64,000 bases of DNA. Origin: an uncultured Actinomycetota bacterium. Lineage in GTDB: Bacteria > Actinomycetota > Actinomycetes > Propionibacteriales > Nocardioidaceae. This document shows, in pieces, positions 1 to 64,000 of the stretch. The stretch lies in contig CAWJLX010000006.1 in the NCBI GenBank assembly GCA_963843815.1, forward strand, positions 79,834 through 143,833, written 5' to 3'. The notes beneath the pieces were generated by a model that did not search any database, was not told where the DNA came from, and was given only the letters and a program-made list of their open reading frames with translations. Both the position numbers and the translations under genes were made by a program. Each line of letters opens with the position of its first letter. Positions within the stretch are counted from its first letter, which is position 1.

Positions 1-239
1 CGTACGGACTGGTGACGAAGGCGGTGCCGGCCGACGACCTCGACGACGAGGTGGCCGCGGTCTGCGCCAGCCTCGCCACCGGTGCGGCCCAGGGGCTGCG
101 CGAGTCGAAGCGGATCCTCAACCGGGACCTCGTCGCCCGCATCGACGCGCTCGGCGAGGAGATGGCCACCACCAGCGCGCGGCTGTTCGCCAGCGACGAG
201 GCTCGCGAGGCGATGACCGCCTTCCTGTCCAGGAAGTAG
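1..239 (+). CDS. enoyl-CoA hydratase/isomerase-family protein, C-terminal fragment (5' end outside window)
   Basis: The frame is open to the window edge. The C-terminal ...SARLFASDEAREAMTAFLSRK resembles a crotonase-fold tail, and GC3 is high. Confidence 0.5.
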   Translation, partial: YGLVTKAVPADDLDDEVAAVCASLATGAAQGLRESKRILNRDLVARIDALGEEMATTSARLFASDEAREAMTAFLSRK

Positions 240-247
240 CGCCGTCG

Positions 248-676
248 GTGACCCTCGCGGACCCGGCCCTGTGGCTCCTGGTGGTCGCGGCCGCCCACCT
301 GGGCTTCCAGGCGACCGTCGACCTCGTCGTCTACCCGGCACTCGGGGACGTGCCGCCCGACACGTGGGAGTCGGCCCACGCGCGGCACTCCCGCCGGATC
401 GTCCCGATCGTGGCGGCTCTCTACCCCACCCTCGTCCTGATCCTCGGCTGGGCCGTTGTCTCGGAACCGCAGGCGGCCGGTGCGTGGCTCGCGCTGGCGG
501 GTGGCCTGCTGTCCGTCGTCACCACGGCGGCAGTCGCCGCCCCTGCGCACGGGCGGTTGTCGTCGGTCGGGGCGGCAGACCGGCCGTCGCTGATGCGCCG
601 GCTCGACCGCGCGGACCGAGTCCGCACGGTGGGGGCCGTGGTCTGCCTGGCCGGGGCGGTCCTGCTGGTGGCGTGA
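248..676 (+). CDS. small integral membrane protein (DUF1772/anthrone-oxygenase-like)
   Basis: 142 aa with a GTG start and four hydrophobic segments. The N-terminal LLVVAAAHLGFQATVDLVVYPAL pattern fits this family. Confidence 0.55.
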   Translation: MTLADPALWLLVVAAAHLGFQATVDLVVYPALGDVPPDTWESAHARHSRRIVPIVAALYPTLVLILGWAVVSEPQAAGAWLALAGGLLSVVTTAAVAAPAHGRLSSVGAADRPSLMRRLDRADRVRTVGAVVCLAGAVLLVA

Positions 677-763
677 CCGCACCCTCCGGTGTGACGGGAA
701 CAAGTTCGACGAGTTCGGCGCTAAATGGGTGACCCCGGCCCGGCGGCGCTAGGCTTGTCGGTC

Positions 764-782
764 TGCCCGGGAGGGACGGGCA
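764..782. promoter_or_regulatory. 19-bp inverted repeat TGCCCG-N7-CGGGCA upstream of the helicase gene
   Basis: Arms are TGCCCG and CGGGCA with spacer GGAGGGA. It lies about 40 nt upstream of the GTG at 821. Confidence 0.3.
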
Positions 783-820
783 CCCGCAAAGGGGATGCCA
801 TCGGGGGATGAGGAGCAGGT

Positions 821-2998
821 GTGAGCGAGGAGCTCGAGGCGCGGGAGATCGCGGCGGAGCAGCACTACGTCGACGAGGTCTACGTCCAGCTCGACGCGTC
901 CACCCAGAACGCCAAGGCGCTGGCCGCCGAGGGCCACAGCCGCGGCAAGCTGGAGCACGAGGGCGGTCTCGTCGAGCGCGACGCGATGGTCTTCCAGGCC
1001 GCCAAGCGGATCGCCCAGCTCGACGCAGCCCACGAGGGTCTGGTCTTCGGCCGCCTCGACATCGACCCCGACATCGACCCGCTGCCGCGCTACATCGGGC
1101 GCATCGGCGTCCGCAACGCCGAGCGCGACGTGCTGCTCATCGACTGGCGTGCGCCGGCCGCCGGGGTGTTCTACCAGGCCACCGCCGCGACGCCGCAGGG
1201 CGTCGTACGTCGCCGTGTGCTGCGCTCGCTGCACCGCACGGTCATCGGCGTCGAGGACGAGCTGCTCGACGACCAGGCCGACACCGACCTGCCGATCGTC
1301 GGCGAGGGCGCGCTCATGGCGCAGCTCTCCCGCGCCCGTGACCGCTCGATGCACTCCATCGTCGCGACCATCCAGGCCGAGCAGGACCAGGCGATCCGCG
1401 CCCCGGGCAAGGGCGTCGTGTCCATCTCCGGCGGTCCCGGCACCGGCAAGACCGTGGTCGCGCTGCACCGTGCCGCGTTCCTGCTCTACTCCGACCGTCG
1501 TCGCTACGAGGGCGGCGGCGTGCTCGTCGTCGGCCCGAGCGGTGTCTTCATGCGCTACATCGAGCGGGTGCTGCCCAGCCTCGGCGAGACCGCGGTCGCC
1601 CTGCGGTCGCTGGGCGAGGTCGTCGGTGGGGTCCGCGCCCACCGCCACGACGAGCCTGCGGTCGCCGACATCAAGGGCGCGACGAGGATGGCCGAGCTGC
1701 TGCGGCGTACGTCGCGCCAGCACGCACCCGGTGCCCCCACCAGCTTCCGGATCTACTGGCGCGACGAGACCATCGTGCTCGACCCCGGCCTGCTCGGCCG
1801 GCTGCGCCGCCAGCTGATGTCGCAGGGGCGTCGCAACCGCCAGCTCCCGCGCGTGGCGCGCACGCTGCTCGACGCGATGTGGCGTCAGGTCAAGGGCGAG
1901 CGGGGTCGCGAGCGGGGTCGCGAGGCCTTCGACGACGACATGCTGTCGCACGCCGGGTTCGTCGAGTTCGCCTCGCACTGGTGGCCGCCGCTGGATGCCA
2001 CCACGGTCTTCGGCTGGCTGCGCGACCCCGAGTTCCTGGAGCGCGTCGGCGAGGGTGTCGTGACCCGTGAGGAGCAGCTCCTGCTCACCAAGTCGTGGGA
2101 CGCCGGGACCCTGTCGATCGAGGACGTCCCGCTCCTCGACGAGCTGCGCTACCTCATCGGCGACGTGCCGCAGCGCACCGACGACGAGCGCGACCTCGAC
2201 GAGACCGGCCTGCTCGAGGGGGGCGTCGACCTCCAGGAGCTGACCACCATCTCCGAGCGCGAGTACGCCCCCGGTGGCCTGGCCTGGTCGGCGCCGACCC
2301 ACCGGATCGAGGACGACGGCTATGCCCACGTCCTCATCGACGAGGCGCAGGACCTCACCCCGATGCAGTGGCGGATGGTCGGGCGTCGCGGCCGCGCCGC
2401 GAGCTGGACCATCGTGGGTGACCTCGCCCAGTCGTCGTGGCCCGACGCCCCCGAGTCGGCTGCCGCCCGTGCGGAGGCGCTGGAGGGCAAGGAGCTCCAC
2501 GAGTTCCACCTCTCCACCAACTACCGCAACTCGGCCGAGATCTACGACTTCGCCGCTGCCTACGCCGCCCGCGTCGGCCTCGACGCCGACCTGCCCGACG
2601 CCGTACGCCGAACGGGCGAGGAGCCCACGGTCGTCGGTCCGGTCGACGACCTGGAGGCCGCGGTCCGCGAGGCTGTCGCCGCCACCTCCGGTCGTGTCGA
2701 GGGCACTGTCGGCATCGTCGTGCCCGCGGCCCGTCGCTCCGAGGTCAACGCCTGGCTGGCGTCGTGGCCGGAGCTCGCCGAGCACGCCCCGGGCGCGCGC
2801 GCTGCGGTCGACTCCAGCGTCACCCCGAGCGGAGAGGACCGCATCGTCGTCCTCACCGGCCTCGACACCAAGGGCCTGGAGTTCGACGGCATCGTCGTCG
2901 TCCGCCCGCAGGAGATCGAGGACGAGTCGGCGACCGGGCGCTCGACCCTCTACGTCGTGCTGACCCGCGCGACGCAGCTCCTGACGACGGTCAGCTGA
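821..2998 (+). CDS. helD: HelD/HelR-type UvrD-like helicase (RNA-polymerase-associated ATPase)
   Basis: 725 aa with a GAGGAG RBS before the GTG. It has an N-terminal coiled region (EQHYVDEVYVQLD), a Walker A motif GGPGTGKT, and a C-terminal UvrD-like LEFDGIVVV...LYVVLTRA. Confidence 0.75.
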   Translation: MSEELEAREIAAEQHYVDEVYVQLDASTQNAKALAAEGHSRGKLEHEGGLVERDAMVFQAAKRIAQLDAAHEGLVFGRLDIDPDIDPLPRYIGRIGVRNAERDVLLIDWRAPAAGVFYQATAATPQGVVRRRVLRSLHRTVIGVEDELLDDQADTDLPIVGEGALMAQLSRARDRSMHSIVATIQAEQDQAIRAPGKGVVSISGGPGTGKTVVALHRAAFLLYSDRRRYEGGGVLVVGPSGVFMRYIERVLPSLGETAVALRSLGEVVGGVRAHRHDEPAVADIKGATRMAELLRRTSRQHAPGAPTSFRIYWRDETIVLDPGLLGRLRRQLMSQGRRNRQLPRVARTLLDAMWRQVKGERGRERGREAFDDDMLSHAGFVEFASHWWPPLDATTVFGWLRDPEFLERVGEGVVTREEQLLLTKSWDAGTLSIEDVPLLDELRYLIGDVPQRTDDERDLDETGLLEGGVDLQELTTISEREYAPGGLAWSAPTHRIEDDGYAHVLIDEAQDLTPMQWRMVGRRGRAASWTIVGDLAQSSWPDAPESAAARAEALEGKELHEFHLSTNYRNSAEIYDFAAAYAARVGLDADLPDAVRRTGEEPTVVGPVDDLEAAVREAVAATSGRVEGTVGIVVPAARRSEVNAWLASWPELAEHAPGARAAVDSSVTPSGEDRIVVLTGLDTKGLEFDGIVVVRPQEIEDESATGRSTLYVVLTRATQLLTTVS

Positions 2999-3023
2999 GC
3001 ACGGGCGACCTGGGCACTTGCGC

Positions 3024-3044
3024 GTGAGTCCCTCGGAGACTCAC
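3024..3044. terminator. hairpin GTGAGTC-N7-GACTCAC between convergent genes
   Basis: A perfect 7-bp stem overlapping the stop of the EamA gene. There is no T-tract. Confidence 0.35.
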
Positions 3045-4015
3045 CGCACAGGATGCGGGTCGGGCAGCACGGGTCCCGCCGCTGCGGCAGGCCTTCCGAG
3101 GCCCGCGACCGCACCCAGCACGAGCACGATCCCGACGACCGCCACCGGTCCGAGCGACTCACCCAGGACGACCGCGGCGACCACGGCGGCGGTCACGGGC
3201 TCGACCAGGCTGGCCGTGACGGCCGTGCTGGGTGCGACCACCCGCAGCCCGGAGTAGAGCAGGACGTAGGCCAGCGCCATCGTGAGCGCCCCGAGGTAGA
3301 GCAGCCACCCGATCGCCGCGGGGTCCGCCGTGACCCGCGGGCCCCCGACGAGGGCCAGGCACGGCAGCAGCACCACGGCGCCGACGAGCGTCATCCCGCT
3401 GGTCAGCACCAGCGGTGACGCGTCCCGGCTGATGGAGCCGCCGGCCGCGGTCGTCAGGGCGTACGTCGTGCCCGACGCGATCGCGAGCAGCACCCCGGCG
3501 AGAGGAGCCGGGCCGGTGGAGGACTCGTGGCCGGCCACGCTGACGAGCAGCAGGCCCGTGAGCGCCGCCACGAGCACGGCGACGCGTGAGGGCGCGGGCG
3601 CCCGGCGGTGTCGTACGGACTCCGCCACCGTCAGCAGCACGGGTGCCAGGCCGAGGCTGACGACGGTCGAGACGGCGACGCCGACCTGGGTGACCGAGAC
3701 GAAGTAGAAGCCCTGGTAGGTCGCGGTCCCGACGCCGACGGCGAGCAGCTGACGTGGCCGCGACCGGGCCAGGGCGACCAGGTCCCCGACCTGGCGCAGG
3801 GCCAGGAGCGTGACCAGCAGCACCACGGCGGCGATCGTCATCCGCCATGCGCTGATGGTCACCGGGGACATCGCCTCGTGCTCCCGGATCAGCTGCACGG
3901 CCAGCCCGCCGGTGCCCCACAGCACGCTGGCGACGCCGACCTCGACCAGGCCGCGCACGTGGGACCGGTGGCCGGGTGCTCGAGACCCGGAGGAGGCGGG
4001 CGTCTCCGGAGTCAT
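3041..4015 (-). CDS. EamA/DMT-family transporter
   Basis: 324 aa with about 10 hydrophobic helices in two repeated EamA-like halves. Confidence 0.75.
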   Translation of the reverse strand: MTPETPASSGSRAPGHRSHVRGLVEVGVASVLWGTGGLAVQLIREHEAMSPVTISAWRMTIAAVVLLVTLLALRQVGDLVALARSRPRQLLAVGVGTATYQGFYFVSVTQVGVAVSTVVSLGLAPVLLTVAESVRHRRAPAPSRVAVLVAALTGLLLVSVAGHESSTGPAPLAGVLLAIASGTTYALTTAAGGSISRDASPLVLTSGMTLVGAVVLLPCLALVGGPRVTADPAAIGWLLYLGALTMALAYVLLYSGLRVVAPSTAVTASLVEPVTAAVVAAVVLGESLGPVAVVGIVLVLGAVAGLGRPAAAAGPVLPDPHPVR

Positions 4016-4085
4016 GTGCCGGAGTCTGCCAGCCGGCGACCGACGCCCACCTGCGGGTTCGCCCGCTGTCTCCTAGGCTCTGCCC

Positions 4086-5165
4086 ATGCCAGCTCCCTCA
4101 TCGTCCGGCGGCCGGGTCCTCGTCACCGGCGGCGCCGGCTTCATCGGTACGACGCTGGCACGCGAGCTCGCGGACTCCGCCGAGCAGTGGGTCGTCCTCG
4201 ACAACCTGCACCCGCAGGTGCATCCCGGTTCCCAGCCTCCGCTCGACCTGCCCGACTCCGTGGACCTGCGCGTCGGTGACGTCACCAGCGCCGAGGACCT
4301 GGACGCGGTCGTCGTCGACCTGCGCCCGGACACCGTCGTGCACCTCGCTGCCGAGACCGGCACCGCGCAGTCGCTGTCGGAGAGCACCCGCCACGGCATG
4401 GTCAATGTCGTGGGCACCACCCAGCTGCTCGACGCCCTCACGCGCGCCGGTCACGTCCCCAGCCACTTCGTGCTGACCAGCTCGCGAGCGGTCTACGGCG
4501 AGGGCGTGTGGCGCAACGCCGATGGCACCACCTTCCAGCCGGGCCTGCGCACGCACGCGCAGCTCGAGGCCGGCGCGTGGGACCACGGCACCGGCGCCGA
4601 GCACGTCCCCAACTCGGTGGCGGGCACCCACCCCCACCCGATCAACGTCTACGGCGCCACCAAGCTCGCGCAGGAGCAGATCCTCGCCGCCTGGACCGGC
4701 TCGCACGACACGAAGCTGTCGACCCTGCGCCTGCAGAACGTCTACGGCCCGCGCCAGTCGCTGTCGAACCCCTACACCGGGATCGTCTCCCTCTTCTCGC
4801 GGCTGGCCCGCGAGGGCAAGTCGATCCCGCTCTACGAGGACGGCGACATCACGCGCGACTTCGTCCACATCGACGACGTCGTCAGCGCGCTGGTCGCCGC
4901 GATCGCCGACCCGCCGGCCGACCACATCCGCACCGTCGACATCGGCAGCGGTGTGCGCACCACGATCGGAGACCTGGCCCGCGAGGTCGCGCGCTACCAC
5001 TCCGCGCCCGAGCCGCACATCACGGGCCAGTACCGCGACGGCGACGTCCGGCATGCCTCGTGCACGGTCGAGGCCACGGTGGCGGAGCTGGACTGGAAGC
5101 CCCGCGTGAGCCTGCGCGACGGCGTCGCCGGCCTCCAGGAATGGATCGCGACCCAGCTGGACTGA
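4086..5165 (+). CDS. NAD-dependent epimerase/dehydratase (extended SDR)
   Basis: Contains the VLVTGGAGFIGT Rossmann motif and the YGATKLAQE YxxxK catalytic motif. Confidence 0.85.
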   Translation: MPAPSSSGGRVLVTGGAGFIGTTLARELADSAEQWVVLDNLHPQVHPGSQPPLDLPDSVDLRVGDVTSAEDLDAVVVDLRPDTVVHLAAETGTAQSLSESTRHGMVNVVGTTQLLDALTRAGHVPSHFVLTSSRAVYGEGVWRNADGTTFQPGLRTHAQLEAGAWDHGTGAEHVPNSVAGTHPHPINVYGATKLAQEQILAAWTGSHDTKLSTLRLQNVYGPRQSLSNPYTGIVSLFSRLAREGKSIPLYEDGDITRDFVHIDDVVSALVAAIADPPADHIRTVDIGSGVRTTIGDLAREVARYHSAPEPHITGQYRDGDVRHASCTVEATVAELDWKPRVSLRDGVAGLQEWIATQLD

Positions 5166-5216
5166 CGGGTGGGACGCCCGGATGCGACTCCGTCGCACCG
5201 CCGTAGGGTTTCGGCC

Positions 5217-7133
5217 ATGACCGAGACCACCCCTGGCTCACACCCCGTGGCCGACCTCCTGGACCAGATCCAGGGGTACGGCGCGTGGGCGGTCATCCGG
5301 CGCAAGGCGGCCCCCACCGCCGGCCTGGTCGGCGGCACGCCGCACGAGGTGGCCTCGCTGCTCGACATCCCGCTCGAGACCGGTGCCCCGGAGCCGGGCC
5401 GCAGCGCGGACCGACTGGTCGCCGTGCCCTTCCGCCAGGTGCGCGAGCGCGGGTTCGCCGCCATCGACGACGACACCCCGCTGACCGTCGTGGACATCGA
5501 GGCCGAGCACGAGGTGTCGGTCGACGACCTGCTCGCCGCGCTGCCCGACGTACCCATCGAGTTCGCCGACCGCGGCGGGTTCGCGACCAGCGACGCGGAC
5601 TACGCCGAGGTCGTCGAGGCGATCATCCGCGACGAGATCGGCCAGGGCGAGGGGGCCAACCTCGTCATCGGCCGCCACTACCGAGCCGTCGTCGCCGACT
5701 GGGACGCCGCGCGCGCGCTCACGGTGTTCCGTCGGCTGCTGGAGCGCGAGCGCGGGGCGTACTGGACGTTCATCTTCTTCACCGGGGACCGCTACCTGGT
5801 CGGCGCCAGCCCCGAGCGCCACGTCTCCGTGCGCTCCGGCGACGTCCGGATGAACCCGATCTCGGGCACCTTCCGGGTCGCGGCCCCGGAGGGCGAGGCC
5901 CGCGACGTGAAGGATCGCCTGCTCGACTTCCTGGCCGACGAGAAGGAGGTCTTCGAGCTCTTCATGGTCGTCGACGAAGAGCTGAAGATGATGTGCGACA
6001 TCTGCCAGGAGGGCGGCCAGGTGCTCGGGCCCTTCCTCAAGCCGATGACCCACCTGATCCACACCGAGTACCTCCTCGCCGGTCGCTCCGAGCGGGACCA
6101 CCGCGAGATCCTCCGCGACACCATGTACGCCGCGACGGTGACCGGCGCGCCCGTCGAGAACGCGTGCCGGCTGATCGCCGACTACGAGCCCGAGGGCCGC
6201 GGCTACTACGGCGCCGCGCTGGCCCTGTTCGGTCGGTCCCCGGACGGCACGCCGACGATGGACAGCCCGATCCTGATCCGCACCGCCGACGTCTCGCCCG
6301 ACGGAGAGCTGAAGGTCACCGCAGGCGCGACGCTGGTCCGCGACTCCGACGCCGCCTCCGAGGTCGCCGAGACCCGCGCCAAGGCCGGCGGCATCCTCAG
6401 CGCCTTCGGCCTGGCGCCGGCCGCGCTCTCCGACGGCGCCGACATCGCCGAGCTCGCGCGCGACGAGGACGTCGTGCTGGCTCTCGGCTCGCGCAACCAG
6501 CGGCTCTCGCGCTTCTGGCTCACCGACCAGGCCGGCGAGCCCGCCGACCCGGGGCTGGCAGGGAAGGCCGCGGTGATCCTGCACGGCGAGGACGACTTCG
6601 TGAACATGCTCGTCCACGTCCTCGGCGTCTTCGGGATGACGTCGCGCGTCGTGCGTCACGAGGACTACGGCCCGGGCGCCTTCGACGGGGCCGACCTGGT
6701 GATCGTCGGCCCCGGGCCGGGCGACCCCCGCGCGGGTGACCACCCCAAGATCGCGGCGTTCCGACGCGCCGTCGACGACCTCCTCGACTCGGGCCAGCCG
6801 TTCCTCGCGGTGTGCCTGGGCCACCAGACGCTGTGCCAGCGCCTCGGGCTCGAGCTGGCCTACAAGGACGTCGTCTTCCAGGGCACCCAGTCCCCGGTCC
6901 GGCTCGACGGTCGCACCGAACGGGTGGGCTTCTACAACACCTTCGTCGGCCGGGCTCCCGCCGTCGGTGCTCTGCCGGACGGGGTGCGTGTCGAAACCGA
7001 CGAGGCCACCGGCGACATCCACGCGGTCATCGGTCCGCACTTCCGCGGCATCCAGTTCCACGCCGAGTCGATCCTCACCGAGAACGGCTACGACCTGCTG
7101 CACGCCGTGGTGCGTGACCTCCTGACGGGCTGA
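5217..7133 (+). CDS. fused chorismate-utilising synthase + glutamine amidotransferase (anthranilate synthase family, PhzE/TrpEG-like)
   Basis: The N-terminal chorismate-binding domain carries GAPVENACRLI...GRGYYGAAL. The C-terminal GATase-1 has the AVCLGHQ nucleophile and FHAES. ATG at 5217 is preferred over GTG at 5169. Confidence 0.8.
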   Translation: MTETTPGSHPVADLLDQIQGYGAWAVIRRKAAPTAGLVGGTPHEVASLLDIPLETGAPEPGRSADRLVAVPFRQVRERGFAAIDDDTPLTVVDIEAEHEVSVDDLLAALPDVPIEFADRGGFATSDADYAEVVEAIIRDEIGQGEGANLVIGRHYRAVVADWDAARALTVFRRLLERERGAYWTFIFFTGDRYLVGASPERHVSVRSGDVRMNPISGTFRVAAPEGEARDVKDRLLDFLADEKEVFELFMVVDEELKMMCDICQEGGQVLGPFLKPMTHLIHTEYLLAGRSERDHREILRDTMYAATVTGAPVENACRLIADYEPEGRGYYGAALALFGRSPDGTPTMDSPILIRTADVSPDGELKVTAGATLVRDSDAASEVAETRAKAGGILSAFGLAPAALSDGADIAELARDEDVVLALGSRNQRLSRFWLTDQAGEPADPGLAGKAAVILHGEDDFVNMLVHVLGVFGMTSRVVRHEDYGPGAFDGADLVIVGPGPGDPRAGDHPKIAAFRRAVDDLLDSGQPFLAVCLGHQTLCQRLGLELAYKDVVFQGTQSPVRLDGRTERVGFYNTFVGRAPAVGALPDGVRVETDEATGDIHAVIGPHFRGIQFHAESILTENGYDLLHAVVRDLLTG

Positions 7134-7151
7134 GGTCGTCGCGTGTCCGGC

Positions 7152-7222
7152 CCCGGTAGTTCGGGACGATCTCGTAGGTATGTCGGTCGTTCTCCCTACC
7201 AAAACGTCCCTAACTACCCGGG
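7152..7222. repeat. 71-nt nested imperfect palindrome in an AT-richer spacer
   Basis: Outer arms are CCCGGTAGTTCGGGACG (7152-7168) and CGTCCCTAACTACCCGGG (7205-7222). An inner GTAGG/CCTAC stem lies between them. Confidence 0.6.
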
Positions 7223-7334
7223 ATGGGCGCGGACCGACCCTGCGCCATGGGCCAAGTCGTCCGGCGTGGGAGGCAACCTCGCAGGGGCGGACAGCGTCAC
7301 TCTTGGTAGCCGACGGGGACATGACGGGGGACTG

Positions 7335-9026
7335 GTGCGACAACTGACGCGAGCCTGGGTGGGCGTGTGCCTGCTCGCTCTCACTGCATGCGCTGCTGCA
7401 GGGGGTACGTCGTCGCGCGACGACCCCCGCCCCCCGCGGCCGACGAGCGACACGTCCGCGATCAGTGAGCTGCAACCCGCGGCGAGCAAGGCCGCGCGAC
7501 CCAACATCGTCGTGGTCATGCTCGACGACTTCTCGGTCGACCTCGTCCAGACGATGAGGTCGGTGCAGCGGATGCGCAGGGCAGGCGCCAGCTATCCGCA
7601 CTCCTTCGTCACCGACTCGCTGTGCTGCGTCTCCCGGTCGAGCTTCTTCACCGGCCAGTACCCGCACCAGACCGGCGTACGCACCAACACCTCCAACCAG
7701 GGCACCTCGATGCTCGGCGGCTGGCCGGCCTTCGACACCCACGGCAACCCCGAGCGCGCGTTCAACGTGCGGCTCCAGAAGGCGGGCTACACGACGGGTT
7801 TCGTCGGCAAGTTCCTCAACGAGTACGAGTGGGTGCCGGGCAAGGCGCTCCCTCCGGTGGTGCCGGGCTGGTCGACGTTCAACACGGTCTTCGGCTCGGC
7901 CTACGACGGGTGGGACTTCGCCAGCACCTCGCTGGTCAACCAGCGGATGCAGGTCACCCAGCATCCGGCTCCACCCGCGAGCGCGCCTGCGGCGGTGAAG
8001 GATCGTGCCTACGCCGGGACGGTCATCGGCGACCTGGCGATGGACTTCCTGCGCAGGGGCGAGGCCGCGGACGCGCCCTACTTCCTCGAGGTCGCGCTCT
8101 ACGCGCCCCACAACCGCACGCAGCCCGAGGGCTACTACCCCGGGGACCCGCTCTTCCCGCCCATGTTCCGCGACCGCGAGGGCGAGCGCAGCTGCGGGCG
8201 GGTGGCGTGCAGGAAGCTGACCATCGCCGACCTCCCCGGCTACGGCGACAAGCGCGGCAACAACCGCCCGCGCAGGGCCAACGGCAAGGTGACCCGCGCG
8301 TGGAACACCGTCCGTACGCTTCCGGCCCGGGTGGCGGTGCGTGACCTGCGCGACCGCGCGCGGATGGCCCAGTCCGCCGACCGGCTGGTCACGAGGATCC
8401 TCCGCACGGTCGGCCCCGACACGTACGTCGTGCTCACCTCCGACAACGGCTTCCACCTCGGTCAGGTCGGCACGGGTCGCGGGAAGGGGACGCCGTACGA
8501 CACCGACGTACGGGTGCCGCTGCTGGTCACCGGACCGGGGGTCGCGCCCGGTGCGCGCAAGGAGGTCACGAGCAACATCGACCTCGCGCCGACCTTCGAG
8601 GAGCTCGCCGGGCTGCTGCCTGCGCCCTTCCGCAGCGGCGTCTCCCTGGTGCCGACGCTCTCCCAGCCCCAGCTGGTGCGACAGTCGTACGCCTTCCTCG
8701 AGCACACCCAGCAGACGCTCACCGGCGGCGACCCCGACGCGGCGTTCAGCGGCTCCGAGCTCGACCGGATCCCGTCGTACACCGCGGTGCGCAGCAGGAA
8801 GGCGCTGTTGGTGCGCCTCGACCTCGACCCGCGCCGCAGGAAGACGTCGTGGGGCTACGAGTTCTACACCTACCGGCGCCACGGCTTCGAGAAGCGCAAC
8901 GACTTCGCCAACCCCAGACGCCGCCAGGAGGTGACGGTGCTGATGTCGAAGCTCGTCGCCTTCGACGGGTGTCGGGAGAAGGGCGACAAGCCGGTCCCGA
9001 AGGCCTGCCGCACCCTCACGCACTAG
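7335..9026 (+). CDS. sulfatase-family lipoprotein
   Basis: The GTG at 7335 gives a signal peptide with lipobox LTAC. It has the metal-binding VVVMLDDFS and a sulfatase signature SLCCVSRSSFFTG with Val where Pro is expected. Confidence 0.8.
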   Translation: MRQLTRAWVGVCLLALTACAAAGGTSSRDDPRPPRPTSDTSAISELQPAASKAARPNIVVVMLDDFSVDLVQTMRSVQRMRRAGASYPHSFVTDSLCCVSRSSFFTGQYPHQTGVRTNTSNQGTSMLGGWPAFDTHGNPERAFNVRLQKAGYTTGFVGKFLNEYEWVPGKALPPVVPGWSTFNTVFGSAYDGWDFASTSLVNQRMQVTQHPAPPASAPAAVKDRAYAGTVIGDLAMDFLRRGEAADAPYFLEVALYAPHNRTQPEGYYPGDPLFPPMFRDREGERSCGRVACRKLTIADLPGYGDKRGNNRPRRANGKVTRAWNTVRTLPARVAVRDLRDRARMAQSADRLVTRILRTVGPDTYVVLTSDNGFHLGQVGTGRGKGTPYDTDVRVPLLVTGPGVAPGARKEVTSNIDLAPTFEELAGLLPAPFRSGVSLVPTLSQPQLVRQSYAFLEHTQQTLTGGDPDAAFSGSELDRIPSYTAVRSRKALLVRLDLDPRRRKTSWGYEFYTYRRHGFEKRNDFANPRRRQEVTVLMSKLVAFDGCREKGDKPVPKACRTLTH

Positions 9027-9035
9027 CCTCGGCGC

Positions 9036-9605
9036 GTGACGCCGGACGTGATCGTGGTCGACCACCATGACTCCTACACGTGGAACCTGGTGCACCTCGT
9101 CGCCCGCGTGACCGGTGTCCTGCCACGGGTCGTGCAGCACGACGAGGCGTCGGTCGACGACGTGCTCCGGCACTCCCACGTGGTGCTCTCGCCCGGGCCC
9201 GGGCACCCGGCGACGCCCGAGGACTTCTCGGTGGGGCGCGACGTCGTGCTGGCCGGGACGCGTCCGGTGCTCGGCGTCTGCCTGGGCATGCAGGGCCTCG
9301 TGACGGCGTACGGCGGCACGGTCGAGCGGGTGCGGCCGGCGCACGGCGAGGTCGCGACCATCACCCACGACGGGCAGGGCGTCTTCCGCGACCTGGGCCA
9401 GGGCTTCGCCGCGGTGCGCTACCACTCGCTCGCCGTCACGGCGCTCCCCTCCGACGTCCTGACGGCGACGGCATGGAGCGAGGACGGCGTGGTGATGGGT
9501 GTCCGTCATGTCGACCTGCCGCTCGAGGGCGTGCAGTTCCATCCCGAGTCGGTGCTGTCGGACCACGGCTACGGCATCGTCCACAACTTCCTGGAGGGTC
9601 GATGA
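9036..9605 (+). CDS. pabA: aminodeoxychorismate/anthranilate synthase component II (glutamine amidotransferase)
   Basis: 189 aa with GVCLGMQ and VQFHPES. Its stop overlaps the next start (ATGA). Confidence 0.8.
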   Translation: MTPDVIVVDHHDSYTWNLVHLVARVTGVLPRVVQHDEASVDDVLRHSHVVLSPGPGHPATPEDFSVGRDVVLAGTRPVLGVCLGMQGLVTAYGGTVERVRPAHGEVATITHDGQGVFRDLGQGFAAVRYHSLAVTALPSDVLTATAWSEDGVVMGVRHVDLPLEGVQFHPESVLSDHGYGIVHNFLEGR

Positions 9606-10891
9606 GCGACGACCCGGCCACCTTCTTCCGCGACGTGGCGGCCGCGCACCCCCGCTGCTTCTGGCTCGACGGCGGCGGGGCCCGCGCGTGGTCCGGGCGG
9701 CGCTCGATCATCGGCTGGCTCGAGGACGACGACGTCTCGCTGAGCTGGTCGGCGACCCGGCGCGAGGTGCGCGCGCACTCCGGTGGGACCTCGTCGGTGG
9801 TCGGCGACGACATCTTCACCGTCCTCGAGCAGCAGATCGGTGCGGGGGAGCAGTGGTTCGGCTACTTCGGCTATGCCTCGCGATCCGACCTCCCTGCCGA
9901 GCCGGACCCGTTGCTGCCCGACGCGGTCTGGATGCGCCCGCGGGCGGTGCGCTTCTTCGAGCATGCGGCGCCGCCTCCCGTGCATGAGTCCCCGCACGAG
10001 CGGGGAGTCCATCTCCTCGAGGCCGTTGCAACGGCCGCGAAGAGCAGGACTCGCCCGCCCAGTGCGCCACCAGCGCCGGTGCCAGCGTCGTACGCCGACG
10101 CGTTCGCCGCCGTCCAGGAGCACCTGCATGCCGGCAACTCCTACGAGGTCAACCTCACCCACCGCCTCACGCGTGAGGTCGACCTCGACCCGGTGGCGGC
10201 CTACCTCCGGCTGCGCGAGCTCAACCCGGCGCCGTACTCCGGCTTCCTCCAGCACGACGTCCCGGACGCTCGCGGGTGGTTGCTGTCCAGCTCGCCGGAG
10301 AGGTACGCCCTCATCACCCCTGACCGGCACCTCGAGACCAAGCCGATCAAGGGCACGACCCCGCGCGGCGCCACTCCGGAGGAGGACGAGGCGCATCGCG
10401 ACCGCCTGGCCGGCGACCCCAAGATGCGGGCCGAGAACCTGATGATCGTCGACCTGCTCCGCAACGACCTGTCGCTGGTCTGCGACGTCGGGTCGGTCGA
10501 GGTGCCGGTCCTCATGGAGGTCGAGACCTACGAGTCGGTGCACCAGCTGGTCTCGACGGTCCGGGGCCACCTGCGGGACGACGTCACGACAGTGGGTGCG
10601 CTGCGGGCGCTGTTCCCCGCCGGCTCGATGACCGGCGCCCCCAAGCTGCGCACGATGCAGATCATCGAGGAGGTCGAGTCGTCGCCGCGCGGCGTCTACT
10701 CCGGAGCGTTCGGCTGGATCACCGGCGACGGGCCCGCCGATCTCGGCGTCGTGATCCGGTCGCTGACCACCGACGGAGGCGGCCGATGGTCGCTCGGGAC
10801 GGGCGGCGGCATCACGGTGAAGTCCGAGCTCGAGGAGGAGTGGGCCGAGTCGGAGTGGAAGGCCGAGCGGCTGCTGCGCCTCTTCGACTAG
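9602..10891 (+). CDS. pabB: aminodeoxychorismate synthase component I
   Basis: The start is the ATG at 9602 (MSDDPATFF). It contains chorismate-binding motifs PIKGT, ENLMIVDLLRNDL and GSMTGAPK. Confidence 0.8.
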   Translation: MSDDPATFFRDVAAAHPRCFWLDGGGARAWSGRRSIIGWLEDDDVSLSWSATRREVRAHSGGTSSVVGDDIFTVLEQQIGAGEQWFGYFGYASRSDLPAEPDPLLPDAVWMRPRAVRFFEHAAPPPVHESPHERGVHLLEAVATAAKSRTRPPSAPPAPVPASYADAFAAVQEHLHAGNSYEVNLTHRLTREVDLDPVAAYLRLRELNPAPYSGFLQHDVPDARGWLLSSSPERYALITPDRHLETKPIKGTTPRGATPEEDEAHRDRLAGDPKMRAENLMIVDLLRNDLSLVCDVGSVEVPVLMEVETYESVHQLVSTVRGHLRDDVTTVGALRALFPAGSMTGAPKLRTMQIIEEVESSPRGVYSGAFGWITGDGPADLGVVIRSLTTDGGGRWSLGTGGGITVKSELEEEWAESEWKAERLLRLFD

Positions 10892-12278
10892 CCTCCCTTG
10901 ACCGCCCGCACTCCCGGCAGCCAGAGCGAGAACCGGGCACCCCCGCCGGGCGCCTCGGACACCGCGATCTCGCCGCCGTGGCGATCGACGACCTGCCGCA
11001 CGATCGCCAGCCCGAGCCCGGAGCCGGGCATCGCGCGCGACTCCTCCGAGCGGTAGAACCGCTCGAAGACGTGCGGCCGGTCGGCCTCGTCGACGCCCGA
11101 TCCCTGGTCGTCGACCACCAGCACGCCCTGCTTCAGGCGGACGCTGACGGTCCCGTTGGCGGGGCTCCACTTGGCGGCGTTGTCGAGCAGGTTGGTGACG
11201 GCACGCTCGAGGCTGTTGGCGTCGCCCACGACCGGCCAGGAGTCCGTGGCCACGTCGAAGGAGACGCCGTGGGCACGACGTCGCACGCGGGTGACCGCTC
11301 GTTCGACCACCTCGGCCAGGTCGACCTCGGCGACCTCGCGCGTGGTCGGCTCGTCACGCGCCAGCTCGACCAGGTCGCCGACGAGGGCGCTGAGCTCCTC
11401 GATCTGACCGCGTACGTCGTCGAGCAGCTCGAGCCGCGCCTGCGGCGGCAGCGCCGAGTTGCCCTCCGCCTGGCGGAGCAGGTCGAGGTTGGTGCGCAGG
11501 GAGGTGAGCGGCGTACGCAGCTCGTGGCTGGCGTCGGCCACCAGCCGGCGTTGCCGGTCGCGCGAGGCGCCGAGCGCCAGCAGCATCTGGTTGAAGGCGC
11601 TGGCGAGGCGGGCGACCTCGTCGTCCCCCTCGATCCGCAGCGGCGTCAGGTCCTCGGTGACGGCGATGCGCTCGACCGCGGTCGTCAGGCGCCGCACGGG
11701 TCTGAGCCCGTTGCGGGCCACCAGCCAGCCGGCCAGCAGGGCCGTCAGCACGCCCAGCGCGCCGAAGACGAAGAGCACCCCGCCGAGCTTCTCCAGCGTG
11801 CGGTCGTTGGGGGCCAGGGGCTGCGCCAGCATCAGCGCCTGCCCGCTCCCGGCCGGCACGGTGGCCACCCGGAAGCGCTCGCCCTCCACGGTGACCAGGG
11901 TGCGCACGGACTTCCGGCTCGTCCCGGCGGCGACGTCGAGCTCCGGTCGGTCGATGGTGAAGTTGGGGATGTCGTCCCCGGCCATCCCCTGACCCTCGGC
12001 GGTGATGAAGATGATCCGCACGTCCGCCGCCCCGAGCACCCACGCGGGCGCACCCTGGGCGGTGATCCGCGACAGGGTGGTGAAAGCGGTGGCCTTGTGC
12101 GCACGGTTGAGCAACGACTGGTCGAGCGAGCTCATCAGCTGCTGGCGCATCACGACGAAGGCGGTGAGGGCCATGATCGCGATGGAGATCCCGAGCGCGA
12201 GCGTGGTGAGCACCGCCACGCGCGACGCCAGGGAGCTGCGGTAGTGCCAGCGCCCGTTGGGTCGGGGTGCGGCCGAGC

Positions 12279-12282
<4 letters not shown>
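10888..12282 (-). CDS. HAMP-domain sensor histidine kinase (MprB-like)
   Basis: Contains the H-box [11 protein letters not shown] and the G-box GSGLGLAIV, with two TM segments. The ATG at 12282 overlaps the regulator stop (ATGA). Confidence 0.85.
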
Positions 12283-12971
<689 letters not shown>

Positions 12972-13073
12972 GTCACACAGGATGCCAGCCACGCCTGAGG
13001 CGAACCTGAACGTCGAGGGCGCGGCCTGTGTCGGGTGCAGCCGCGGGCGCACGCGACCGGGGCTCGCGCAGGG

Positions 13074-13937
13074 TCAGGCGTAGCGCGCCGCGATCGTGCC
13101 GGCACGGGCGCCGTAGGTGCCGCCGAACATGCAGGCGTGCACGAGCAGGGGGAAGAGCTGGTGGATGCCCAGCCGGTCCTCCCAGCCGTCGGCGAGCGGG
13201 TGGGCCTCGTCGTACGCCGCCATGACCCGTGGCAGGTGGGTGAGGCCGAAGAGGTGCAGCATCGCCAGGTCGACCTCGCGGTGCCCGCCGTAGGCGGCCG
13301 GGTCGATGACGTGGATGGCGAGGTCGTGGCCCCAGAGGCAGTTGCCGTTCCACAGGTCGCCGTGCAGCCGGGCCGGTGTCTCGTCGGGGATCAGCTCGGT
13401 GAACCTGCCGACGGTCGCCTCGACCGCGGCTGCGTCCGCGTCGGTGATCGCCGACCGGTCGCGCGCCAGCTTGAGGTAGGGAAGGACGCGCCGCACGGCG
13501 TAGAACTCCGCCCAGGAGTCGGCCGTCTTGTTGGGCAGGGGCAGTCGACCGATGAATCCGTCGTGGTCCAGGCCCCACCCGTCCGCACCGGCGGAGTGCG
13601 TGACGGCCAGCTGCTGGCCGAAGGTGACGGCGGCCTCCGCGGGGGTCTTCGCGCTCTGCTCGACCCAGGCCAGGATCAGGCAGTCGCTCGCCGCGCCCAG
13701 CACCTCGGGCACGGGGAGCCCGCCCTCGACCTCGGAGAGCCAGTGCAGCCCCGCCGCCTCGGCCTCGAAGAATCCCTCGGGCGCGTGCGGCAGCGTCTTC
13801 ATCAGGGCGGTCTGGCCGCTGGAGAGTCGCAGTCGCGTCGCGGTGGCGATGTCGCCCCCGGCCACGGGCGAGGTCGCGACGACGGACGAGCCGAGGATCT
13901 CCTCGGCCCGCTTGGCGATGAGGGCCTGGCGCGCCAT
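13074..13937 (-). CDS. fructosamine kinase family protein
   Basis: Contains the HGDLWNGN motif. The start shares 1 nt with the upstream stop (TGATG). Confidence 0.85.
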   Translation of the reverse strand: MARQALIAKRAEEILGSSVVATSPVAGGDIATATRLRLSSGQTALMKTLPHAPEGFFEAEAAGLHWLSEVEGGLPVPEVLGAASDCLILAWVEQSAKTPAEAAVTFGQQLAVTHSAGADGWGLDHDGFIGRLPLPNKTADSWAEFYAVRRVLPYLKLARDRSAITDADAAAVEATVGRFTELIPDETPARLHGDLWNGNCLWGHDLAIHVIDPAAYGGHREVDLAMLHLFGLTHLPRVMAAYDEAHPLADGWEDRLGIHQLFPLLVHACMFGGTYGARAGTIAARYA

Positions 13938-14437
13938 CAGGCGCGACCCGCGACCAGGCCTGCGAGTGCCGCCACGATCGCATCGCTCGTGCGTTCGACC
14001 ATCGCCAGCACCTCCTCGAAACCGTCGTCCCCACCGTAGTACGGGTCGGGCACCTCTCCACCCCGATCGATCGGATCGAAGTCGCGGAACAGCCCGACGC
14101 GATCGGTGCGCCCACCCACGTCGACGAGGTTGGCCTCGTCCATCACCAGCACGGCGTCGTACGTTTCGGGCCAGGTTGCGTCGTACTGCCGGGCGCGGTG
14201 CCGGGTCGGGTCGTAGTCGGCGGCGCCCAGGGTGGCGGCGGCCCGGTGATCCATCGGGTTGCCGACGTGCCAGCCGCCGGTGCCCGACGAGGCCACCTCC
14301 ACCCGGTCGCCCAGGCCGGCATCGGCGAGCCGGCTCTCGAGGACGACGTGGGCCATCGGGGAGCGACAGATGTTGCCGAGGCAGACCAGGGCGATGCGGT
14401 ACCTGCCGGGCGTGCGGGGCGGAGCGAGGTTCGTCAC
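13937..14437 (-). CDS. low-molecular-weight protein-tyrosine phosphatase
   Basis: Contains the CLGNICRSP (CX5R-S) P-loop and a DPYYG motif. Confidence 0.9.
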   Translation of the reverse strand: MTNLAPPRTPGRYRIALVCLGNICRSPMAHVVLESRLADAGLGDRVEVASSGTGGWHVGNPMDHRAAATLGAADYDPTRHRARQYDATWPETYDAVLVMDEANLVDVGGRTDRVGLFRDFDPIDRGGEVPDPYYGGDDGFEEVLAMVERTSDAIVAALAGLVAGRA

Positions 14438-14443
14438 CCGGGC

Positions 14444-14833
14444 TCAGTCCCGAGCGGGCAGCGCCGTCCGGACACCCCACCCGACGATCGTCACGATCAG
14501 GGCGCCGACCAGCGCGTTCCAGAAGCCGTCGACGTGGAAGCCGAGGTCGAACGCGTCGGCGAGCCACGCCGTCAGCAGGAGCATCAGCGCGTTGATGACC
14601 AGCAGCAGGAACCCGAGCGTGAGGATGATGAAGGGCAGCGACAGGAGCTTGATCACCGGCTCGATGAAGGTCGAGACCAGTCCGAGGATCAGCGCCACGA
14701 CCAGCAGCGGCACGATCTTCTCCTCGAGCTCGGCCTGCCCGGAGCCGGGGCCGTCGAACCAGATCCCGTCGAGGAGCTGGGCCGCGACGGCGAGGCCGGC
14801 GGCGTAGGTCAGCAACCAGGTCACGAAGCGCAT
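14444..14833 (-). CDS. small 4-TM membrane protein (phage-holin-4-like family)
   Basis: 129 aa and mostly hydrophobic. It lies immediately upstream of the PTP gene in the same orientation. Confidence 0.55.
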   Translation of the reverse strand: MRFVTWLLTYAAGLAVAAQLLDGIWFDGPGSGQAELEEKIVPLLVVALILGLVSTFIEPVIKLLSLPFIILTLGFLLLVINALMLLLTAWLADAFDLGFHVDGFWNALVGALIVTIVGWGVRTALPARD

Positions 14834-14945
14834 GCCACGACCCTAGCCAAGGCGCACCACCCACTACCCTCGCCGTCGTGCTGAGCACCCCACGACGTTC
14901 CTCTCCTCCGCTGCGCTCCCCCGAACAACGCCGCGGGGACCCCGC

Positions 14946-15503
14946 ATGACGATCGGCGGCACGGGCGTGATGGTGCTCGGAGCCCTGGTGGCGGGAGTCG
15001 TCGCCGCGCTCCTCGCGCTGGCCGTCCGCGCACGGCTCGGCACGGTCTCCGCGGTGGGGATCTCCGGCCTGCTCTGGTCGCTGGTCGCGATCGCGCTGGT
15101 GACGTTGGTGCCGACCCGTCCCGGCGTCGGGGTGGTGCCTGCCGAGGGCCGGAGCGAGTCCTGCTCGTGGGACTACGGTGGCCCGTCGGGAGGGGCGTTC
15201 GAGGTGTTCGGCCTCGACCAGCGCACTCTCAACGTGCTGCTGTTCGTGCCCGCCGGGATGTTCCTCGTGCTGGCGGTCGGGCGCTGGTGGTCGGGGTTGT
15301 TCCTCGCGCCGATCGGCCTCGCCGCGCTGGCGGCGTACAGCCTGGGCGTCGAGTTCGCCCAGCTCCAGCTGGCCCGGCTGGACCGCGCCTGCGACGTCAC
15401 CGACATGATCGACAACATCTTCGGGGCCGGCATCGGCTTCGCCATCGGGGTGGCGCTGCTGCCGATCACCCGGCCGTGGCGGGGACGCCGTCGCACTGAA
15501 TAG
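14946..15503 (+). CDS. VanZ-family membrane protein
   Basis: Contains NVLLFVPAGMF and DVTDMIDNIFGAGIGF motifs. Confidence 0.7.
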   Translation: MTIGGTGVMVLGALVAGVVAALLALAVRARLGTVSAVGISGLLWSLVAIALVTLVPTRPGVGVVPAEGRSESCSWDYGGPSGGAFEVFGLDQRTLNVLLFVPAGMFLVLAVGRWWSGLFLAPIGLAALAAYSLGVEFAQLQLARLDRACDVTDMIDNIFGAGIGFAIGVALLPITRPWRGRRRTE

Positions 15504-15512
15504 GGTCGCGGC

Positions 15513-16595
15513 ATGTCCCACGCTTCTTCCGGCCCCCGCCCCCGGCCCAACGTGCTCGCGATCCCGGCGTACGTCGCCGGCAAGCCGCCCGTGGCCCGCC
15601 CCGGCCTGACGTCCTACAAGCTGTCGTCCAACGAGAACCCCTACCCGCCGCTGCCCGGCGTGCTCGAGGCGGCGGCCGAGGCCGCCGCGGCGATGAACCG
15701 CTACCCCGACATGGGCAACACCGCCCTCTACGCCGCGCTGGGCGAGGCGATGGGCGTGCCGACCGAGGACCTGGCGGCGGCCACGGGCTCAGTGGCGCTG
15801 ATCTACCAGCTCGTCAACGCCTTCTGCGAGCCCGGGGACGAGGTCGTCTATGCCTGGCGCTCGTTCGAGGCCTACCCGATCGCCGTCACGGCCGGGGCCG
15901 CGACAAGTGTCCAGGTACCCGTCACCGCGGACGGCCGCCACGACCTCGACGCGATGGCGGCCGCGGTCACCGACCGCACCAAGGTCGTCATCGTCTGCAC
16001 GCCCAACAACCCCACGGGCCCGGCGGTCACGCAGTCCGAGCTCGACGCCTTCATCGCGAAGATCCCCTCGCACGTGGTCGTCGTGGTCGACGAGGCCTAC
16101 CTCGAGTTCGTCCGGATGGACGACGCGATCGACGGCATCGCGACCTACCGGCGCCACGACAACGTGGTCCTGACCCGCACGTTCTCCAAGGCCTACGGCC
16201 TCGCCGGCTTCCGCGTCGGCTACGCCGTGGCGGCCGCGCCGCTGGCCGGTGCGCTCCGCGCGGTGTCGCTGCCCTTCGGCGTCAGCCACGTCGCCCAGGC
16301 CGCCGCGATCGCCTCGCTCGAGGCGCAGGACGAGCTGTTCGAGCGGGTCGAGGACCTCGTCGCGCGGCGCGCCGACCTGGTGGCCCGGCTCCGTGACGCC
16401 GGCTGGGAGCTGCCCGACGCGCAGGGCAACTTCGTCTGGTTCCCGCTCGGCGAGCGTTCCCTCGACTTCGCCGCCGCCTGCGGCGAGGTCGGCGTCTCGG
16501 TGCGGCCCTTCGCCGGGAACGGCGTACGCGTCAGCATCGGCGAGGCCGAGGCCTTCGACCGGGTGGTCGAGGTGGCCGCCCGCTTCGCGCCCTGA
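15513..16595 (+). CDS. histidinol-phosphate/aromatic aminotransferase (class II PLP)
   Basis: Contains SSNENPYPP and the PLP-lysine motif FSKAYGLAGFRVGY. Confidence 0.85.
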   Translation: MSHASSGPRPRPNVLAIPAYVAGKPPVARPGLTSYKLSSNENPYPPLPGVLEAAAEAAAAMNRYPDMGNTALYAALGEAMGVPTEDLAAATGSVALIYQLVNAFCEPGDEVVYAWRSFEAYPIAVTAGAATSVQVPVTADGRHDLDAMAAAVTDRTKVVIVCTPNNPTGPAVTQSELDAFIAKIPSHVVVVVDEAYLEFVRMDDAIDGIATYRRHDNVVLTRTFSKAYGLAGFRVGYAVAAAPLAGALRAVSLPFGVSHVAQAAAIASLEAQDELFERVEDLVARRADLVARLRDAGWELPDAQGNFVWFPLGERSLDFAAACGEVGVSVRPFAGNGVRVSIGEAEAFDRVVEVAARFAP

Positions 16596-16642
16596 GTCGT
16601 CGGCGGTGGACGCGCGGGCATTGGTCGGCGGGCCTGCGGCCA

Positions 16643-17935
16643 TCAGGCGGGCGGACGTCCCGTCGGGGTGACCATGGTCCGCGTGTCTGCGACGGACTGT
16701 CGGTCCATCCGACGGAAGGACGGCACCCGCGTCGGTGCCATGGTGGCGACGAGGTACGCCGCACCGGCGACCAGCAGTGCCGGCGAGATGCCCAGCCCGG
16801 CCACCGCCAGCCCGCCGAGCACACCGCCCAACGGCATCAGCGACCAGCAGATCGCGGTGTTGAGCGAGGAGACGCGACCGAGGAGTGGGGCCGGGATTCG
16901 CTCCAGGATCACCGCGCCGAGGATCGGGTTGAGGAAGCCGGATGCGAGGCCGGCCACCGCCGTGACGGCGAAGACCGCCCACGCCGGCGACTCCCACGCC
17001 ATCACGACGTAGCGCGGTGCGCCGCAGATGAGGAACGCGATGACGTAGGTCCGGAACCGGGGCAAAGTCTCGCCCCACCGTGCAGCGGACAGCGCTCCGA
17101 TCACCGAGGCGCCGCTCATCACCGCGAACAGGCTGCCGAGCGCGGCGACTCCCGCCCCCGACTCCTTCGCCCACACCGGCGCCAGCACCGAGGCGAAGGC
17201 CTGGTCGATGAGGTTGGTGACCGCGACCATGGCGCAGAGGGCGATCAGCACCGGCTCGGTGCGCAGGAAGTCCCAGCCCTGCCTGAGCTCGGCTACGTAC
17301 GTCGTCGGGCCGGCGTCGGCCCCGGTGGGGGCCGGTCGCCCGAGACCGCTCGTGGCGACGGCGAAGACGACGAAGGAGACGAGGAAGGACGCGGCATCGA
17401 CGTAGAGCGCGTCGGCTGCCCCCACCGTGGCCACGAGCACGCCCGCGAGGGCGGCACCGCCCATGGAGGAGGTGCGCTCGACCGCGGCGGACAACCCCGA
17501 GACGCGCTCGAGCGACCAGCCGGCGACCCCCGCGATCTCGGGAGTCATCGCGGCCTTGCCTGCATCGCCGGGTCCACGCAGGGATCCGGCCACCGCGACG
17601 AGGAGCAGCAGGGTCGAGAAGCTGAGCAACCCGAGCCCGTGCAGGAGCGGGATCGCCGCGACGACGAAGGTAGACAACAGGTCGCACACCAGCGTCACAC
17701 GACGCGGGCCGACCCTGTCGAGCAGCGGACCTCCCAGCGCCTTGAACAGCACGAGCGGCGTGATCTCCGCGGCTGCGACCAGACCGGTCTGGGTGGCCGA
17801 GCCGGTCGTCGACAGCACGAACCACGGGATCGCGATCATCGAGATCCGGGTGCCGAGGAAGGAGATGCCCTCGGCGACGAGGCCGCCGACGAGCGGCGTA
17901 CGTCGCGGTGCCGGGACGTTCAACGCTCGCCCCAT
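16643..17935 (-). CDS. MFS transporter
   Basis: About 12 TM helices. The ATG at 17935 was chosen over the longer ORF start and overlaps the upstream regulator by 16 nt. Confidence 0.75.
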   Translation of the reverse strand: MGRALNVPAPRRTPLVGGLVAEGISFLGTRISMIAIPWFVLSTTGSATQTGLVAAAEITPLVLFKALGGPLLDRVGPRRVTLVCDLLSTFVVAAIPLLHGLGLLSFSTLLLLVAVAGSLRGPGDAGKAAMTPEIAGVAGWSLERVSGLSAAVERTSSMGGAALAGVLVATVGAADALYVDAASFLVSFVVFAVATSGLGRPAPTGADAGPTTYVAELRQGWDFLRTEPVLIALCAMVAVTNLIDQAFASVLAPVWAKESGAGVAALGSLFAVMSGASVIGALSAARWGETLPRFRTYVIAFLICGAPRYVVMAWESPAWAVFAVTAVAGLASGFLNPILGAVILERIPAPLLGRVSSLNTAICWSLMPLGGVLGGLAVAGLGISPALLVAGAAYLVATMAPTRVPSFRRMDRQSVADTRTMVTPTGRPPA

Positions 17936-18498
17936 TCCTGCCCGGGTCGGACGAATGCGTTGATGTTGACCGAGAACGGGGCCGCACCCTCCTCGTCGGA
18001 GTCCGCCGCCTCCTCGACGAGTCGGGTGAGCTCCGAGACGAGCGCCTCTGCGCGATCCGGGGTCAGGCGTACCTCCCAGTCGCTCAGCGTGCCGACGGAG
18101 CGCCACCGCTCGGGCAGGAACGCCATCTCAGCGACCGCCACGCGCAGGCGCTCGCCATAGATCTGGGCGACCGTCGTGAGGTAGGCCTCGACGTCCTCCC
18201 CGTCCTCCCCGTCCTCCCCGTCCTGCCCATGCTCACGAAAGTCGGTGCGGGTGGCGTCGTGCGCCGCGCGCCACCAACGGTCGCGCGCGTTGCCCCGCTC
18301 GGTGTCCTCCTCGATGAAGCCGTGCTCCGCGAGCTGGCGCAGGTGGTAGGACGTGGCGCCTGTGTTGAGGCCCAGCCGGGTGGCGAGCCCTGTCGCGGTC
18401 GCGGGTCCCTCGGTGCGGAGGAGGCCGAGCATCCGTAGCCGGACCGGGTGACTGAGGGCTCGCAGCCCGGCGATGTCGGGGGTGATGGAGGAGGTCAC
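17920..18498 (-). CDS. ArsR-like winged-helix transcriptional regulator
   Basis: Contains LSHPVRLRMLGLL...ATGLATRLGLNTGATSYHLRQLAEHGFI. Confidence 0.8.
   Translation of the reverse strand: MTSSITPDIAGLRALSHPVRLRMLGLLRTEGPATATGLATRLGLNTGATSYHLRQLAEHGFIEEDTERGNARDRWWRAAHDATRTDFREHGQDGEDGEDGEDVEAYLTTVAQIYGERLRVAVAEMAFLPERWRSVGTLSDWEVRLTPDRAEALVSELTRLVEEAADSDEEGAAPFSVNINAFVRPGQEWGER
18193..18228. repeat. 9-bp x4 in-frame tandem repeat (GTCCTCCCC) inside the regulator gene
   Basis: Three perfect units plus one with a single mismatch. On the minus strand it encodes GQDGEDGEDGED. Confidence 0.9.
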
Positions 18499-18523
18499 CT
18501 GAAAAGACTAAGACTGCCAAGGG

Positions 18524-18537
18524 TTGTTTGCAAACAA
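18524..18537. promoter_or_regulatory. perfect 14-bp palindrome TTGTTTGCAAACAA (candidate operator)
   Basis: Lies in the divergent intergenic region between the ArsR-like regulator and the GST-like gene. Confidence 0.5.
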
Positions 18538-18652
18538 TTCTTTGCGGTCTTTCCTGGTAGTCCAGTGACGGATGGCTGTCCGATGGAGTCGTGGACAACC
18601 GGGGGTCACTGGACCATCGGGCAGGGCTTTTGGAGCCACGTATAGTTGAACC

Positions 18653-19642
18653 ATGAACCAGTTTGTCGGCTACGCACACAAGGGCGAGCCCTTCGAGCGC
18701 GACATGACCTACCTCCCCGACCGCATCCTGGCCGAGGAGAAGTCCGCTGACCCGCTGGACCCTGCCTTCCCGAGCGGCTCGGAGGACAGCCCCCACGACG
18801 CGCCGACGTGGGAGGTGGCACCCGGCCGCTACCGGCTCGTGGCCGCCCGCGCCTGCCCCTGGGCCCACCGCTCGATCATCGTGCGCTCACTGCTCGGCCT
18901 GGAGGACGTCCTGTCCTGGGGTGCCCCGGGACCGACGCACGACGCACGCAGCTGGACCTTCGACCTCGACGAGGACGGCCGCGACCCGGTGCTCGGCATC
19001 GAACGGCTCCAGGAGGCGTACTTCGCCCGGGAGCCCGGCTACTCCCGCGGCATCACGGTGCCGGCGATCGTCGACGTCGAGACCGGCGAGGTCGTCACCA
19101 ACGACTTCCCGCAGATCACCCACGACCTGTTCTTCGAGTGGCGCGAGCACCACCGCCCCGGCGCCCCTGACCTGTGGCCGGCCGACCTCCGCGAGGAGAT
19201 GGAGACGGTCATGAAGCGCGTCTTCACGGAGGTCAACAACGGCGTCTACCGCTGCGGCTTCGCCGGGTCGCAGGAGACCTACGAGGACGCGTACGAGCGG
19301 CTCTGGGTCGCGATGGACTGGCTCGAGGAGCGGTTGGCCGACCGCCGCTACCTGATGGGTGACGCGATCACCGAGGCGGACGTCCGGCTCTTCACCACAC
19401 TCGTTCGCTTCGACGCCGTCTACCACGGCCACTTCAAGTGCAACCGCACCAAGCTCACCGAGATGCCGAACCTCTGGGGCTACGCACGCGACCTGTTCCA
19501 GACCCCCGGCTTCGGCGGCGAGGTCGACTTCGACCAGATCAAGCAGCACTACTACGTCGTGCACACCGACATCAATCCGATGCAGATCGTGCCGGTGGGG
19601 CCCGACCCGTCGGTCTGGCTGACGCCGCACGGCCGGGGTTGA
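18653..19642 (+). CDS. glutathionyl-hydroquinone reductase (Xi-class GST, YqjG-like)
   Basis: Contains the CPWAHR active-site motif. The 329-aa length fits the family. Confidence 0.8.
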   Translation: MNQFVGYAHKGEPFERDMTYLPDRILAEEKSADPLDPAFPSGSEDSPHDAPTWEVAPGRYRLVAARACPWAHRSIIVRSLLGLEDVLSWGAPGPTHDARSWTFDLDEDGRDPVLGIERLQEAYFAREPGYSRGITVPAIVDVETGEVVTNDFPQITHDLFFEWREHHRPGAPDLWPADLREEMETVMKRVFTEVNNGVYRCGFAGSQETYEDAYERLWVAMDWLEERLADRRYLMGDAITEADVRLFTTLVRFDAVYHGHFKCNRTKLTEMPNLWGYARDLFQTPGFGGEVDFDQIKQHYYVVHTDINPMQIVPVGPDPSVWLTPHGRG

Positions 19643-19646
19643 GGGG

Positions 19647-20747
19647 TCAGCCGACCGGGTCGGGGGCCGGCGTCCACTCCGGTCCCTGGCCGAAGCGGGC
19701 CAGGACCGGCCCGTCACGGGTCCAGCGGAGCCGGGCGAGGTAGAGCACCCGGTGGCCGCGCCGGGCCTCGTCGTCGTGGGAGGAGTACGACGCCTCGCAG
19801 GGGCCGTTGACCCCGTCACACACCCAGCCGTGGATGAACAGGCGGTGCGGTGTCAGGGCGACGTAGTCGGCACCACCCGGTCCGCAGATCCCCGTGCTGG
19901 AGCGATCGAGCAGCAGCGTCTCGGGCGCTGAATCCCAGCCGCGGCGGACTGACCGTGAGCGCCGCCAGACCGTCCGGTAGCCGCACCGTCCGTAGTCGCC
20001 CCGGCTCAGCAGCAGGTGGTGCCAGCCCCGGGCGTCGACCATCTCGGGGTTCTCCAGCACGCCGGGGTCGCGCAGCAGCTCGCGGCTCGGACCGGCCGCG
20101 CGTCGACCGCTCCGGGTGAGCCGCACCATCCGGATCGAGGACGGCGTGCCCTGCGTGCGGTAGAGCAGGAACCGACGACCGTCGGGTGCGACGTAGGACG
20201 ACGGGTCGATGACGCCTCGCCGCGGCAGCCCGCGCTCACGGGGTACGACGTCGCTGGCCGGCGCCGTCGCGGCGTCGGCGGGGCATGCCAGGGGCTGGGT
20301 GTGCAGCGGCGTGAAGGGCGTGGCGAGGTCGGGAGCCGTGGCCACGCCGATGCAGCGGTCCTCGGCGAAGGGGAGCCCGACGACGGGGACGGAGTAGTAG
20401 GCCAGCCAGGTGCCGTCCGCTGCTCGGACGAGCTCGGGAGCCCACACGTCACCGTTGCGGGCCCACTGGGGTCGGCTGTCCAGCAGCGGGGGGCCGGCCA
20501 CCCAGCCGGAGTACTCCTGCGGGCTGCTGCTGGTGCCGCCCCGCCATCCCGTCCCGGCCGCGAACCAGCGCGTGCCGTCGAGGACGACGCTCGGGTCGGC
20601 GAGCGGCTGCTCCCAGAAGAGGGGGCGCGGCGGGAAGGGGACGACGTCCGCCGGCGAGGAGGACGGCGTCAGCACGGCCAGCACGGCCAGGGCCAGCGCA
20701 GCGACGCCTGAGACGGCCGTCGCTCGGCGCGCTGCTCGACTCGCCAT
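19647..20747 (-). CDS. secreted glycoside hydrolase family 43-like protein
   Basis: Has a signal peptide from the ATG at 20747 and ADPS, WAPE, IDPS and ENPE motifs in GH43 order. The family assignment is by eye only. Confidence 0.55.
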   Translation of the reverse strand: MASRAARRATAVSGVAALALAVLAVLTPSSSPADVVPFPPRPLFWEQPLADPSVVLDGTRWFAAGTGWRGGTSSSPQEYSGWVAGPPLLDSRPQWARNGDVWAPELVRAADGTWLAYYSVPVVGLPFAEDRCIGVATAPDLATPFTPLHTQPLACPADAATAPASDVVPRERGLPRRGVIDPSSYVAPDGRRFLLYRTQGTPSSIRMVRLTRSGRRAAGPSRELLRDPGVLENPEMVDARGWHHLLLSRGDYGRCGYRTVWRRSRSVRRGWDSAPETLLLDRSSTGICGPGGADYVALTPHRLFIHGWVCDGVNGPCEASYSSHDDEARRGHRVLYLARLRWTRDGPVLARFGQGPEWTPAPDPVG

Positions 20748-21196
20748 CGGCACTGTTCGATCTCCCCCCGGGTCACTGGCACCTTGCGCCGGCAAGGGTA
20801 CGTCTCGCGGGCCTTTCGCGCGTGGCGGACGCCGTTCACCGGGTCGCGAGGACCCCGCGAGCTCAGACAGATCTTGAGAGCGGTGGCCAATCCCACGGAT
20901 ACATCGAGGATCGCGTCAAGCCTGCCTTCAGATCGTCCAAGGCCTTGGTCCAGGGGGTGTTTCTGTGCGTCCCATCGGGTCACTGTGGTGGTGCGAGAGA
21001 ACGCGTGCCGTCCGTCTTGGGGACGACGGCAACAGGGATCGGGAGCCTTGGGGGCCCCGGTCTCGCACCAACGGGATCGACTCGCAGGGGAGCGGGAGCC
21101 GTACGACGTGGGCCCATGGGCGCGCGGCCGGACGGGATCAGCAACCCGGAAACGGCGTCGATCCCTCCAAAATACGGCTATCAAAGGAACACCCAG

Positions 21197-21796
21197 ATGT
21201 CTGACTTCTCCCGCCGCACCGTGGTTCGCGGCTTCGCCTGGACGGTGCCGGTGATCGCCGTGGCGGCCCAGGCACCCGCGTTCGCGACGTCGCACGAGCC
21301 GCCGCCGCCGGTCATCAACTTCGGCGGTGCCTGCGGAAACACAGGGGCCAGGCAGAAGGGCTGTGGGGGCGACAAGTCACTCCAGGTCCCGCTCACGCTG
21401 AGCAACCCGGGGCCCGGGGACATCATCTTCCAGATCACGAGCATGTACACCTGCAACTGCGGTGCCGCGCCCACTGGGCCCGGTGCGGGCGTCTACTCCG
21501 GGGTGAACGGCATCTACAGCACCCCCAGCCACACGGTTGTCAACGAGAACAACTGCACGCTGGTCGCGCAGCCTTCCTGCACCGCGGGCGCGGTCACGGG
21601 GGGGTCCGTCCTCGTTCCAGCCGGGACCGCCGACGCGACGTACTGGATCGAGTCCAAGTCCACGCAGTCCTCCAGCTTGTTCTCGTCGAGGATCTCGTAC
21701 CGGCTGGTCTCCGCGGCTGACTGCACCGTCCTTCGTACAGGCTCGGCCTTCACGTCGAAGGCGATCGAGCCGGCCAACTGCGACGGATCGTCGTAG
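21197..21796 (+). CDS. Tat-signal secreted Cys-rich protein (hypothetical)
   Basis: ATG preceded by AAAGGA. It has the SRRTVVRGFAW twin-arginine motif with AFA cleavage, and 8 Cys in the mature part. Confidence 0.6.
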   Translation: MSDFSRRTVVRGFAWTVPVIAVAAQAPAFATSHEPPPPVINFGGACGNTGARQKGCGGDKSLQVPLTLSNPGPGDIIFQITSMYTCNCGAAPTGPGAGVYSGVNGIYSTPSHTVVNENNCTLVAQPSCTAGAVTGGSVLVPAGTADATYWIESKSTQSSSLFSSRISYRLVSAADCTVLRTGSAFTSKAIEPANCDGSS

Positions 21797-21861
21797 ACCT
21801 GCTTCGCCCCGGAAGGGCCGTACGACGCCGAACCATCACCCGACAAGGAGGCCTGATCCAG

Positions 21862-21990
21862 ATGCGACGCCTGCTCCTGGCCCTCGTTGCGGTGGCGCTC
21901 ACGGTCAGCGGACTTTCCGCCCTCGAGCCGCTGGCGGCCGAGGCGGACGCCGCCTCATGGTCCGGCCAGGCGCACACCATGACTCCCTGA
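21862..21990 (+). CDS. 42-codon ORF encoding a signal-peptide-bearing small peptide (candidate)
   Basis: AAGGAGG RBS 8 nt upstream. The product is MRRLLLALVAVALTVSGLSALEPLAAEADAASWSGQAHTMTP, and 35 of 41 codons end in G or C. It is not in the supplied ORF track because it is under 60 aa. Confidence 0.4.
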   Translation: MRRLLLALVAVALTVSGLSALEPLAAEADAASWSGQAHTMTP

Positions 21991-22215
21991 TGCGTTGAAG
22001 ACCGCTGCCGACAGGCTCGACGCCATCCGTGTGCCGACGACGGGCAGGTCCACTCGGGCCCTGGCCGACACAGGTTCGCGGCCGACGAGCACCTCGTGGC
22101 CGTCTTCATCACCGGGGTAGCAGCAACTGCTGCCCCGGGCCTCCACCCCCAATGGAGGTGAGCCGGCGTCGACGGGCACCCACGAGCCCGTTCGGCGCCG
22201 GCTCTTCCATGTCCT

Positions 22216-22251
22216 GGGGAGCTCTCCGGGGAGCTCTCCGGGGAGTTCCCG
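22216..22251. repeat. 12-bp x3 tandem repeat GGGGAGCTCTCC
   Basis: Two perfect copies plus a degenerate third (GGGGAGTTCCCG) in the non-coding leader of the dehydrogenase operon. Confidence 0.85.
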
Positions 22252-22420
22252 GGAGTGCGCGCAGGGGGCGGCCCGGCCCCAGCCAGATTGGTGCTGGCAG
22301 GCTGCGGCCGTTACGTTGTGCACCATCATGTGGTCGGGGTCACACACGCCGATGACCACGCTGAAAGTTGTCGGCGTCCGGCGATCCCGTGACTGCCGCT
22401 AGCTGTTGAAGGAGAGTGCG

Positions 22421-23578
22421 TTGTCCGATACTGCCGGCTTCGGCCCCGACCTTGCGGAGGTCTTCGGGCCTTCCCAGTCCGACGGTGGGCCCGACCTCAT
22501 CCAGCTGTTGACGCCCGAGGGTGAGCGCGTCCACCACCCCGACTTCGACTACGACTTCTCGGCCGAGGAGCTCCGCGGTCTTTACCGCGACATGGTGCTC
22601 ACCCGACGCATCGACGTCGAGGCCACGGCACTCCAGCGCCACGGCGAGCTCGGCATCTGGGCGCAGCTGCTCGGCCAGGAGGCCGCGCAGATCGGCGCCG
22701 GCCGTGCCCTGCGCCCGCAGGACTACGTCTTCCCGACCTACCGCGAGCACGGCGTCGCCTACTGCAAGGGTGTCGACCCGCTGCGACTGCTCGGCCTCTT
22801 CCGCGGGGTCGACCAGGGTGGCTGGGACCCCAACGAGAACAACTTCGGTCTCTACACGATCGTGATCGGCGCCCAGACCCTGCACGCCACCGGCTACGCC
22901 ATGGGCATGCAGCGCGACGGCGTCGTCGGCACCGGCGACCCCGAGCGCGACTCGGCGGTGATCGCCCACTTCGGTGACGGCGCGTCCTCGCAGGGCGACG
23001 TCAACGAGGCCTTCATCTTCGCCGCGTCCTACAACGCCCCCGTCGTGTTCTTCTGCCAGAACAACCAGTGGGCCATCTCCGAGCCGATCGAGCGCCAGAC
23101 CCGCATCCCGCTCTACCAGCGCGCGCTGGGCTTCGGGTTCCCGGGCGTCCGCGTCGACGGCAACGACGTGCTCGCGACGTACGCCGTCACCAAGGCCGCG
23201 CTGCAGCGCGCGCGCGACGGCAACGGCCCGTCGTTCGTCGAGGCCTACACCTACCGGATGGGTGCCCACACCACCACCGACGACCCGACGCGCTACCGCC
23301 TGAGCGACGAGCTCGAGCACTGGAAGCTCAAGGACCCGATCGAGCGGCTCAAGGTCTACCTGCGCCGCAACGGCCTGGTGGACCAGCAGTTCTTCGACGA
23401 GCTCGACGCCGAGGCCAAGGAGCTGGGCCACCACCTCCGCGAAGGGTGCAAGGCGCTGCCCGACCCCAAGCCCCTGGACCAGTTCGGCTACGTCTTCAGC
23501 GAGATGACCGACGAGCTCGCCGCCCAGCGCGACGGCTTCGCTGCCTACCTCGAGTCCTTTGAGGAGACCCACGCATGA
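22421..23578 (+). CDS. 2-oxoacid dehydrogenase E1 alpha subunit (branched-chain/pyruvate type)
   Basis: Contains the TPP motif HFGDGASSQGDVNEA...CQNNQWA. TTG at 22421, after the GAAGGAG RBS, is preferred over TTG at 22406. Confidence 0.85.
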   Translation: MSDTAGFGPDLAEVFGPSQSDGGPDLIQLLTPEGERVHHPDFDYDFSAEELRGLYRDMVLTRRIDVEATALQRHGELGIWAQLLGQEAAQIGAGRALRPQDYVFPTYREHGVAYCKGVDPLRLLGLFRGVDQGGWDPNENNFGLYTIVIGAQTLHATGYAMGMQRDGVVGTGDPERDSAVIAHFGDGASSQGDVNEAFIFAASYNAPVVFFCQNNQWAISEPIERQTRIPLYQRALGFGFPGVRVDGNDVLATYAVTKAALQRARDGNGPSFVEAYTYRMGAHTTTDDPTRYRLSDELEHWKLKDPIERLKVYLRRNGLVDQQFFDELDAEAKELGHHLREGCKALPDPKPLDQFGYVFSEMTDELAAQRDGFAAYLESFEETHA

Positions 23579-24558
23579 GCACCCAGAAGATCACCCTGGC
23601 CAAGGGCCTCAACATGGGCCTGCGCAAGGCCATGGAGGCCGACGACAAGGTACTGCTCATGGGTGAGGACGTCGGCAAGCTCGGCGGTGTCTTCCGCATC
23701 ACCGACGGTCTGCAGAAGGACTTCGGCGAGGACCGCGTCATCGACAGCCCGCTCGCGGAGTCGGGCATCGTCGGCACCGCGGTCGGCATGGCGCTGCGCG
23801 GCTACCGCCCCGTCGTGGAGATCCAGTTCGACGGCTTCGTCTATCCCGCCTACGACCAGATCGTGTGCCAGGTCGCCAAGTACACCTACCGCTCGCAGGG
23901 CAAGGTGAAGATGCCGATCGTCATCCGCATCCCCTTCGGCGGTGGCATCGGCGCGGTGGAGCACCACTCGGAGAGCCCGGAGGCGCAGTTCGCGCACACG
24001 CCCGGCCTCAAGGTGGTGGCCTGCTCCAACCCGGTCGACGGCTACTGGATGATCCAGCAGGCGATCGCCCACGACGACCCGGTCATCTTCCTCGAGCCCA
24101 AGCGGCAGTACCACGCCGACAAGGCCGAGCTCGACGACTCGGCGACGCCCGAGCCGCTGTTCACCTCGCGCGTCGTGCGACCCGGCAGCGACGCGACGGT
24201 CCTGGCCTACGGCCCGACCGTCAAGACGGCCCTCAAGTGCGCCGAGGCCGCCGAGTCCGAGGGCCGCAGCCTCGAGGTCATCGACCTGCGCACGCTGTCC
24301 CCGCTCGACATGGGGCCGGTCTTCGAGTCCGTACGCCGCACCGGCCGCTGCGTCATCACCCACGAGGCGCACGTCAACCTCGGCATGGGCGCGGAGGTGG
24401 CGGCCCGGATCACCGAGCAGTGCTTCTACTCGCTCGAGGCCCCGGTGCTGCGGGTCGGTGCCTTCGACATGCCCTACCCGCCGTCGCGGATCGAGGAGGA
24501 GTACCTCCCCGACCTCGACCGCGTGCTCGACGCCGTCGATCGCACCTTCGCCTTCTAG
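23575..24558 (+). CDS. 2-oxoacid dehydrogenase E1 beta subunit
   Basis: ATGA overlap with E1 alpha. It shows typical transketolase-like beta-subunit sequence (EIQFDGFVYPAYDQI). Confidence 0.9.
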   Translation: MSTQKITLAKGLNMGLRKAMEADDKVLLMGEDVGKLGGVFRITDGLQKDFGEDRVIDSPLAESGIVGTAVGMALRGYRPVVEIQFDGFVYPAYDQIVCQVAKYTYRSQGKVKMPIVIRIPFGGGIGAVEHHSESPEAQFAHTPGLKVVACSNPVDGYWMIQQAIAHDDPVIFLEPKRQYHADKAELDDSATPEPLFTSRVVRPGSDATVLAYGPTVKTALKCAEAAESEGRSLEVIDLRTLSPLDMGPVFESVRRTGRCVITHEAHVNLGMGAEVAARITEQCFYSLEAPVLRVGAFDMPYPPSRIEEEYLPDLDRVLDAVDRTFAF

Positions 24559-24621
24559 TCCTCCGCCGGGTCGGAGGCCGCCCAGCGAGGCGTTCCGAGA
24601 CCCGGCCCCGAAAGGATCCTG

Positions 24622-26118
24622 ATGTCTGAATTCCTGCTCCCCGACGTCGGTGAAGGTCTCACCGAGGCCGAGATCGTCGCGTGGAAGGTCAAGGTCGGCG
24701 ACACGATCGAGATCAACGACGTGATCGTCGAGATCGAGACCGCCAAGTCGCTGGTCGAGCTGCCCTCGCCCTTCGAGGGCACCGTGCTGGCGCTGCTCGT
24801 CTCCGAGGGCGAGACCGTCGCGGTCGGCACGCCGATCATCTCGGTCGGCGCCGAGGGAGAGGCCCCGGCCCCCGCCGCTGCGCAGACCGCCTCCGGCGCC
24901 GATGACGCCGCGGCCCCGGCCCAGGTCGACGCCGCCGACATCGACCTGTCCAACCCTGCGGCCTCCGGCTCGATGGAGGGCGCCTCGCTCGTCGGGCGCA
25001 TCAAGGCCGATCGCGGTCCGATGCGGCGCGCCCGTCGTGGCTCGGCGTCACCGAGCACCGACGCCGGCGCCCAGACCCAGATGCAGCTGCAGGGGGCGTT
25101 CGCGCCCGGTGGTGCCCTGTCGGAGGACGTACTGCCGGCGGACGAGCCGCCGGTGCCGGCCGTCGACCAGCGTCCTGCTCCGTCCGCGGCGCCGGCCGAG
25201 GCGCTGGTGCCCCCGTCGGCCCAGGCCGAGCCCAGCGACGTACGCGCCCTGGCGAAGCCGCCGGTGCGCAAGCTCGCCAAGGACCTCGGCGTGGACCTGT
25301 CGACGCTGACGGGTTCCGGGCCGTCGGGCTCGATCACCCGCGACGACGTCCAGGGTGCCGGCTCGCGCAAGGCCGCTCCGGCCGCCGCTCCCGCTGCCGT
25401 GAGGTCCGCCCCCGGTGAGCGCGAGACCCGCGAGCCGATCAAGGGGGTGCGCAAGATGATGGCGGCGGCGATGAGCCAGTCGGCCTTCACCAGCCCGCAC
25501 GTCACCGAGTGGGTCACCGTCGACGTCACTGCTGCGATGCAGCTGGTGGCCCGGTTGAAGAAGCGCCCGGAGTTCCGCGACGTCAAGGTCAGCCCGCTGC
25601 TCGTGCTGGCGCGTGCCGTCATCCTCGCGATGAAGCGCACGCCGGAGATCAACTCGTTCTGGGACGAAGCCGCGCAGGAGGTCGTCCACAAGCACTACGT
25701 GAACCTCGGCATCGCCGCGGCGACGCCGCGGGGGCTGGTGGTGCCCAACGTCAAGGACGCCGACGCGCTCTCGCTGACCGAGCTGGCAGCGGCCCTGGGC
25801 CAGCTGACCGCCACCGCGCGCGACGGCAGGACCCAGCCGGCGGAGATGGCGGGCGGCACCTTCACGATCACCAACGTCGGTGTCTTCGGCGTCGACGCCG
25901 GCACGCCGATCATCAACCCCGGCGAGTCCGCGATCCTCTGCTTCGGCGCGATCAACAAGCGGCCGTGGGTGGACGAGGACGGCGAGATCGTCGTGCGCGA
26001 CGTCACCACCCTGGCGCTGTCCTTCGACCACCGTCACATCGACGGCGAGAAGGGCTCACGCTTCCTGGCCGATGTGGCCGGGATCCTCCAGGACCCGGGC
26101 ACGGCGCTGCTCTTCTGA
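24622..26118 (+). CDS. dihydrolipoamide acyltransferase E2
   Basis: Has a lipoyl domain (EIETAKS), Ala/Pro linkers, a subunit-binding domain, and the catalytic SFDHRHIDG. Confidence 0.9.
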   Translation: MSEFLLPDVGEGLTEAEIVAWKVKVGDTIEINDVIVEIETAKSLVELPSPFEGTVLALLVSEGETVAVGTPIISVGAEGEAPAPAAAQTASGADDAAAPAQVDAADIDLSNPAASGSMEGASLVGRIKADRGPMRRARRGSASPSTDAGAQTQMQLQGAFAPGGALSEDVLPADEPPVPAVDQRPAPSAAPAEALVPPSAQAEPSDVRALAKPPVRKLAKDLGVDLSTLTGSGPSGSITRDDVQGAGSRKAAPAAAPAAVRSAPGERETREPIKGVRKMMAAAMSQSAFTSPHVTEWVTVDVTAAMQLVARLKKRPEFRDVKVSPLLVLARAVILAMKRTPEINSFWDEAAQEVVHKHYVNLGIAAATPRGLVVPNVKDADALSLTELAAALGQLTATARDGRTQPAEMAGGTFTITNVGVFGVDAGTPIINPGESAILCFGAINKRPWVDEDGEIVVRDVTTLALSFDHRHIDGEKGSRFLADVAGILQDPGTALLF

Positions 26119-26130
26119 GCTGCTGTCGCA

Positions 26131-26181
26131 GCGGTGCGTGAGGGGGGGTTCCGAGGCTGGGGAACCCCCCTCACGCACCGC
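26131..26181. terminator. long near-perfect hairpin (REP-like family copy A) between convergent genes
   Basis: GCGGTGCGTGAGGGGGG(G)TTCC-loop-GGAACCCCCCTCACGCACCGC gives a stem of about 20 bp with one extra G. Confidence 0.6.
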
Positions 26182-26287
26182 CGCGCGGCGAGCCCTGGTG
26201 GACCTGCCGATCAGCGGTGCGACAGGCGGAATAGGGCGGCCGAGAAGCCCCCTGAGCCACCGCTCGAACGACGCGTACGCCGCCCGG

Positions 26288-27238
26288 TCAGCGGGAGTGC
26301 CACGCGGCGAGGACCTCGGCCTCCCGCTCGGCGGTCAGCGCCGTCACCGGCGAGTCGAGGCAGTCCGCAGCGGTCTCCGCGATCGACCGCAACCGGAGCC
26401 CGGCCGCGACGGCCGGCGTGGGGTCGTGCGCCAGCATCCCGTCGTACTCCGGGCGGGGGAGCCACAGCGGCAGCGACCCCTCGCCCGCCCAGGGGGCCAC
26501 GCCCTGAGCCTCCAGGAACGCTGCGTCGACCCAGGTCAGCCGGGGCTCGGCGCTGCCCACCCCGACGGCCACGTCGGCCAGCACCTCCGAGAGCGGCACC
26601 GGCATCCCGACCGCGTCGAAGACGCCGGTCACGCCGGCCCCGCCCGCATCGAGCAGCCAGGCCGCGAGGTCGCGTACGTCGATGACCTGGACCACGTCCT
26701 CGGGCCGACCGGGCGCCAGCACCTCGCCACCGCGGGCCAGGCGCTGGGGCCAGTGGGCGAAGCGCCCCGACGGGTCACCCGGGCCGACGATCAGGCCGGG
26801 TCGAGCGATCATCCATGACCTCGCGTGCTCCTGCACGATCTGCTCGCAGGCCACCTTCATGCCGCCGTATGCCTCGGGATCGACCGCCAGGTCCACGTCG
26901 TCGGTGATCGGCTCGACGAGCGGCTCCATCGCGGGTGAGGAGCTGTCGGCGTAGGCATTGATCGTCGAGACGAACACCCAATGGGCCCCTGACGTCGCCG
27001 CCACGGCGTTGCGGACGTGCGAGGGGAGACGGGCGACGTCGACCACGACGTCCCACGTGCCCGTCGCGAGCGCGGCGGGGGCCGTCCCGGCCCGGTCCCA
27101 CCTGAGGTGCTCGACACCGACCGGCAGCGGTCCGGACTCGCCACGGCAGCCGCAGGTGACGTGCCACCCGCGCTCCACCGCCTGGGTGGCCACCTCGCGG
27201 GAGAGGAACTGGGTGCCGCCGAGCACGAGGAGCCTCAT
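26288..27238 (-). CDS. NAD(P)-binding SDR/epimerase-family protein
   Basis: N-terminal MRLLVLGGTQFLS Rossmann motif; 316 aa. Confidence 0.7.
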   Translation of the reverse strand: MRLLVLGGTQFLSREVATQAVERGWHVTCGCRGESGPLPVGVEHLRWDRAGTAPAALATGTWDVVVDVARLPSHVRNAVAATSGAHWVFVSTINAYADSSSPAMEPLVEPITDDVDLAVDPEAYGGMKVACEQIVQEHARSWMIARPGLIVGPGDPSGRFAHWPQRLARGGEVLAPGRPEDVVQVIDVRDLAAWLLDAGGAGVTGVFDAVGMPVPLSEVLADVAVGVGSAEPRLTWVDAAFLEAQGVAPWAGEGSLPLWLPRPEYDGMLAHDPTPAVAAGLRLRSIAETAADCLDSPVTALTAEREAEVLAAWHSR

Positions 27239-27373
27239 GCATCCACTCCAGCCCCCGGCTGCCGGGCCGGCAAGATCGTTCGCTGTCGGCGCAACCGAAG
27301 GCGGACCCCTTTGTCATCGACGCCGGTGCGCTGCCAGAATGGCTGTCTCGGATCGTGTGGAAGGAGCAGGGGC

Positions 27374-28831
27374 TTGTCCTTCGATGCTGCCACCGCTACC
27401 TCCGGCGAGTCCACCACTGCCGCGCTGCTCGCCCGCGCGCAGCAGGTGGCCGACCAGCTGCAGAGCGAGGCCAAGCAGGAGGCCGAGCGGCTGACCGCCC
27501 ATCTCGCCGTGCTGCGCGAGGAGGCCCGTCGGCTCGAGGCCGAGGCCCAGCGCGACCGTGCGGAGGCCGGCCGGGCGCGCAAGCAGGCCGAGGACGTGCT
27601 GGCCGGGGCGTCGGAGGAAGCGGCGACCATCGTCATGGACGCCAACGAGCAGGCCGCACTGCTGATGAGCTCGGCCGCGGGCGCGCGTGACGAGCAGGTC
27701 GAGCAGGCGCGACTCGAGGGGGACCAGCTGCGCGCCCGGGCGCAGCAGGACGCTGTCGGGCTCCGCGCCGAGTCCCAGGAGCTGCGCGACACCGCGGCCG
27801 CGGAGAAGGCCGCCATGCTCGACGCCGCGAGGGCGGAGGCGGAGGCCACCGTCGCGGCCGCCCAGGAGACCGCGTCCCGCCTCGTCGAGGAAGGTCGCGC
27901 GACGGGGCAGCACCACCTCGACTCCGCCCGTGCCGAGGCGGAGTCGCTCAGGGCGAGCGCCTCCACCGAATCGGCCCGGATGCGCGACGAGGCTGCGCTT
28001 CACTCCGAGGAGCTGCGCCGCACGGCGGCGCTCGAGGCCGACCGCGTCCGACAGCTGGCCGACGAGACCCTCGCCGCGGCCCGCGCGGAGAGCGAGGAGC
28101 AGCTGCGCCAGGCCGCCGAGCAGACCGCGTGGGCGACCGCCACCGTCCGTTCTGTGCTGGAGGGTGCGGCCTCCGAGGCCGACTCGATCCGCAAGGCCGG
28201 TCACGCCGACGTCGCTGCGCACACGAGCGTCGTACGCCGTCGGCTCCAGGGCGTGATCGCCGCCATCAACGGACGGATGGTCCTCGAGCTGGCCGAGGCC
28301 CATCAGCGTGCCGATGCCACAGACCAGGCGGCCGCCCTTGCGGCCAAGGAGGCGGAGAGCGAGGCGACGGCCATCCGCCAAGGGGCCGAGACCGAGGCAG
28401 CCCGCATCGTCGCCGACGCGACCGACGAGTCCGAGCGCGCGGTGGCTCGCCTCGAGCGCCGTCGCGCCGAGGCGGAGTCGGGCGCCGCAAGCCTGCGCGC
28501 CCTGGTGGCCGAAGAGGTCACCCGCAGCCGTGCCGAAGCGGCGGAGGATCGGCGACGGGCGCGTGAGGAGTCACTGGCGCTCGTGGCCGAGGGCCGTGCC
28601 GAGGCCGACCAGCTCCGCGAGGGCGCCCGACGTGCGCTCGAGCGGGCGCGCGCCGAGATCGCCCAGCTCCAGGTCCAGCGCGACGGCATCGCCGCCGAGC
28701 TCGGACAGCTCTCGGGCGTCATCGAGGCACTCTCGGTCCCCGAGCGTGACCAGACCGCTCTTTCAGGCCCCATCCCGATCATCCACGCTTCCCCCACCCC
28801 GACCTGTGACCAGGAGACCCCCGATGCCTGA
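27374..28831 (+). CDS. long coiled-coil protein (Scy-position homologue)
   Basis: TTG start after a GGAAGGAG RBS. It is 485 aa and almost entirely an A/E/R/L-rich heptad-like sequence. Confidence 0.65.
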   Translation: MSFDAATATSGESTTAALLARAQQVADQLQSEAKQEAERLTAHLAVLREEARRLEAEAQRDRAEAGRARKQAEDVLAGASEEAATIVMDANEQAALLMSSAAGARDEQVEQARLEGDQLRARAQQDAVGLRAESQELRDTAAAEKAAMLDAARAEAEATVAAAQETASRLVEEGRATGQHHLDSARAEAESLRASASTESARMRDEAALHSEELRRTAALEADRVRQLADETLAAARAESEEQLRQAAEQTAWATATVRSVLEGAASEADSIRKAGHADVAAHTSVVRRRLQGVIAAINGRMVLELAEAHQRADATDQAAALAAKEAESEATAIRQGAETEAARIVADATDESERAVARLERRRAEAESGAASLRALVAEEVTRSRAEAAEDRRRAREESLALVAEGRAEADQLREGARRALERARAEIAQLQVQRDGIAAELGQLSGVIEALSVPERDQTALSGPIPIIHASPTPTCDQETPDA

Positions 28832-29822
28832 CGAGATGTTCACCACCGTGCGACGTGGCTACGACCCGACCGAGGTCGAGCGGGCCCTGGGCCAGGTGCA
28901 GGGCGAGGTCGCCGACCTGCGGACACGGCTCGAGGCGGCCGAGGCCGCCGCCGAGCAGGCGCGCGGTGAGGCCTCGGCCTCGCGCGAGGCGCTGGTCTCA
29001 CGCGAAGGCCAGGAGCCCGAGCTTCCGACGTACGAGCACCTCGGTGAGCGTGTCGGGCAGATCCTCTCCCTCGCCGAGGCCGAGGCCTCGGAGACCCGCA
29101 GTCGCGTCGGCGCGGAGGCCGAGGCGTTCCGCAAGGACGTCGAGGCCCAGGTGGCCACGCTGCGCGCGGACGCCGACCGATACGCCGAGGAGACCCGTCG
29201 CGACGCCGAGGCGGAGGGTGCCCGGATCGTCGCCGACGCCCGCAAGGCCGCGGACTCCGAACGCGACGCCGCTGAGCGGGACGCCTCCGCCCTGCGCTCC
29301 GAGGCCGAGGCCCTCTACGAGGACCAGCGGGCGAAGGCGGCCCAGGCGGCCGCAGACTTCGAGACCACGCTCGCCGAGCGGCGGCAGAAGTCCACTTCCG
29401 AGTTCCAGGCCCAGCAGGCCGCCGCCCAGGCAGAGCTCGACGCCATGACGGCGCGCAACAGCGATGCCATGGCAGCCCTGGAGCACAACCGGAGCGAGGC
29501 CGAGGCCCGCGTGGCCCGGATGCTCACCGAGGCCGAGGAGCGCGCCGCCTCGATGGTCAACGAGGCACGGGCGACGGCCGACCGGGTGCGCGCCGAGTCC
29601 GACCGCGAGCTCGCGGCGGCCTCCCAGCGTCGCGACAGCATCAACGCCCAGCTCTCCAACGTCCGGCAGATGCTCGCCACCCTCACCGGCACGGTGCCCG
29701 GGGTGATCCCGGTCGGGGAGCCGGCGGCCGACGAGGCTCCGGCCCCCGACGAGGAGGTCGCGGCTGACTCCGAGCCGGGCCAGTCCGAGCCGAGCGACGA
29801 GGAGTCCTCGGAGCAGGTGTAG
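28824..29822 (+). CDS. DivIVA-domain coiled-coil protein, FilP/AbpS-like
   Basis: The N-terminal FTTVRRGYDPTEVERAL is DivIVA-type. Internal RAKAAQAAADFETTLAERR and C-terminal RRDSINAQLSNVRQMLATLTG match my recollection of Streptomyces FilP. Confidence 0.7.
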   Translation: MPDEMFTTVRRGYDPTEVERALGQVQGEVADLRTRLEAAEAAAEQARGEASASREALVSREGQEPELPTYEHLGERVGQILSLAEAEASETRSRVGAEAEAFRKDVEAQVATLRADADRYAEETRRDAEAEGARIVADARKAADSERDAAERDASALRSEAEALYEDQRAKAAQAAADFETTLAERRQKSTSEFQAQQAAAQAELDAMTARNSDAMAALEHNRSEAEARVARMLTEAEERAASMVNEARATADRVRAESDRELAAASQRRDSINAQLSNVRQMLATLTGTVPGVIPVGEPAADEAPAPDEEVAADSEPGQSEPSDEESSEQV

Positions 29823-29829
29823 CCGGGCC

Positions 29830-31356
29830 TCAGCCCTTCGGCACGCCCCGCCGCGGCGTCGTCGCGCCGGTGATCCACCCCGCGAAGAAGGCCGAGAGCT
29901 CGCGCCCGGTCTCGGACTCCCAGTGCGCGACGATCTGCTCGCGCGTGACCGAGGTGTTGTCGTTGTCGTCCAACCAGGAGCGGGCGATCCGGTAGAACCG
30001 GTCGTCGCCGAGCTCGACCCGCAGCTCGTTCCACATCAGCGCGGGCGTGGTGTAGATGTTGGACCCGCCGAACTGCCGGGGGTCGTAGGCGCCGGGCGGA
30101 CCGTACGTGTCGCGCAGGCCCTGGTCGGCGGCCCGGGCGCTCCGGACGCTCTCGCGCATCGGCTGCAGGTCGTGCTCGTCCTGGTAGACCCACTGCATCA
30201 TCATCGTCATGCCCTCGTTGAGCCAGACGTCGCGCCAGTCCGCGGGCGAGACCTGGTCGCCGTACCACTGGTGCACCAGCTCGTGCGCGATCACCTGAGG
30301 CGACAGGACGTACTCGTTGTTGCCCAGCGTCACCATCGTCTGGGTCTCCATGGCGCTCTGCGACGCGGTGACGACGAGGCCGAGGGAGTCGAACGGGTAG
30401 GGCCCGAGCTTGCCCGAGATCCAGTCGATCGAGGCGGCGGCGGTCTGGACCTGGTCGAGGCCGAGCACCATCCCGCGCGGGGTCCAGTAGTCCACGCGCA
30501 GGCCCGAGTCGGTGGTGTTGCTGCTGTGGGCGTAGTCGCCGATCGCGAGGGTGACGAGGTACGACGACGCCGGCTCGGTGAGCTGCCACGAGGTGGTGGT
30601 GCTGCCGTCCTCGGTGGTGAGCTCGGTGAGCTGTCCGTTGGAGATCCCGGTCCAGGGCGCCGGCGCGCGCACGGTGATGTCGTACAGCGCCTTGTCGGAC
30701 GGCTGGTCGTTGACGGGGTACCAGGTGTAGGCGCCGTAGGGCTCCTGCATCGTCCACACCTCGCCGGTGTCGGTGATGGTGAAGCCGGTCGTGGAGAAGT
30801 CGCTGCGGGTGGTGGGGGCGGGTGCGGGCTCGGGAGTGCCGACGTAGTCCATGGTGAGCTCGTAGCGCTGGTCGGCCTCGATGGGCGCCTTCACCACCAG
30901 GTCCTTGCCCCGGCGGACGAACTGGACGACGGTGCCATCGACGGCGACCTCGCCGACGGTGAGCCCGGGGCCGAGGTCGAGCTGGAAGCGGGGCGCGGTG
31001 CGAGCGGCGCGGAAGGTGACGGCGGCGCTCGCGGTGAGCCGCTTCGCGAGGGGGTCCCAGCTCAGGTCGAGGTCGTAGAGAAGGGCGTCGACGCGCGGGT
31101 CGCCGACCTCGGGATAGACGCTGTCCTCGACCGGCGTGGACACGGCGAGATCGAGGTCCTGCTCCACGGGGTCGATCACCGGAGCGGGCGAGCTCGGCGC
31201 GACGGCGACCTCCTCCGCGCCTCCCGGCGCGGTGCTCGACGGCGCCGGGGTGCCGAGCGCGTCGGGTGCAACGGTGCCGGAAGTGCAGCCGGCGAGCAGC
31301 AGCACCCCCACGGCGGTTCGTGCCGCGAGCGCACTCGACCGCAGCGAACGGCTCAC
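29830..31356 (-). CDS. M1-family zinc metallopeptidase lipoprotein
   Basis: Lipobox LLLAGCTS, with HELVHQWYGD (HEXXH) and WLNEG. The GTG start overlaps the sigma-factor stop (GTGA). Confidence 0.85.
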   Translation of the reverse strand: MSRSLRSSALAARTAVGVLLLAGCTSGTVAPDALGTPAPSSTAPGGAEEVAVAPSSPAPVIDPVEQDLDLAVSTPVEDSVYPEVGDPRVDALLYDLDLSWDPLAKRLTASAAVTFRAARTAPRFQLDLGPGLTVGEVAVDGTVVQFVRRGKDLVVKAPIEADQRYELTMDYVGTPEPAPAPTTRSDFSTTGFTITDTGEVWTMQEPYGAYTWYPVNDQPSDKALYDITVRAPAPWTGISNGQLTELTTEDGSTTTSWQLTEPASSYLVTLAIGDYAHSSNTTDSGLRVDYWTPRGMVLGLDQVQTAAASIDWISGKLGPYPFDSLGLVVTASQSAMETQTMVTLGNNEYVLSPQVIAHELVHQWYGDQVSPADWRDVWLNEGMTMMMQWVYQDEHDLQPMRESVRSARAADQGLRDTYGPPGAYDPRQFGGSNIYTTPALMWNELRVELGDDRFYRIARSWLDDNDNTSVTREQIVAHWESETGRELSAFFAGWITGATTPRRGVPKG

Positions 31357-31931
31357 TTATCGCCCCGGAGGAGGGGACGTGCCAGCTTGCGACCGTGGTG
31401 GATCTGCGCCTTCACCGTGCCGAGCGGGGCGTCGACCAGGGCAGCGATCTCGTCGTAGGGCAGCCCGTAGACGTCGCGCAGCAGCAGCGGCTCGACGAAC
31501 TGCGGGTGGTCGCGCTCGATGGTCTCCATCGCCTCGAGCAGGTCGAGGCGGGTGCCGGCGATGACGCTGGTGGTGCGCGGGTCGGGCCGGTCGTGGGCGC
31601 CGTCCTCGAAGTCCGTCGGCGTGGCGAGGTTCTTCATGCGCCGGTACGTCGACCGGGCGCTGTTGACCGCCACGACGTGCAGCCACGTGGTGAACCGGCC
31701 GCGGCCGCCCCACGAACCGATCTTGGTCGCGACGTTGAGCATCGCCTCCTGGCAGGCGTCCTCCGCGTCACCGGAGTAGGGCAGCACCCCACGGCAGATG
31801 TTGAGCACCCGAGGGCGGGTCGCAGCGAGCAGCGACTCCAGCGCGTCACGGTCCCCGTCGCGGGCCTGCCGCGCGAGGTCGTCGATGTCGTCGGGCGTCA
31901 ACGCGACCCCGTGGTCCCCCGAATTGCTCAC
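31353..31931 (-). CDS. ECF-type RNA polymerase sigma factor
   Basis: Region 2 carries GDAEDACQEAMLNV, and region 4 carries YDEIAALVDAPLGTVKAQIHHGR. Confidence 0.85.
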   Translation of the reverse strand: MSNSGDHGVALTPDDIDDLARQARDGDRDALESLLAATRPRVLNICRGVLPYSGDAEDACQEAMLNVATKIGSWGGRGRFTTWLHVVAVNSARSTYRRMKNLATPTDFEDGAHDRPDPRTTSVIAGTRLDLLEAMETIERDHPQFVEPLLLRDVYGLPYDEIAALVDAPLGTVKAQIHHGRKLARPLLRGDK

Positions 31932-31951
31932 CTCTGCACGATAATGCCCGG

Positions 31952-33412
31952 GTGTCCGCTCCCTCTCGTCTCGGTCGTTATCCGGTGCGCCGTCGCATCG
32001 GTTCGGGAGCCTTCGCGACCGTCTGGCTCGCCTACGACGAGCACCTCGACTCCCCGGTGGCGATCAAGGTCCTCGCCGACAACTGGAGCGGCGACCTCCA
32101 CATCCGGCGGCGCTTCGTGGAGGAGGGTCGTTTCCTGCGCAAGGTCGAGTCGCCCCATGTCGTCACCGTCTACGACGCAGGCGAGCTCGCCGACGAACGC
32201 CCCTACCTGGTCATGGCGTACGCCGACCAGGGCACGCTGGCCGACCGGCTCGAGCTCGGCACGCTCGAGCCCGGCCAGGCGCTGAGGGTCATCACCCAGG
32301 TCGGTCGCGGACTGACCGCCTTGCACGACCGCGGCGTCCTCCACCGCGACGTGAAGCCCGCCAACGTCCTCTTCCGCACGGTGGAGAACGCCCGCTCCTC
32401 GCAGGTCGTGGCCATGCTGGGCGACCTCGGGCTGGGCAAGGCGATGGACATGTCGTCTCGACTCACCATGGTCGGCGGCACCCCGACGTACGTCGCTCCC
32501 GAGCAGGCGCGGGGCGAGGGACTGGACGCCAGGGCGGACCAGTTCTCGCTCGCGGCGCTGAGCTACTACCTCCTCGCCGGGCGCCAGCCCTACCACCACA
32601 CGAGCCTGGTCGCCGCCGAGGACCCGGCGCCGCCCGCGCCCATGGGCATCGGCAACCCCGAGGCCGAGGCTGTGGTGCTCAAGGCGCTGGCCAAGGACCG
32701 AACGGAACGCTTCGACGACGTCGAGTCCTTCACGGCGGCCCTCGTGGATGCCCTCGGTGGACGCGTCGACGAGGCCGCGCCGGCGTGGATCCCGGTGGAC
32801 CCGGACCTCACCCGGGCGGCACCCCGGCCGGACCCGACCGGTCAGGCCTCGGACCTGCCGCCGCCGGCCGTGCCGGTCCGCCGACGTCGTCGCCTGCCGG
32901 GGTTGGTGGCCGGCGTACTGGCCCTGTCGCTGGGTGTCGGCGCGGGGTGGGGCCTCGAGCGGGCCACGACCTCCGACCGCACAGTGGACGACGCCACCGG
33001 GACGATCTCGGTGACCGTGCCGGAGACGTGGACCGCGCAGGTGGACCCCGAGCAGTGGACGCCGGCCGAGGGCCAGCAGGAGCAGCCCTCGATCGCATCG
33101 GGCACCCGTCCCGGCTGGAACACCGACGCCGACCCCGCGTCCGGCGTCTTCGTGGGGATCCTGGAGGCGGAGAAGCTGCCCTCCCAGGTGCCTCAGCACC
33201 CCACGTGCGCGGACGGTGGGGCGCTGATCCGGGACACGCAGGACGGCGACGACTCGATGACGGTGTTCTTCAGCGGCTGCCCCGGTCCCGACGTCACCGT
33301 CGAACGAGTCGTCCAGTTGACGTCGAACCGGCTCCTGTGGGTGCAGGTGCGCAGCGCGGACCGGGCCACCGCCAACCGCGTGCTGGAGTCGGTCACGACC
33401 TTCGGCATCTGA
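31952..33412 (+). CDS. transmembrane Ser/Thr protein kinase
   Basis: Contains GSGAFATV, HRDVKPANV, DLG and GTPTYVAPE. One TM segment (LPGLVAGVLALSLGVGAGW) precedes an ectodomain of about 170 aa. Confidence 0.9.
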   Translation: MSAPSRLGRYPVRRRIGSGAFATVWLAYDEHLDSPVAIKVLADNWSGDLHIRRRFVEEGRFLRKVESPHVVTVYDAGELADERPYLVMAYADQGTLADRLELGTLEPGQALRVITQVGRGLTALHDRGVLHRDVKPANVLFRTVENARSSQVVAMLGDLGLGKAMDMSSRLTMVGGTPTYVAPEQARGEGLDARADQFSLAALSYYLLAGRQPYHHTSLVAAEDPAPPAPMGIGNPEAEAVVLKALAKDRTERFDDVESFTAALVDALGGRVDEAAPAWIPVDPDLTRAAPRPDPTGQASDLPPPAVPVRRRRRLPGLVAGVLALSLGVGAGWGLERATTSDRTVDDATGTISVTVPETWTAQVDPEQWTPAEGQQEQPSIASGTRPGWNTDADPASGVFVGILEAEKLPSQVPQHPTCADGGALIRDTQDGDDSMTVFFSGCPGPDVTVERVVQLTSNRLLWVQVRSADRATANRVLESVTTFGI

Positions 33413-33431
33413 CCGCAGGTTGTGGGAGGGC

Positions 33432-34064
33432 TCAGCCGAGCCGAACCCCGGCGGCGACCCGAGCGATCAGGTCGGCCATTCCGGCCACGTCGACCTCGCG
33501 ACCGCTGACGGCGATCTCCACCTGCGCGAGGCCCGAGCCGGTGAGGTCGAGCCAGGTGAGGAAACCGTGGCGCAGGTGACGGTTGGTGACGTAGGTGTAG
33601 TGGAGGCTGTCGGCGGTCCGGCTGACGATCGCGACGCCGTCCTCGTCCGCGTCGAGGTCGTCGATCCGCCCGGTCAGGGTGCTCTCGACGGATCGACGCT
33701 GGCTCAGCACCTGCTCCACGCGCATGGAGTAGGTGAACGTCTCGTGGTCGGGCGGGCGCCACTGCCACTCGTTGAGGGAGTTCTCGAAGAAGTCCCACCC
33801 TCGCGGAGCCGGCAGCGACAGCATGAAGTCCCCGCTCCCGACGCGCTGCCTGGTCAGCGCCAGCCGGACGTCGAGCGATGCGGCCGGCGGGTCGGGCAGC
33901 AGGTCGGGCACGGGGTCGATCGGGAGGCTCGGCGACGTGGCTGCGACAGGGCTCGGCGCGCCGGCTCCGGGCGGGTTCTCGGCCAGGGCGAGGGAGACGC
34001 CGAAACCACCGCCGACGCCGAGCGCCAGCAGCATCGCCAGCACCGTCGGCCCCCGCCATGTCAC
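33432..34064 (-). CDS. membrane-anchored hypothetical protein (paralog 1)
   Basis: The GTG at 34064 gives VTWRGPTVLAMLLALGVGGG. It is clearly similar to the adjacent gene over its full length. Confidence 0.6.
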   Translation of the reverse strand: MTWRGPTVLAMLLALGVGGGFGVSLALAENPPGAGAPSPVAATSPSLPIDPVPDLLPDPPAASLDVRLALTRQRVGSGDFMLSLPAPRGWDFFENSLNEWQWRPPDHETFTYSMRVEQVLSQRRSVESTLTGRIDDLDADEDGVAIVSRTADSLHYTYVTNRHLRHGFLTWLDLTGSGLAQVEIAVSGREVDVAGMADLIARVAAGVRLG

Positions 34065-34089
34065 GGGCGCCAATCTAGTGGCAGACGAC

Positions 34090-34740
34090 CTAGGCAACGC
34101 CGCTGGAGGGGCCGCGCATGCCGGCGGCGACCCGTTGGATGAGGTCGCGGGTCCCGGCCACGTCGCGCTCGCGCCCGTGCACGACGATCTCCACGTCTGC
34201 CAGGCCGCTGTCATCGAGGTCGAGCCAGCGCATGAAGCTGTGCCGGGCGTTGCCCTCGTTGCTGCGGTAGGTGTACTCCAGGGAGTCGGCCCCCCGCGCG
34301 ACGATCTCCACGTCCTCCTGGTCGTCGCGCAGCCGCTCCACGCGGAGGTCGATGGCGTCCTCGACAGTGAGGTCCTGGCTGTTGATCTGCTCGATCCGCA
34401 TCACGTAGCTGTTGTTGGAGGTCCCCGGCTGCTTCCACTTCGCCTCGTTGGTGGCGTTGGTGTTGGTCGTCCAGCCCGTCGGGACGGGAAAGGTGATCGC
34501 GAACTTCCCGCTGCCCAGCGTGGTCGGCGTCATCGCGACGCCCGGGCGGAGCGGCGGGTCGTCGGGATCCTCGGCGTAGGGCCTCGGTGCCTCCACGGGC
34601 AGCGCGGGACGGTGGGCTGTCACGGGTGCGGGGACGCCGCTGCCGACCTGCGCGTCGCGTGCCTGTCCGGCCGCGGCGAAGCCGGCCCCGGCGCCGATCG
34701 CCAGGAGCACGACCAGCACCGCAAGCCCCCGCCATTCCAT
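34090..34740 (-). CDS. membrane-anchored hypothetical protein (paralog 2)
   Basis: Starts MEWRGLAVLVVLLAIGAGAG. It shares motifs with paralog 1 (P.P.GW, WLDL..SGLA.VEI.V.GRE.DVAG..DLI.RVAAG). Confidence 0.65.
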   Translation of the reverse strand: MEWRGLAVLVVLLAIGAGAGFAAAGQARDAQVGSGVPAPVTAHRPALPVEAPRPYAEDPDDPPLRPGVAMTPTTLGSGKFAITFPVPTGWTTNTNATNEAKWKQPGTSNNSYVMRIEQINSQDLTVEDAIDLRVERLRDDQEDVEIVARGADSLEYTYRSNEGNARHSFMRWLDLDDSGLADVEIVVHGRERDVAGTRDLIQRVAAGMRGPSSGVA

Positions 34741-34800
34741 GGGGCCACGCTAGCCGGGGCCCGGGCCCCGGCGTGTGGGCGCACGTCCTACGGTGGCCCC

Positions 34801-36291
34801 ATGCTCATCCGCAACGCGCGCCTCGTGGCCGTGACCGACTCGTCTGCAGGCACGGTCGACGTGCGTGCCGATGCCGGTGTCGTCGTCGAGATGGGCGTCG
34901 ACCTGGCGCAGGGCGCGAGCGAGGCGTCGTACGACGCGGACGGGGGCTGGCTGATGCCCGGCCTCTGGGACCAGCACGTCCACCTCGGCCAGTGGACGCT
35001 CGCGTCGGCGCGGCTCGACCTCGGCCCGGCGCGCTCCAGCGCGGAGGCGGTCGCGCTGGTGCGCGAGCGGCTGGAGGAGTGGCCGGACCTGCCGGTCATC
35101 GGATGGGGCCACCGGCCCACTGCCTGGCCCGAGAATCCCGCGGTGTCCGACCTGGACGCGATCGAGACCGACCAACCGATCGTCCTGATCGCAGGGGACG
35201 GCCACCACGGCTGGCTCAACACGACCGCACTGCACGTGCTGGCCCTGCCGACCCGCGACAGCGTGGTCAGCGAGGCCGAGTGGTTCATGGCCTACGGCCG
35301 GTTGGCTTCGGTGCTCGGGACGGACGGGACCGGCCCCGATGCCTACCACCGCTCGATGGAGGCCGCGGCGGCGCAGGGTGTGGTCGGTCTGGTCGACCTC
35401 GAGTTCAGCGGTGGCGTCGCGGACTGGGCGGCGCGCTGGGCCGAGGGCGCGAACCTCATCCGCGTCCGGCACGCCTGCTACGCCGACGGCCTCGACGACG
35501 TGCTCGCCCGCGGCCTGAGGTCCGGCGATCCGCTCGACGGCGACCCCCGCCTGACCATGGGGCCGCTCAAGATCATCAGCGACGGGTCGCTCAACACCCG
35601 CAGTGCATGGTGCTGCGAGCCCTACGCCGAGAAGGGCGTGCCCGGCAGCGAGTCGGGTCACCCCAACCAGTCCTCGGCCGAGCTGCGTGCGCTGCTCGCG
35701 CAGGCGGCCGCCGGGGGACTCGACGTCGCGGTGCACGCCATCGGCGACCGCGCCGTCACCGAGGCGCTCGCCGCCTTCGAGGAGACCGGCGCCCGTGGTG
35801 GCATCGAGCACGTGCAGCTCACCACGCGCGAGGACGTACGCCGCATGGCCGACCTCGGGGTGCGCGCGAGCATGCAGCCCGCCCACCTGCTCGACGACCG
35901 CGACGTCACCGAGCGGCTCTGGCCCGGCCGCGCCGAGCGCTGCTTCCCGCTGCGCTGGATGCTCGACGCCGGCGTCGACGTGGTGCTGGGCTCCGACGCG
36001 CCGGTCTCGCCCCTCGACCCGTGGCTGGCGATCGCCACGGCCGTGCACCGCTCGGGCGACGACCGCGAGCCGTGGCACCCCGAGCAGTCCATCACTGCCC
36101 AGGAGGCGCTCGCCGCGTCGACCGACGGCCGCGGCACCGTCGCGGTCGGACATCCGGCCGACCTGGTGCTGCTCGACGCCGACCCGCTGGCGGGCGACTC
36201 CGACCACGAGCACGCGCTGCGACTGCGGGACTTCGCCGAGCACGTGGTCGCGACGTGGGTCGCGGGCGAGACGGCGTACGCCCGCCCCTGA
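34801..36291 (+). CDS. metal-dependent amidohydrolase (YtcJ-like)
   Basis: Starts at the ATG at 34801 (MLIRNARLV). It contains the DQHVHL HxH motif, HAIGDRA, and a C-terminal LGSDAPV. Confidence 0.85.
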   Translation: MLIRNARLVAVTDSSAGTVDVRADAGVVVEMGVDLAQGASEASYDADGGWLMPGLWDQHVHLGQWTLASARLDLGPARSSAEAVALVRERLEEWPDLPVIGWGHRPTAWPENPAVSDLDAIETDQPIVLIAGDGHHGWLNTTALHVLALPTRDSVVSEAEWFMAYGRLASVLGTDGTGPDAYHRSMEAAAAQGVVGLVDLEFSGGVADWAARWAEGANLIRVRHACYADGLDDVLARGLRSGDPLDGDPRLTMGPLKIISDGSLNTRSAWCCEPYAEKGVPGSESGHPNQSSAELRALLAQAAAGGLDVAVHAIGDRAVTEALAAFEETGARGGIEHVQLTTREDVRRMADLGVRASMQPAHLLDDRDVTERLWPGRAERCFPLRWMLDAGVDVVLGSDAPVSPLDPWLAIATAVHRSGDDREPWHPEQSITAQEALAASTDGRGTVAVGHPADLVLLDADPLAGDSDHEHALRLRDFAEHVVATWVAGETAYARP

Positions 36292-36343
36292 GCGGTGTGC
36301 GAGGCGGCTTTTCGCGGCCGCGATTCCTCCTCACGCACCGCCG
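36290..36343. repeat. REP-like hairpin repeat, copy B
   Basis: GAGCGGTGTGCGAGGCGGCTTTTCGCGGCC...CCTCCTCACGCACCGCC. It starts at the amidohydrolase stop codon. Confidence 0.6.
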
Positions 36344-36361
36344 CCGCGCGCGTCGTCGTTC

Positions 36362-36415
36362 GAGCGGTGTGCGAGGCGGCTCTTCGAGGCTCCGAATCCC
36401 CCTCAGGCACCGCTC
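36362..36415. repeat. REP-like hairpin repeat, copy C
   Basis: GAGCGGTGTGCGAGGCGGCTCTTCGAGGCTCC...CCCTCAGGCACCGCTC. It is a direct repeat of copy B, 72 nt downstream. Confidence 0.6.
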
Positions 36416-36438
36416 GAGCGGGGAGGTCGGACCGCGTG

Positions 36439-37620
36439 TCAGGCCAGCGCCAGCGTCGCGTCGAGCACGAACGCCGGGTCGTCGAGCCTGTCGCCGTACA
36501 CCTCGCGGAGCTGGCCGACGCGGTAGCGGACCGTCTGTGCGTGCACGAAGAGCTCCTCGGCCACCGCGTCCCGGCGCCCGTGGTGGAGCAGCCAGCTGCG
36601 CAGGGTGTCGGTGAGCTTCTCGGCGGTGGAGGGCCGCAGGTCGGCCATCGGGGCGAGCACGCGGGCGCGCAGGTCGGCCCGTGCGTCGGCGTCGGAGCTG
36701 AGGACGAGGGCCGCGAGGTGGTCGTCGGAGTCGACGAGCCCCTCGATGCCGAGGGCGGTGCAGCGCAGCGCGCGCCGGTAGGAGCCGACTGCCTCGAGCC
36801 ACGGCGTGCTCGGCCCGACCACCGCGTCCGTGCCGCGGAGCGCGCGCAGCAACGTACGTCGGGCGGTGGCCGACCCGGCGCCGGGCACCAGCAAGGAGGC
36901 GTGCCCCTCGGGCAGGTCGGGGATGTCGTCGGTCGGCTGCAGCGTCCGCTGGTCGAGCGCCGTCAGCGCGTGCGAGACCTGCGACTCGGGCAGGACGATC
37001 GCGGTCAGTGCGCCCGGCGGCTCCCACTCGGCGCGCTCGGCTGCGGCGTTGACCGCATCGGCCGGCGCGCCCGTGAGCAGGGCTCGCGCCAGGCGTTCGA
37101 GGTTGCGCTGCCGGAGGCGTCCGCTGCTCTCGAGCTCGTCGGTGTGTCCGGCGACGGACGCGGCGGAGAGCTCGTCGATGTAGGCGAACACGAGCTCCGC
37201 GAAGCGAGCCAGCTGGCCGGAGTCCACGCCCGCCGCGACGGCCGTGCCGGCCATCTCGCGCCAGGACGCACGCGCACCGATGCGGTAGGCCGAGAGCAGC
37301 GCCTCGACCGTACGCCCGGCGCGGGCCTCGCCGCGACCGAGCTGGTAGGCGCCCTCGATCGCCGGCGCCTTGGGGGCATCGGCATCCTGGCGGGTGGCGA
37401 GGGTCAGGAAGCCGCCGAGCGCGAGCTGCACGGCGTTGCGGATGACCTCGCCCATCCGTCCGCTCCAGGCGCCCGCATAGCTCGGCACCTCCTCGATGAT
37501 CCGGAGCACGGCGCTGTCGGCGACCTCGGCGAGCCGCGAGCGCAGGGCGTCAGCGACCGCGGGGTCGAGGCCGACCACCGTCGGGAGTTGTGTGGCGGAG
37601 CGCACAGTTCGCTGGACCAC
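36439..37620 (-). CDS. PucR-family transcriptional regulator
   Basis: GTG start after an AGGAG RBS. The C-terminal HTH is LFVHAQTVRYRVGQLREVYG. Confidence 0.7.
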   Translation of the reverse strand: MVQRTVRSATQLPTVVGLDPAVADALRSRLAEVADSAVLRIIEEVPSYAGAWSGRMGEVIRNAVQLALGGFLTLATRQDADAPKAPAIEGAYQLGRGEARAGRTVEALLSAYRIGARASWREMAGTAVAAGVDSGQLARFAELVFAYIDELSAASVAGHTDELESSGRLRQRNLERLARALLTGAPADAVNAAAERAEWEPPGALTAIVLPESQVSHALTALDQRTLQPTDDIPDLPEGHASLLVPGAGSATARRTLLRALRGTDAVVGPSTPWLEAVGSYRRALRCTALGIEGLVDSDDHLAALVLSSDADARADLRARVLAPMADLRPSTAEKLTDTLRSWLLHHGRRDAVAEELFVHAQTVRYRVGQLREVYGDRLDDPAFVLDATLALA

Positions 37621-37640
37621 GGGCACTCCTGACGTCGTTT

Positions 37641-37657
37641 TTGTTCGCTGCGAACAA
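37641..37657. promoter_or_regulatory. 17-bp palindrome TTGTTCGC-T-GCGAACAA (candidate operator)
   Basis: Perfect 8-bp arms. It lies in the divergent region between the PucR-like regulator and the reductase/desaturase operon. Confidence 0.55.
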
Positions 37658-37723
37658 TAGTGTAGCCCAGATTCACGTGCCCGAGGCAGGTAATCCTGCC
37701 CCGTCTCCGTCAGATTGGTACCT

Positions 37724-38854
37724 ATGACCACGACTCTCGAGCCGCCCACGGGCAGCACCCGACGGAGCCGACGACTGGGCGACCACCTCGTCCGGGTCGC
37801 CGAGGCGGCCACGACGCCGTACCTCCCGGCCGACTTCATGGACCTCTTCGCGCCCCTGCGCTCCGGTGCCGACCTGCGTGGTCGCATCGAAGCCGTGCAC
37901 CCCGAGACCGCGGACGCGGCCACGATCGTCATCCGTCCCGGCGCCGACTGGGCGGGCCACGTGCCCGGCCAGTACCTGCGCATCGGCATCGACGTCGACG
38001 GCGTACGCCAGTGGCGCGCCTACTCGCTGACCCACGGCCCGCGCCGCGACGGTCGCATCTCGATCACCGTCAAGGCCGTCCCCGACGGCCTCGTGAGCAA
38101 CCACCTGGTCCACCACGCCCAGCCCGGCACGATGGTGCACCTCGAGCAGGCGGCCGGCGAGTTCGTCCTCCCGCCCGAGGGCGGCAAGTTCCTCATGGTC
38201 ACCGCCGGCTCGGGCATCACGCCGGTGATCGGCATGCTGCGCAACCTCTTCCCGAGCACCGACGACGGCGTGCTCCGGCCGACCCGCAGCGCGCAGCACG
38301 ACATCGTCGTGGTGCACGTCGCGCCGAGCCACCCCGACTCGATCTTCATCCGCGACCTCGAGGCGCTCGACGCCGCCGGCGCGATCACGCTCGTGGCGAG
38401 GTACGACGACGAGCACGGCGTCCTCGCCGTCGACGACCTGGCCGACCTGGTGCCCGACCTGGCGGAGCGCTCGACGCTCGCCTGCGGTCCGGCCGGACTG
38501 CTCGACGCCCTGGCCGCCCACCACGAGGCCGCCGGGATCACCCTCACCACCGAGCAGTTCCGCACCGCCCGCATCGAAGCCGGCGACGGCGGCACGGTCT
38601 CGTTCGCCTCCGGCCCCTCCCTCGACCTCGACGGCGCCACGTCGATCCTGGACGCAGCAGAGGAAGCGGGCGTGCTGATGCCGAGCGGCTGCCGCATGGG
38701 CATCTGCATGGGCTGCGTCCTCCCGCTCCGCGAAGGCAGCGTCCGCGACCTCCGCAACGGCGCCATCACCACTGCAGTGCCGGGCGAGAGCGGCGACGTC
38801 AAGGTGCAGACCTGCATCAACGCCGCGGCCGGCCCCTGCCAGATCGACCACTGA
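37724..38854 (+). CDS. ferredoxin reductase-type FAD/NAD(P)/2Fe-2S oxidoreductase
   Basis: Contains the RAYSL FAD motif, GSGITP, and the C-terminal cluster CRMGICMGC...C. Confidence 0.85.
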   Translation: MTTTLEPPTGSTRRSRRLGDHLVRVAEAATTPYLPADFMDLFAPLRSGADLRGRIEAVHPETADAATIVIRPGADWAGHVPGQYLRIGIDVDGVRQWRAYSLTHGPRRDGRISITVKAVPDGLVSNHLVHHAQPGTMVHLEQAAGEFVLPPEGGKFLMVTAGSGITPVIGMLRNLFPSTDDGVLRPTRSAQHDIVVVHVAPSHPDSIFIRDLEALDAAGAITLVARYDDEHGVLAVDDLADLVPDLAERSTLACGPAGLLDALAAHHEAAGITLTTEQFRTARIEAGDGGTVSFASGPSLDLDGATSILDAAEEAGVLMPSGCRMGICMGCVLPLREGSVRDLRNGAITTAVPGESGDVKVQTCINAAAGPCQIDH

Positions 38855-38897
38855 CCCTCCCTGAGCTCGACCTCCCCCGACACCCCAGGAGATCGCC

Positions 38898-40133
38898 ATG
38901 ACCACCATCCAGAAGAAGTCCGCCCTCCCCGGCCAGGCCAACCCGATCGCGCACCTCACCGAGGCCGACATCGAGCAGATCGGCATCGAGCTCGACGCCA
39001 TCCGCCAGGACGTCCTCGACTCCCGTGGCGCCGGCGACGCGGCCTACATCCGCAAGCTCATCGACCGCCAGCGCAAGATCGAGCTCGGCTCGCGCGCGGT
39101 ACTGCTGTTCAGCGTCTTCCCGCCGGCCTGGGTGCTGGGCACCGCCGGTCTGAGCATCGCCAAGATCCTCGACAACATGGAGATCGGCCACAACATCCTC
39201 CACGGCCAGTGGGACTGGATGCGCGACCCGAAGATCCACTCCAGCACCTGGGAGTGGGACATGGCCTCACCCGCCGCGCAGTGGAAGCACAGCCACAACG
39301 AGGTGCACCACACGTACACCAACGTGGTCGGCAAGGACAACGACCTCGGCTACGGCATCATGCGCGTCGACGAGGACCAGACCTGGGCGCCGTTCCACCT
39401 CGGCCAGCCGATCTGGTGCTTCATCAACGCGGTCTTCTTCGAGTACGGCATCGCTGCCTACGACCTCGACCTCGGCGCCGTCATCAAGAAGAAGCAGACC
39501 AAGGACCCGGACTTCCGCGCCCGCGCCAAGCAGGTGCTCAACAAGATCCGCAAGCAGGCGACCAAGGACTACGTCGTCCACCCGCTCCTGTCGATCCCCA
39601 CCGGATCGTTCGTCCCGACGCTGGCCGCCAACTTCACCGCCAACATCGTGCGCAACCTGTGGTCCAACTCGATCATCCTGTGCGGTCACTTCCCCGAGGG
39701 CGTCGAGACCTTCGAGAAGCGCTCGATCGAGGGTGAGAGCAAGGGCGACTGGTACGTCCGCCAGATGCTCGGCTCGGCCAACATCTCCGGCTCGAAGGCC
39801 CTGCACCTGATGAGCGGCAACCTGTCGCACCAGATCGAGCACCACCTGTTCCCGGACCTGCCGTCCAACCGCTACGCGGAGATCGCGCCCAAGGTGCAGG
39901 CCCTCTTCGAGAAGTACGACCTCACCTACTGCGCGCGCCCCCTGGTCCCGCAGGTCTACTCCGCCTGGCACAAGGTGGTCCGGTTGTCGCTGCCCAACGG
40001 CTGGCTCAAGACCACCACCGTCAAGAACGCTCCGCAGCAGCTCGGCATCCTCTACAAGATGGCCACGGGCGATCGTCGTACGCGTCGGCTGCTCGGCCGC
40101 AAGCTCGAGAGCGAGTCCCGCGCGGCTGCCTGA
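38898..40133 (+). CDS. membrane fatty acyl desaturase (DesA3-like)
   Basis: Contains the His boxes HNILHG, HNEVHH and HQIEHH. The reductase-desaturase order matches mycobacterial Rv3230c-desA3. Confidence 0.85.
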   Translation: MTTIQKKSALPGQANPIAHLTEADIEQIGIELDAIRQDVLDSRGAGDAAYIRKLIDRQRKIELGSRAVLLFSVFPPAWVLGTAGLSIAKILDNMEIGHNILHGQWDWMRDPKIHSSTWEWDMASPAAQWKHSHNEVHHTYTNVVGKDNDLGYGIMRVDEDQTWAPFHLGQPIWCFINAVFFEYGIAAYDLDLGAVIKKKQTKDPDFRARAKQVLNKIRKQATKDYVVHPLLSIPTGSFVPTLAANFTANIVRNLWSNSIILCGHFPEGVETFEKRSIEGESKGDWYVRQMLGSANISGSKALHLMSGNLSHQIEHHLFPDLPSNRYAEIAPKVQALFEKYDLTYCARPLVPQVYSAWHKVVRLSLPNGWLKTTTVKNAPQQLGILYKMATGDRRTRRLLGRKLESESRAAA

Positions 40134-40464
40134 GGCCTGGGTGCCACCCCGTGCAGCTCGGTGGTCTGGACCTCGGTAGATGTACCGATGTATCAGATCG
40201 CGCCCCGGCGCATCCTTGGAGAGGACAAGCACACGCGACCTCGGGGAACAGGGATGGGCACGCACGTGAGGGAAACGGCCGGATGATCCGCTACGGCTCC
40301 ATGGACGAGACCGACTCGCAGCGGCCCTCCGACCCGCCGAGGACGTTGCTGCCGCGCCCGCGCGAGTCCCCCGAGGACGGATCGTCAGCACGGCCCTCCG
40401 CCGCCTGAGGCGACGTCGTTCCTGGTTCGCAACCCAGTGATGATCAAGGCCTGACACTCTTCTC

Positions 40465-40499
40465 CGGGAGACGGGTCGGGTGGTCTGGACCGTCTCCCG
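40465..40499 (+). terminator. hairpin CGGGAGACGG-N15-CCGTCTCCCG
   Basis: A perfect 10-bp stem in a non-coding stretch. There is no T-tract. Confidence 0.35.
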
Positions 40500-40611
40500 A
40501 AGACTTGCCGCAGGCTCCTTCTAGATGCTCGCGCCGCTCGCCTGAGCGCTCCTAGCCTGTGGTGCAGGCGGTCCGTGGGGGATCAGCCATGTGGGGTTGA
40601 GGAGCACGACG

Positions 40612-40848
40612 ATGAAGAGCGAGAGCAGCACCCAAGACTCGGGCCTGGCCGGACGACTCAAGGACCTCGAGCACTTCACGCGTTCGCTCGTCGCGGACGA
40701 ACAGGCCGAGGAGATCGCGACCAACGTGATTCCGCTGGCGCGTGTTCCCGTGCCACGACGCGCGCGCGTGTTCCTGCGCGGTGGTGAGGGGCACGGCGTC
40801 TTCGCCGACCTGACCCTGACGGCTCCGGTCCGTTCCGCCCACGACTGA
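40612..40848 (+). CDS. hypothetical small protein (78 aa)
   Basis: ATG after a GAGGAG RBS, with fairly high GC3. No family was recognised. Confidence 0.4.
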   Translation: MKSESSTQDSGLAGRLKDLEHFTRSLVADEQAEEIATNVIPLARVPVPRRARVFLRGGEGHGVFADLTLTAPVRSAHD

Positions 40849-40926
40849 CGTCCCGTGGCGCATGCCACGCGGTCGCCGTCGCTGCGCCTCCCGAGACCCG
40901 GTGGGTCGCTGACCTAGGGTCACCCG

Positions 40927-42480
40927 GTGGTCTGGCTGGTGGGTGTGCTCCTGCTCCTGTGGATCGCCTGGGGACCCGTCGTCCTCGTCCTCGTCGTGGC
41001 GGCCCTGTGCGTGCCGCGGATCCGGTGGTGGGTGCAGGACCGGACCTACGTCAGTCGCCGCGTGGCCGGATGGGCGGCGGGCGTCGTCGCCGCCCTGCTC
41101 GCCGTGGTCGTCCTGCTGCCCGACGGCTGGCTCCCCATCCCCCCGGCCCCCGGCGCCTGGGCAGGGCCGTCGTACGTCGGTCGCCCCGCGAGCCCGCGTC
41201 CGGTGGTCGCCGCCGAGGTCGCGCCGAATCCCCACCTTGCTGCGGCCGCCCCCTCGGCACGTCCCGGGCCGCTGGGCCTGCAGCCCGAGGTCGAGACGTC
41301 CTGGTTCGGACTCCAGCGCTGCGGTCGCCTCGAGCTCGCCTCGACCGACCTCCTGGTCGCCCGGTGCGCGGACCGGTCCGGCCCGAGCCTCCGGCTGATC
41401 GACCCCGACTCGCTGCGGCCCACGACCAGCCTCGACCTGCCGGACCTGCCCGGCGACTCCCGGTGCGCCGACGACGCCTTCTACCTCGACGACGCCGACC
41501 GCGCCGTGCTGGCGACCACGGACCGTCGCGTGCTCGCAGTGCGCACGAGGTCCGCTGACGGCCGGGCCGAGCTCGACACCGAGACGACCTGGGACCTCAG
41601 GCCGTACGTCCCCTACGGGGACTGCCTCGTCGCCCTGGCCCCGGACTGGTCCGGGCGCATCTGGTGGGCCTCGGAGCAGGGACTGGTCGGCACCATCACC
41701 CCCGAGGGTGCCCCGGACACCGGTCCCGCCGCAGGTTCTGACGCAGGTCCTGATCCCGGCCAGGTCAGGGTCCACGACCTGGGCGAGGACGTCAGGCACG
41801 GTCTCGTCGCCGACGAGGGCGGCGTCTACGTCGTCACCGACGAGGCACTCCACGGGCTCACGGCCGGGCCCGACGGCACGCCACAGGTCTCGTGGCGCAC
41901 GCCCTACGACGGCTCCGACGGCTCGGCTCCCGTCCTGCTCGACGGCGGGGTCGTGGCGATCACCGACCGAGCGGATGCGCAGCTGGGGGTGGTGTTCCTG
42001 GCGCGCGAGGGCGGCCAGGTGATCTGTCGTCAACCCGTCTTCGGCAAGGACGAGGGCGCCACCGACAGCCCGCTCGCCCCGCTCGGCACCGGTGTCGCGG
42101 TGACCAACAACCGGGGCTACTCCTCGCCGCGCAGCACCCTGCTGGGCTTCACGAGCAGCCCCGGCATCGCCCGGGTCGACCTGGTCGACGGGGCGTGCGT
42201 GGAGCGGTGGAGCAGCGACGCGGTCTCACCGAGCTCGGGCGTGACCGCGAGCTGGCCCACCGGGCTGCTCTACGCGTGGACCAAGCGGCCGTCCCTGCTC
42301 GGCGTGAGCGCGTGGTACCTCACGGCCCTCGACGCGGAGACCGGACGCAGCATGTGGAGCGTGCGCACCGGCACCGGACTCCTCGCCGGCAGCCACCACT
42401 CGCAGATCGCGATCGGTCCGGAGGGGTCGGCCTGGATCGGCACCCTGGCCGGACTGGTGCGGGTCCAGGACCGCTCATGA
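40927..42480 (+). CDS. membrane-anchored hypothetical protein, possible beta-propeller ectodomain
   Basis: Two N-terminal TM segments precede about 400 aa of repetitive beta-strand-like sequence with good codon bias. No family was recognised. Confidence 0.55.
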   Translation: MVWLVGVLLLLWIAWGPVVLVLVVAALCVPRIRWWVQDRTYVSRRVAGWAAGVVAALLAVVVLLPDGWLPIPPAPGAWAGPSYVGRPASPRPVVAAEVAPNPHLAAAAPSARPGPLGLQPEVETSWFGLQRCGRLELASTDLLVARCADRSGPSLRLIDPDSLRPTTSLDLPDLPGDSRCADDAFYLDDADRAVLATTDRRVLAVRTRSADGRAELDTETTWDLRPYVPYGDCLVALAPDWSGRIWWASEQGLVGTITPEGAPDTGPAAGSDAGPDPGQVRVHDLGEDVRHGLVADEGGVYVVTDEALHGLTAGPDGTPQVSWRTPYDGSDGSAPVLLDGGVVAITDRADAQLGVVFLAREGGQVICRQPVFGKDEGATDSPLAPLGTGVAVTNNRGYSSPRSTLLGFTSSPGIARVDLVDGACVERWSSDAVSPSSGVTASWPTGLLYAWTKRPSLLGVSAWYLTALDAETGRSMWSVRTGTGLLAGSHHSQIAIGPEGSAWIGTLAGLVRVQDRS

Positions 42481-42482
42481 GG

Positions 42483-42545
42483 GATATCTGAGGACGCGGT
42501 GAACGTGTTCGAGGCCGATCCACGTCCGGGACGTCCTCAGATATC
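42483..42545. terminator. 63-nt hairpin with perfect 14-bp terminal arms GATATCTGAGGACG / CGTCCTCAGATATC
   Basis: Lies between convergent genes. The inner ACGTG/CACGT stem flanks a loop containing TTCGAGGCC. Confidence 0.6.
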
Positions 42546-42556
42546 GAGGCGGGAGC

Positions 42557-43486
42557 TCAGGGAAAGCTGAGACCGACCGTCTCCTCGCTGGTCTCCCACA
42601 GCCGCCGCTGCGCCATCTCGTCGCGCGCCAGCTGCGCCGTGCCGACGATGCGCGGCCGCCCGCTGGACTGCCCCGGCCCGCCCGGCCCGACGTACGTCCC
42701 GCCGGGGAGGTCGGCGGTGGCGGCCATCAGGCTCGGCCAGGCGCCGGCTGCCGCGGTCTGGGAGACCGCCTTGACGGCGGCGTCCAGGATCGCGGCTCCC
42801 CGCTGCTCGATGCCGCGCATCTGACCGTTGACGACCAGGTGCGTGCCCGCGAGCCCGGGGTGGGCTGCCAGCGCCGAGACCGGGAGGCCGGCCCGGCGGA
42901 GCCGACGGTCGAGCTCGAACGTGAAGAGCAGGTTGGCGAGCTTGGTCTGGCCGTAGACGAGCCACCGGCTGTAGCGCCGCCGCCCGCGCGGGTCGCCGAG
43001 CGGTGCGGAGCGCGCCAGCCGGTGCGCCTGCGACGACAGGGTGACCACGCGGCCCTCGCCGGAGGCGACGAGCTGGTCGAGGAGCAGCCCGGTCAGCAGG
43101 AAGGGTCCGAAGTGGTTGGTCGCCATCTGGGACTCCAGCCCGTCCACGGTCGAGCGGTGCGGCGTGGCCATGACCCCGGCGTTGTTGACGAGCAGGTGGA
43201 TCGGTCCGAGCCCCGCGGCGGCCGCGCCCGCGGCGCGGACCGAGGCGAGGTCGGAGAGGTCCACGAGGAGCGTGTCGAGGACGGCGTCCGGCACCTCGGC
43301 GGTGATCGCCTCGGCCGCGGCGTCGAGCTTGGCGGGTGTGCGCCCGGCGAGCGCGACCCGGGCACCGTGTCGGGCCAGCTCGAGTGCGGTGTGGAAGCCG
43401 AGCCCGCCCTGCGTCGGGCCGGTGACCACGGCCGTACGACCGCCCAGGTCGCCGATGTCGTCGGTCGTCCAGGCGGCCTCGCTCAC
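42557..43486 (-). CDS. short-chain dehydrogenase/reductase
   Basis: Contains VVTGPTQGGLGFH and the YGQTKLAN YxxxK motif. Confidence 0.85.
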   Translation of the reverse strand: MSEAAWTTDDIGDLGGRTAVVTGPTQGGLGFHTALELARHGARVALAGRTPAKLDAAAEAITAEVPDAVLDTLLVDLSDLASVRAAGAAAAGLGPIHLLVNNAGVMATPHRSTVDGLESQMATNHFGPFLLTGLLLDQLVASGEGRVVTLSSQAHRLARSAPLGDPRGRRRYSRWLVYGQTKLANLLFTFELDRRLRRAGLPVSALAAHPGLAGTHLVVNGQMRGIEQRGAAILDAAVKAVSQTAAAGAWPSLMAATADLPGGTYVGPGGPGQSSGRPRIVGTAQLARDEMAQRRLWETSEETVGLSFP

Positions 43487-44298
43487 GGGGTCACGCCCAG
43501 AGCGGTGAGGACCCGCTCGCCCAGGTCACGGTCCCCCGACACCTGTACGGCACCGGGCCCGGCCGGCCGGCGCCCCCCGGCGAGCACGATGAAGGTCTCG
43601 CGATCCATGGCCAAGGTCACCGTCGGCTCTCCGTCGTCCGGTGTGCCCACCCGGCCGCGGCCGTCCTCGCCCACGACTGCGGTCGTCGGGTCGTGCCCCG
43701 CGACCTCGAGGCGTACGACACTGCCGACCGGCGCCTGCACCCGCTTGCCGACGACGTAGGGCAGGCTCTCCATGAGGTAGTCGGCGCTGTGCACGGCGGG
43801 CGCGGAGTCCAGGTTGCCGGGCATGTCGAGGGCGCGCCTGATGTCCTGCTCGTGCATCCACACGTCCAGCGGGCGGTTGCGCAGCAGCACTTCGGTGGTC
43901 CAGCCGAGCGCACCGAAGAGACCCGGCGCGGGGGCCGACGGCTCGGTGGGCGGGTCTGCGAGGAGCTGGGTGTGTCGGGCCGTGGTCGACTCGCGGATCT
44001 CGGTGATCAGGTCATCGGGCGACTCCGCGCGCCGGGCGACGACGCCCTGCTCGGTGAACTGGCCCATCATCCCGCGGACGTGCGGTGCCTCGCCGACCTC
44101 GACGTCCTCGTGCTCGCGTCCGGCCAGGAGGGCCTCGAGGTGGGCGACGTGCGCCGTGACGGCGTGGACGTCCCACCCGGGGAGGTCGGTCGCCGTGGAC
44201 CACTGGTCGTCACCGATGTGCTCGAGGAGGTGGGTGAAGGAGTCGACCGCCTCCCACCACAGCGCGACGAGGGCGCTCAACCGCTCCGCTTCAGTCAT
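43483..44298 (-). CDS. DinB/maleylpyruvate-isomerase-like mycothiol-dependent family protein
   Basis: The N-terminal W..A...F..L.......W...T...GW.V..V..H pattern fits the family. The ATG at 44298 is preferred. Confidence 0.65.
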   Translation of the reverse strand: MTEAERLSALVALWWEAVDSFTHLLEHIGDDQWSTATDLPGWDVHAVTAHVAHLEALLAGREHEDVEVGEAPHVRGMMGQFTEQGVVARRAESPDDLITEIRESTTARHTQLLADPPTEPSAPAPGLFGALGWTTEVLLRNRPLDVWMHEQDIRRALDMPGNLDSAPAVHSADYLMESLPYVVGKRVQAPVGSVVRLEVAGHDPTTAVVGEDGRGRVGTPDDGEPTVTLAMDRETFIVLAGGRRPAGPGAVQVSGDRDLGERVLTALGVTP

Positions 44299-44472
44299 GG
44301 GGCAGAGCGTAGGCCCCACCCGGGGACGGGTTCACGTCCCTCGTGCCGTGGCGGCGACGCTTCCAGTCACCCGGAGGGGTGGTGGTTTTCGGGTTCCCGA
44401 CCGCGCAGCCCCTACGCTGCCGGGGACGGTCGGGGCCGGAACCGACCGCGCCACGCACACGAAGGAGTCGTC

Positions 44473-44685
44473 ATGGGTATCGGAATCGGCATCTTGCTGC
44501 TCGTCCTCGGATTGATCCTCCTGTTCGCCATCAAGGAGTTCCCGGCGTCCCTGCAGGACGTCGTCGACCCCACCACCGTCGGCTGGATCCTGGTGATCGT
44601 CGGCGTCCTGGCCCTGGTGCTCGGTCTGGTCATGAACAACCAGCGCTCCCGGACCACCCACGTCGAGGAACGCCGCGAGGTCTGA
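44473..44685 (+). CDS. small two-TM membrane protein (DUF6458-like)
   Basis: GAAGGAG RBS, starting MGIGIGILLLVLGLILLF, with a second TM segment GWILVIVGVLALVLGLV. Confidence 0.65.
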   Translation: MGIGIGILLLVLGLILLFAIKEFPASLQDVVDPTTVGWILVIVGVLALVLGLVMNNQRSRTTHVEERREV

Positions 44686-44689
44686 TCCA

Positions 44690-44719
44690 CGGCCGGCGTC
44701 GTCGTGCGGCGACGCCGGC
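44690..44719 (+). terminator. hairpin GGCCGGCGTCG-N8-CGACGCCGGCC
   Basis: A perfect 11-bp stem 5 nt after the stop codon. Confidence 0.5.
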
Positions 44720-44778
44720 CCAGGCGGATAGCATCGGCCTGCCGGCGCACCCCGCGCCGCGTCGCTCGGGGGTGTGCT

Positions 44779-46041
44779 GTGGTTCGTCGTCTCGTCCAGG
44801 TCCTGACCGCTTTCGCACTCGTCTCCGTGCCTGCGCTGGCGGTGGCGCCGACGGCCTCCGCCAGACCCGTCTACAACGTCAGCGTGCCGACCACGTTCTC
44901 CCCGAACGGGGACGGGGTCCAGGACACGCTGCGCGTGCGCTACACGGTGCCCAGGCCGACGCACGCGCGGCTGAGGGTGACGAGGGCCGGGAAGGGGCGG
45001 GCGCTGCGGACCGTCGACCTCGGTTGGCACAGCCGCGGCACCTACAGGTGGACCTGGGACGGTCGCAACGACCGCGGCCGACTGCTGGGGCAGGGCATGT
45101 ACCTCGTCGAGCTGGTGCTCCCCAACGGCACTGGGGTGGCCGATGATCGGACCAGGATCGACACCACGTTCAAGCCGATGCTCCAGACGCCGACCTACGG
45201 CGCGAGGAACGGCCGGGCCCGCGTGTTCCCTCAGTCGACCGACGTGACCGATGCCGTCGAGCTGACGGCCCGGATCTTCGAGCCGCGGGTGCGCTCGCTG
45301 CGCCTGGTGATCCGCAACGCCGCCGGCAAGGTTGTGCGCAAGGCGGACGTCGACAAGACCCTCGGACACGGTCGTGCGGTCCGGTGGGCCGCGCGCCGTG
45401 CCGGCAAGCCGCTCCGCAAGGGCCGCTACACCGCAGTGGTCAGCGGACGCGACAAGGCCGGCAACCGCGGGCGGTCGGCGCCGCTGAGGATCTGGGTCTC
45501 GGCCGACAAGCTCGTCTGGCAGGAGACCACCACGACGCTGCTGCCGACGGAACACCGGTTCGGGCCGTGCACCTACTCCACGGCCAACGGGTGCGGTGAC
45601 TTCCCCGACTGCGGGGAGGTGGTGCCGAGCGCCCTGTTCACCGGCGGGCTGAGCTACCGCTCGAAGCACTGCGCAGTCCCGGAGTCACCGCAGTCGCGAG
45701 CCAGCTCCATGCACCTGATCGAAGTTCCCGAGGCCACAGGTGTGCGAGGCGTGTCCGCCGTTCGGGTGGCCTTCTCCGGAGCCACCACCACCCTCGGAGA
45801 GCCCGATGTCGGCACGCTGAGCGTCTGGGGGGGATCGCCGGACAGTGACGTCGTGGGCACCAGTGGTCAGTCGGAGTGGGTGCTGGACCCCGCATGGGGA
45901 GAGGGAGACGTAGGAGACCCCGACATCTACTTCCCGCAGCGTGACCCGGGTGCCGCCTGGAGCTTCTCCACCACGGGCACCGACTCGGTGGATGTCGCGT
46001 CGTTCACGGTGGACGTGCGCTACCTCGCCGTGGCGCGCTGA
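44779..46041 (+). CDS. secreted FlgD-Ig-like repeat protein (paralog 1)
   Basis: GTG start with a signal peptide ending ASA. It contains TFSPNGDGVQDTLRVRY...GTYRWTWDGRND...GMYLV, and a C-terminal 4-Cys domain ending FTVDVRYLAV. Confidence 0.65.
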   Translation: MVRRLVQVLTAFALVSVPALAVAPTASARPVYNVSVPTTFSPNGDGVQDTLRVRYTVPRPTHARLRVTRAGKGRALRTVDLGWHSRGTYRWTWDGRNDRGRLLGQGMYLVELVLPNGTGVADDRTRIDTTFKPMLQTPTYGARNGRARVFPQSTDVTDAVELTARIFEPRVRSLRLVIRNAAGKVVRKADVDKTLGHGRAVRWAARRAGKPLRKGRYTAVVSGRDKAGNRGRSAPLRIWVSADKLVWQETTTTLLPTEHRFGPCTYSTANGCGDFPDCGEVVPSALFTGGLSYRSKHCAVPESPQSRASSMHLIEVPEATGVRGVSAVRVAFSGATTTLGEPDVGTLSVWGGSPDSDVVGTSGQSEWVLDPAWGEGDVGDPDIYFPQRDPGAAWSFSTTGTDSVDVASFTVDVRYLAVAR

Positions 46042-46051
46042 CCGCGGGCGA

Positions 46052-46141
46052 CCAGCCGCGGTCCTGCGCGATCCGTGCGGCCTCGCTGCGCGTGGTCGCG
46101 CCGGACCGGAGGAGCGCCGCGACCCTCTGACGGCACCGGTG
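46052..46141 (-). pseudogene. orphan fragment of a LuxR-type HTH C-terminus
   Basis: Positions 46052-46102 encode GATTRSEAARIAQDRGW, identical to the C-terminus of the intact regulator at 47561-48166. The stop codon is lost and there is no receiver domain. Confidence 0.6.
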
Positions 46142-46228
46142 CGCGGGACTGGACGGGTCACCGGACGGCACGCATACTGGCTCGGCCCGGCGCACGCGGC
46201 GCCGCGGTGCTCACCGGGGGTCCTCATC

Positions 46229-47560
46229 GTGCTACGCCGCCTCGTCCTGTCCGTGACCGCGCTCGGCCTGGCCGCGGCATCGGCCCTGGCGCTCCCCGTG
46301 TCGTCGCTCGGCGCGACGCCGGGTGATCTGACCGTCCACGTGCCCAAGGTCTTCTCCCCGAACGGCGACGGCCGCAAGGACGAGGCACGGATCCGCTACG
46401 AGCTGCCGAGGAACGGCCGGGTCACGGTGGTCGTGCTCCAGGGGATTCCCAGCCGGACCGTGAAGGTCGCCAAGCTGGGCTGGCAGAAGCGCGGCGAGCA
46501 CCAGTGGAGCTGGGACGGTCGGGGCAAGGGAGGTCGTCGGGTCGCTGACGGCAGCTACTTCGTCAACGTCGCATTGACCGCGGCCGACGGCACCAGGATC
46601 ACGCCTGCCCGACGCGCGAGGACCCGCGTCGACACGACCTTCAGCGCACGGGTCGAGGCGCGAACGGACTATGCCCTGCCCAGGGGCAAGGTCCTCCCGG
46701 TCTACCCCCGCACCTCGGTGGTGCGTGACTCGGTCAGTCTGCGCCCGCTCCTCCACGAGAAGGCGCGTTGGGCACGTCTCGTCATCAAGGACCGGCGCGG
46801 ACGGACCGTGCTCTCCGAGGACGTCACCGACGCCGACGACCTCACCTACAGCAACGCCGACTACGGCCAGCCACACCCCGACGACGTGGTGTGGACCGCT
46901 CGGCGCCGCGGCAAGGCCCTCCCGCCCGGCCGCTACCGCGCCTTCGTCCGGGGCCGCGACGTCGCCGGCAACATCAACCGCACGGACACGTACCCGCTCC
47001 GGGTGTCGCGCGAGGCACTCGAGTGGCGCGAGGAGACGCGCGCGGTCGGGGCGCAGGGCAGCCGCACCGCTGTGTGCGGCTTCCTCTCCACCGCCAACGG
47101 CTGCGGCGAGGCGCCTGCTGAGTGCGGCGTCGTGGTGGCCAGCGCCCTGCTGGCCGGAGGACTCAGCTACCGCTCCGCCGAGTGCGACCCGGCCCGCCCG
47201 GAGCGCAACACCGCCTCAGCACTGCACTACCTCCCCGTGCCGGAGACCGCCGGGATCCGCGGCGTGGCCGCCGCGCGGGTGTCGTTCGCCGGCCGTCCCA
47301 CGCCGGAGGCGGGGTCCGACCAGGGAACGCTGGCTGTCTGGCGCGAGCAGCGCGGGGCGCCCCAGGTCACCGTGTCCGGCTCCACCGGGGCGACGACTGG
47401 GTGGGTCGACTGCCCACGCGGCTGTCGAGGCATCGTCGTGTCGGAGTACGACGGGCGCTTCGACCCGGGGGTGGTCTGGTCCTTCACCACGCGGGGCACG
47501 AGCTCCGTCGACGTCGCGACGTTCACCGTCGAGGTCCGCTACCTCGCCGTCACGGACTGA
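46229..47560 (+). CDS. secreted FlgD-Ig-like repeat protein (paralog 2)
   Basis: GTG start with a signal peptide. It contains VFSPNGDGRKDEARIRY...HQWSWDGRGK...GSYFV and the same C-terminal 4-Cys domain ending FTVEVRYLAV. Confidence 0.65.
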   Translation: MLRRLVLSVTALGLAAASALALPVSSLGATPGDLTVHVPKVFSPNGDGRKDEARIRYELPRNGRVTVVVLQGIPSRTVKVAKLGWQKRGEHQWSWDGRGKGGRRVADGSYFVNVALTAADGTRITPARRARTRVDTTFSARVEARTDYALPRGKVLPVYPRTSVVRDSVSLRPLLHEKARWARLVIKDRRGRTVLSEDVTDADDLTYSNADYGQPHPDDVVWTARRRGKALPPGRYRAFVRGRDVAGNINRTDTYPLRVSREALEWREETRAVGAQGSRTAVCGFLSTANGCGEAPAECGVVVASALLAGGLSYRSAECDPARPERNTASALHYLPVPETAGIRGVAAARVSFAGRPTPEAGSDQGTLAVWREQRGAPQVTVSGSTGATTGWVDCPRGCRGIVVSEYDGRFDPGVVWSFTTRGTSSVDVATFTVEVRYLAVTD

Positions 47561-48166
47561 TCAGAGCCAACCCCGGTCCTGAGCGATCCTGGCGGCCTCG
47601 CTCCGCGTGGTGGCGCCCGTCTTGCCGATCGCGGCCGACAGGTGGTTGCGCACCGTCCCCTCCGACAGGTGCACCCGCGCCGCGATGGTGGCGACCGGTG
47701 CCCCGTCGAGGGCGTGCGTCAGCAGCTCGCGCTCCCGCTCGGTCAGCGGGCTCGGTCCGTCGATGAGCGACTCGGCGGCCAGGTCTGGGTCGATGACCCG
47801 CAGGCCCGCGTGCACCCGTCGTACGGCGTCGGCGAGCTGGCGCGCCGGGGTGTCCTTGACGACGAAGCCGGACGCACCTGCCTCGATCGCCCGCCGGACG
47901 TAGCCCGGGCGCCCGAAGGTGGTGACGATCAGGGATCGCGTGTCGGGCAGCTCGCGCTTCAACGCGGCAGCGGCCTCGATGCCGGTGAGTCCGGGCATCT
48001 CGATGTCGAGCAGGCACACCTCGGCGCCCGAGCCGCGCGCCGCTTCGACGACCTCGTCGCCCCGCCCGACCTGCGCCACGACCTCGAGGTCGGTCTCCAG
48101 GTCGAGCAGGGCCGCCAGGGCACCACGCACGAGGGCCTGGTCGTCGGCGAGCAGCAACCTGATCAC
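47561..48166 (-). CDS. NarL/LuxR-family response regulator
   Basis: The receiver domain starts VIRLLLADDQ, and the HTH is LSEGTVRNHLSAAIGKTG. There is a GTGA overlap with the kinase. Confidence 0.9.
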   Translation of the reverse strand: MIRLLLADDQALVRGALAALLDLETDLEVVAQVGRGDEVVEAARGSGAEVCLLDIEMPGLTGIEAAAALKRELPDTRSLIVTTFGRPGYVRRAIEAGASGFVVKDTPARQLADAVRRVHAGLRVIDPDLAAESLIDGPSPLTERERELLTHALDGAPVATIAARVHLSEGTVRNHLSAAIGKTGATTRSEAARIAQDRGWL

Positions 48167-49209
48167 GGCAGCTCCACCTTCACCCGGGTTCCGGGCGAGG
48201 CGGGGCTGATGGCGAGGGTGCCGCCCGCCCCGGCGACGCGTTCGCGCATGCCGCGCAGGCCGTTGCCCTCCGCCTCCGCACATCCGGCGCCGTCGTCGGT
48301 GACCGTGATGCCGTGCGGGCCGAGCTCGACGACGACCGTGGTCGCACGCGCATGACGTACGACGTTGGTCACCGACTCGCGCAGGACCCAGGCCAGCAGG
48401 GCCCGGTGGCGGGGGTCGGTGTCGGCGACGTCCCCGGCGACCGTGGTGGTCACGCCGACGTCGGCGAGCACCCGCGGTGCCGCGGCGAGCTCGGCGTCGA
48501 GGTTGCCGGCCCGTAGGCCACCCACGGTGGCGCGCACCTCCGCGAGAGCCTGACGAGCGGTGGTCTGGATGGACTCCAGCTCTTCCTTGGCGCGCGCGGG
48601 GTCCACATCGATGAGCCGTGCCGCGAGCTCCGCCTTCACCGACAGCGCGGTGAGCGAGTGCCCGAGCACGTCGTGCACGTCGCGGGCCACCCGTTCCCGC
48701 TCGGCGACCACGGCGAACTGGTGCTGGGCCGCGTGGGCCATCCGCTCGCGCTCGCCGAAGATCCGGATCATCGTGCCGCCGATCATCACCGGCCAGGCCA
48801 TCAGGAAGAAGTAGGGCGGGAAGCCGTCGATGCTGAGCAGCGCGAGCAGGGGAGTGGCGGCCCAGAACCCCACGGCCCACTTCCAGGCGGGGGCCGGCAA
48901 CGAGAGGGCGGACAGCATGGCGAGGTAGGGCGTGTAGCCGATCGCCGCCATGCCGATCACCGGGACGGTGGCCAGCGCGAACCCGACCATCGCCGCGAGG
49001 GCCAGCCACCCGTTGCCCCGACTGCTGTAGCCGACGACGTTGGCGACGGCGAAGCCGAGGATGCAGAGCAGGCTGGCGCCCTTCGCGGCGGACGAGACGT
49101 CGGCGTCGACGACCGAGATGATCGGGTAGACCAGGAAGACGAGCCAGATCGACGCGAAAGCCCAGCCCCACTTCTCCCAGGGGTTGCTCGGGACCTGCTC
49201 GGACGTCAC
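48163..49209 (-). CDS. HisKA_3-type sensor histidine kinase
   Basis: Contains the H-box RDVHDVLGHSL with multi-TM N-terminus. The GTG start at 49209 overlaps the permease stop (GTGA). Confidence 0.8.
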   Translation of the reverse strand: MTSEQVPSNPWEKWGWAFASIWLVFLVYPIISVVDADVSSAAKGASLLCILGFAVANVVGYSSRGNGWLALAAMVGFALATVPVIGMAAIGYTPYLAMLSALSLPAPAWKWAVGFWAATPLLALLSIDGFPPYFFLMAWPVMIGGTMIRIFGERERMAHAAQHQFAVVAERERVARDVHDVLGHSLTALSVKAELAARLIDVDPARAKEELESIQTTARQALAEVRATVGGLRAGNLDAELAAAPRVLADVGVTTTVAGDVADTDPRHRALLAWVLRESVTNVVRHARATTVVVELGPHGITVTDDGAGCAEAEGNGLRGMRERVAGAGGTLAISPASPGTRVKVELP

Positions 49210-50006
49210 GTCCGCGCCCGGCTCCGTCGTACGCCCCACATCGCCAGCAGGGAGAAGATCACCGTCCACGAGAGCACGTTAGCGACCGGCAGCCACAGGG
49301 GGTCCTGCCCGCCGACCGGGAGCCAGCCGTCGGTCAGCGGGAAGCGGGCCAGCGCGGCGTAGCCGTAGAGCGGCGTGAGGCGCCCGATCTCGAGCATCAG
49401 GCCGCTCATGGGCGTGAACACGTTGCCGAGGAAGGCCAGCACCACGATCATCCCGGACGCGATGCCGGGAGCGTTGGGGCCACGAAAGGCCAGGCAGACC
49501 GCCAGGCCGTAGATCGCGAACAGCGCCGACCCGAACCACACGATGCCGGCCGCGAGCACCCAGTCCGACCAGTCACCCCGGGCGCCGGTGGCGGCGCCGA
49601 TGGCGAAGATCAGCGTGACCGGCACCGCTGCGACGGACATCGCGACCGCGGCCTTGGCGGCCACGAACGCCAGTGGTCGCATCGGGGTGAGGCCGAGCTG
49701 GCGGCCCCAGCCCATCACCTGCTCGGTCGCTGCGCTGCCGGCGACGCTGGTGGTCGCGGAGACCGCCCCGTAGGCGGCCATCGAGATCATCACGTACATC
49801 GCGACGTTGCCGCTTCCCACGGGGTCCTCCGAGCCGAGGCCGAAGACCAGGTACATGAAGGTCGGCAGGCCGACCACGAAGAACATCCCGATGCGGTCGC
49901 GCAGCTGGCGCCGGAGGTCGAGCCGGGCGTAGGTCACCATGGCCGGGCGGGGTGCGGGTCGCGGTGCGGGGGAGGTGCGCGTGTGTGTGGACACGGTCGT
50001 GGTCAT
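49206..50006 (-). CDS. ABC-2 type transporter permease
   Basis: Six TM segments. The ATG at 50006 overlaps the ATPase stop (ATGA). Confidence 0.8.
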   Translation of the reverse strand: MTTTVSTHTRTSPAPRPAPRPAMVTYARLDLRRQLRDRIGMFFVVGLPTFMYLVFGLGSEDPVGSGNVAMYVMISMAAYGAVSATTSVAGSAATEQVMGWGRQLGLTPMRPLAFVAAKAAVAMSVAAVPVTLIFAIGAATGARGDWSDWVLAAGIVWFGSALFAIYGLAVCLAFRGPNAPGIASGMIVVLAFLGNVFTPMSGLMLEIGRLTPLYGYAALARFPLTDGWLPVGGQDPLWLPVANVLSWTVIFSLLAMWGVRRSRART

Positions 50007-50902
50007 CGGGCTGCTCCGATCAGGTCGTCGGGGGTGGTGGGCGTCTCGGCCGTGAGGGCGAGGAAGGCGGCCTCCAGGCTGGCGGCGCAGACCTCCAGGC
50101 CGCTCACGCCGAGCGGCTCGAGGGCCTGCTGCGCCCGCGCCAGCCACGCGGCGTCGATGCCTTCCGGGCCGACCATGTCGGTCGGCGGGCGGAAGGTGAC
50201 GGTGCGTCCGCCGTAGGCGGCTCGTACGTCCGTGGTCGGGGCGTCGTGCACGATCCGTCCGCGATTCATCAGGACCGTCCGCTGGGCGAACTCGTCGGCC
50301 TCGGCGAGGTAGTGGGTGGCGAAGACGATGGTGCGCCCCAGCGCCGCATCGGCGCGCATGGCCTGCCAGAACTCCTGTCGTGCGCCGACGTCCATGCCGG
50401 TCGTGGGCTCGTCGAGGATCACCAGGTCCGGGTCGGGCACCAGGGCCAGCGCGAACTTCAGTCGCTGCTGCTCACCGCCGGAGCACGCCTCCACCCGACG
50501 CGTCGCCAGGTCGGCGAGTCGCGCCCGCTCGAGCACCACCTCGACGCGGTCGGTCCGGCCGTGCAGTGCGGCGATCGCGCGCACCGTCTCTTCGACGGTG
50601 AAGTCGTTGAGCAGCCCGCCGGTCTGCATGACCGCTGACACCCGGCCCGCGCGCACCGCCTCGCCCGGCTCCACGCCGTACACCTCGATGCTCCCGGAGT
50701 CGGGCGTCGTCAGCCCGAGCAGCATGTCGACCGTCGTGGTCTTGCCCGCGCCGTTGGGGCCGAGGAAGGCGACGATCTCGCCGGGCTGGATGGTCAGGTC
50801 GACGTCGTCGACTGCGACGACCGGGGTGCCGTCGCTCTGGCGGAACTGCTTGCGCAGCCCGGTGGCATCAATGGCGGGAGTGCTGACTGCGGTGTCGATC
50901 AT
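50003..50902 (-). CDS. ABC transporter ATP-binding protein
   Basis: Contains Walker A GPNGAGKTT, signature CSGGEQQR and Walker B LVILDEPT. Confidence 0.9.
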   Translation of the reverse strand: MIDTAVSTPAIDATGLRKQFRQSDGTPVVAVDDVDLTIQPGEIVAFLGPNGAGKTTTVDMLLGLTTPDSGSIEVYGVEPGEAVRAGRVSAVMQTGGLLNDFTVEETVRAIAALHGRTDRVEVVLERARLADLATRRVEACSGGEQQRLKFALALVPDPDLVILDEPTTGMDVGARQEFWQAMRADAALGRTIVFATHYLAEADEFAQRTVLMNRGRIVHDAPTTDVRAAYGGRTVTFRPPTDMVGPEGIDAAWLARAQQALEPLGVSGLEVCAASLEAAFLALTAETPTTPDDLIGAAR

Positions 50903-50985
50903 GGCTCCAGCCTGGCGGCGTACGACGCTCGGGCCCGGGTGGAGTTGTCACGAGCTGGGCGTGACAGGTGTCATCCGCCGGTCTG

Positions 50986-51069
50986 TTCATCACGGTATGT
51001 AGGCGAATGGGCACTTGCCACGGTCAATTGACCGTGGCAAGTGCCCATTCAGCGACATCCCGTGATGAA
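50986..51069. terminator. ~84-nt hairpin containing a 46-bp perfect palindrome (51005-51050)
   Basis: The outer stem is TTCATCACGG/CCGTGATGAA. The core GAATGGGCACTTGCCACGGTCAATTGACCGTGGCAAGTGCCCATTC equals its own reverse complement. It lies 25 nt downstream of the acyl-CoA dehydrogenase stop. Confidence 0.7.
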
Positions 51070-51094
51070 ACGGCAGGGACAAGGGGTCAGCAGG

Positions 51095-52969
51095 TCAGAA
51101 GGACGCCTCGTCGAGGTCCATCAGGTCGAGGTCGATCGCCTCGGCGATCGCGCGCTCGGCGGTGATCTTCGGCAGGTTGTTCTGCGCGAAGAACTGCGCA
51201 GCCGCGACCTTGCCCGCATAGAACGCCCTGTCCTTCTCCGACACCTCGCCGGCCAGCTTGCCCAGAGCGACCTCGGCCTGGCGCAGCAGCAGCCAGCCGC
51301 ACACGACGTCGCCGAGCACCATCAGCACGCGGGAGGTGTTGAGGCCGACCTTGTAGATGTTGCGCACCTCGTCCTGGGAGGACATCAGGTCGTTGATCAT
51401 GTGACCGACGATGGCGTTGGCGTCCTCGAGCGCGGTGGCCAGCAGGTCGCGCTCGTTCTTGAGGCGACCGTTGCCGGCCTCGGCCGCGATGAATGCCTCG
51501 ATCTCGTTGGCCAGGTGGCCCAGCGCCTTGCCCTGGTCCTTGACGATCTTGCGGAAGAAGAAGTCCTGGCCCTGGATCGCGGTGGTGCCCTCGTAGAGGG
51601 TGTCGATCTTGGCGTCGCGGACGTACTGCTCGATCGGGTACTCCTGCAAGAAGCCCGAGCCGCCGAACGTCTGCAGGGACTCGGTGCCCAGCAGCACCCA
51701 CGAGCGCTCCGAGCCGTAGCCCTTCACGATCGGGAGCAGCAGGTCGTTGACCGCCGCGGCGAGGCGGGCCTCGTCGGAGTCCTGGGTGCCCTCGTGCTCG
51801 GCGATCATCACCTGGTCCTGCCACGTCGCGGTGTAGAGCACCAGCGCGCGCATGGCCTCGGCGAACGACTTCTGCGTCATCAGCGAGCGACGTACGTCGG
51901 GGTGGTGGGTGATCGTGACGCGCGGGGCCGTCTTGTCGGCGGCCTGGGTCAGGTCGGCGCCCTGGACGCGCTCCTTGGCGTACTCGAGCGCGTTGAGGTA
52001 GCCGGTCGACAGTGTGGCGATCGCCTTGCTGCCCACCATCATCCGGGCGTTCTCGATGACGTCGAACATCTGCGCGATGCCGTTGTGCACCTCGCCCAGC
52101 AGCCAGCCGCGTGCCGGCTCGCCGCCGCCGACCTGCGGGTCGCCGAAGGTGAGCTCGCACGTGTTGGAGACCTTGATCCCCATCTTGTGCTCGACGTTGG
52201 TGACGTAGACGCCGTTGCGCTCACCGGTCAGCTCGCCGGTCTCGAGGTCGAAGTGCTGCTCGGGCATCCAGAAGAGCGAGAGGCCCTTCGTGCCGGGGCC
52301 ACCCGCGCCCTCGACGCCCTCGGGGCGCGCGAGGACCAGGTGCATGATGTTCTCGCTCATGTCGTGCGTCGCGCTGGTGATGAAGCGCTTGACGCCCGTG
52401 ATGTTCCACGAGCCGTCGTCGTTCGCGACGGCCTTGGCGCGACCGGCGCCCACGTCGGAACCGGCGTCGGGCTCGGTGAGGACCATCGTGCAGCCCCACT
52501 GGCGGTCGACCATGTACTGGGCGACCTGCTTGTCGCGGTCGTTGCCGTTGCGGTGGACGACGTTGGCGAACGCCGGCCCGGCGGCGTACATCCAGATGGG
52601 GGCGTTGGCGCCCAGCACCATCTCCCCGATCGCCCAGACCAACGACGAGGGCGCAGGGGTGCCGCCCATCTCCTCGAAGACCTGGAGGCGCCAGAACTCC
52701 GAGTCCATCCAGGCCTGGTAGGAGGCCTTGAACGACGGGCTCACAGGTGCGGTGTGCGTGGTCGGGTCGAAGACGGGCGGGTTGCGGTCGCTGTCCTCGT
52801 ACGACGACGCGAGGTCCTCGCGCGACAGGCGCTCGACCTCGCGGAGGATCTCGCGGGCGCTGTCGCTGTCGATCTCGCCGAAAGGTCCGGTGCCGAGCAC
52901 CTCGTCGCGGCCGAGCACCTCGAAGAGGTTGAACTCGATGTCGCGGAGATTGGTCTTGTAGTGGCTCAC
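51095..52969 (-). CDS. long acyl-CoA dehydrogenase (FadE5-like)
   Basis: The GTG at 52969 gives [18 protein letters not shown], the typical N-terminus of this family. It spans about 624 aa with ACAD N, middle and C domains. Confidence 0.85.
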
Positions 52970-53121
52970 GGCTTCCACCTGTTCCGTTGCGGTCTGGAGG
53001 GCGAGCGCGGTGGCTACTCGCTGGTAACAAAATGATGCCTCGCCATCGCCCATCACGCAACACGAACCCCGGATGTCGCCGGTCACAGGTGGAGAGCGGC
53101 GCGCCGGAGTGAATGTCGGTT

Positions 53122-53150
53122 TTGTCTATTACTATGAGTATGTCTAGTCT
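53122..53150 (+). promoter_or_regulatory. candidate sigma-70-type promoter TTGTCT-N17-TAGTCT
   Basis: Lies in the AT-rich patch 75 nt upstream of the TauE start. It is a pattern match only. Confidence 0.25.
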
Positions 53151-53194
53151 TTCACCCGACAAACAACAGTCACGCGACCTGGCACTGGAGCCGG

Positions 53195-53208
53195 GACCTG
53201 ACCAGACC
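53195..53208 (+). promoter_or_regulatory. 14-mer GACCTGACCAGACC, copy 1 (tauE leader)
   Basis: An identical 14-mer recurs at 54126-54139. It lies 17 nt upstream of the GTG start. Confidence 0.4.
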
Positions 53209-53224
53209 TGCAAGGAGCCTGCTC

Positions 53225-54127
53225 GTGCGCAAACTCATCGTCCTCGGTGTCGTGGGCCTCATCGCCCAGCTGATCGACGGATCCCTGGGCATGGCCTACG
53301 GCGTGACGTCCTCGACCCTGCTCCTGGCCGTCGGGGTGGCGCCGGCCGCCGCCTCCGCTGCGGTCCACTTCTCCGAGATCGGCACCTCGCTGGTCTCCGG
53401 CTTCTCGCACCACAAGCTCGGCAACGTCGACTGGCGCACCGTCTCGATCCTGGCCCTGCCCGGCTTCGTCGGCGCCTTCATCGGCGCGACGCTGCTCTCC
53501 AACCTCGATGGGGCGGTGGCCAAGCCGATCGTCGCGGTCATCCTGCTGGGGCTCGGCCTGTACGTCGTCTACCGCTTCATGCGTCTCGGTGGTGAGCGCC
53601 CGACCTTCAAGCCCCGACCGTCGGCCCGCTTCCTCGCGCCGATGGGCCTGGTCGCGGGATGCCTCGACGCCGTCGGAGGCGGCGGTTGGGGTCCGGTCGG
53701 CACCACCTCGCTGCTCTCCAGCGGTCGCCTCGAGCCCCGCAAGGTGGTCGGCTCGATCGACACCTCTGAGTTCGTCGTGGCCGTCGGCGGCTCGCTCGGC
53801 TTCCTCTTCGGGCTCGGAGCGGCCAACATCAACTGGGGCTACGCCGGGGCACTGCTCGCCGGCGGCGTCATCGCAGCCCCGTTCGCGGCCTGGCTCGTCA
53901 GGCACCTCGCCGCCCGGGTCCTCGGCGTGGCCGCCGGCGGCCTGATCATCCTCACCAACTCCAAGACCCTCCTCGAGGCCGTCGGCGTCCCCGGTGTCGG
54001 TGTGGCGGTCGCCGCCGCTGCGGTCTTCGTCCTCTGGGTCTCGGGCATCGTGTGGGCCGTCAAGCAGGAGCGCATCTCCCGCGCCGCTCTCGACTTCGAA
54101 CGCGAACTGGAGTCGGTCACAGCCTGA
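53225..54127 (+). CDS. TauE/SafE-family sulfite/organosulfonate exporter
   Basis: 300 aa with 7-8 TM segments. The N-terminal LIAQLIDGSLGMAYGVTSSTLLL is typical of the family. Confidence 0.8.
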   Translation: MRKLIVLGVVGLIAQLIDGSLGMAYGVTSSTLLLAVGVAPAAASAAVHFSEIGTSLVSGFSHHKLGNVDWRTVSILALPGFVGAFIGATLLSNLDGAVAKPIVAVILLGLGLYVVYRFMRLGGERPTFKPRPSARFLAPMGLVAGCLDAVGGGGWGPVGTTSLLSSGRLEPRKVVGSIDTSEFVVAVGGSLGFLFGLGAANINWGYAGALLAGGVIAAPFAAWLVRHLAARVLGVAAGGLIILTNSKTLLEAVGVPGVGVAVAAAAVFVLWVSGIVWAVKQERISRAALDFERELESVTA

Positions 54128-54139
54128 CCTGACCAGACC
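54126..54139 (+). promoter_or_regulatory. 14-mer GACCTGACCAGACC, copy 2 (overlaps tauE stop, upstream of rrf2)
   Basis: Identical to the 14-mer at 53195-53208. Confidence 0.4.
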
Positions 54140-54189
54140 GCCGGAAGAAACATCACTGAGTTGGCCGACATATCTGACAAACTCGTCAT

Positions 54190-54648
54190 ATGCGCGTCTC
54201 CGCCAAAGCCGACTACGCCCTGCGGGCCCTGGTCGAGATCGCGGTGCGCGAGGACCGGACGGCCGTGAGCGCCGAGCAGCTCGGCAAGGCGCAGGGGATC
54301 CCGCACGGCTTCCTGCAGGCCATCCTCGCCGACCTGCGGCGCGCCGACATCGTCGTGTCGCAGCGCGGCCAGTCCGGCGGGTGGCGCTTCGCCCGCAAGC
54401 CCGAGACGGTGACCGTGGCCGACGTGATCCGAGCGGTCGACGGTCCGCTGGTGTCGGTCTACGGCCTGCGCCCGGAGGCGGTCGAGTACGACGACTCGAC
54501 GCAGGTGCTGCAGCACGTCTGGATCGCGGCACGACGCTCGCTGCGCATGGTGTTCGAGCAGGTCTCCATCCAGGACCTCGCCGAGGGAAAGCTGCCGCCG
54601 GGAGTTGCCGCCCTCACCGAGGACGACGACGCCTGGCAGCCCCACTGA
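54190..54648 (+). CDS. Rrf2-family transcriptional regulator (cysteine-free)
   Basis: Starts MRVSAKADYALRAL, with the HTH AEQLGKAQGIPHGFLQAILADL. There is no Cys anywhere in the 152 aa. Confidence 0.85.
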   Translation: MRVSAKADYALRALVEIAVREDRTAVSAEQLGKAQGIPHGFLQAILADLRRADIVVSQRGQSGGWRFARKPETVTVADVIRAVDGPLVSVYGLRPEAVEYDDSTQVLQHVWIAARRSLRMVFEQVSIQDLAEGKLPPGVAALTEDDDAWQPH

Positions 54649-54680
54649 GCCCTCCCGTCGATCGAGGAGGGACGAGGTGC

Positions 54681-55217
54681 TCAGGCGACCAGCCGCCGGT
54701 TGACCTGCCTGCGGCGCCTCGAGATCTTGGCCAGGCGCTTGGCGATGCGCGCCTCCTCTGCGATGAGCGCGATGCGTGCGACCTGGGCCGCGAGCTGCTC
54801 GTCGGAGAGGTGCGAGGGGAGCACGTGCGTACGCCCGTCCTTGACCAGTGACGTCCACGCGGCCGGTGGCTCGACGTCGAAGCCGCTGGTGACCACGAGG
54901 ATCACCTTGAAGCCGGCGAGCTGGTCGAGCGCCAGCGCGGCCTGCTCGGAGCTCGCCCCGAAGAAGGCCGGCACGCTGGCGAAGCAGTCCGCCCTGGCCT
55001 GGTGGGCGCGTCGACAGACCTTCGCCCATGCGCCCTCGACCTGCTTGCGCGTGAGGCCGGCGGTCTTGTGGGAGCGGCGGATCTCCAGGCCGGCGTGGGC
55101 GAAGGCGTCGGCGTCGACGTCGGGCACGGCGATCCGTCCCAGGGCAAGTGCCTCGGTCATCGACGAGACGTCGACGGCGTCGGGGCCGATGTGGAGGAGG
55201 AACAGTCTCTTCGACAT
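54681..55217 (-). CDS. hypothetical protein (178 aa)
   Basis: Starts at the ATG at 55217 (MSKRLFLLHIGPD) with good GC3. No family was recognised. Confidence 0.5.
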   Translation of the reverse strand: MSKRLFLLHIGPDAVDVSSMTEALALGRIAVPDVDADAFAHAGLEIRRSHKTAGLTRKQVEGAWAKVCRRAHQARADCFASVPAFFGASSEQAALALDQLAGFKVILVVTSGFDVEPPAAWTSLVKDGRTHVLPSHLSDEQLAAQVARIALIAEEARIAKRLAKISRRRRQVNRRLVA

Positions 55218-55375
55218 GGATCGAGCCTCGCACGCGCAGGAGTCGTGGACGTGAACGACCGCCGTCTCCTGTCGAAAATGTTCGGCGACGTGGTCAACTC
55301 TTTGCCCAGGTCGGTGTGACGTCACGCGGTTCTCGTGCGTCTCACCTGGTGACGCCGAAACAACCAGGGAGAGAC

Positions 55376-55882
55376 ATGGCCCGAACGCACGGGGAGTTCG
55401 AGGAGTTCGCCATCGCGCGGACCCCTCAGCTCTACCGCGCGGCGTGGCTGCTGTGTGGCGACCCACACCGAGCGGAGGACCTCGTCCAGGACACGCTGGC
55501 CAAGGTCTACGTCCGGTGGCACCGTCGTCTGGGCGCACCGATCGAGCACCCGGTCGCCTACGCCCACACGACGCTGACCCGCACCTACATCAGTGCCCAG
55601 CGTCGGCGGAGCAACCACGAGACACCGACCGATCACCTGCCCGAGACGGTCGAGCCCGGTGGAGACGCCGCCACCAGGCTCGCCCTGCGGGCGGCTCTCG
55701 ACGAGCTGGCGCCGATGGACCGGGCGGTCCTGGTCCTGCGCTTCCTCGACGACGTCTCGGTGGCCGAGACCGCGGACGCCCTCGGGGTCAGCCCCGGCGC
55801 CGTCCGCAATCGCACGATCCGTGCGCTCGACCGGCTCCGTGCCGTGCTGGGTCCGTCCCTCCGCGACCTGCTGGAAATCTAG
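55376..55882 (+). CDS. SigE-family ECF sigma factor
   Basis: Contains EFEEFAIARTPQLYRAAWLLCGDPHRAEDLVQDTLAK, and region 4 carries VSVAETADALGVSPGAVRNR. Confidence 0.85.
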   Translation: MARTHGEFEEFAIARTPQLYRAAWLLCGDPHRAEDLVQDTLAKVYVRWHRRLGAPIEHPVAYAHTTLTRTYISAQRRRSNHETPTDHLPETVEPGGDAATRLALRAALDELAPMDRAVLVLRFLDDVSVAETADALGVSPGAVRNRTIRALDRLRAVLGPSLRDLLEI

Positions 55883-55890
55883 GAGAACCC

Positions 55891-56685
55891 ATGTCCTCGC
55901 ACGACCCCGGCGTACGCAACCTCCTCCGCCACGCCAGCGACGACCTCGCTCCCGACGTCGACCGCCTCGTCAGTGGCGGCATCACCCGTGGCCGCTACCG
56001 CCAGCGCCGCGCCCGGATCGGTACGGCGGTCGCCTCGCTCGCCGTGGTCGGCGTCGTCGGTGGCCTGGCGGCCGTCGTACCCCACGGGGGCGGGGCGGAC
56101 AGCGCGCCCGACCCCGGCATCGCCACCGACGGGGGAGGCGTGGTCGCCCCCGACCAGCCGACCACGCCCGATCCGGACGTTGCCCCGCCGGCCGACCAGC
56201 TGAGGCCACTCGTCCCCGCCGGTCAGATGGCAGCGGAGATCCGCACCGTCACCGGCGCGTCGGAGGTGAGAAGGGCGGAGGTCGACACCTCCGGGAAGGA
56301 CCTGCCGCGCCTCTACTACGCGACCGTCGACGGCGCCCAGGTCTCCTTCCGGATCCGCTGGTACAACAACCCGCTGGTCGTGGAGGACGGCGGCGAGCCG
56401 CTCGCGCCGAGCTTCCTGTGCGAACCCGGGGAGGAGCTGGACTGCGCGACCCTCCCCGACGGATCACGGCTCCTGCGCGAGGAGTCCCGCCCGGGCGGTG
56501 GTGCGGGCGTGGCCGACACCTTCCGCGAGCGCTCCCTCACGTTGGCCACCTCCGACGGGTGGCAGATCGACGTCATCGCGCGCAACACGACCGACGAGAA
56601 GCAGGGCACCGTGGTGGCCGACGAGCCCGTGCTGACGATGGACCAGATGGAGGCTCTGGCGACGAGCACGGAGTGGTACGAGTAG
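55891..56685 (+). CDS. single-pass membrane protein downstream of sigma factor (possible anti-sigma/partner)
   Basis: AGGAG RBS. One TM segment (IGTAVASLAVVGVVGGLAAVV) precedes an extracytoplasmic domain. Confidence 0.55.
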   Translation: MSSHDPGVRNLLRHASDDLAPDVDRLVSGGITRGRYRQRRARIGTAVASLAVVGVVGGLAAVVPHGGGADSAPDPGIATDGGGVVAPDQPTTPDPDVAPPADQLRPLVPAGQMAAEIRTVTGASEVRRAEVDTSGKDLPRLYYATVDGAQVSFRIRWYNNPLVVEDGGEPLAPSFLCEPGEELDCATLPDGSRLLREESRPGGGAGVADTFRERSLTLATSDGWQIDVIARNTTDEKQGTVVADEPVLTMDQMEALATSTEWYE

Positions 56686-56688
56686 AGG

Positions 56689-57312
56689 TCAGGCCGCTCC
56701 CAGCCACCGCACCAGCGGCTTGAGGGCCCGCCAGTCCTCCCGCACCCGGTCGACCAGGCCGGCATCGATGGCTTCTTCCTCGAAGCCGTAGGACCGCCCG
56801 ACGAAGAGCTGCTTGTAACGCAGCAGGTGGATGCGTGGGTGGTCGGCGTCGTAGCCGCGCGGCGAGGTCTTCAGGCGGTCGCCGCCGATCTCGAAGCCGT
56901 CCTTCTCGAGCCGCTTCAGCAGTCGGTCGAGGGCCTTGCCGGTCTTCTCGTCGGCCATCGCCTCGCGGACCGCTGCCAGGCGCGGCCCGTCGGCGTCGTA
57001 GAAGCCGGCCCCGACCCGGGTGCCGCGCGCGGAGATCTCGACGTACCACCCGGTCGCCGGACCTGCCCCGACGAACGCGCCCTGGTGGGTCTTGTAGGGG
57101 GTCTTGTCCTTGGCGAAGCGGACGTCGCGATAGGGGCGGAACACCTTGGCGGTGCCGAACTCGGGCTCCAGGGCGGCGGTCAGCGCCTTCATCGGCGCCT
57201 CGACCGCCTCCTTGTAGACAGCGCGATGGGCCTCCCAGAACGACTTGGTGTTGTCGACCTCGAGGTCGTCGTAGAAGTCCAGGGCGGCGACGGGGAATCC
57301 GGTGAAGCTCAC
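56689..57312 (-). CDS. DUF2461-family protein
   Basis: Starts MSFTGFPVAALDFYDDLEVDNTKSFWEAHR, which is characteristic of the family. Confidence 0.75.
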   Translation of the reverse strand: MSFTGFPVAALDFYDDLEVDNTKSFWEAHRAVYKEAVEAPMKALTAALEPEFGTAKVFRPYRDVRFAKDKTPYKTHQGAFVGAGPATGWYVEISARGTRVGAGFYDADGPRLAAVREAMADEKTGKALDRLLKRLEKDGFEIGGDRLKTSPRGYDADHPRIHLLRYKQLFVGRSYGFEEEAIDAGLVDRVREDWRALKPLVRWLGAA

Positions 57313-57313
57313 G

Positions 57314-58423
57314 TCAGCCGACGTTAGCCCACACCAGCTCGTCGCCCTTCTCCCCGAACGAGGAGAGGGCCAGTACGCCGCCTCCGCAGGCGGGCTCGCC
57401 GAGGAAGGCGTTGCCGACCGACGCGGACTCGTAGGCGACCTCGAGGGTGTGCTCCGGGGTCCAGCGCATCAGCTGGGCCGGGTCGCCGGCGCCCTGTGGG
57501 TCGCGGACGAAGAAGACGGAGTCGCCGCACGGGACGGCGCTGCCGGTCGTGCCGGCCCCGAGGTCGAAGTAGAGGCCGTCGGCGGAGGCGTAGAAGTGCG
57601 CCTCCTCCTGGCGCCGGGGCTTCGGCACCTCCGACCACAGGGCTCCGTCGGCCGTGGCGGCGACGTCCCATCCTCGGCACTCCGTCGGTCCCTCGACCGG
57701 CTGGGGGATGCCGCTCCCGTCGAGGAGGTTGAGGGTGCGGCAGGCGACGGGACGGGCGTCGTCGAAGGTCATGATGCCGACGCCACGCTCGCTCGCGGTG
57801 AGGCCGGAGAAGCCCGAGCTGGCCGGGGCGCACCAGCCGTCCTCGCCGTTGCTGTCGGCGAGCGCGTTGGTGGCCAGGCAGTAGGCCCGGTCGTCGCCGT
57901 ACGTCGGGTAGTAGAGGTCGCCGCCGGTGAGCGCCCAGGAGCCGCCGCTGGCCGGGCTCGGGCCGGCGAGGCTGCTCTTCTTGCCGCTGGCGAGGTCGAC
58001 GACCTCGACCTCGCTCGGCTCGGTCTCGGTCTTGTCCTGGCGCACCACGACGGCCCATTCGGTGCTCATCAGGGCTTCGGAGATGGTGCGCCCGCTGCCG
58101 GCGTCGATCGTGGTGGTGCGCCCGCCGACGGTCACGTCGACACTGGCGTTGTCCTGGGCCACCTGGGCCAGGGCCTCGGGGCCCCTGACGTAGCGGGTGC
58201 CGGCCTCGACCCCGGCGTCGTTCCACTCGAGCAGCGCGGGCTCGGGCTCGACGACGGTGGGTGCGTCGATCGCGCCTCCGGTGGCGGCTCCATCGGTGGG
58301 CGCGTCCGTCGAGGTCTCGCTGGTGCTGCTCGACGCGTCGTCGCCCGGGGCCGGGGTCTCGGTTCCTCCGCAGCCGGCGAGCGTGACCAGCAGCGCCAGC
58401 GCGATCGTCGTACGGACCCGCAT
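57314..58423 (-). CDS. lipoprotein, hypothetical
   Basis: Lipobox LVTLAGCGG. The start lies 2 nt after the upstream stop. Confidence 0.65.
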   Translation of the reverse strand: MRVRTTIALALLVTLAGCGGTETPAPGDDASSSTSETSTDAPTDGAATGGAIDAPTVVEPEPALLEWNDAGVEAGTRYVRGPEALAQVAQDNASVDVTVGGRTTTIDAGSGRTISEALMSTEWAVVVRQDKTETEPSEVEVVDLASGKKSSLAGPSPASGGSWALTGGDLYYPTYGDDRAYCLATNALADSNGEDGWCAPASSGFSGLTASERGVGIMTFDDARPVACRTLNLLDGSGIPQPVEGPTECRGWDVAATADGALWSEVPKPRRQEEAHFYASADGLYFDLGAGTTGSAVPCGDSVFFVRDPQGAGDPAQLMRWTPEHTLEVAYESASVGNAFLGEPACGGGVLALSSFGEKGDELVWANVG

Positions 58424-58424
58424 G

Positions 58425-59657
58425 TCAGACCCCGACGTTGTGCTGGAAGTGGGCGCGGTTGGCGCGGTAGGACCGGTAGGCGTTGCGCCACTGGACGCGG
58501 CCGATGGACGGCTCGCTCGGGTCGAAACGCGACTGGTCCCACGGCTCGAAGTAGCCGATCCTGGGATTGCCGTCGGTGTTCTGGTCGAAGCCGCGCCCGA
58601 CCTGGAAGTGACCGCTGGCGTCGTCGTCGAGGTAGGGGTAGTACTGCTTGAGCAGCACCGGGTGGAGGACGACGGGCGCTTCGTAGTCGTGGATGTGGCG
58701 CATCATCAGGCGGTACCACTGCTTGAAGGTGAAGTCGCTGATGTCGAGCACGACGTAGGGGCCGGCGTGGGCGGCGTCGTCGTAGTCGGTCTGGTTGTTG
58801 ATCACGCGCACCATGTCGGTGATGGCCGTGCCGGCCGAGGTGGTGCGCAGGCGGCGCGCCCAGTAGGACTGGTTCTTCCGCTTCTGGCTCGAGCCCCATC
58901 CGATGGCCTGCATGGCCGTCGGGCCGCACCAGTAGGTCGTGTTCTGGCTGCGGACCTGCGACCGGTCCATGATGGCGAACTTCTCGGGATACTTCTGGCC
59001 GAAGCCACGCGCGTCGACCTCGGTGCCGGCGGTGATCTCGGGGTGGCGCTCGGCGAAGTCGGCCGGCAGCTCGACGCCCTGGACCTCGTGGCGCAGCATC
59101 CACACCTTGCCGACGGACCGCGCGGCCATGGTGAGCTCGGCGCGCTCGGACTCGGTACGGGCGGCGGCGCCGCGGTTGTCGGCGCGGGCCAGCAGGCCGT
59201 CGGCGTCGAGGTCGCCGGTGCGCTCGCGGCCCGGCTTCGGGCGCGGTGCCATCCGGGCGGCGAGGGTCGCGCGGCTCTGGTTGGTCCAGCCGAAGCCGAG
59301 GCAGTAGCGCTGGCCGTCGAAGGTCGCGCACCGGACGGCGGCTCGCGCCATCGCCGTACGCCCTCGGGCCCGGTCGAGGCCGGCGCCCTCGGCGAGCACG
59401 CGGTCGATCTCGGCCTGCATCGCGGGCGTGACCCGGCCGCGGCCGCTGGCGTTGCCCGGCGCCTCGGCGGAGTCCGCAGACGGGGCGATCCGGCCCTGCC
59501 CGTCGTCGCCGTCAGGCAGGAACGGGACCGCGCCCAGGGTCAGGGCGAGGGCCGCCGCGGCGATGGTCGCGGGGTGGCGCCACAGGGGCCGGGAGGAGTC
59601 CTCGCCGGCGATCCGGGAGGCGATGCGAGTGGTGAGGAAGCGGGGAAGGGCTGGCAT
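58425..59657 (-). CDS. secreted papain-like (C39-like) cysteine peptidase-domain protein
   Basis: Has an N-terminal signal or TM segment. It contains a YWCGPTAMQAIGW putative nucleophile motif, with SGHFQV about 110 aa later. Confidence 0.5.
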   Translation of the reverse strand: MPALPRFLTTRIASRIAGEDSSRPLWRHPATIAAAALALTLGAVPFLPDGDDGQGRIAPSADSAEAPGNASGRGRVTPAMQAEIDRVLAEGAGLDRARGRTAMARAAVRCATFDGQRYCLGFGWTNQSRATLAARMAPRPKPGRERTGDLDADGLLARADNRGAAARTESERAELTMAARSVGKVWMLRHEVQGVELPADFAERHPEITAGTEVDARGFGQKYPEKFAIMDRSQVRSQNTTYWCGPTAMQAIGWGSSQKRKNQSYWARRLRTTSAGTAITDMVRVINNQTDYDDAAHAGPYVVLDISDFTFKQWYRLMMRHIHDYEAPVVLHPVLLKQYYPYLDDDASGHFQVGRGFDQNTDGNPRIGYFEPWDQSRFDPSEPSIGRVQWRNAYRSYRANRAHFQHNVGV

Positions 59658-59770
59658 GGGGAAGAACCTCGATCCGAGAAGACGGTCGCCTCACTGTCCC
59701 CTCTGGTCCCAGAAGGCGCAAGTTTCCCACTGACAACAGTGCAGTCCGCCACCCCAGCCTGAACGAGAGA

Positions 59771-59829
59771 TAGTCCGCATCAATTGGCTCCCCGAAACGA
59801 TTGCTCAAGGAGTTCTTTGATGCGGACTA
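59771..59829. repeat. 59-nt hairpin element, arms TAGTCCGCATCAA / TTGATGCGGACTA (copy 1)
   Basis: Perfect 13-bp arms with a 33-nt loop. It lies 14 nt downstream (minus strand) of the tRNA-derived array. Confidence 0.8.
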
Positions 59830-59843
59830 CCGAGAGGAAGACG

Positions 59844-60163
59844 TGGAGCGGATGACGAGATTCGAACTCGCGACATCGACGGTGGGCAGAGTGTCGCGCT
59901 CTGCGCGCCTACCGGGAGGAAGTTGGAGCGGATGACGAGATTCGAACTCGCGACATCGACGGTGGGCAGAGTGTCGCGCTCTGCGTGCCTACCGGGAGGG
60001 AGTTGGAGCGGATGACGAGATTCGAGCTCGCGACATCGACGGTGGGCAGAGTGTCGCGCTCTGCGTGCCTACCGGGAGGGAGTTGGAGCGGATGACGAGA
60101 TTCGAACTCGCGACATCGACGGTGGGCAGAGTGTCGCGCTCTGCGCGCCTAAGCGGAGGAAGT
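59844..60163 (-). repeat. four tandem 80-bp tRNA-Gly-derived pseudo-units
   Basis: Units start at 59844, 59924, 60004 and 60084. Each contains the 37-nt tRNA 3' portion TGGAGCGGATGACGAGATTCGAACTCGCGACATCGAC (plus strand), and the units differ from each other by 1-4 SNPs. Confidence 0.9.
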
Positions 60164-60239
60164 TGGAGCGGATGACGAGATTCGAACTCGCGACATCGAC
60201 CTTGGGAAGGTCGCGCTCTACCAACTGAGCTACATCCGC
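60164..60239 (-). tRNA. tRNA-Gly (anticodon CCC)
   Basis: The manual cloverleaf is GCGGATG-TA-GCTC-AGTTGGTA-GAGC-G-CGACC-TTCCCAA-GGTCG-ATGTC-GCGAG-TTCGAAT-CTCGT-CATCCGC-T-CCA, 76 nt. Confidence 0.95.
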
Positions 60240-60268
60240 AGTGCCGTCCGGGAACGGCGGGCCGAATG

Positions 60269-61030
60269 CTACCTGACGCTCGAGAGACCCGGTCGCTTCG
60301 GGGAGACGGAGTCGCCCGAGGAGCGTCCGGTGACGCGGCGGTGCACCCACGGCACCAGGAACTCGCGAGTCCACTGGACGTTGGCGGCCCACTGCTGGCG
60401 GCGCCCCAGCAGCGGGGGCGGCTGCACCGTGACCGGCGGCTGTGCGTGCTCGACCCCGAGGGCCTCGAGGACGGCGTGCGCCATGTGCGTGTGTCCGTCG
60501 GTGTTGAGGTGCATCCGGTCGGCGTCCATGACGCCTGCGATCTCGATGTCGCGCATCCGCCACATGTCGACGATCGTCGCGTCGTGCCGGTCGGCGATCT
60601 CGCGGACCCACTCGTTGAAGATCGCCATCCGCCCGCGCACGGGTCCGTAGATCCCCTTGCCGCCCGGGTCGAAGATCGTGAACATCACCACGTGGGCGCC
60701 GGTGGCAGCCAGGCGCGCGATGGCGTCGTCGTACGACCTGGCGAGGGCGTCGAGGTCGACCCGCGGCCGGAGCACGTCGTTGCCTCCGCCGTGGATGGTG
60801 ATGAGGTCCGGCTCGAGCGCGACGGCGGCACCCACCTGCTCGGCGACGATGGGGCCGAGCTTGCGGCCGCGGACGGCGAGGTTGGCGTAGCCGAAGTCGT
60901 CGGACTGTTCAGCGAGCACCTCGGCGACGCGGTCGGCCCAGCCGCGCAGGCCGTTGGGCCGCGCGGGGTCGGGGTCGCCGACGCCCTCGGTGAAGGAGTC
61001 GCCCAGGGCGACGTAGCGGTGGAAGGTCAC
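60269..61030 (-). CDS. SGNH/GDSL-family hydrolase
   Basis: Contains block I ALGDSFTEG, block III HGGGNDV and block V DRMHLN. The GTG at 61030 is preferred, though the ATG at 61102 is possible. Confidence 0.8.
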   Translation of the reverse strand: MTFHRYVALGDSFTEGVGDPDPARPNGLRGWADRVAEVLAEQSDDFGYANLAVRGRKLGPIVAEQVGAAVALEPDLITIHGGGNDVLRPRVDLDALARSYDDAIARLAATGAHVVMFTIFDPGGKGIYGPVRGRMAIFNEWVREIADRHDATIVDMWRMRDIEIAGVMDADRMHLNTDGHTHMAHAVLEALGVEHAQPPVTVQPPPLLGRRQQWAANVQWTREFLVPWVHRRVTGRSSGDSVSPKRPGLSSVR

Positions 61031-61118
61031 CGAACCATTGTGGCGACCGGATCCCCAGAGCCGAAAACGGCCGTGGAGGCGTGGCCCCGGAGCCGGTGAC
61101 ATGCCTTAGGTTGGCGCC

Positions 61119-61694
61119 GTGCTGCTCTCTGATCGCGACATCGCCCGTGAGATCGACCTGGGCCGGATCGCCCTCGAGCCGTGGGACCCGCAGATGATGC
61201 AACCCTCGAGCGTCGACGTACGCCTCGACCGGTTCTTCCGGGTCTTCGAGAACCACCGCTATCCCCACATCGACCCGGCGGCCGACCAGTCCGAGCTGAC
61301 CCGCGAGGTCGAGCCGGAGGGCGACGAGCCGTTCATCCTGCATCCGGGCGAGTTCGTCCTGGGCTCGACGTACGAGGCCGTGTCCCTGCCCGACGACGTG
61401 GCCGCGCGCGTCGAGGGCAAGTCCTCCCTGGGTCGGCTCGGGCTGCTGACCCACGCGACCGCCGGCTTCGTCGACCCCGGCTTCTCCGGTCACGTGACCC
61501 TGGAGCTCGCCAACGTCGCGACGCTGCCGATCAAGCTCTACCCCGGCATGAAGATCGGCCAGTTCTGCTTCTTCCGGCTCTCCTCGCCCAGCGAGCACCC
61601 GTACGGCTCGGAGAAGTACGGCTCGCGCTACCAGGGCCAACGCGGCCCCACGCCGAGCCGGTCGTTCCAGAACTTCCACCGCACGTCGATCTGA
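61119..61694 (+). CDS. dcd: dCTP deaminase
   Basis: Contains MLLSDRDI...PSSVDVRLD...[15 protein letters not shown]...YQGQRGPT. Confidence 0.95.
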
Positions 61695-61702
61695 GCGGCG
61701 CA

Positions 61703-61716
61703 GGAGGGCGCCCTCC
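61703..61716. terminator. GC-rich perfect palindrome GGAGGGCGCCCTCC between convergent genes
   Basis: A 14-bp perfect palindrome, extendable to about 24 nt with one mismatch. Confidence 0.4.
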
Positions 61717-61740
61717 CGCGCGCGGTGGGTGGCGTGCGGC

Positions 61741-61833
61741 TCAGCGGCGCTTGGGGGCGCGGGGCGAGTAGCGCACGCGCTCGGCGATGCGGTGACGAGC
61801 GATCAGCTCGATGTCGGTGAACGCGTCATGCAT
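61741..61833 (-). CDS. 30-aa small ORF downstream of the DUF4097 gene (candidate)
   Basis: AAAGGAG RBS 7 nt upstream of the ATG. The product is MHDAFTDIELIARHRIAERVRYSPRAPKRR, and 26 of 29 codons end in G or C. Confidence 0.4.
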   Translation of the reverse strand: MHDAFTDIELIARHRIAERVRYSPRAPKRR

Positions 61834-61861
61834 GGTCGTGCTCCTTTCGTGTGGAGTGGGG

Positions 61862-62710
61862 TCAGCCCTGGTGGAGGGTGACGTCGCCCGAGGCCGTGGT
61901 GGCTCGGACCTCGAGGAAGGGCTCGTCGGCCGCCGGCTCACCGGTGGCGGGGAGGGTGGAGGTGAGGGTGCCGCTCGCGGTGCGTACGTCGGTCCAGACC
62001 GGGGTTCCCGCACGGACGCCGATGCTGATGTCACCGCTCGCGGTCTTGGCGGTCACGCGGCCGGCGGCAACCTCGTTGATCACCAGGTCTCCCGATCCGG
62101 TGGTGAAGACCACCTCCCCGGACAGCGATCCGACCTGGGCGTCGCCCGACCCGGTCTTGATGGCCAGCTCGCCGTGGGCGCCGCCCACGCGTACGTCGCC
62201 GCTCCCGGTCGTGACCAGGAGGTCCGAGCCGGCCCGGTCGACGCGGACGTCGCCCGAGCCGGACTTGATCCGGGCATCGCCGGTGAGGTGCTCGGCGACC
62301 ACGTCGCCGGAGCCCGACTGCACGACCGTCGAGCCGTCGACCACGTCGAGGGAGACGTCGCCCGACCCGCTGTCGATGTGGGTGTCGGAGAACCGGCCGT
62401 GGGCGAGGACGTCGCTGCTGCCCACCTTGACCCTCAGGCCGCTCGCGACCGGCACCTCGACGACGATCTCGGCGCGCGGGTCACGGCCGAAGAACCCGCC
62501 AGATCCTCGGGGCGCGATGATCGCGATGCGGTGGCCCGAGTGCTCGTCGGTCAGGTCGCGGACGTCGTACTCCTGGGCGCGCTCGCCGGTGATGCGCACG
62601 GTGGTCTCGGTGGTCTCGGTGGCAGTCACGTCGACCATGCCGCGGCCGTTCTCGACATAGAGGCCGATCGGCTCGGGGGTGTGGAAGGCCATGTCCAGCT
62701 GGTTGTTCAT
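61862..62710 (-). CDS. DUF4097-family beta-strand repeat protein
   Basis: Repeated GSGD(V/I)-x-(V/L) units, for example SGSGDVSLD, SGSGDVVAE, SGSGDVRVD and TGSGDVRVG. Confidence 0.8.
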   Translation of the reverse strand: MNNQLDMAFHTPEPIGLYVENGRGMVDVTATETTETTVRITGERAQEYDVRDLTDEHSGHRIAIIAPRGSGGFFGRDPRAEIVVEVPVASGLRVKVGSSDVLAHGRFSDTHIDSGSGDVSLDVVDGSTVVQSGSGDVVAEHLTGDARIKSGSGDVRVDRAGSDLLVTTGSGDVRVGGAHGELAIKTGSGDAQVGSLSGEVVFTTGSGDLVINEVAAGRVTAKTASGDISIGVRAGTPVWTDVRTASGTLTSTLPATGEPAADEPFLEVRATTASGDVTLHQG

Positions 62711-62812
62711 CGTTGTCTCCCAGGTCGGTTCGGGGTGTGTTCGTCCGACGGGCCGGCGTCTGCCGGTCCGCTGTGGAGCGGTGAGGGGAGGGGCTGGCTC
62801 AGCCCCGCTCGG

Positions 62813-63355
62813 TCACAGCCAGCCGGTCATCCGGCGGTTGCCGCCCTGCTTGCGGTTGGCGGCGAAGGGGTCGTAACCCACGAAGGGGACGCTGCTCAGG
62901 TCGATGTCGACGTTGATCGCGTGCTCGTTGGTGGCACTGCGCACGAGGCCGACCATCCAGGTGTTCAGGCTCTGCCCGGCCGCGGCGGCCTTCTCCTCGG
63001 CCCGGGCCTTGACGGCCTCCGGGATGCGGAGGGTGATCCGGGCCAGGTCGCCGTCGTCCTCCTCCAGCGCCTGCGGAGCCGGTGGCGGTGGCGGGGCGGG
63101 CGCGGCCGTCGGAGGGGCGATCTCGACCACGAAGTCGAGCTCGCGACCGACCAGCCGGACGTCGACACTGCCCTCGGGCAGCTCGGCGGTGATCTCGGCG
63201 GCGGCGTGGGAGATGGCCTCCATCAGCGCCAGTCGGGCGCTCGGGTCGAGCGCGTAGGACAGCCGCTCGGCCGCCTGCCTCAGCTCGTCGCCGCCCGCCT
63301 CGGCCGCCGCGAGCAGGTCCCGGCGGAGGGTGTCGACGTAGGGGGTGATGTCCAT
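62813..63355 (-). CDS. ribbon-helix-helix (HicB/Arc-like) domain protein
   Basis: The C-terminal half carries ARITLRIPEAVKARAEEKAAAAGQSLNTWMVGLVR after a Pro-rich linker. An alternative GTG start lies at 63364. Confidence 0.65.
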   Translation of the reverse strand: MDITPYVDTLRRDLLAAAEAGGDELRQAAERLSYALDPSARLALMEAISHAAAEITAELPEGSVDVRLVGRELDFVVEIAPPTAAPAPPPPPAPQALEEDDGDLARITLRIPEAVKARAEEKAAAAGQSLNTWMVGLVRSATNEHAINVDIDLSSVPFVGYDPFAANRKQGGNRRMTGWL

Positions 63356-63365
63356 GTGCACCACT

Positions 63366-63429
63366 GTGACATCACGATGATGTCATGTCAACTGCAATGT
63401 GACATCACGTTGGCGTCGAGTGACGTCAC
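63366..63429. promoter_or_regulatory. three GTGAC(A/G)TCAC boxes upstream of the RHH gene
   Basis: Boxes lie at 63366-63375, 63399-63408 and 63420-63429. The first is part of the palindrome TGACATCA-CGA-TGATGTCA (63367-63385). Confidence 0.55.
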
Positions 63430-63448
63430 ACGTGCCACCCACCTGGTG

Positions 63449-63507
63449 TAGTCCGCATCAAAAAGCTGGTCGTGAACGTGGTTTCACGAGCTTTCTGATG
63501 CGGACTA
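63449..63507. repeat. 59-nt hairpin element, arms TAGTCCGCATCA / TGATGCGGACTA (copy 2)
   Basis: It has the same 12-bp arms as 59771-59829 but an unrelated loop that itself pairs (TCGTGAA/TTCACGA). It lies 20 nt downstream of the stop at 63528. Confidence 0.8.
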
Positions 63508-63527
63508 TCCGGTCATGGCGGTTTCGG

Positions 63528-64000
63528 TCAGAGGTCGAAGAGCGAGTCGGATCCGCTGATGTCGACGTCCGTACGCGGAGTGTGCCCGGGTGCGTCGGAG
63601 GTGGCCGTCGGCTCCTGGCCCGACTCCGACGACGATCCGCCGGTCTCGGCAGCGGGCTCGCCCGGAGCCGTCTCGGGCTCGGCTTCCGGCTGCGCCTCGG
63701 GCTTCGGCTCGGGCTCCGGATCCGGCTCGGTTCCGGCTTCCGTCCCGGGATCCGCCTTCACCTCCGGCTCGGACGCAGGCTCCGGCTCGGGCGTGGCTTC
63801 CGTCCCGGGATCCGCCGTCGCCTCCGGCTCGGGCGCAGGTTCCGGCTCGGGTTCGGCGAAGATCGCCGCCTGGCTCAGGTCCGCACCGCTCGGCGGTGCG
63901 CCCGCAGCCGCCGGCGCGACGGTCTCCTCGGGCTCGGGCTCGGGCTGCTCGGCGGGCTCGACCTGAGCCGCTTCGGGCTCCGGCGTCCGCTCGGCCTTCG
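63528..64000 (-). CDS. C-terminal part of a Pro/Glu/Ala-rich low-complexity protein (5' end outside window)
   Basis: I read the frame codon by codon and found no stop from 63528 to the window edge. It ends ...[13 protein letters not shown]. No family was recognised. Confidence 0.55.
63721..63852. repeat. 60-nt coding tandem repeat (about 2.2 copies)
   Basis: Units 63721-63780 and 63781-63840 are identical at roughly 50 of 60 positions. They encode 20-aa EPEP...ADPGTEA repeats on the minus strand. Confidence 0.75.

Follow-up and report, generated by a model that had tools for sequence, protein, structure and literature searches.

Behind its tRNA-Gly(CCC) gene, the stretch of Nocardioidaceae DNA analyzed here, from a Nocardioides-type soil bacterium, carries a tandem array of shortened copies of that tRNA. 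We read the array as an old variable-number tandem repeat of a truncated tRNA-Gly(CCC) pseudogene that is sized by exchange with its parent gene and probably belongs to the 3' trailer of the tRNA transcript, and we give this reading as a whole a probability of roughly 0.55. Its parts differ in strength. The structural and evolutionary identity of the array is the part in which we are highly confident; a role in cis within the trailer, in termination or end processing with release of ~80-nt by-products, is proposed by analogy and is tentative. Judged by its distribution among genomes, the array has long been part of the Nocardioides lineage and did not arise as an accident in one genome; its units are neither tRNAs nor integration sites.

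The window, by which we mean the whole 64,000-nt stretch of DNA that was analyzed, has a GC content of ~72%. The tRNA-Gly(CCC) gene is the only gene that ARAGORN calls in it, and its cloverleaf has a minimum free energy of -30 kcal/mol (z = -3.3 vs shuffles). Upstream of the tRNA lie an SGNH/GDSL hydrolase gene and dcd; on the other side, beyond the array, come a gene for a secreted protein, a lipoprotein-like gene, and a DUF2461 gene, in that order (Pfam labels taken from orthologues). The tRNA is followed by four units of exactly 80 nt and by a 17-nt partial fifth copy, all on the minus strand (Table 1). This arrangement, already described in the initial annotation, was recovered by ARAGORN, Rfam, Tandem Repeats Finder and a reading of the minus strand.

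Each unit is composed of a 15-nt spacer (ACTTCCTCCCGGTAG), GCGCGC, AGAGCGCGAC, ACTCTGCCCACC, and a 37-nt tRNA 3' part. AGAGCGCGAC is identical to tRNA positions 21-30, ACTCTGCCCACC stands where the tRNA has its anticodon-loop region, and the 37-nt end corresponds to tRNA positions 40-76, CCA included; the 5' acceptor strand and the 5' half of the D arm are missing. The 37 nt had been described as identical in every unit, which is true of units 1, 3, and 4, whereas unit 2 matches at 36/37 positions. The units had also been placed 1-4 SNPs apart, and the actual pairwise differences number 1-6, at six variable columns (60160, 60154-60152, 60146, and 60106, with their equivalents in the other units). 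Since units 2 and 3 are one base apart, a short-read assembly could mis-count the copies in the window.

Table 1. Features of the tRNA-Gly(CCC) locus in the window
Feature	Position	Strand	Remarks
dcd	61119-61694	plus	beyond the SGNH hydrolase gene
SGNH/GDSL hydrolase gene	60269-61033 or 61102	minus	upstream side of the tRNA
-10-like hexamer TAGCAT	60266-60271	minus	putative tRNA promoter; overlaps the SGNH hydrolase stop codon
Leader hairpin GCCGT-N6-ACGGC	60243-60258	minus	between the -10-like hexamer and the tRNA; read from sequence
Intact tRNA-Gly(CCC), encoded CCA	60164-60239	minus	ARAGORN; Rfam tRNA, 71.1 bits at 60167-60239
Array	59827-60219	minus	Tandem Repeats Finder: period 80, 4.9 copies, 94% matches, score 663
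Unit 1, 80 nt	60084-60163	minus	spacer variant CCGCTTAG
Unit 2, 80 nt	60004-60083	minus	T-loop T-to-C at 60026
Unit 3, 80 nt	59924-60003	minus	one base different from unit 2
Unit 4, 80 nt	59844-59923	minus	last full unit
Unit 4, spacer	59909-59923	minus	
Unit 4, GCGCGC	59903-59908	minus	
Unit 4, tRNA-like AGAGCGCGAC	59893-59902	minus	
Unit 4, unit-specific ACTCTGCCCACC	59881-59892	minus	
Unit 4, 37-nt tRNA 3' part with CCA	59844-59880	minus	
Partial fifth copy, CGTCTTCCTCTCGGTAG, 17 nt	59827-59843	minus	spacer only; resembles the spacer
Palindromic element, 59 nt, TAGTCCGCATCAA-N33-TTGATGCGGACTA	59771-59829	.	bounds the array
Secreted protein gene, 410 aa	58425-59657	minus	other side of the tRNA and array

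Several identities for the units can be set aside. ARAGORN calls no tRNA in any of them, Rfam returns no match to them at E up to 10 (59000-61000 searched), and a single tRNA is called by ARAGORN in each of 27 related loci. These results rule out cryptic or functional tRNA genes and agree with the earlier view of the units as tRNA-derived without being tRNAs. A CRISPR array is rejected because the stretches between the tRNA-like parts are identical in every unit and are not unique spacers. Each unit contains a 27-codon antisense and a 15-codon sense open reading frame; 80 nt is not a multiple of 3 and the periods of relatives fall in all three frames, so that these frames are not conserved and a Tpr-like peptide is rejected. 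A profile search of the window and the related loci found no further copy of the unit elsewhere, and the idea of a master copy at another site is likewise rejected.

The distribution of the array was established by a genome scan for two copies of a T-loop/acceptor 3' motif, 45-75 nt apart. The scan identified 27 species with the array, all of them Nocardioides/Nocardioidaceae and each with truncated copies behind an intact tRNA-Gly(CCC). Most species have one unit, and the number rises to five in L004 and to at least nine in L020, with unit periods of 73-131 nt. The scan demanded an exact second copy of 20 specified tRNA bases inside a 24-nt pattern, and both the prevalence of the array and the integrity of the first unit, which is intact across the genome-scan loci, are therefore biased by the way in which loci were found. 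A metagenome scan with a unit-specific pattern yielded eight contigs; the unit adjoins the tRNA in seven, and the eighth starts inside the array, with the tRNA out of view. The gene order is syntenic (dcd, SGNH hydrolase, tRNA, array, secreted protein, lipoprotein, DUF2461), and a Peptidase_C39_2-like gene followed by the DUF2461 gene lies beyond the array (Pfam labels of orthologues).

These comparisons bear on the notion that slippage produced the array recently and in this genome only, or that the assembly of the contig created it artificially. The near identity of the units in the window is what would be expected of such an event, but the same structure is present in 35 independent assemblies, among them long contigs of 0.1-3.6 Mb and the complete chromosome of Nocardioides sp. 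T5, which has three units. As a general explanation it is refuted by the comparative data, the exact copy number in the window aside, and we give it almost no credence. The initial annotation had inferred a recent amplification and had regarded a neutral one-off as the proper verdict if the array were absent from all close relatives. The first proposal is apt locally, where the units are nearly identical, and fails for the unit itself, which is old; the second falls away with the array found in 27 species and 8 metagenome contigs. Across orthologous loci, the identity of neighboring proteins drops to ~45-55%, and the presence of AGCGCGAC-R-CTCTGCC behind the same tRNA over this range marks the unit as not recent.

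A sample free of the bias of the genome scan was obtained by drawing eight relatives via SGNH hydrolase homologues, with the repeat ignored. The array is missing in five of them (N. okcheonensis, N. xinjiangensis, N. houyundeii, N. oleivorans, and N. cavernae), N. hwasunensis and N. exalbidus each have one unit and a partial one, and a Marmoricola genome has no tRNA at the corresponding spot. A profile search found no unit remnants in the species without units. Elsewhere in the genus, N. mangrovicus and N. zhouii, like Nocardioides sp. T5, carry the array. On this comparative evidence, the array is old and widespread in the Nocardioides lineage, yet dispensable and repeatedly lost. Its loss in many species, from which dispensability follows, fits a neutral by-product equally well.

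The duplication of a tRNA 3' part calls to mind integrative elements, which typically leave such a copy, as do mycobacteriophage L5 at tRNA-Gly and the integrative elements of actinomycetes. The units might accordingly be scars of tyrosine-integrase elements that target the 3' part of tRNA-Gly, or an attB-like stack for such elements, the latter having been suggested for this locus. The block of identity does begin where att sites often have their boundary, with the 3' strand of the anticodon stem, and two inversions end at the array (L007 and L015). In attL/attR fragments, as here, the displaced tRNA segment starts near the anticodon stem and includes the acceptor 3' strand. The remaining evidence runs the other way. 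There is no integrase gene near the array in the window, and inspection of open reading frames showed no integrase-like gene or island beside any of ~45 loci, which have the same housekeeping neighbors. No integrated element bounded by the tRNA and a displaced 3' fragment was found; the tRNA 3' copies are 73-154 nt apart, and the 80 bp between copies in the window leave no room for one. In the search for an attP counterpart, the 37-nt and 23-nt cores gave zero exact matches in viral contigs, and BLAST matches in phages and plasmids were only ordinary tRNA-Gly genes, in databases that hold few Nocardioides elements. A paper on actinobacterial integrative elements mentions neither Nocardioides nor tRNA-Gly. 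None of the eight metagenome contigs has a copy seen away from the tRNA.

The layout of the array also differs from that of attL and attR. Beyond the last unit, most species have the spacer once more, and in several the partial terminal copy extends through AGCGCGAC. This is the layout of a tandem duplication seeded by a short repeat. We therefore reject the attB stack and integration scars, which we consider very improbable. Microhomology-mediated tandem duplication has been described in a preprint (bioRxiv 10.64898/2026.02.28.708716), and the products of such events, variable-number tandem repeats, resemble the Nocardioides array in their head-to-tail copies, partial terminal copy, and copy number that varies among relatives. 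Here the short repeat AGCGCGAC, which the tRNA shares with each unit and with several terminal partial units, could have seeded the duplication. An earlier proposal had traced the origin to a microhomology between the D loop and GGTAG in the trailer; relatives have the same unit without GGTAG, which in the window represents the first bases of the 59-nt palindromic element after the array. The first bases of that element (TAG) are at the same time the end of the partial fifth copy. The element occurs twice in the window (0 in 100 shuffles) and is also found at five related loci (L012 and L036-L039).

The array has the hallmarks of a variable-number tandem repeat: 0 to at least 9 units per locus, uniformity within genomes, and divergence between them. 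Units within a genome differ at 0-6 positions each, spacers of different genomes at ~0.51 per site, and the spacer directly after the CCA is species-specific. Uniform units within genomes and diverged spacers between them are the signature of concerted evolution by ongoing unequal exchange. In N. exalbidus (L041), the tRNA and the unit have in common a derived T-loop variant, TTCGAGT, which by sequence comparison shows concerted evolution directly. Terminal units have substitutions or internal deletions at seven loci (L003, L006, L015, L017, L019, L032, and L039). At L020, some distal units have junctions that hold bases of the real anticodon loop (CAAGGTCGATG); such junctions could form only beside the tRNA, which suggests that the array grows at its proximal end.

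The preferred reading, a tandem repeat sized by exchange with its parent, would begin with an ancestral duplication in which approximately tRNA positions 21-76 and the first trailer bases were copied, after which the anticodon-loop region of the copy would have been remodeled to R-CTCTGCC-N(3-5). The source of the remodeled segment can be aligned in two ways. Against the reverse complement of tRNA positions 15-24 (CTCTACCAAC), the unit-specific loop scores 7-8/10 (shuffles ~4), and an alignment with the real anticodon loop that allows a 3-nt insertion is about equally good. Unequal exchange or replication slippage over the 37-60-nt stretches that are identical in tRNA and copy would then add and remove units, as the initial annotation had supposed, probably correctly, for the copy-number mechanism, and this would explain the uniformity within genomes, the species-specific spacers, and a copy number from 0 to at least 9. 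The same exchanges would refresh the proximal units from the selected tRNA, in concert with it, and distal units that escape refreshing would decay. In this respect the array departs from ordinary microhomology-derived repeats: one of its ends is anchored in a strongly selected gene and serves as a permanent template, from which a polarity follows, with proximal units intact and distal units decayed. It is also set apart from such repeats by an unusually conserved unit-specific part.

This conservation was quantified in an alignment of the last 64 nt of the first unit from 37 assemblies. The units have a common module of ~58 nt, made up of AGCGCGAC, R, CTCTGCC, 3-5 variable nt, and the 37-nt tRNA 3' part with CCA, and a fast-evolving spacer stands before it. 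The mean pairwise difference per site is 0.51 in the 7 nt of spacer upstream of AGCGCGAC, 0.04 in AGCGCGAC, 0.51 at R (a two-state A/G site), 0.11 in CTCTGCC, 0.32 in the 4-5 nt after it, and 0.01 in the 37-nt tRNA part; four-fold degenerate sites of the adjacent dcd differ from the window by a mean of 0.35. Because the genome scan selected its 27 loci by the T arm alone, the search cannot have created the conservation of the unit-specific part. CTCTGCC finds no donor in the tRNA, and its slow evolution is not explained by exchange with that gene; this is a hint from sequence comparison that keeps a functional RNA in play.

In structural terms, the evidence is mixed. Single units fold no more stably than shuffles (z = -0.2 to -0.7), and a stable conserved single-unit RNA fold is rejected on the same ground, the minimum free energy being no better than that of shuffles. 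When the spacer is shuffled, the combination of spacer and unit-specific part tends to lose stability: across 28 species the native sequence has a mean z of -1.03, and 7 of the 28 reach p < 0.05. The hairpin is achieved in different ways, as GCAGAGCG-CGA-CGCTCTGC in the close relatives of the window and as GTCGCGCT-N3-AGCGCGAC in species farther removed, among which its 5' strand can exactly reverse-complement tRNA positions 22-33 (L008). The stems are almost invariant, which makes covariation uninformative. One possible compensatory pair was seen at L016 and is anecdotal. The transcript-strand C/G ratio of the spacer and unit-specific part shows a modest excess, 1.46 vs 1.22 in an upstream control, a slight point in favor of transcription along with the tRNA.

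These measurements weigh on both sides of the suggestion that the array, an ancient pseudogene repeat, does nothing and perpetuates itself through recombination between the tRNA and its truncated copy, the copy number drifting until the array is lost. The absence of the array from five of eight unbiased relatives, the decay of distal units, and folds no better than those of shuffles are all compatible with neutrality, and concerted evolution with the tRNA accounts for the perfect 37-nt part without selection. The difference of 0.11 in CTCTGCC, which lacks a tRNA donor, is harder to reconcile with it when four-fold sites differ by 0.35 and the adjacent spacer by 0.51, as is the tendency of spacers to keep complementarity to the unit-specific part. 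Moreover, precise deletion is easy and would act as a ratchet that should have cleared the array from more lineages. We regard a wholly neutral repeat as unlikely, though as a serious contender. Evolution of AGCGCGAC-R-CTCTGCC at a rate ~3-4x slower than that of neighboring synonymous sites, with spacers that re-evolve complementarity, instead leads to the idea that the units are a selected RNA module. The array would then be a polarized, tRNA-templated generator of tRNA-3'-end mimics, each with a hairpin, a T-arm/acceptor minihelix, and a CCA, which may control termination, processing, and dosage of the single tRNA-Gly(CCC) or may titrate a factor that acts on tRNA 3' ends. As a claim drawn from patterns of substitution, this stronger version is doubtful.

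The tandem repeat that we favor may have its effect, if any, within the tRNA transcript. A strict consensus scan detected no sigma-70 promoter in 59400-60500. The putative promoter hexamer TAGCAT lies 27-32 nt upstream of the tRNA in the window. Of 45 related loci, 41 have a hexamer of the form TANNNT (mostly GGTAGCAT or GGTACTAT) at a distance of ~31 nt from the tRNA 5' end, on its upstream side. The leader hairpin is kept in close relatives in the form CCGTCC-N4-GGACGG. No intrinsic terminator-like site was detected in 59400-60500, array included. Since tRNA and array share a strand and a conserved -10-like element ahead of them, with no terminator between, the array is probably transcribed as the 3' trailer of the tRNA. 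In each unit, the GC-rich hairpin and the C-rich stretch might contribute to termination or to processing of the 3' end, and the T-arm/3'-acceptor/CCA end could let tRNA-processing enzymes free by-product RNAs of ~80 nt. Processing of the trailer is proposed from its likeness to the E. coli tyrT operon, where the situation is the same, and by analogy with tyrT/rtT a processed-trailer RNA is plausible.

It is also conceivable that the units are released as ~80-nt RNAs that act in trans, as decoys or sponges for tRNA-3'-end enzymes or toxins, or as sRNAs similar to rtT or 3'ETS-leuZ. This would be in keeping with the conserved unit-specific segment, with the precedent of rtT RNA from tyrT, and with the ability of the 37-nt part to fold as an acceptor/T minihelix mimic, in which GUCGAUG-CAUCCGC pairs at 6/7 positions and is followed by UCCA. 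The same minihelix pairing exists inside the real tRNA, however, and may be coincidental; mutations in the T loop or T stem are tolerated in units (window unit 2, L018, L024, and L039), many species are without the array, and there is no Rfam match. We consider a trans-acting RNA improbable.

In order to place the array among known systems, the same tools were applied to the tyrV locus of E. coli K-12. Downstream of tyrV there are 3.1 copies of a 178-bp unit, each of which has at its end the tRNA-Tyr 3' terminus with CCA (AATCCTTCCCCCACCACCA), in a region annotated as rttR and tpr. Termination in the tyrT/tyrV distal region is Rho-dependent. One tyrT-distal repeat unit encodes rtT RNA (Bosl and Kersten 1991, as cited in PMC3318445), and this RNA has been tied to processing of the tyrT transcript and to the stringent response (bioRxiv 10.1101/2024.07.17.603846). 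The two systems have a layout in common: a tRNA gene has a tandem array immediately behind its 3' end, in the same orientation, in which every unit opens with trailer sequence and closes with a tRNA 3' segment and CCA, and in which the last copy is partial. The differences are equally clear. The tRNA and the phylum are others, and the array has no sequence or Rfam relationship to rtT (59000-61000, E up to 10, tRNA only). The Nocardioides unit is shorter, at 73-131 nt, and takes more from its tRNA (37 nt, a further 9-10 nt, and a remodeled anticodon region) than the E. coli unit, which takes 19 nt. The E. coli region encodes Tpr, a small basic peptide, whereas the Nocardioides array encodes no such peptide; a copy number from 0 to at least 9 across the genus and a conserved unit-specific segment likewise distinguish the latter. 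By these sequence criteria, the Nocardioides array is an analogue of the tyrT-distal repeats and not a homologue.

A second point of comparison is 3'ETS-leuZ, an RNA from the 3' external transcribed spacer of a tRNA transcript, as the Nocardioides units putatively are. It is a single, non-repeated tRNA trailer with a defined sponge function, unlike the repeat considered here. Our literature search, of incomplete coverage, found no earlier description of the array in Nocardioides or Actinobacteria, and the array apparently offers a clean and so far undescribed example of a tRNA-anchored repeat that evolves in concert across a genus.

The Nocardioides array has practical consequences for annotation: arrays of this kind should not be mistaken for att sites, clusters of tRNA pseudogenes, or CRISPR-like arrays, and short-read assemblies may mis-count them. 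For the biology of these repeats, it shows that the E. coli tyrT curiosity has a parallel, independent of it and far larger, that spans a genus of Actinomycetota. With its anchor in a strongly selected gene, the repeat is also a natural system that lets concerted evolution, polar decay, and repeated loss be followed directly in genome sequences. The comparison flags a short non-coding segment, the unit-specific one, under apparent constraint. If transcribed and released, the units would constitute a new class of trailer-derived, tRNA-like RNAs in high-GC Gram-positive bacteria.

Among the related loci, the longest array of truncated tRNA-Gly copies was observed in L020, where at least nine units follow one another, although this array may contain assembly errors because its source is a metagenome bin. 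The distal units of L020 carry differing small insertions at the point where they join the tRNA-like part, namely a duplicated CGTCGAT, a TCGTCG, and an AAG, CTCAAG or CAAG with a second GTCGATG after it. In two other loci, independent rearrangements have a breakpoint where the array ends distally. In L007, the tRNA and array are inverted in place and the genes for the SGNH hydrolase and the secreted protein are absent; in L015, the dcd-SGNH-tRNA-array block is in inverted orientation relative to its neighbours.

In 41 of the 45 loci, an extended -10-like motif (GGTAGCAT, GGTACTAT or GGTAACAT) is conserved roughly 31 nt upstream of the 5' end of the mature tRNA. A leader hairpin comes after this motif and takes the form CCGTCC-N4-GGACGG in close relatives. 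In the window, the -10-like hexamer and the SGNH hydrolase stop codon overlap. The tRNA-Gly gene itself encodes CCA in most relatives, and the full CCA is not encoded in some species (...CCGCTCGC, ...CCGCTCCG).

Two further elements are found at or near these loci. The first is a 59-nt palindromic intergenic element, whose ends (TAGTCCGCATCAA ... TTGATGCGGACTA) are conserved and whose 33-nt interior varies. It is present in two copies in the window, as compared with none in 100 shuffles. One of the window copies bounds the tRNA array. The element resembles a dispersed REP-like repeat or, alternatively, a paired operator. The second, a hairpin-rich element of approximately 75 nt (GAGTCACCGGATATCCGGTGACC...CTTGTCGGCCCAGATC.AGGCCGACAA...GGGTGCA), is located 3' of tRNA-Gly in N. 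oleivorans and flanks the pseudo-unit on both sides, as two copies, in N. exalbidus (L041); this could be a small element that is mobile or has been duplicated.

Coordinates of features in the window and in related loci (L numbers).
Feature	Sequence	Positions
Longest array	L020	194-1000
Region of the -10-like motif	window	60240-60271
59-nt palindromic element	window	59771-59829; 63449-63507
59-nt palindromic element	L012	5204-5262
59-nt palindromic element	L036	2248-2306; 3916-3974
59-nt palindromic element	L039	4004-4062
Hairpin-rich element, ~75 nt	L041	about 3890-3965; about 4070-4145
Hairpin-rich element, ~75 nt	L047	3391-3465
tRNA gene without full CCA	L030	(tRNA 3' end)
tRNA gene without full CCA	L047	3370-3380
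tRNA gene without full CCA	L048	3383-3392

Within the spacer of the first unit in L008, to which spacers in L035 and L023 are similar, lies AAGGTCGCGCTC, which is exactly the reverse complement of positions 22-33 of the tRNA. Pairing of this spacer with the body of the real tRNA (12 bp) would therefore be better than its pairing with AGCGCGAC in the unit itself (8-9 bp). The complementarity may have been left behind by a past fold-back copying event, or may reflect pairing between the trailer and the tRNA.
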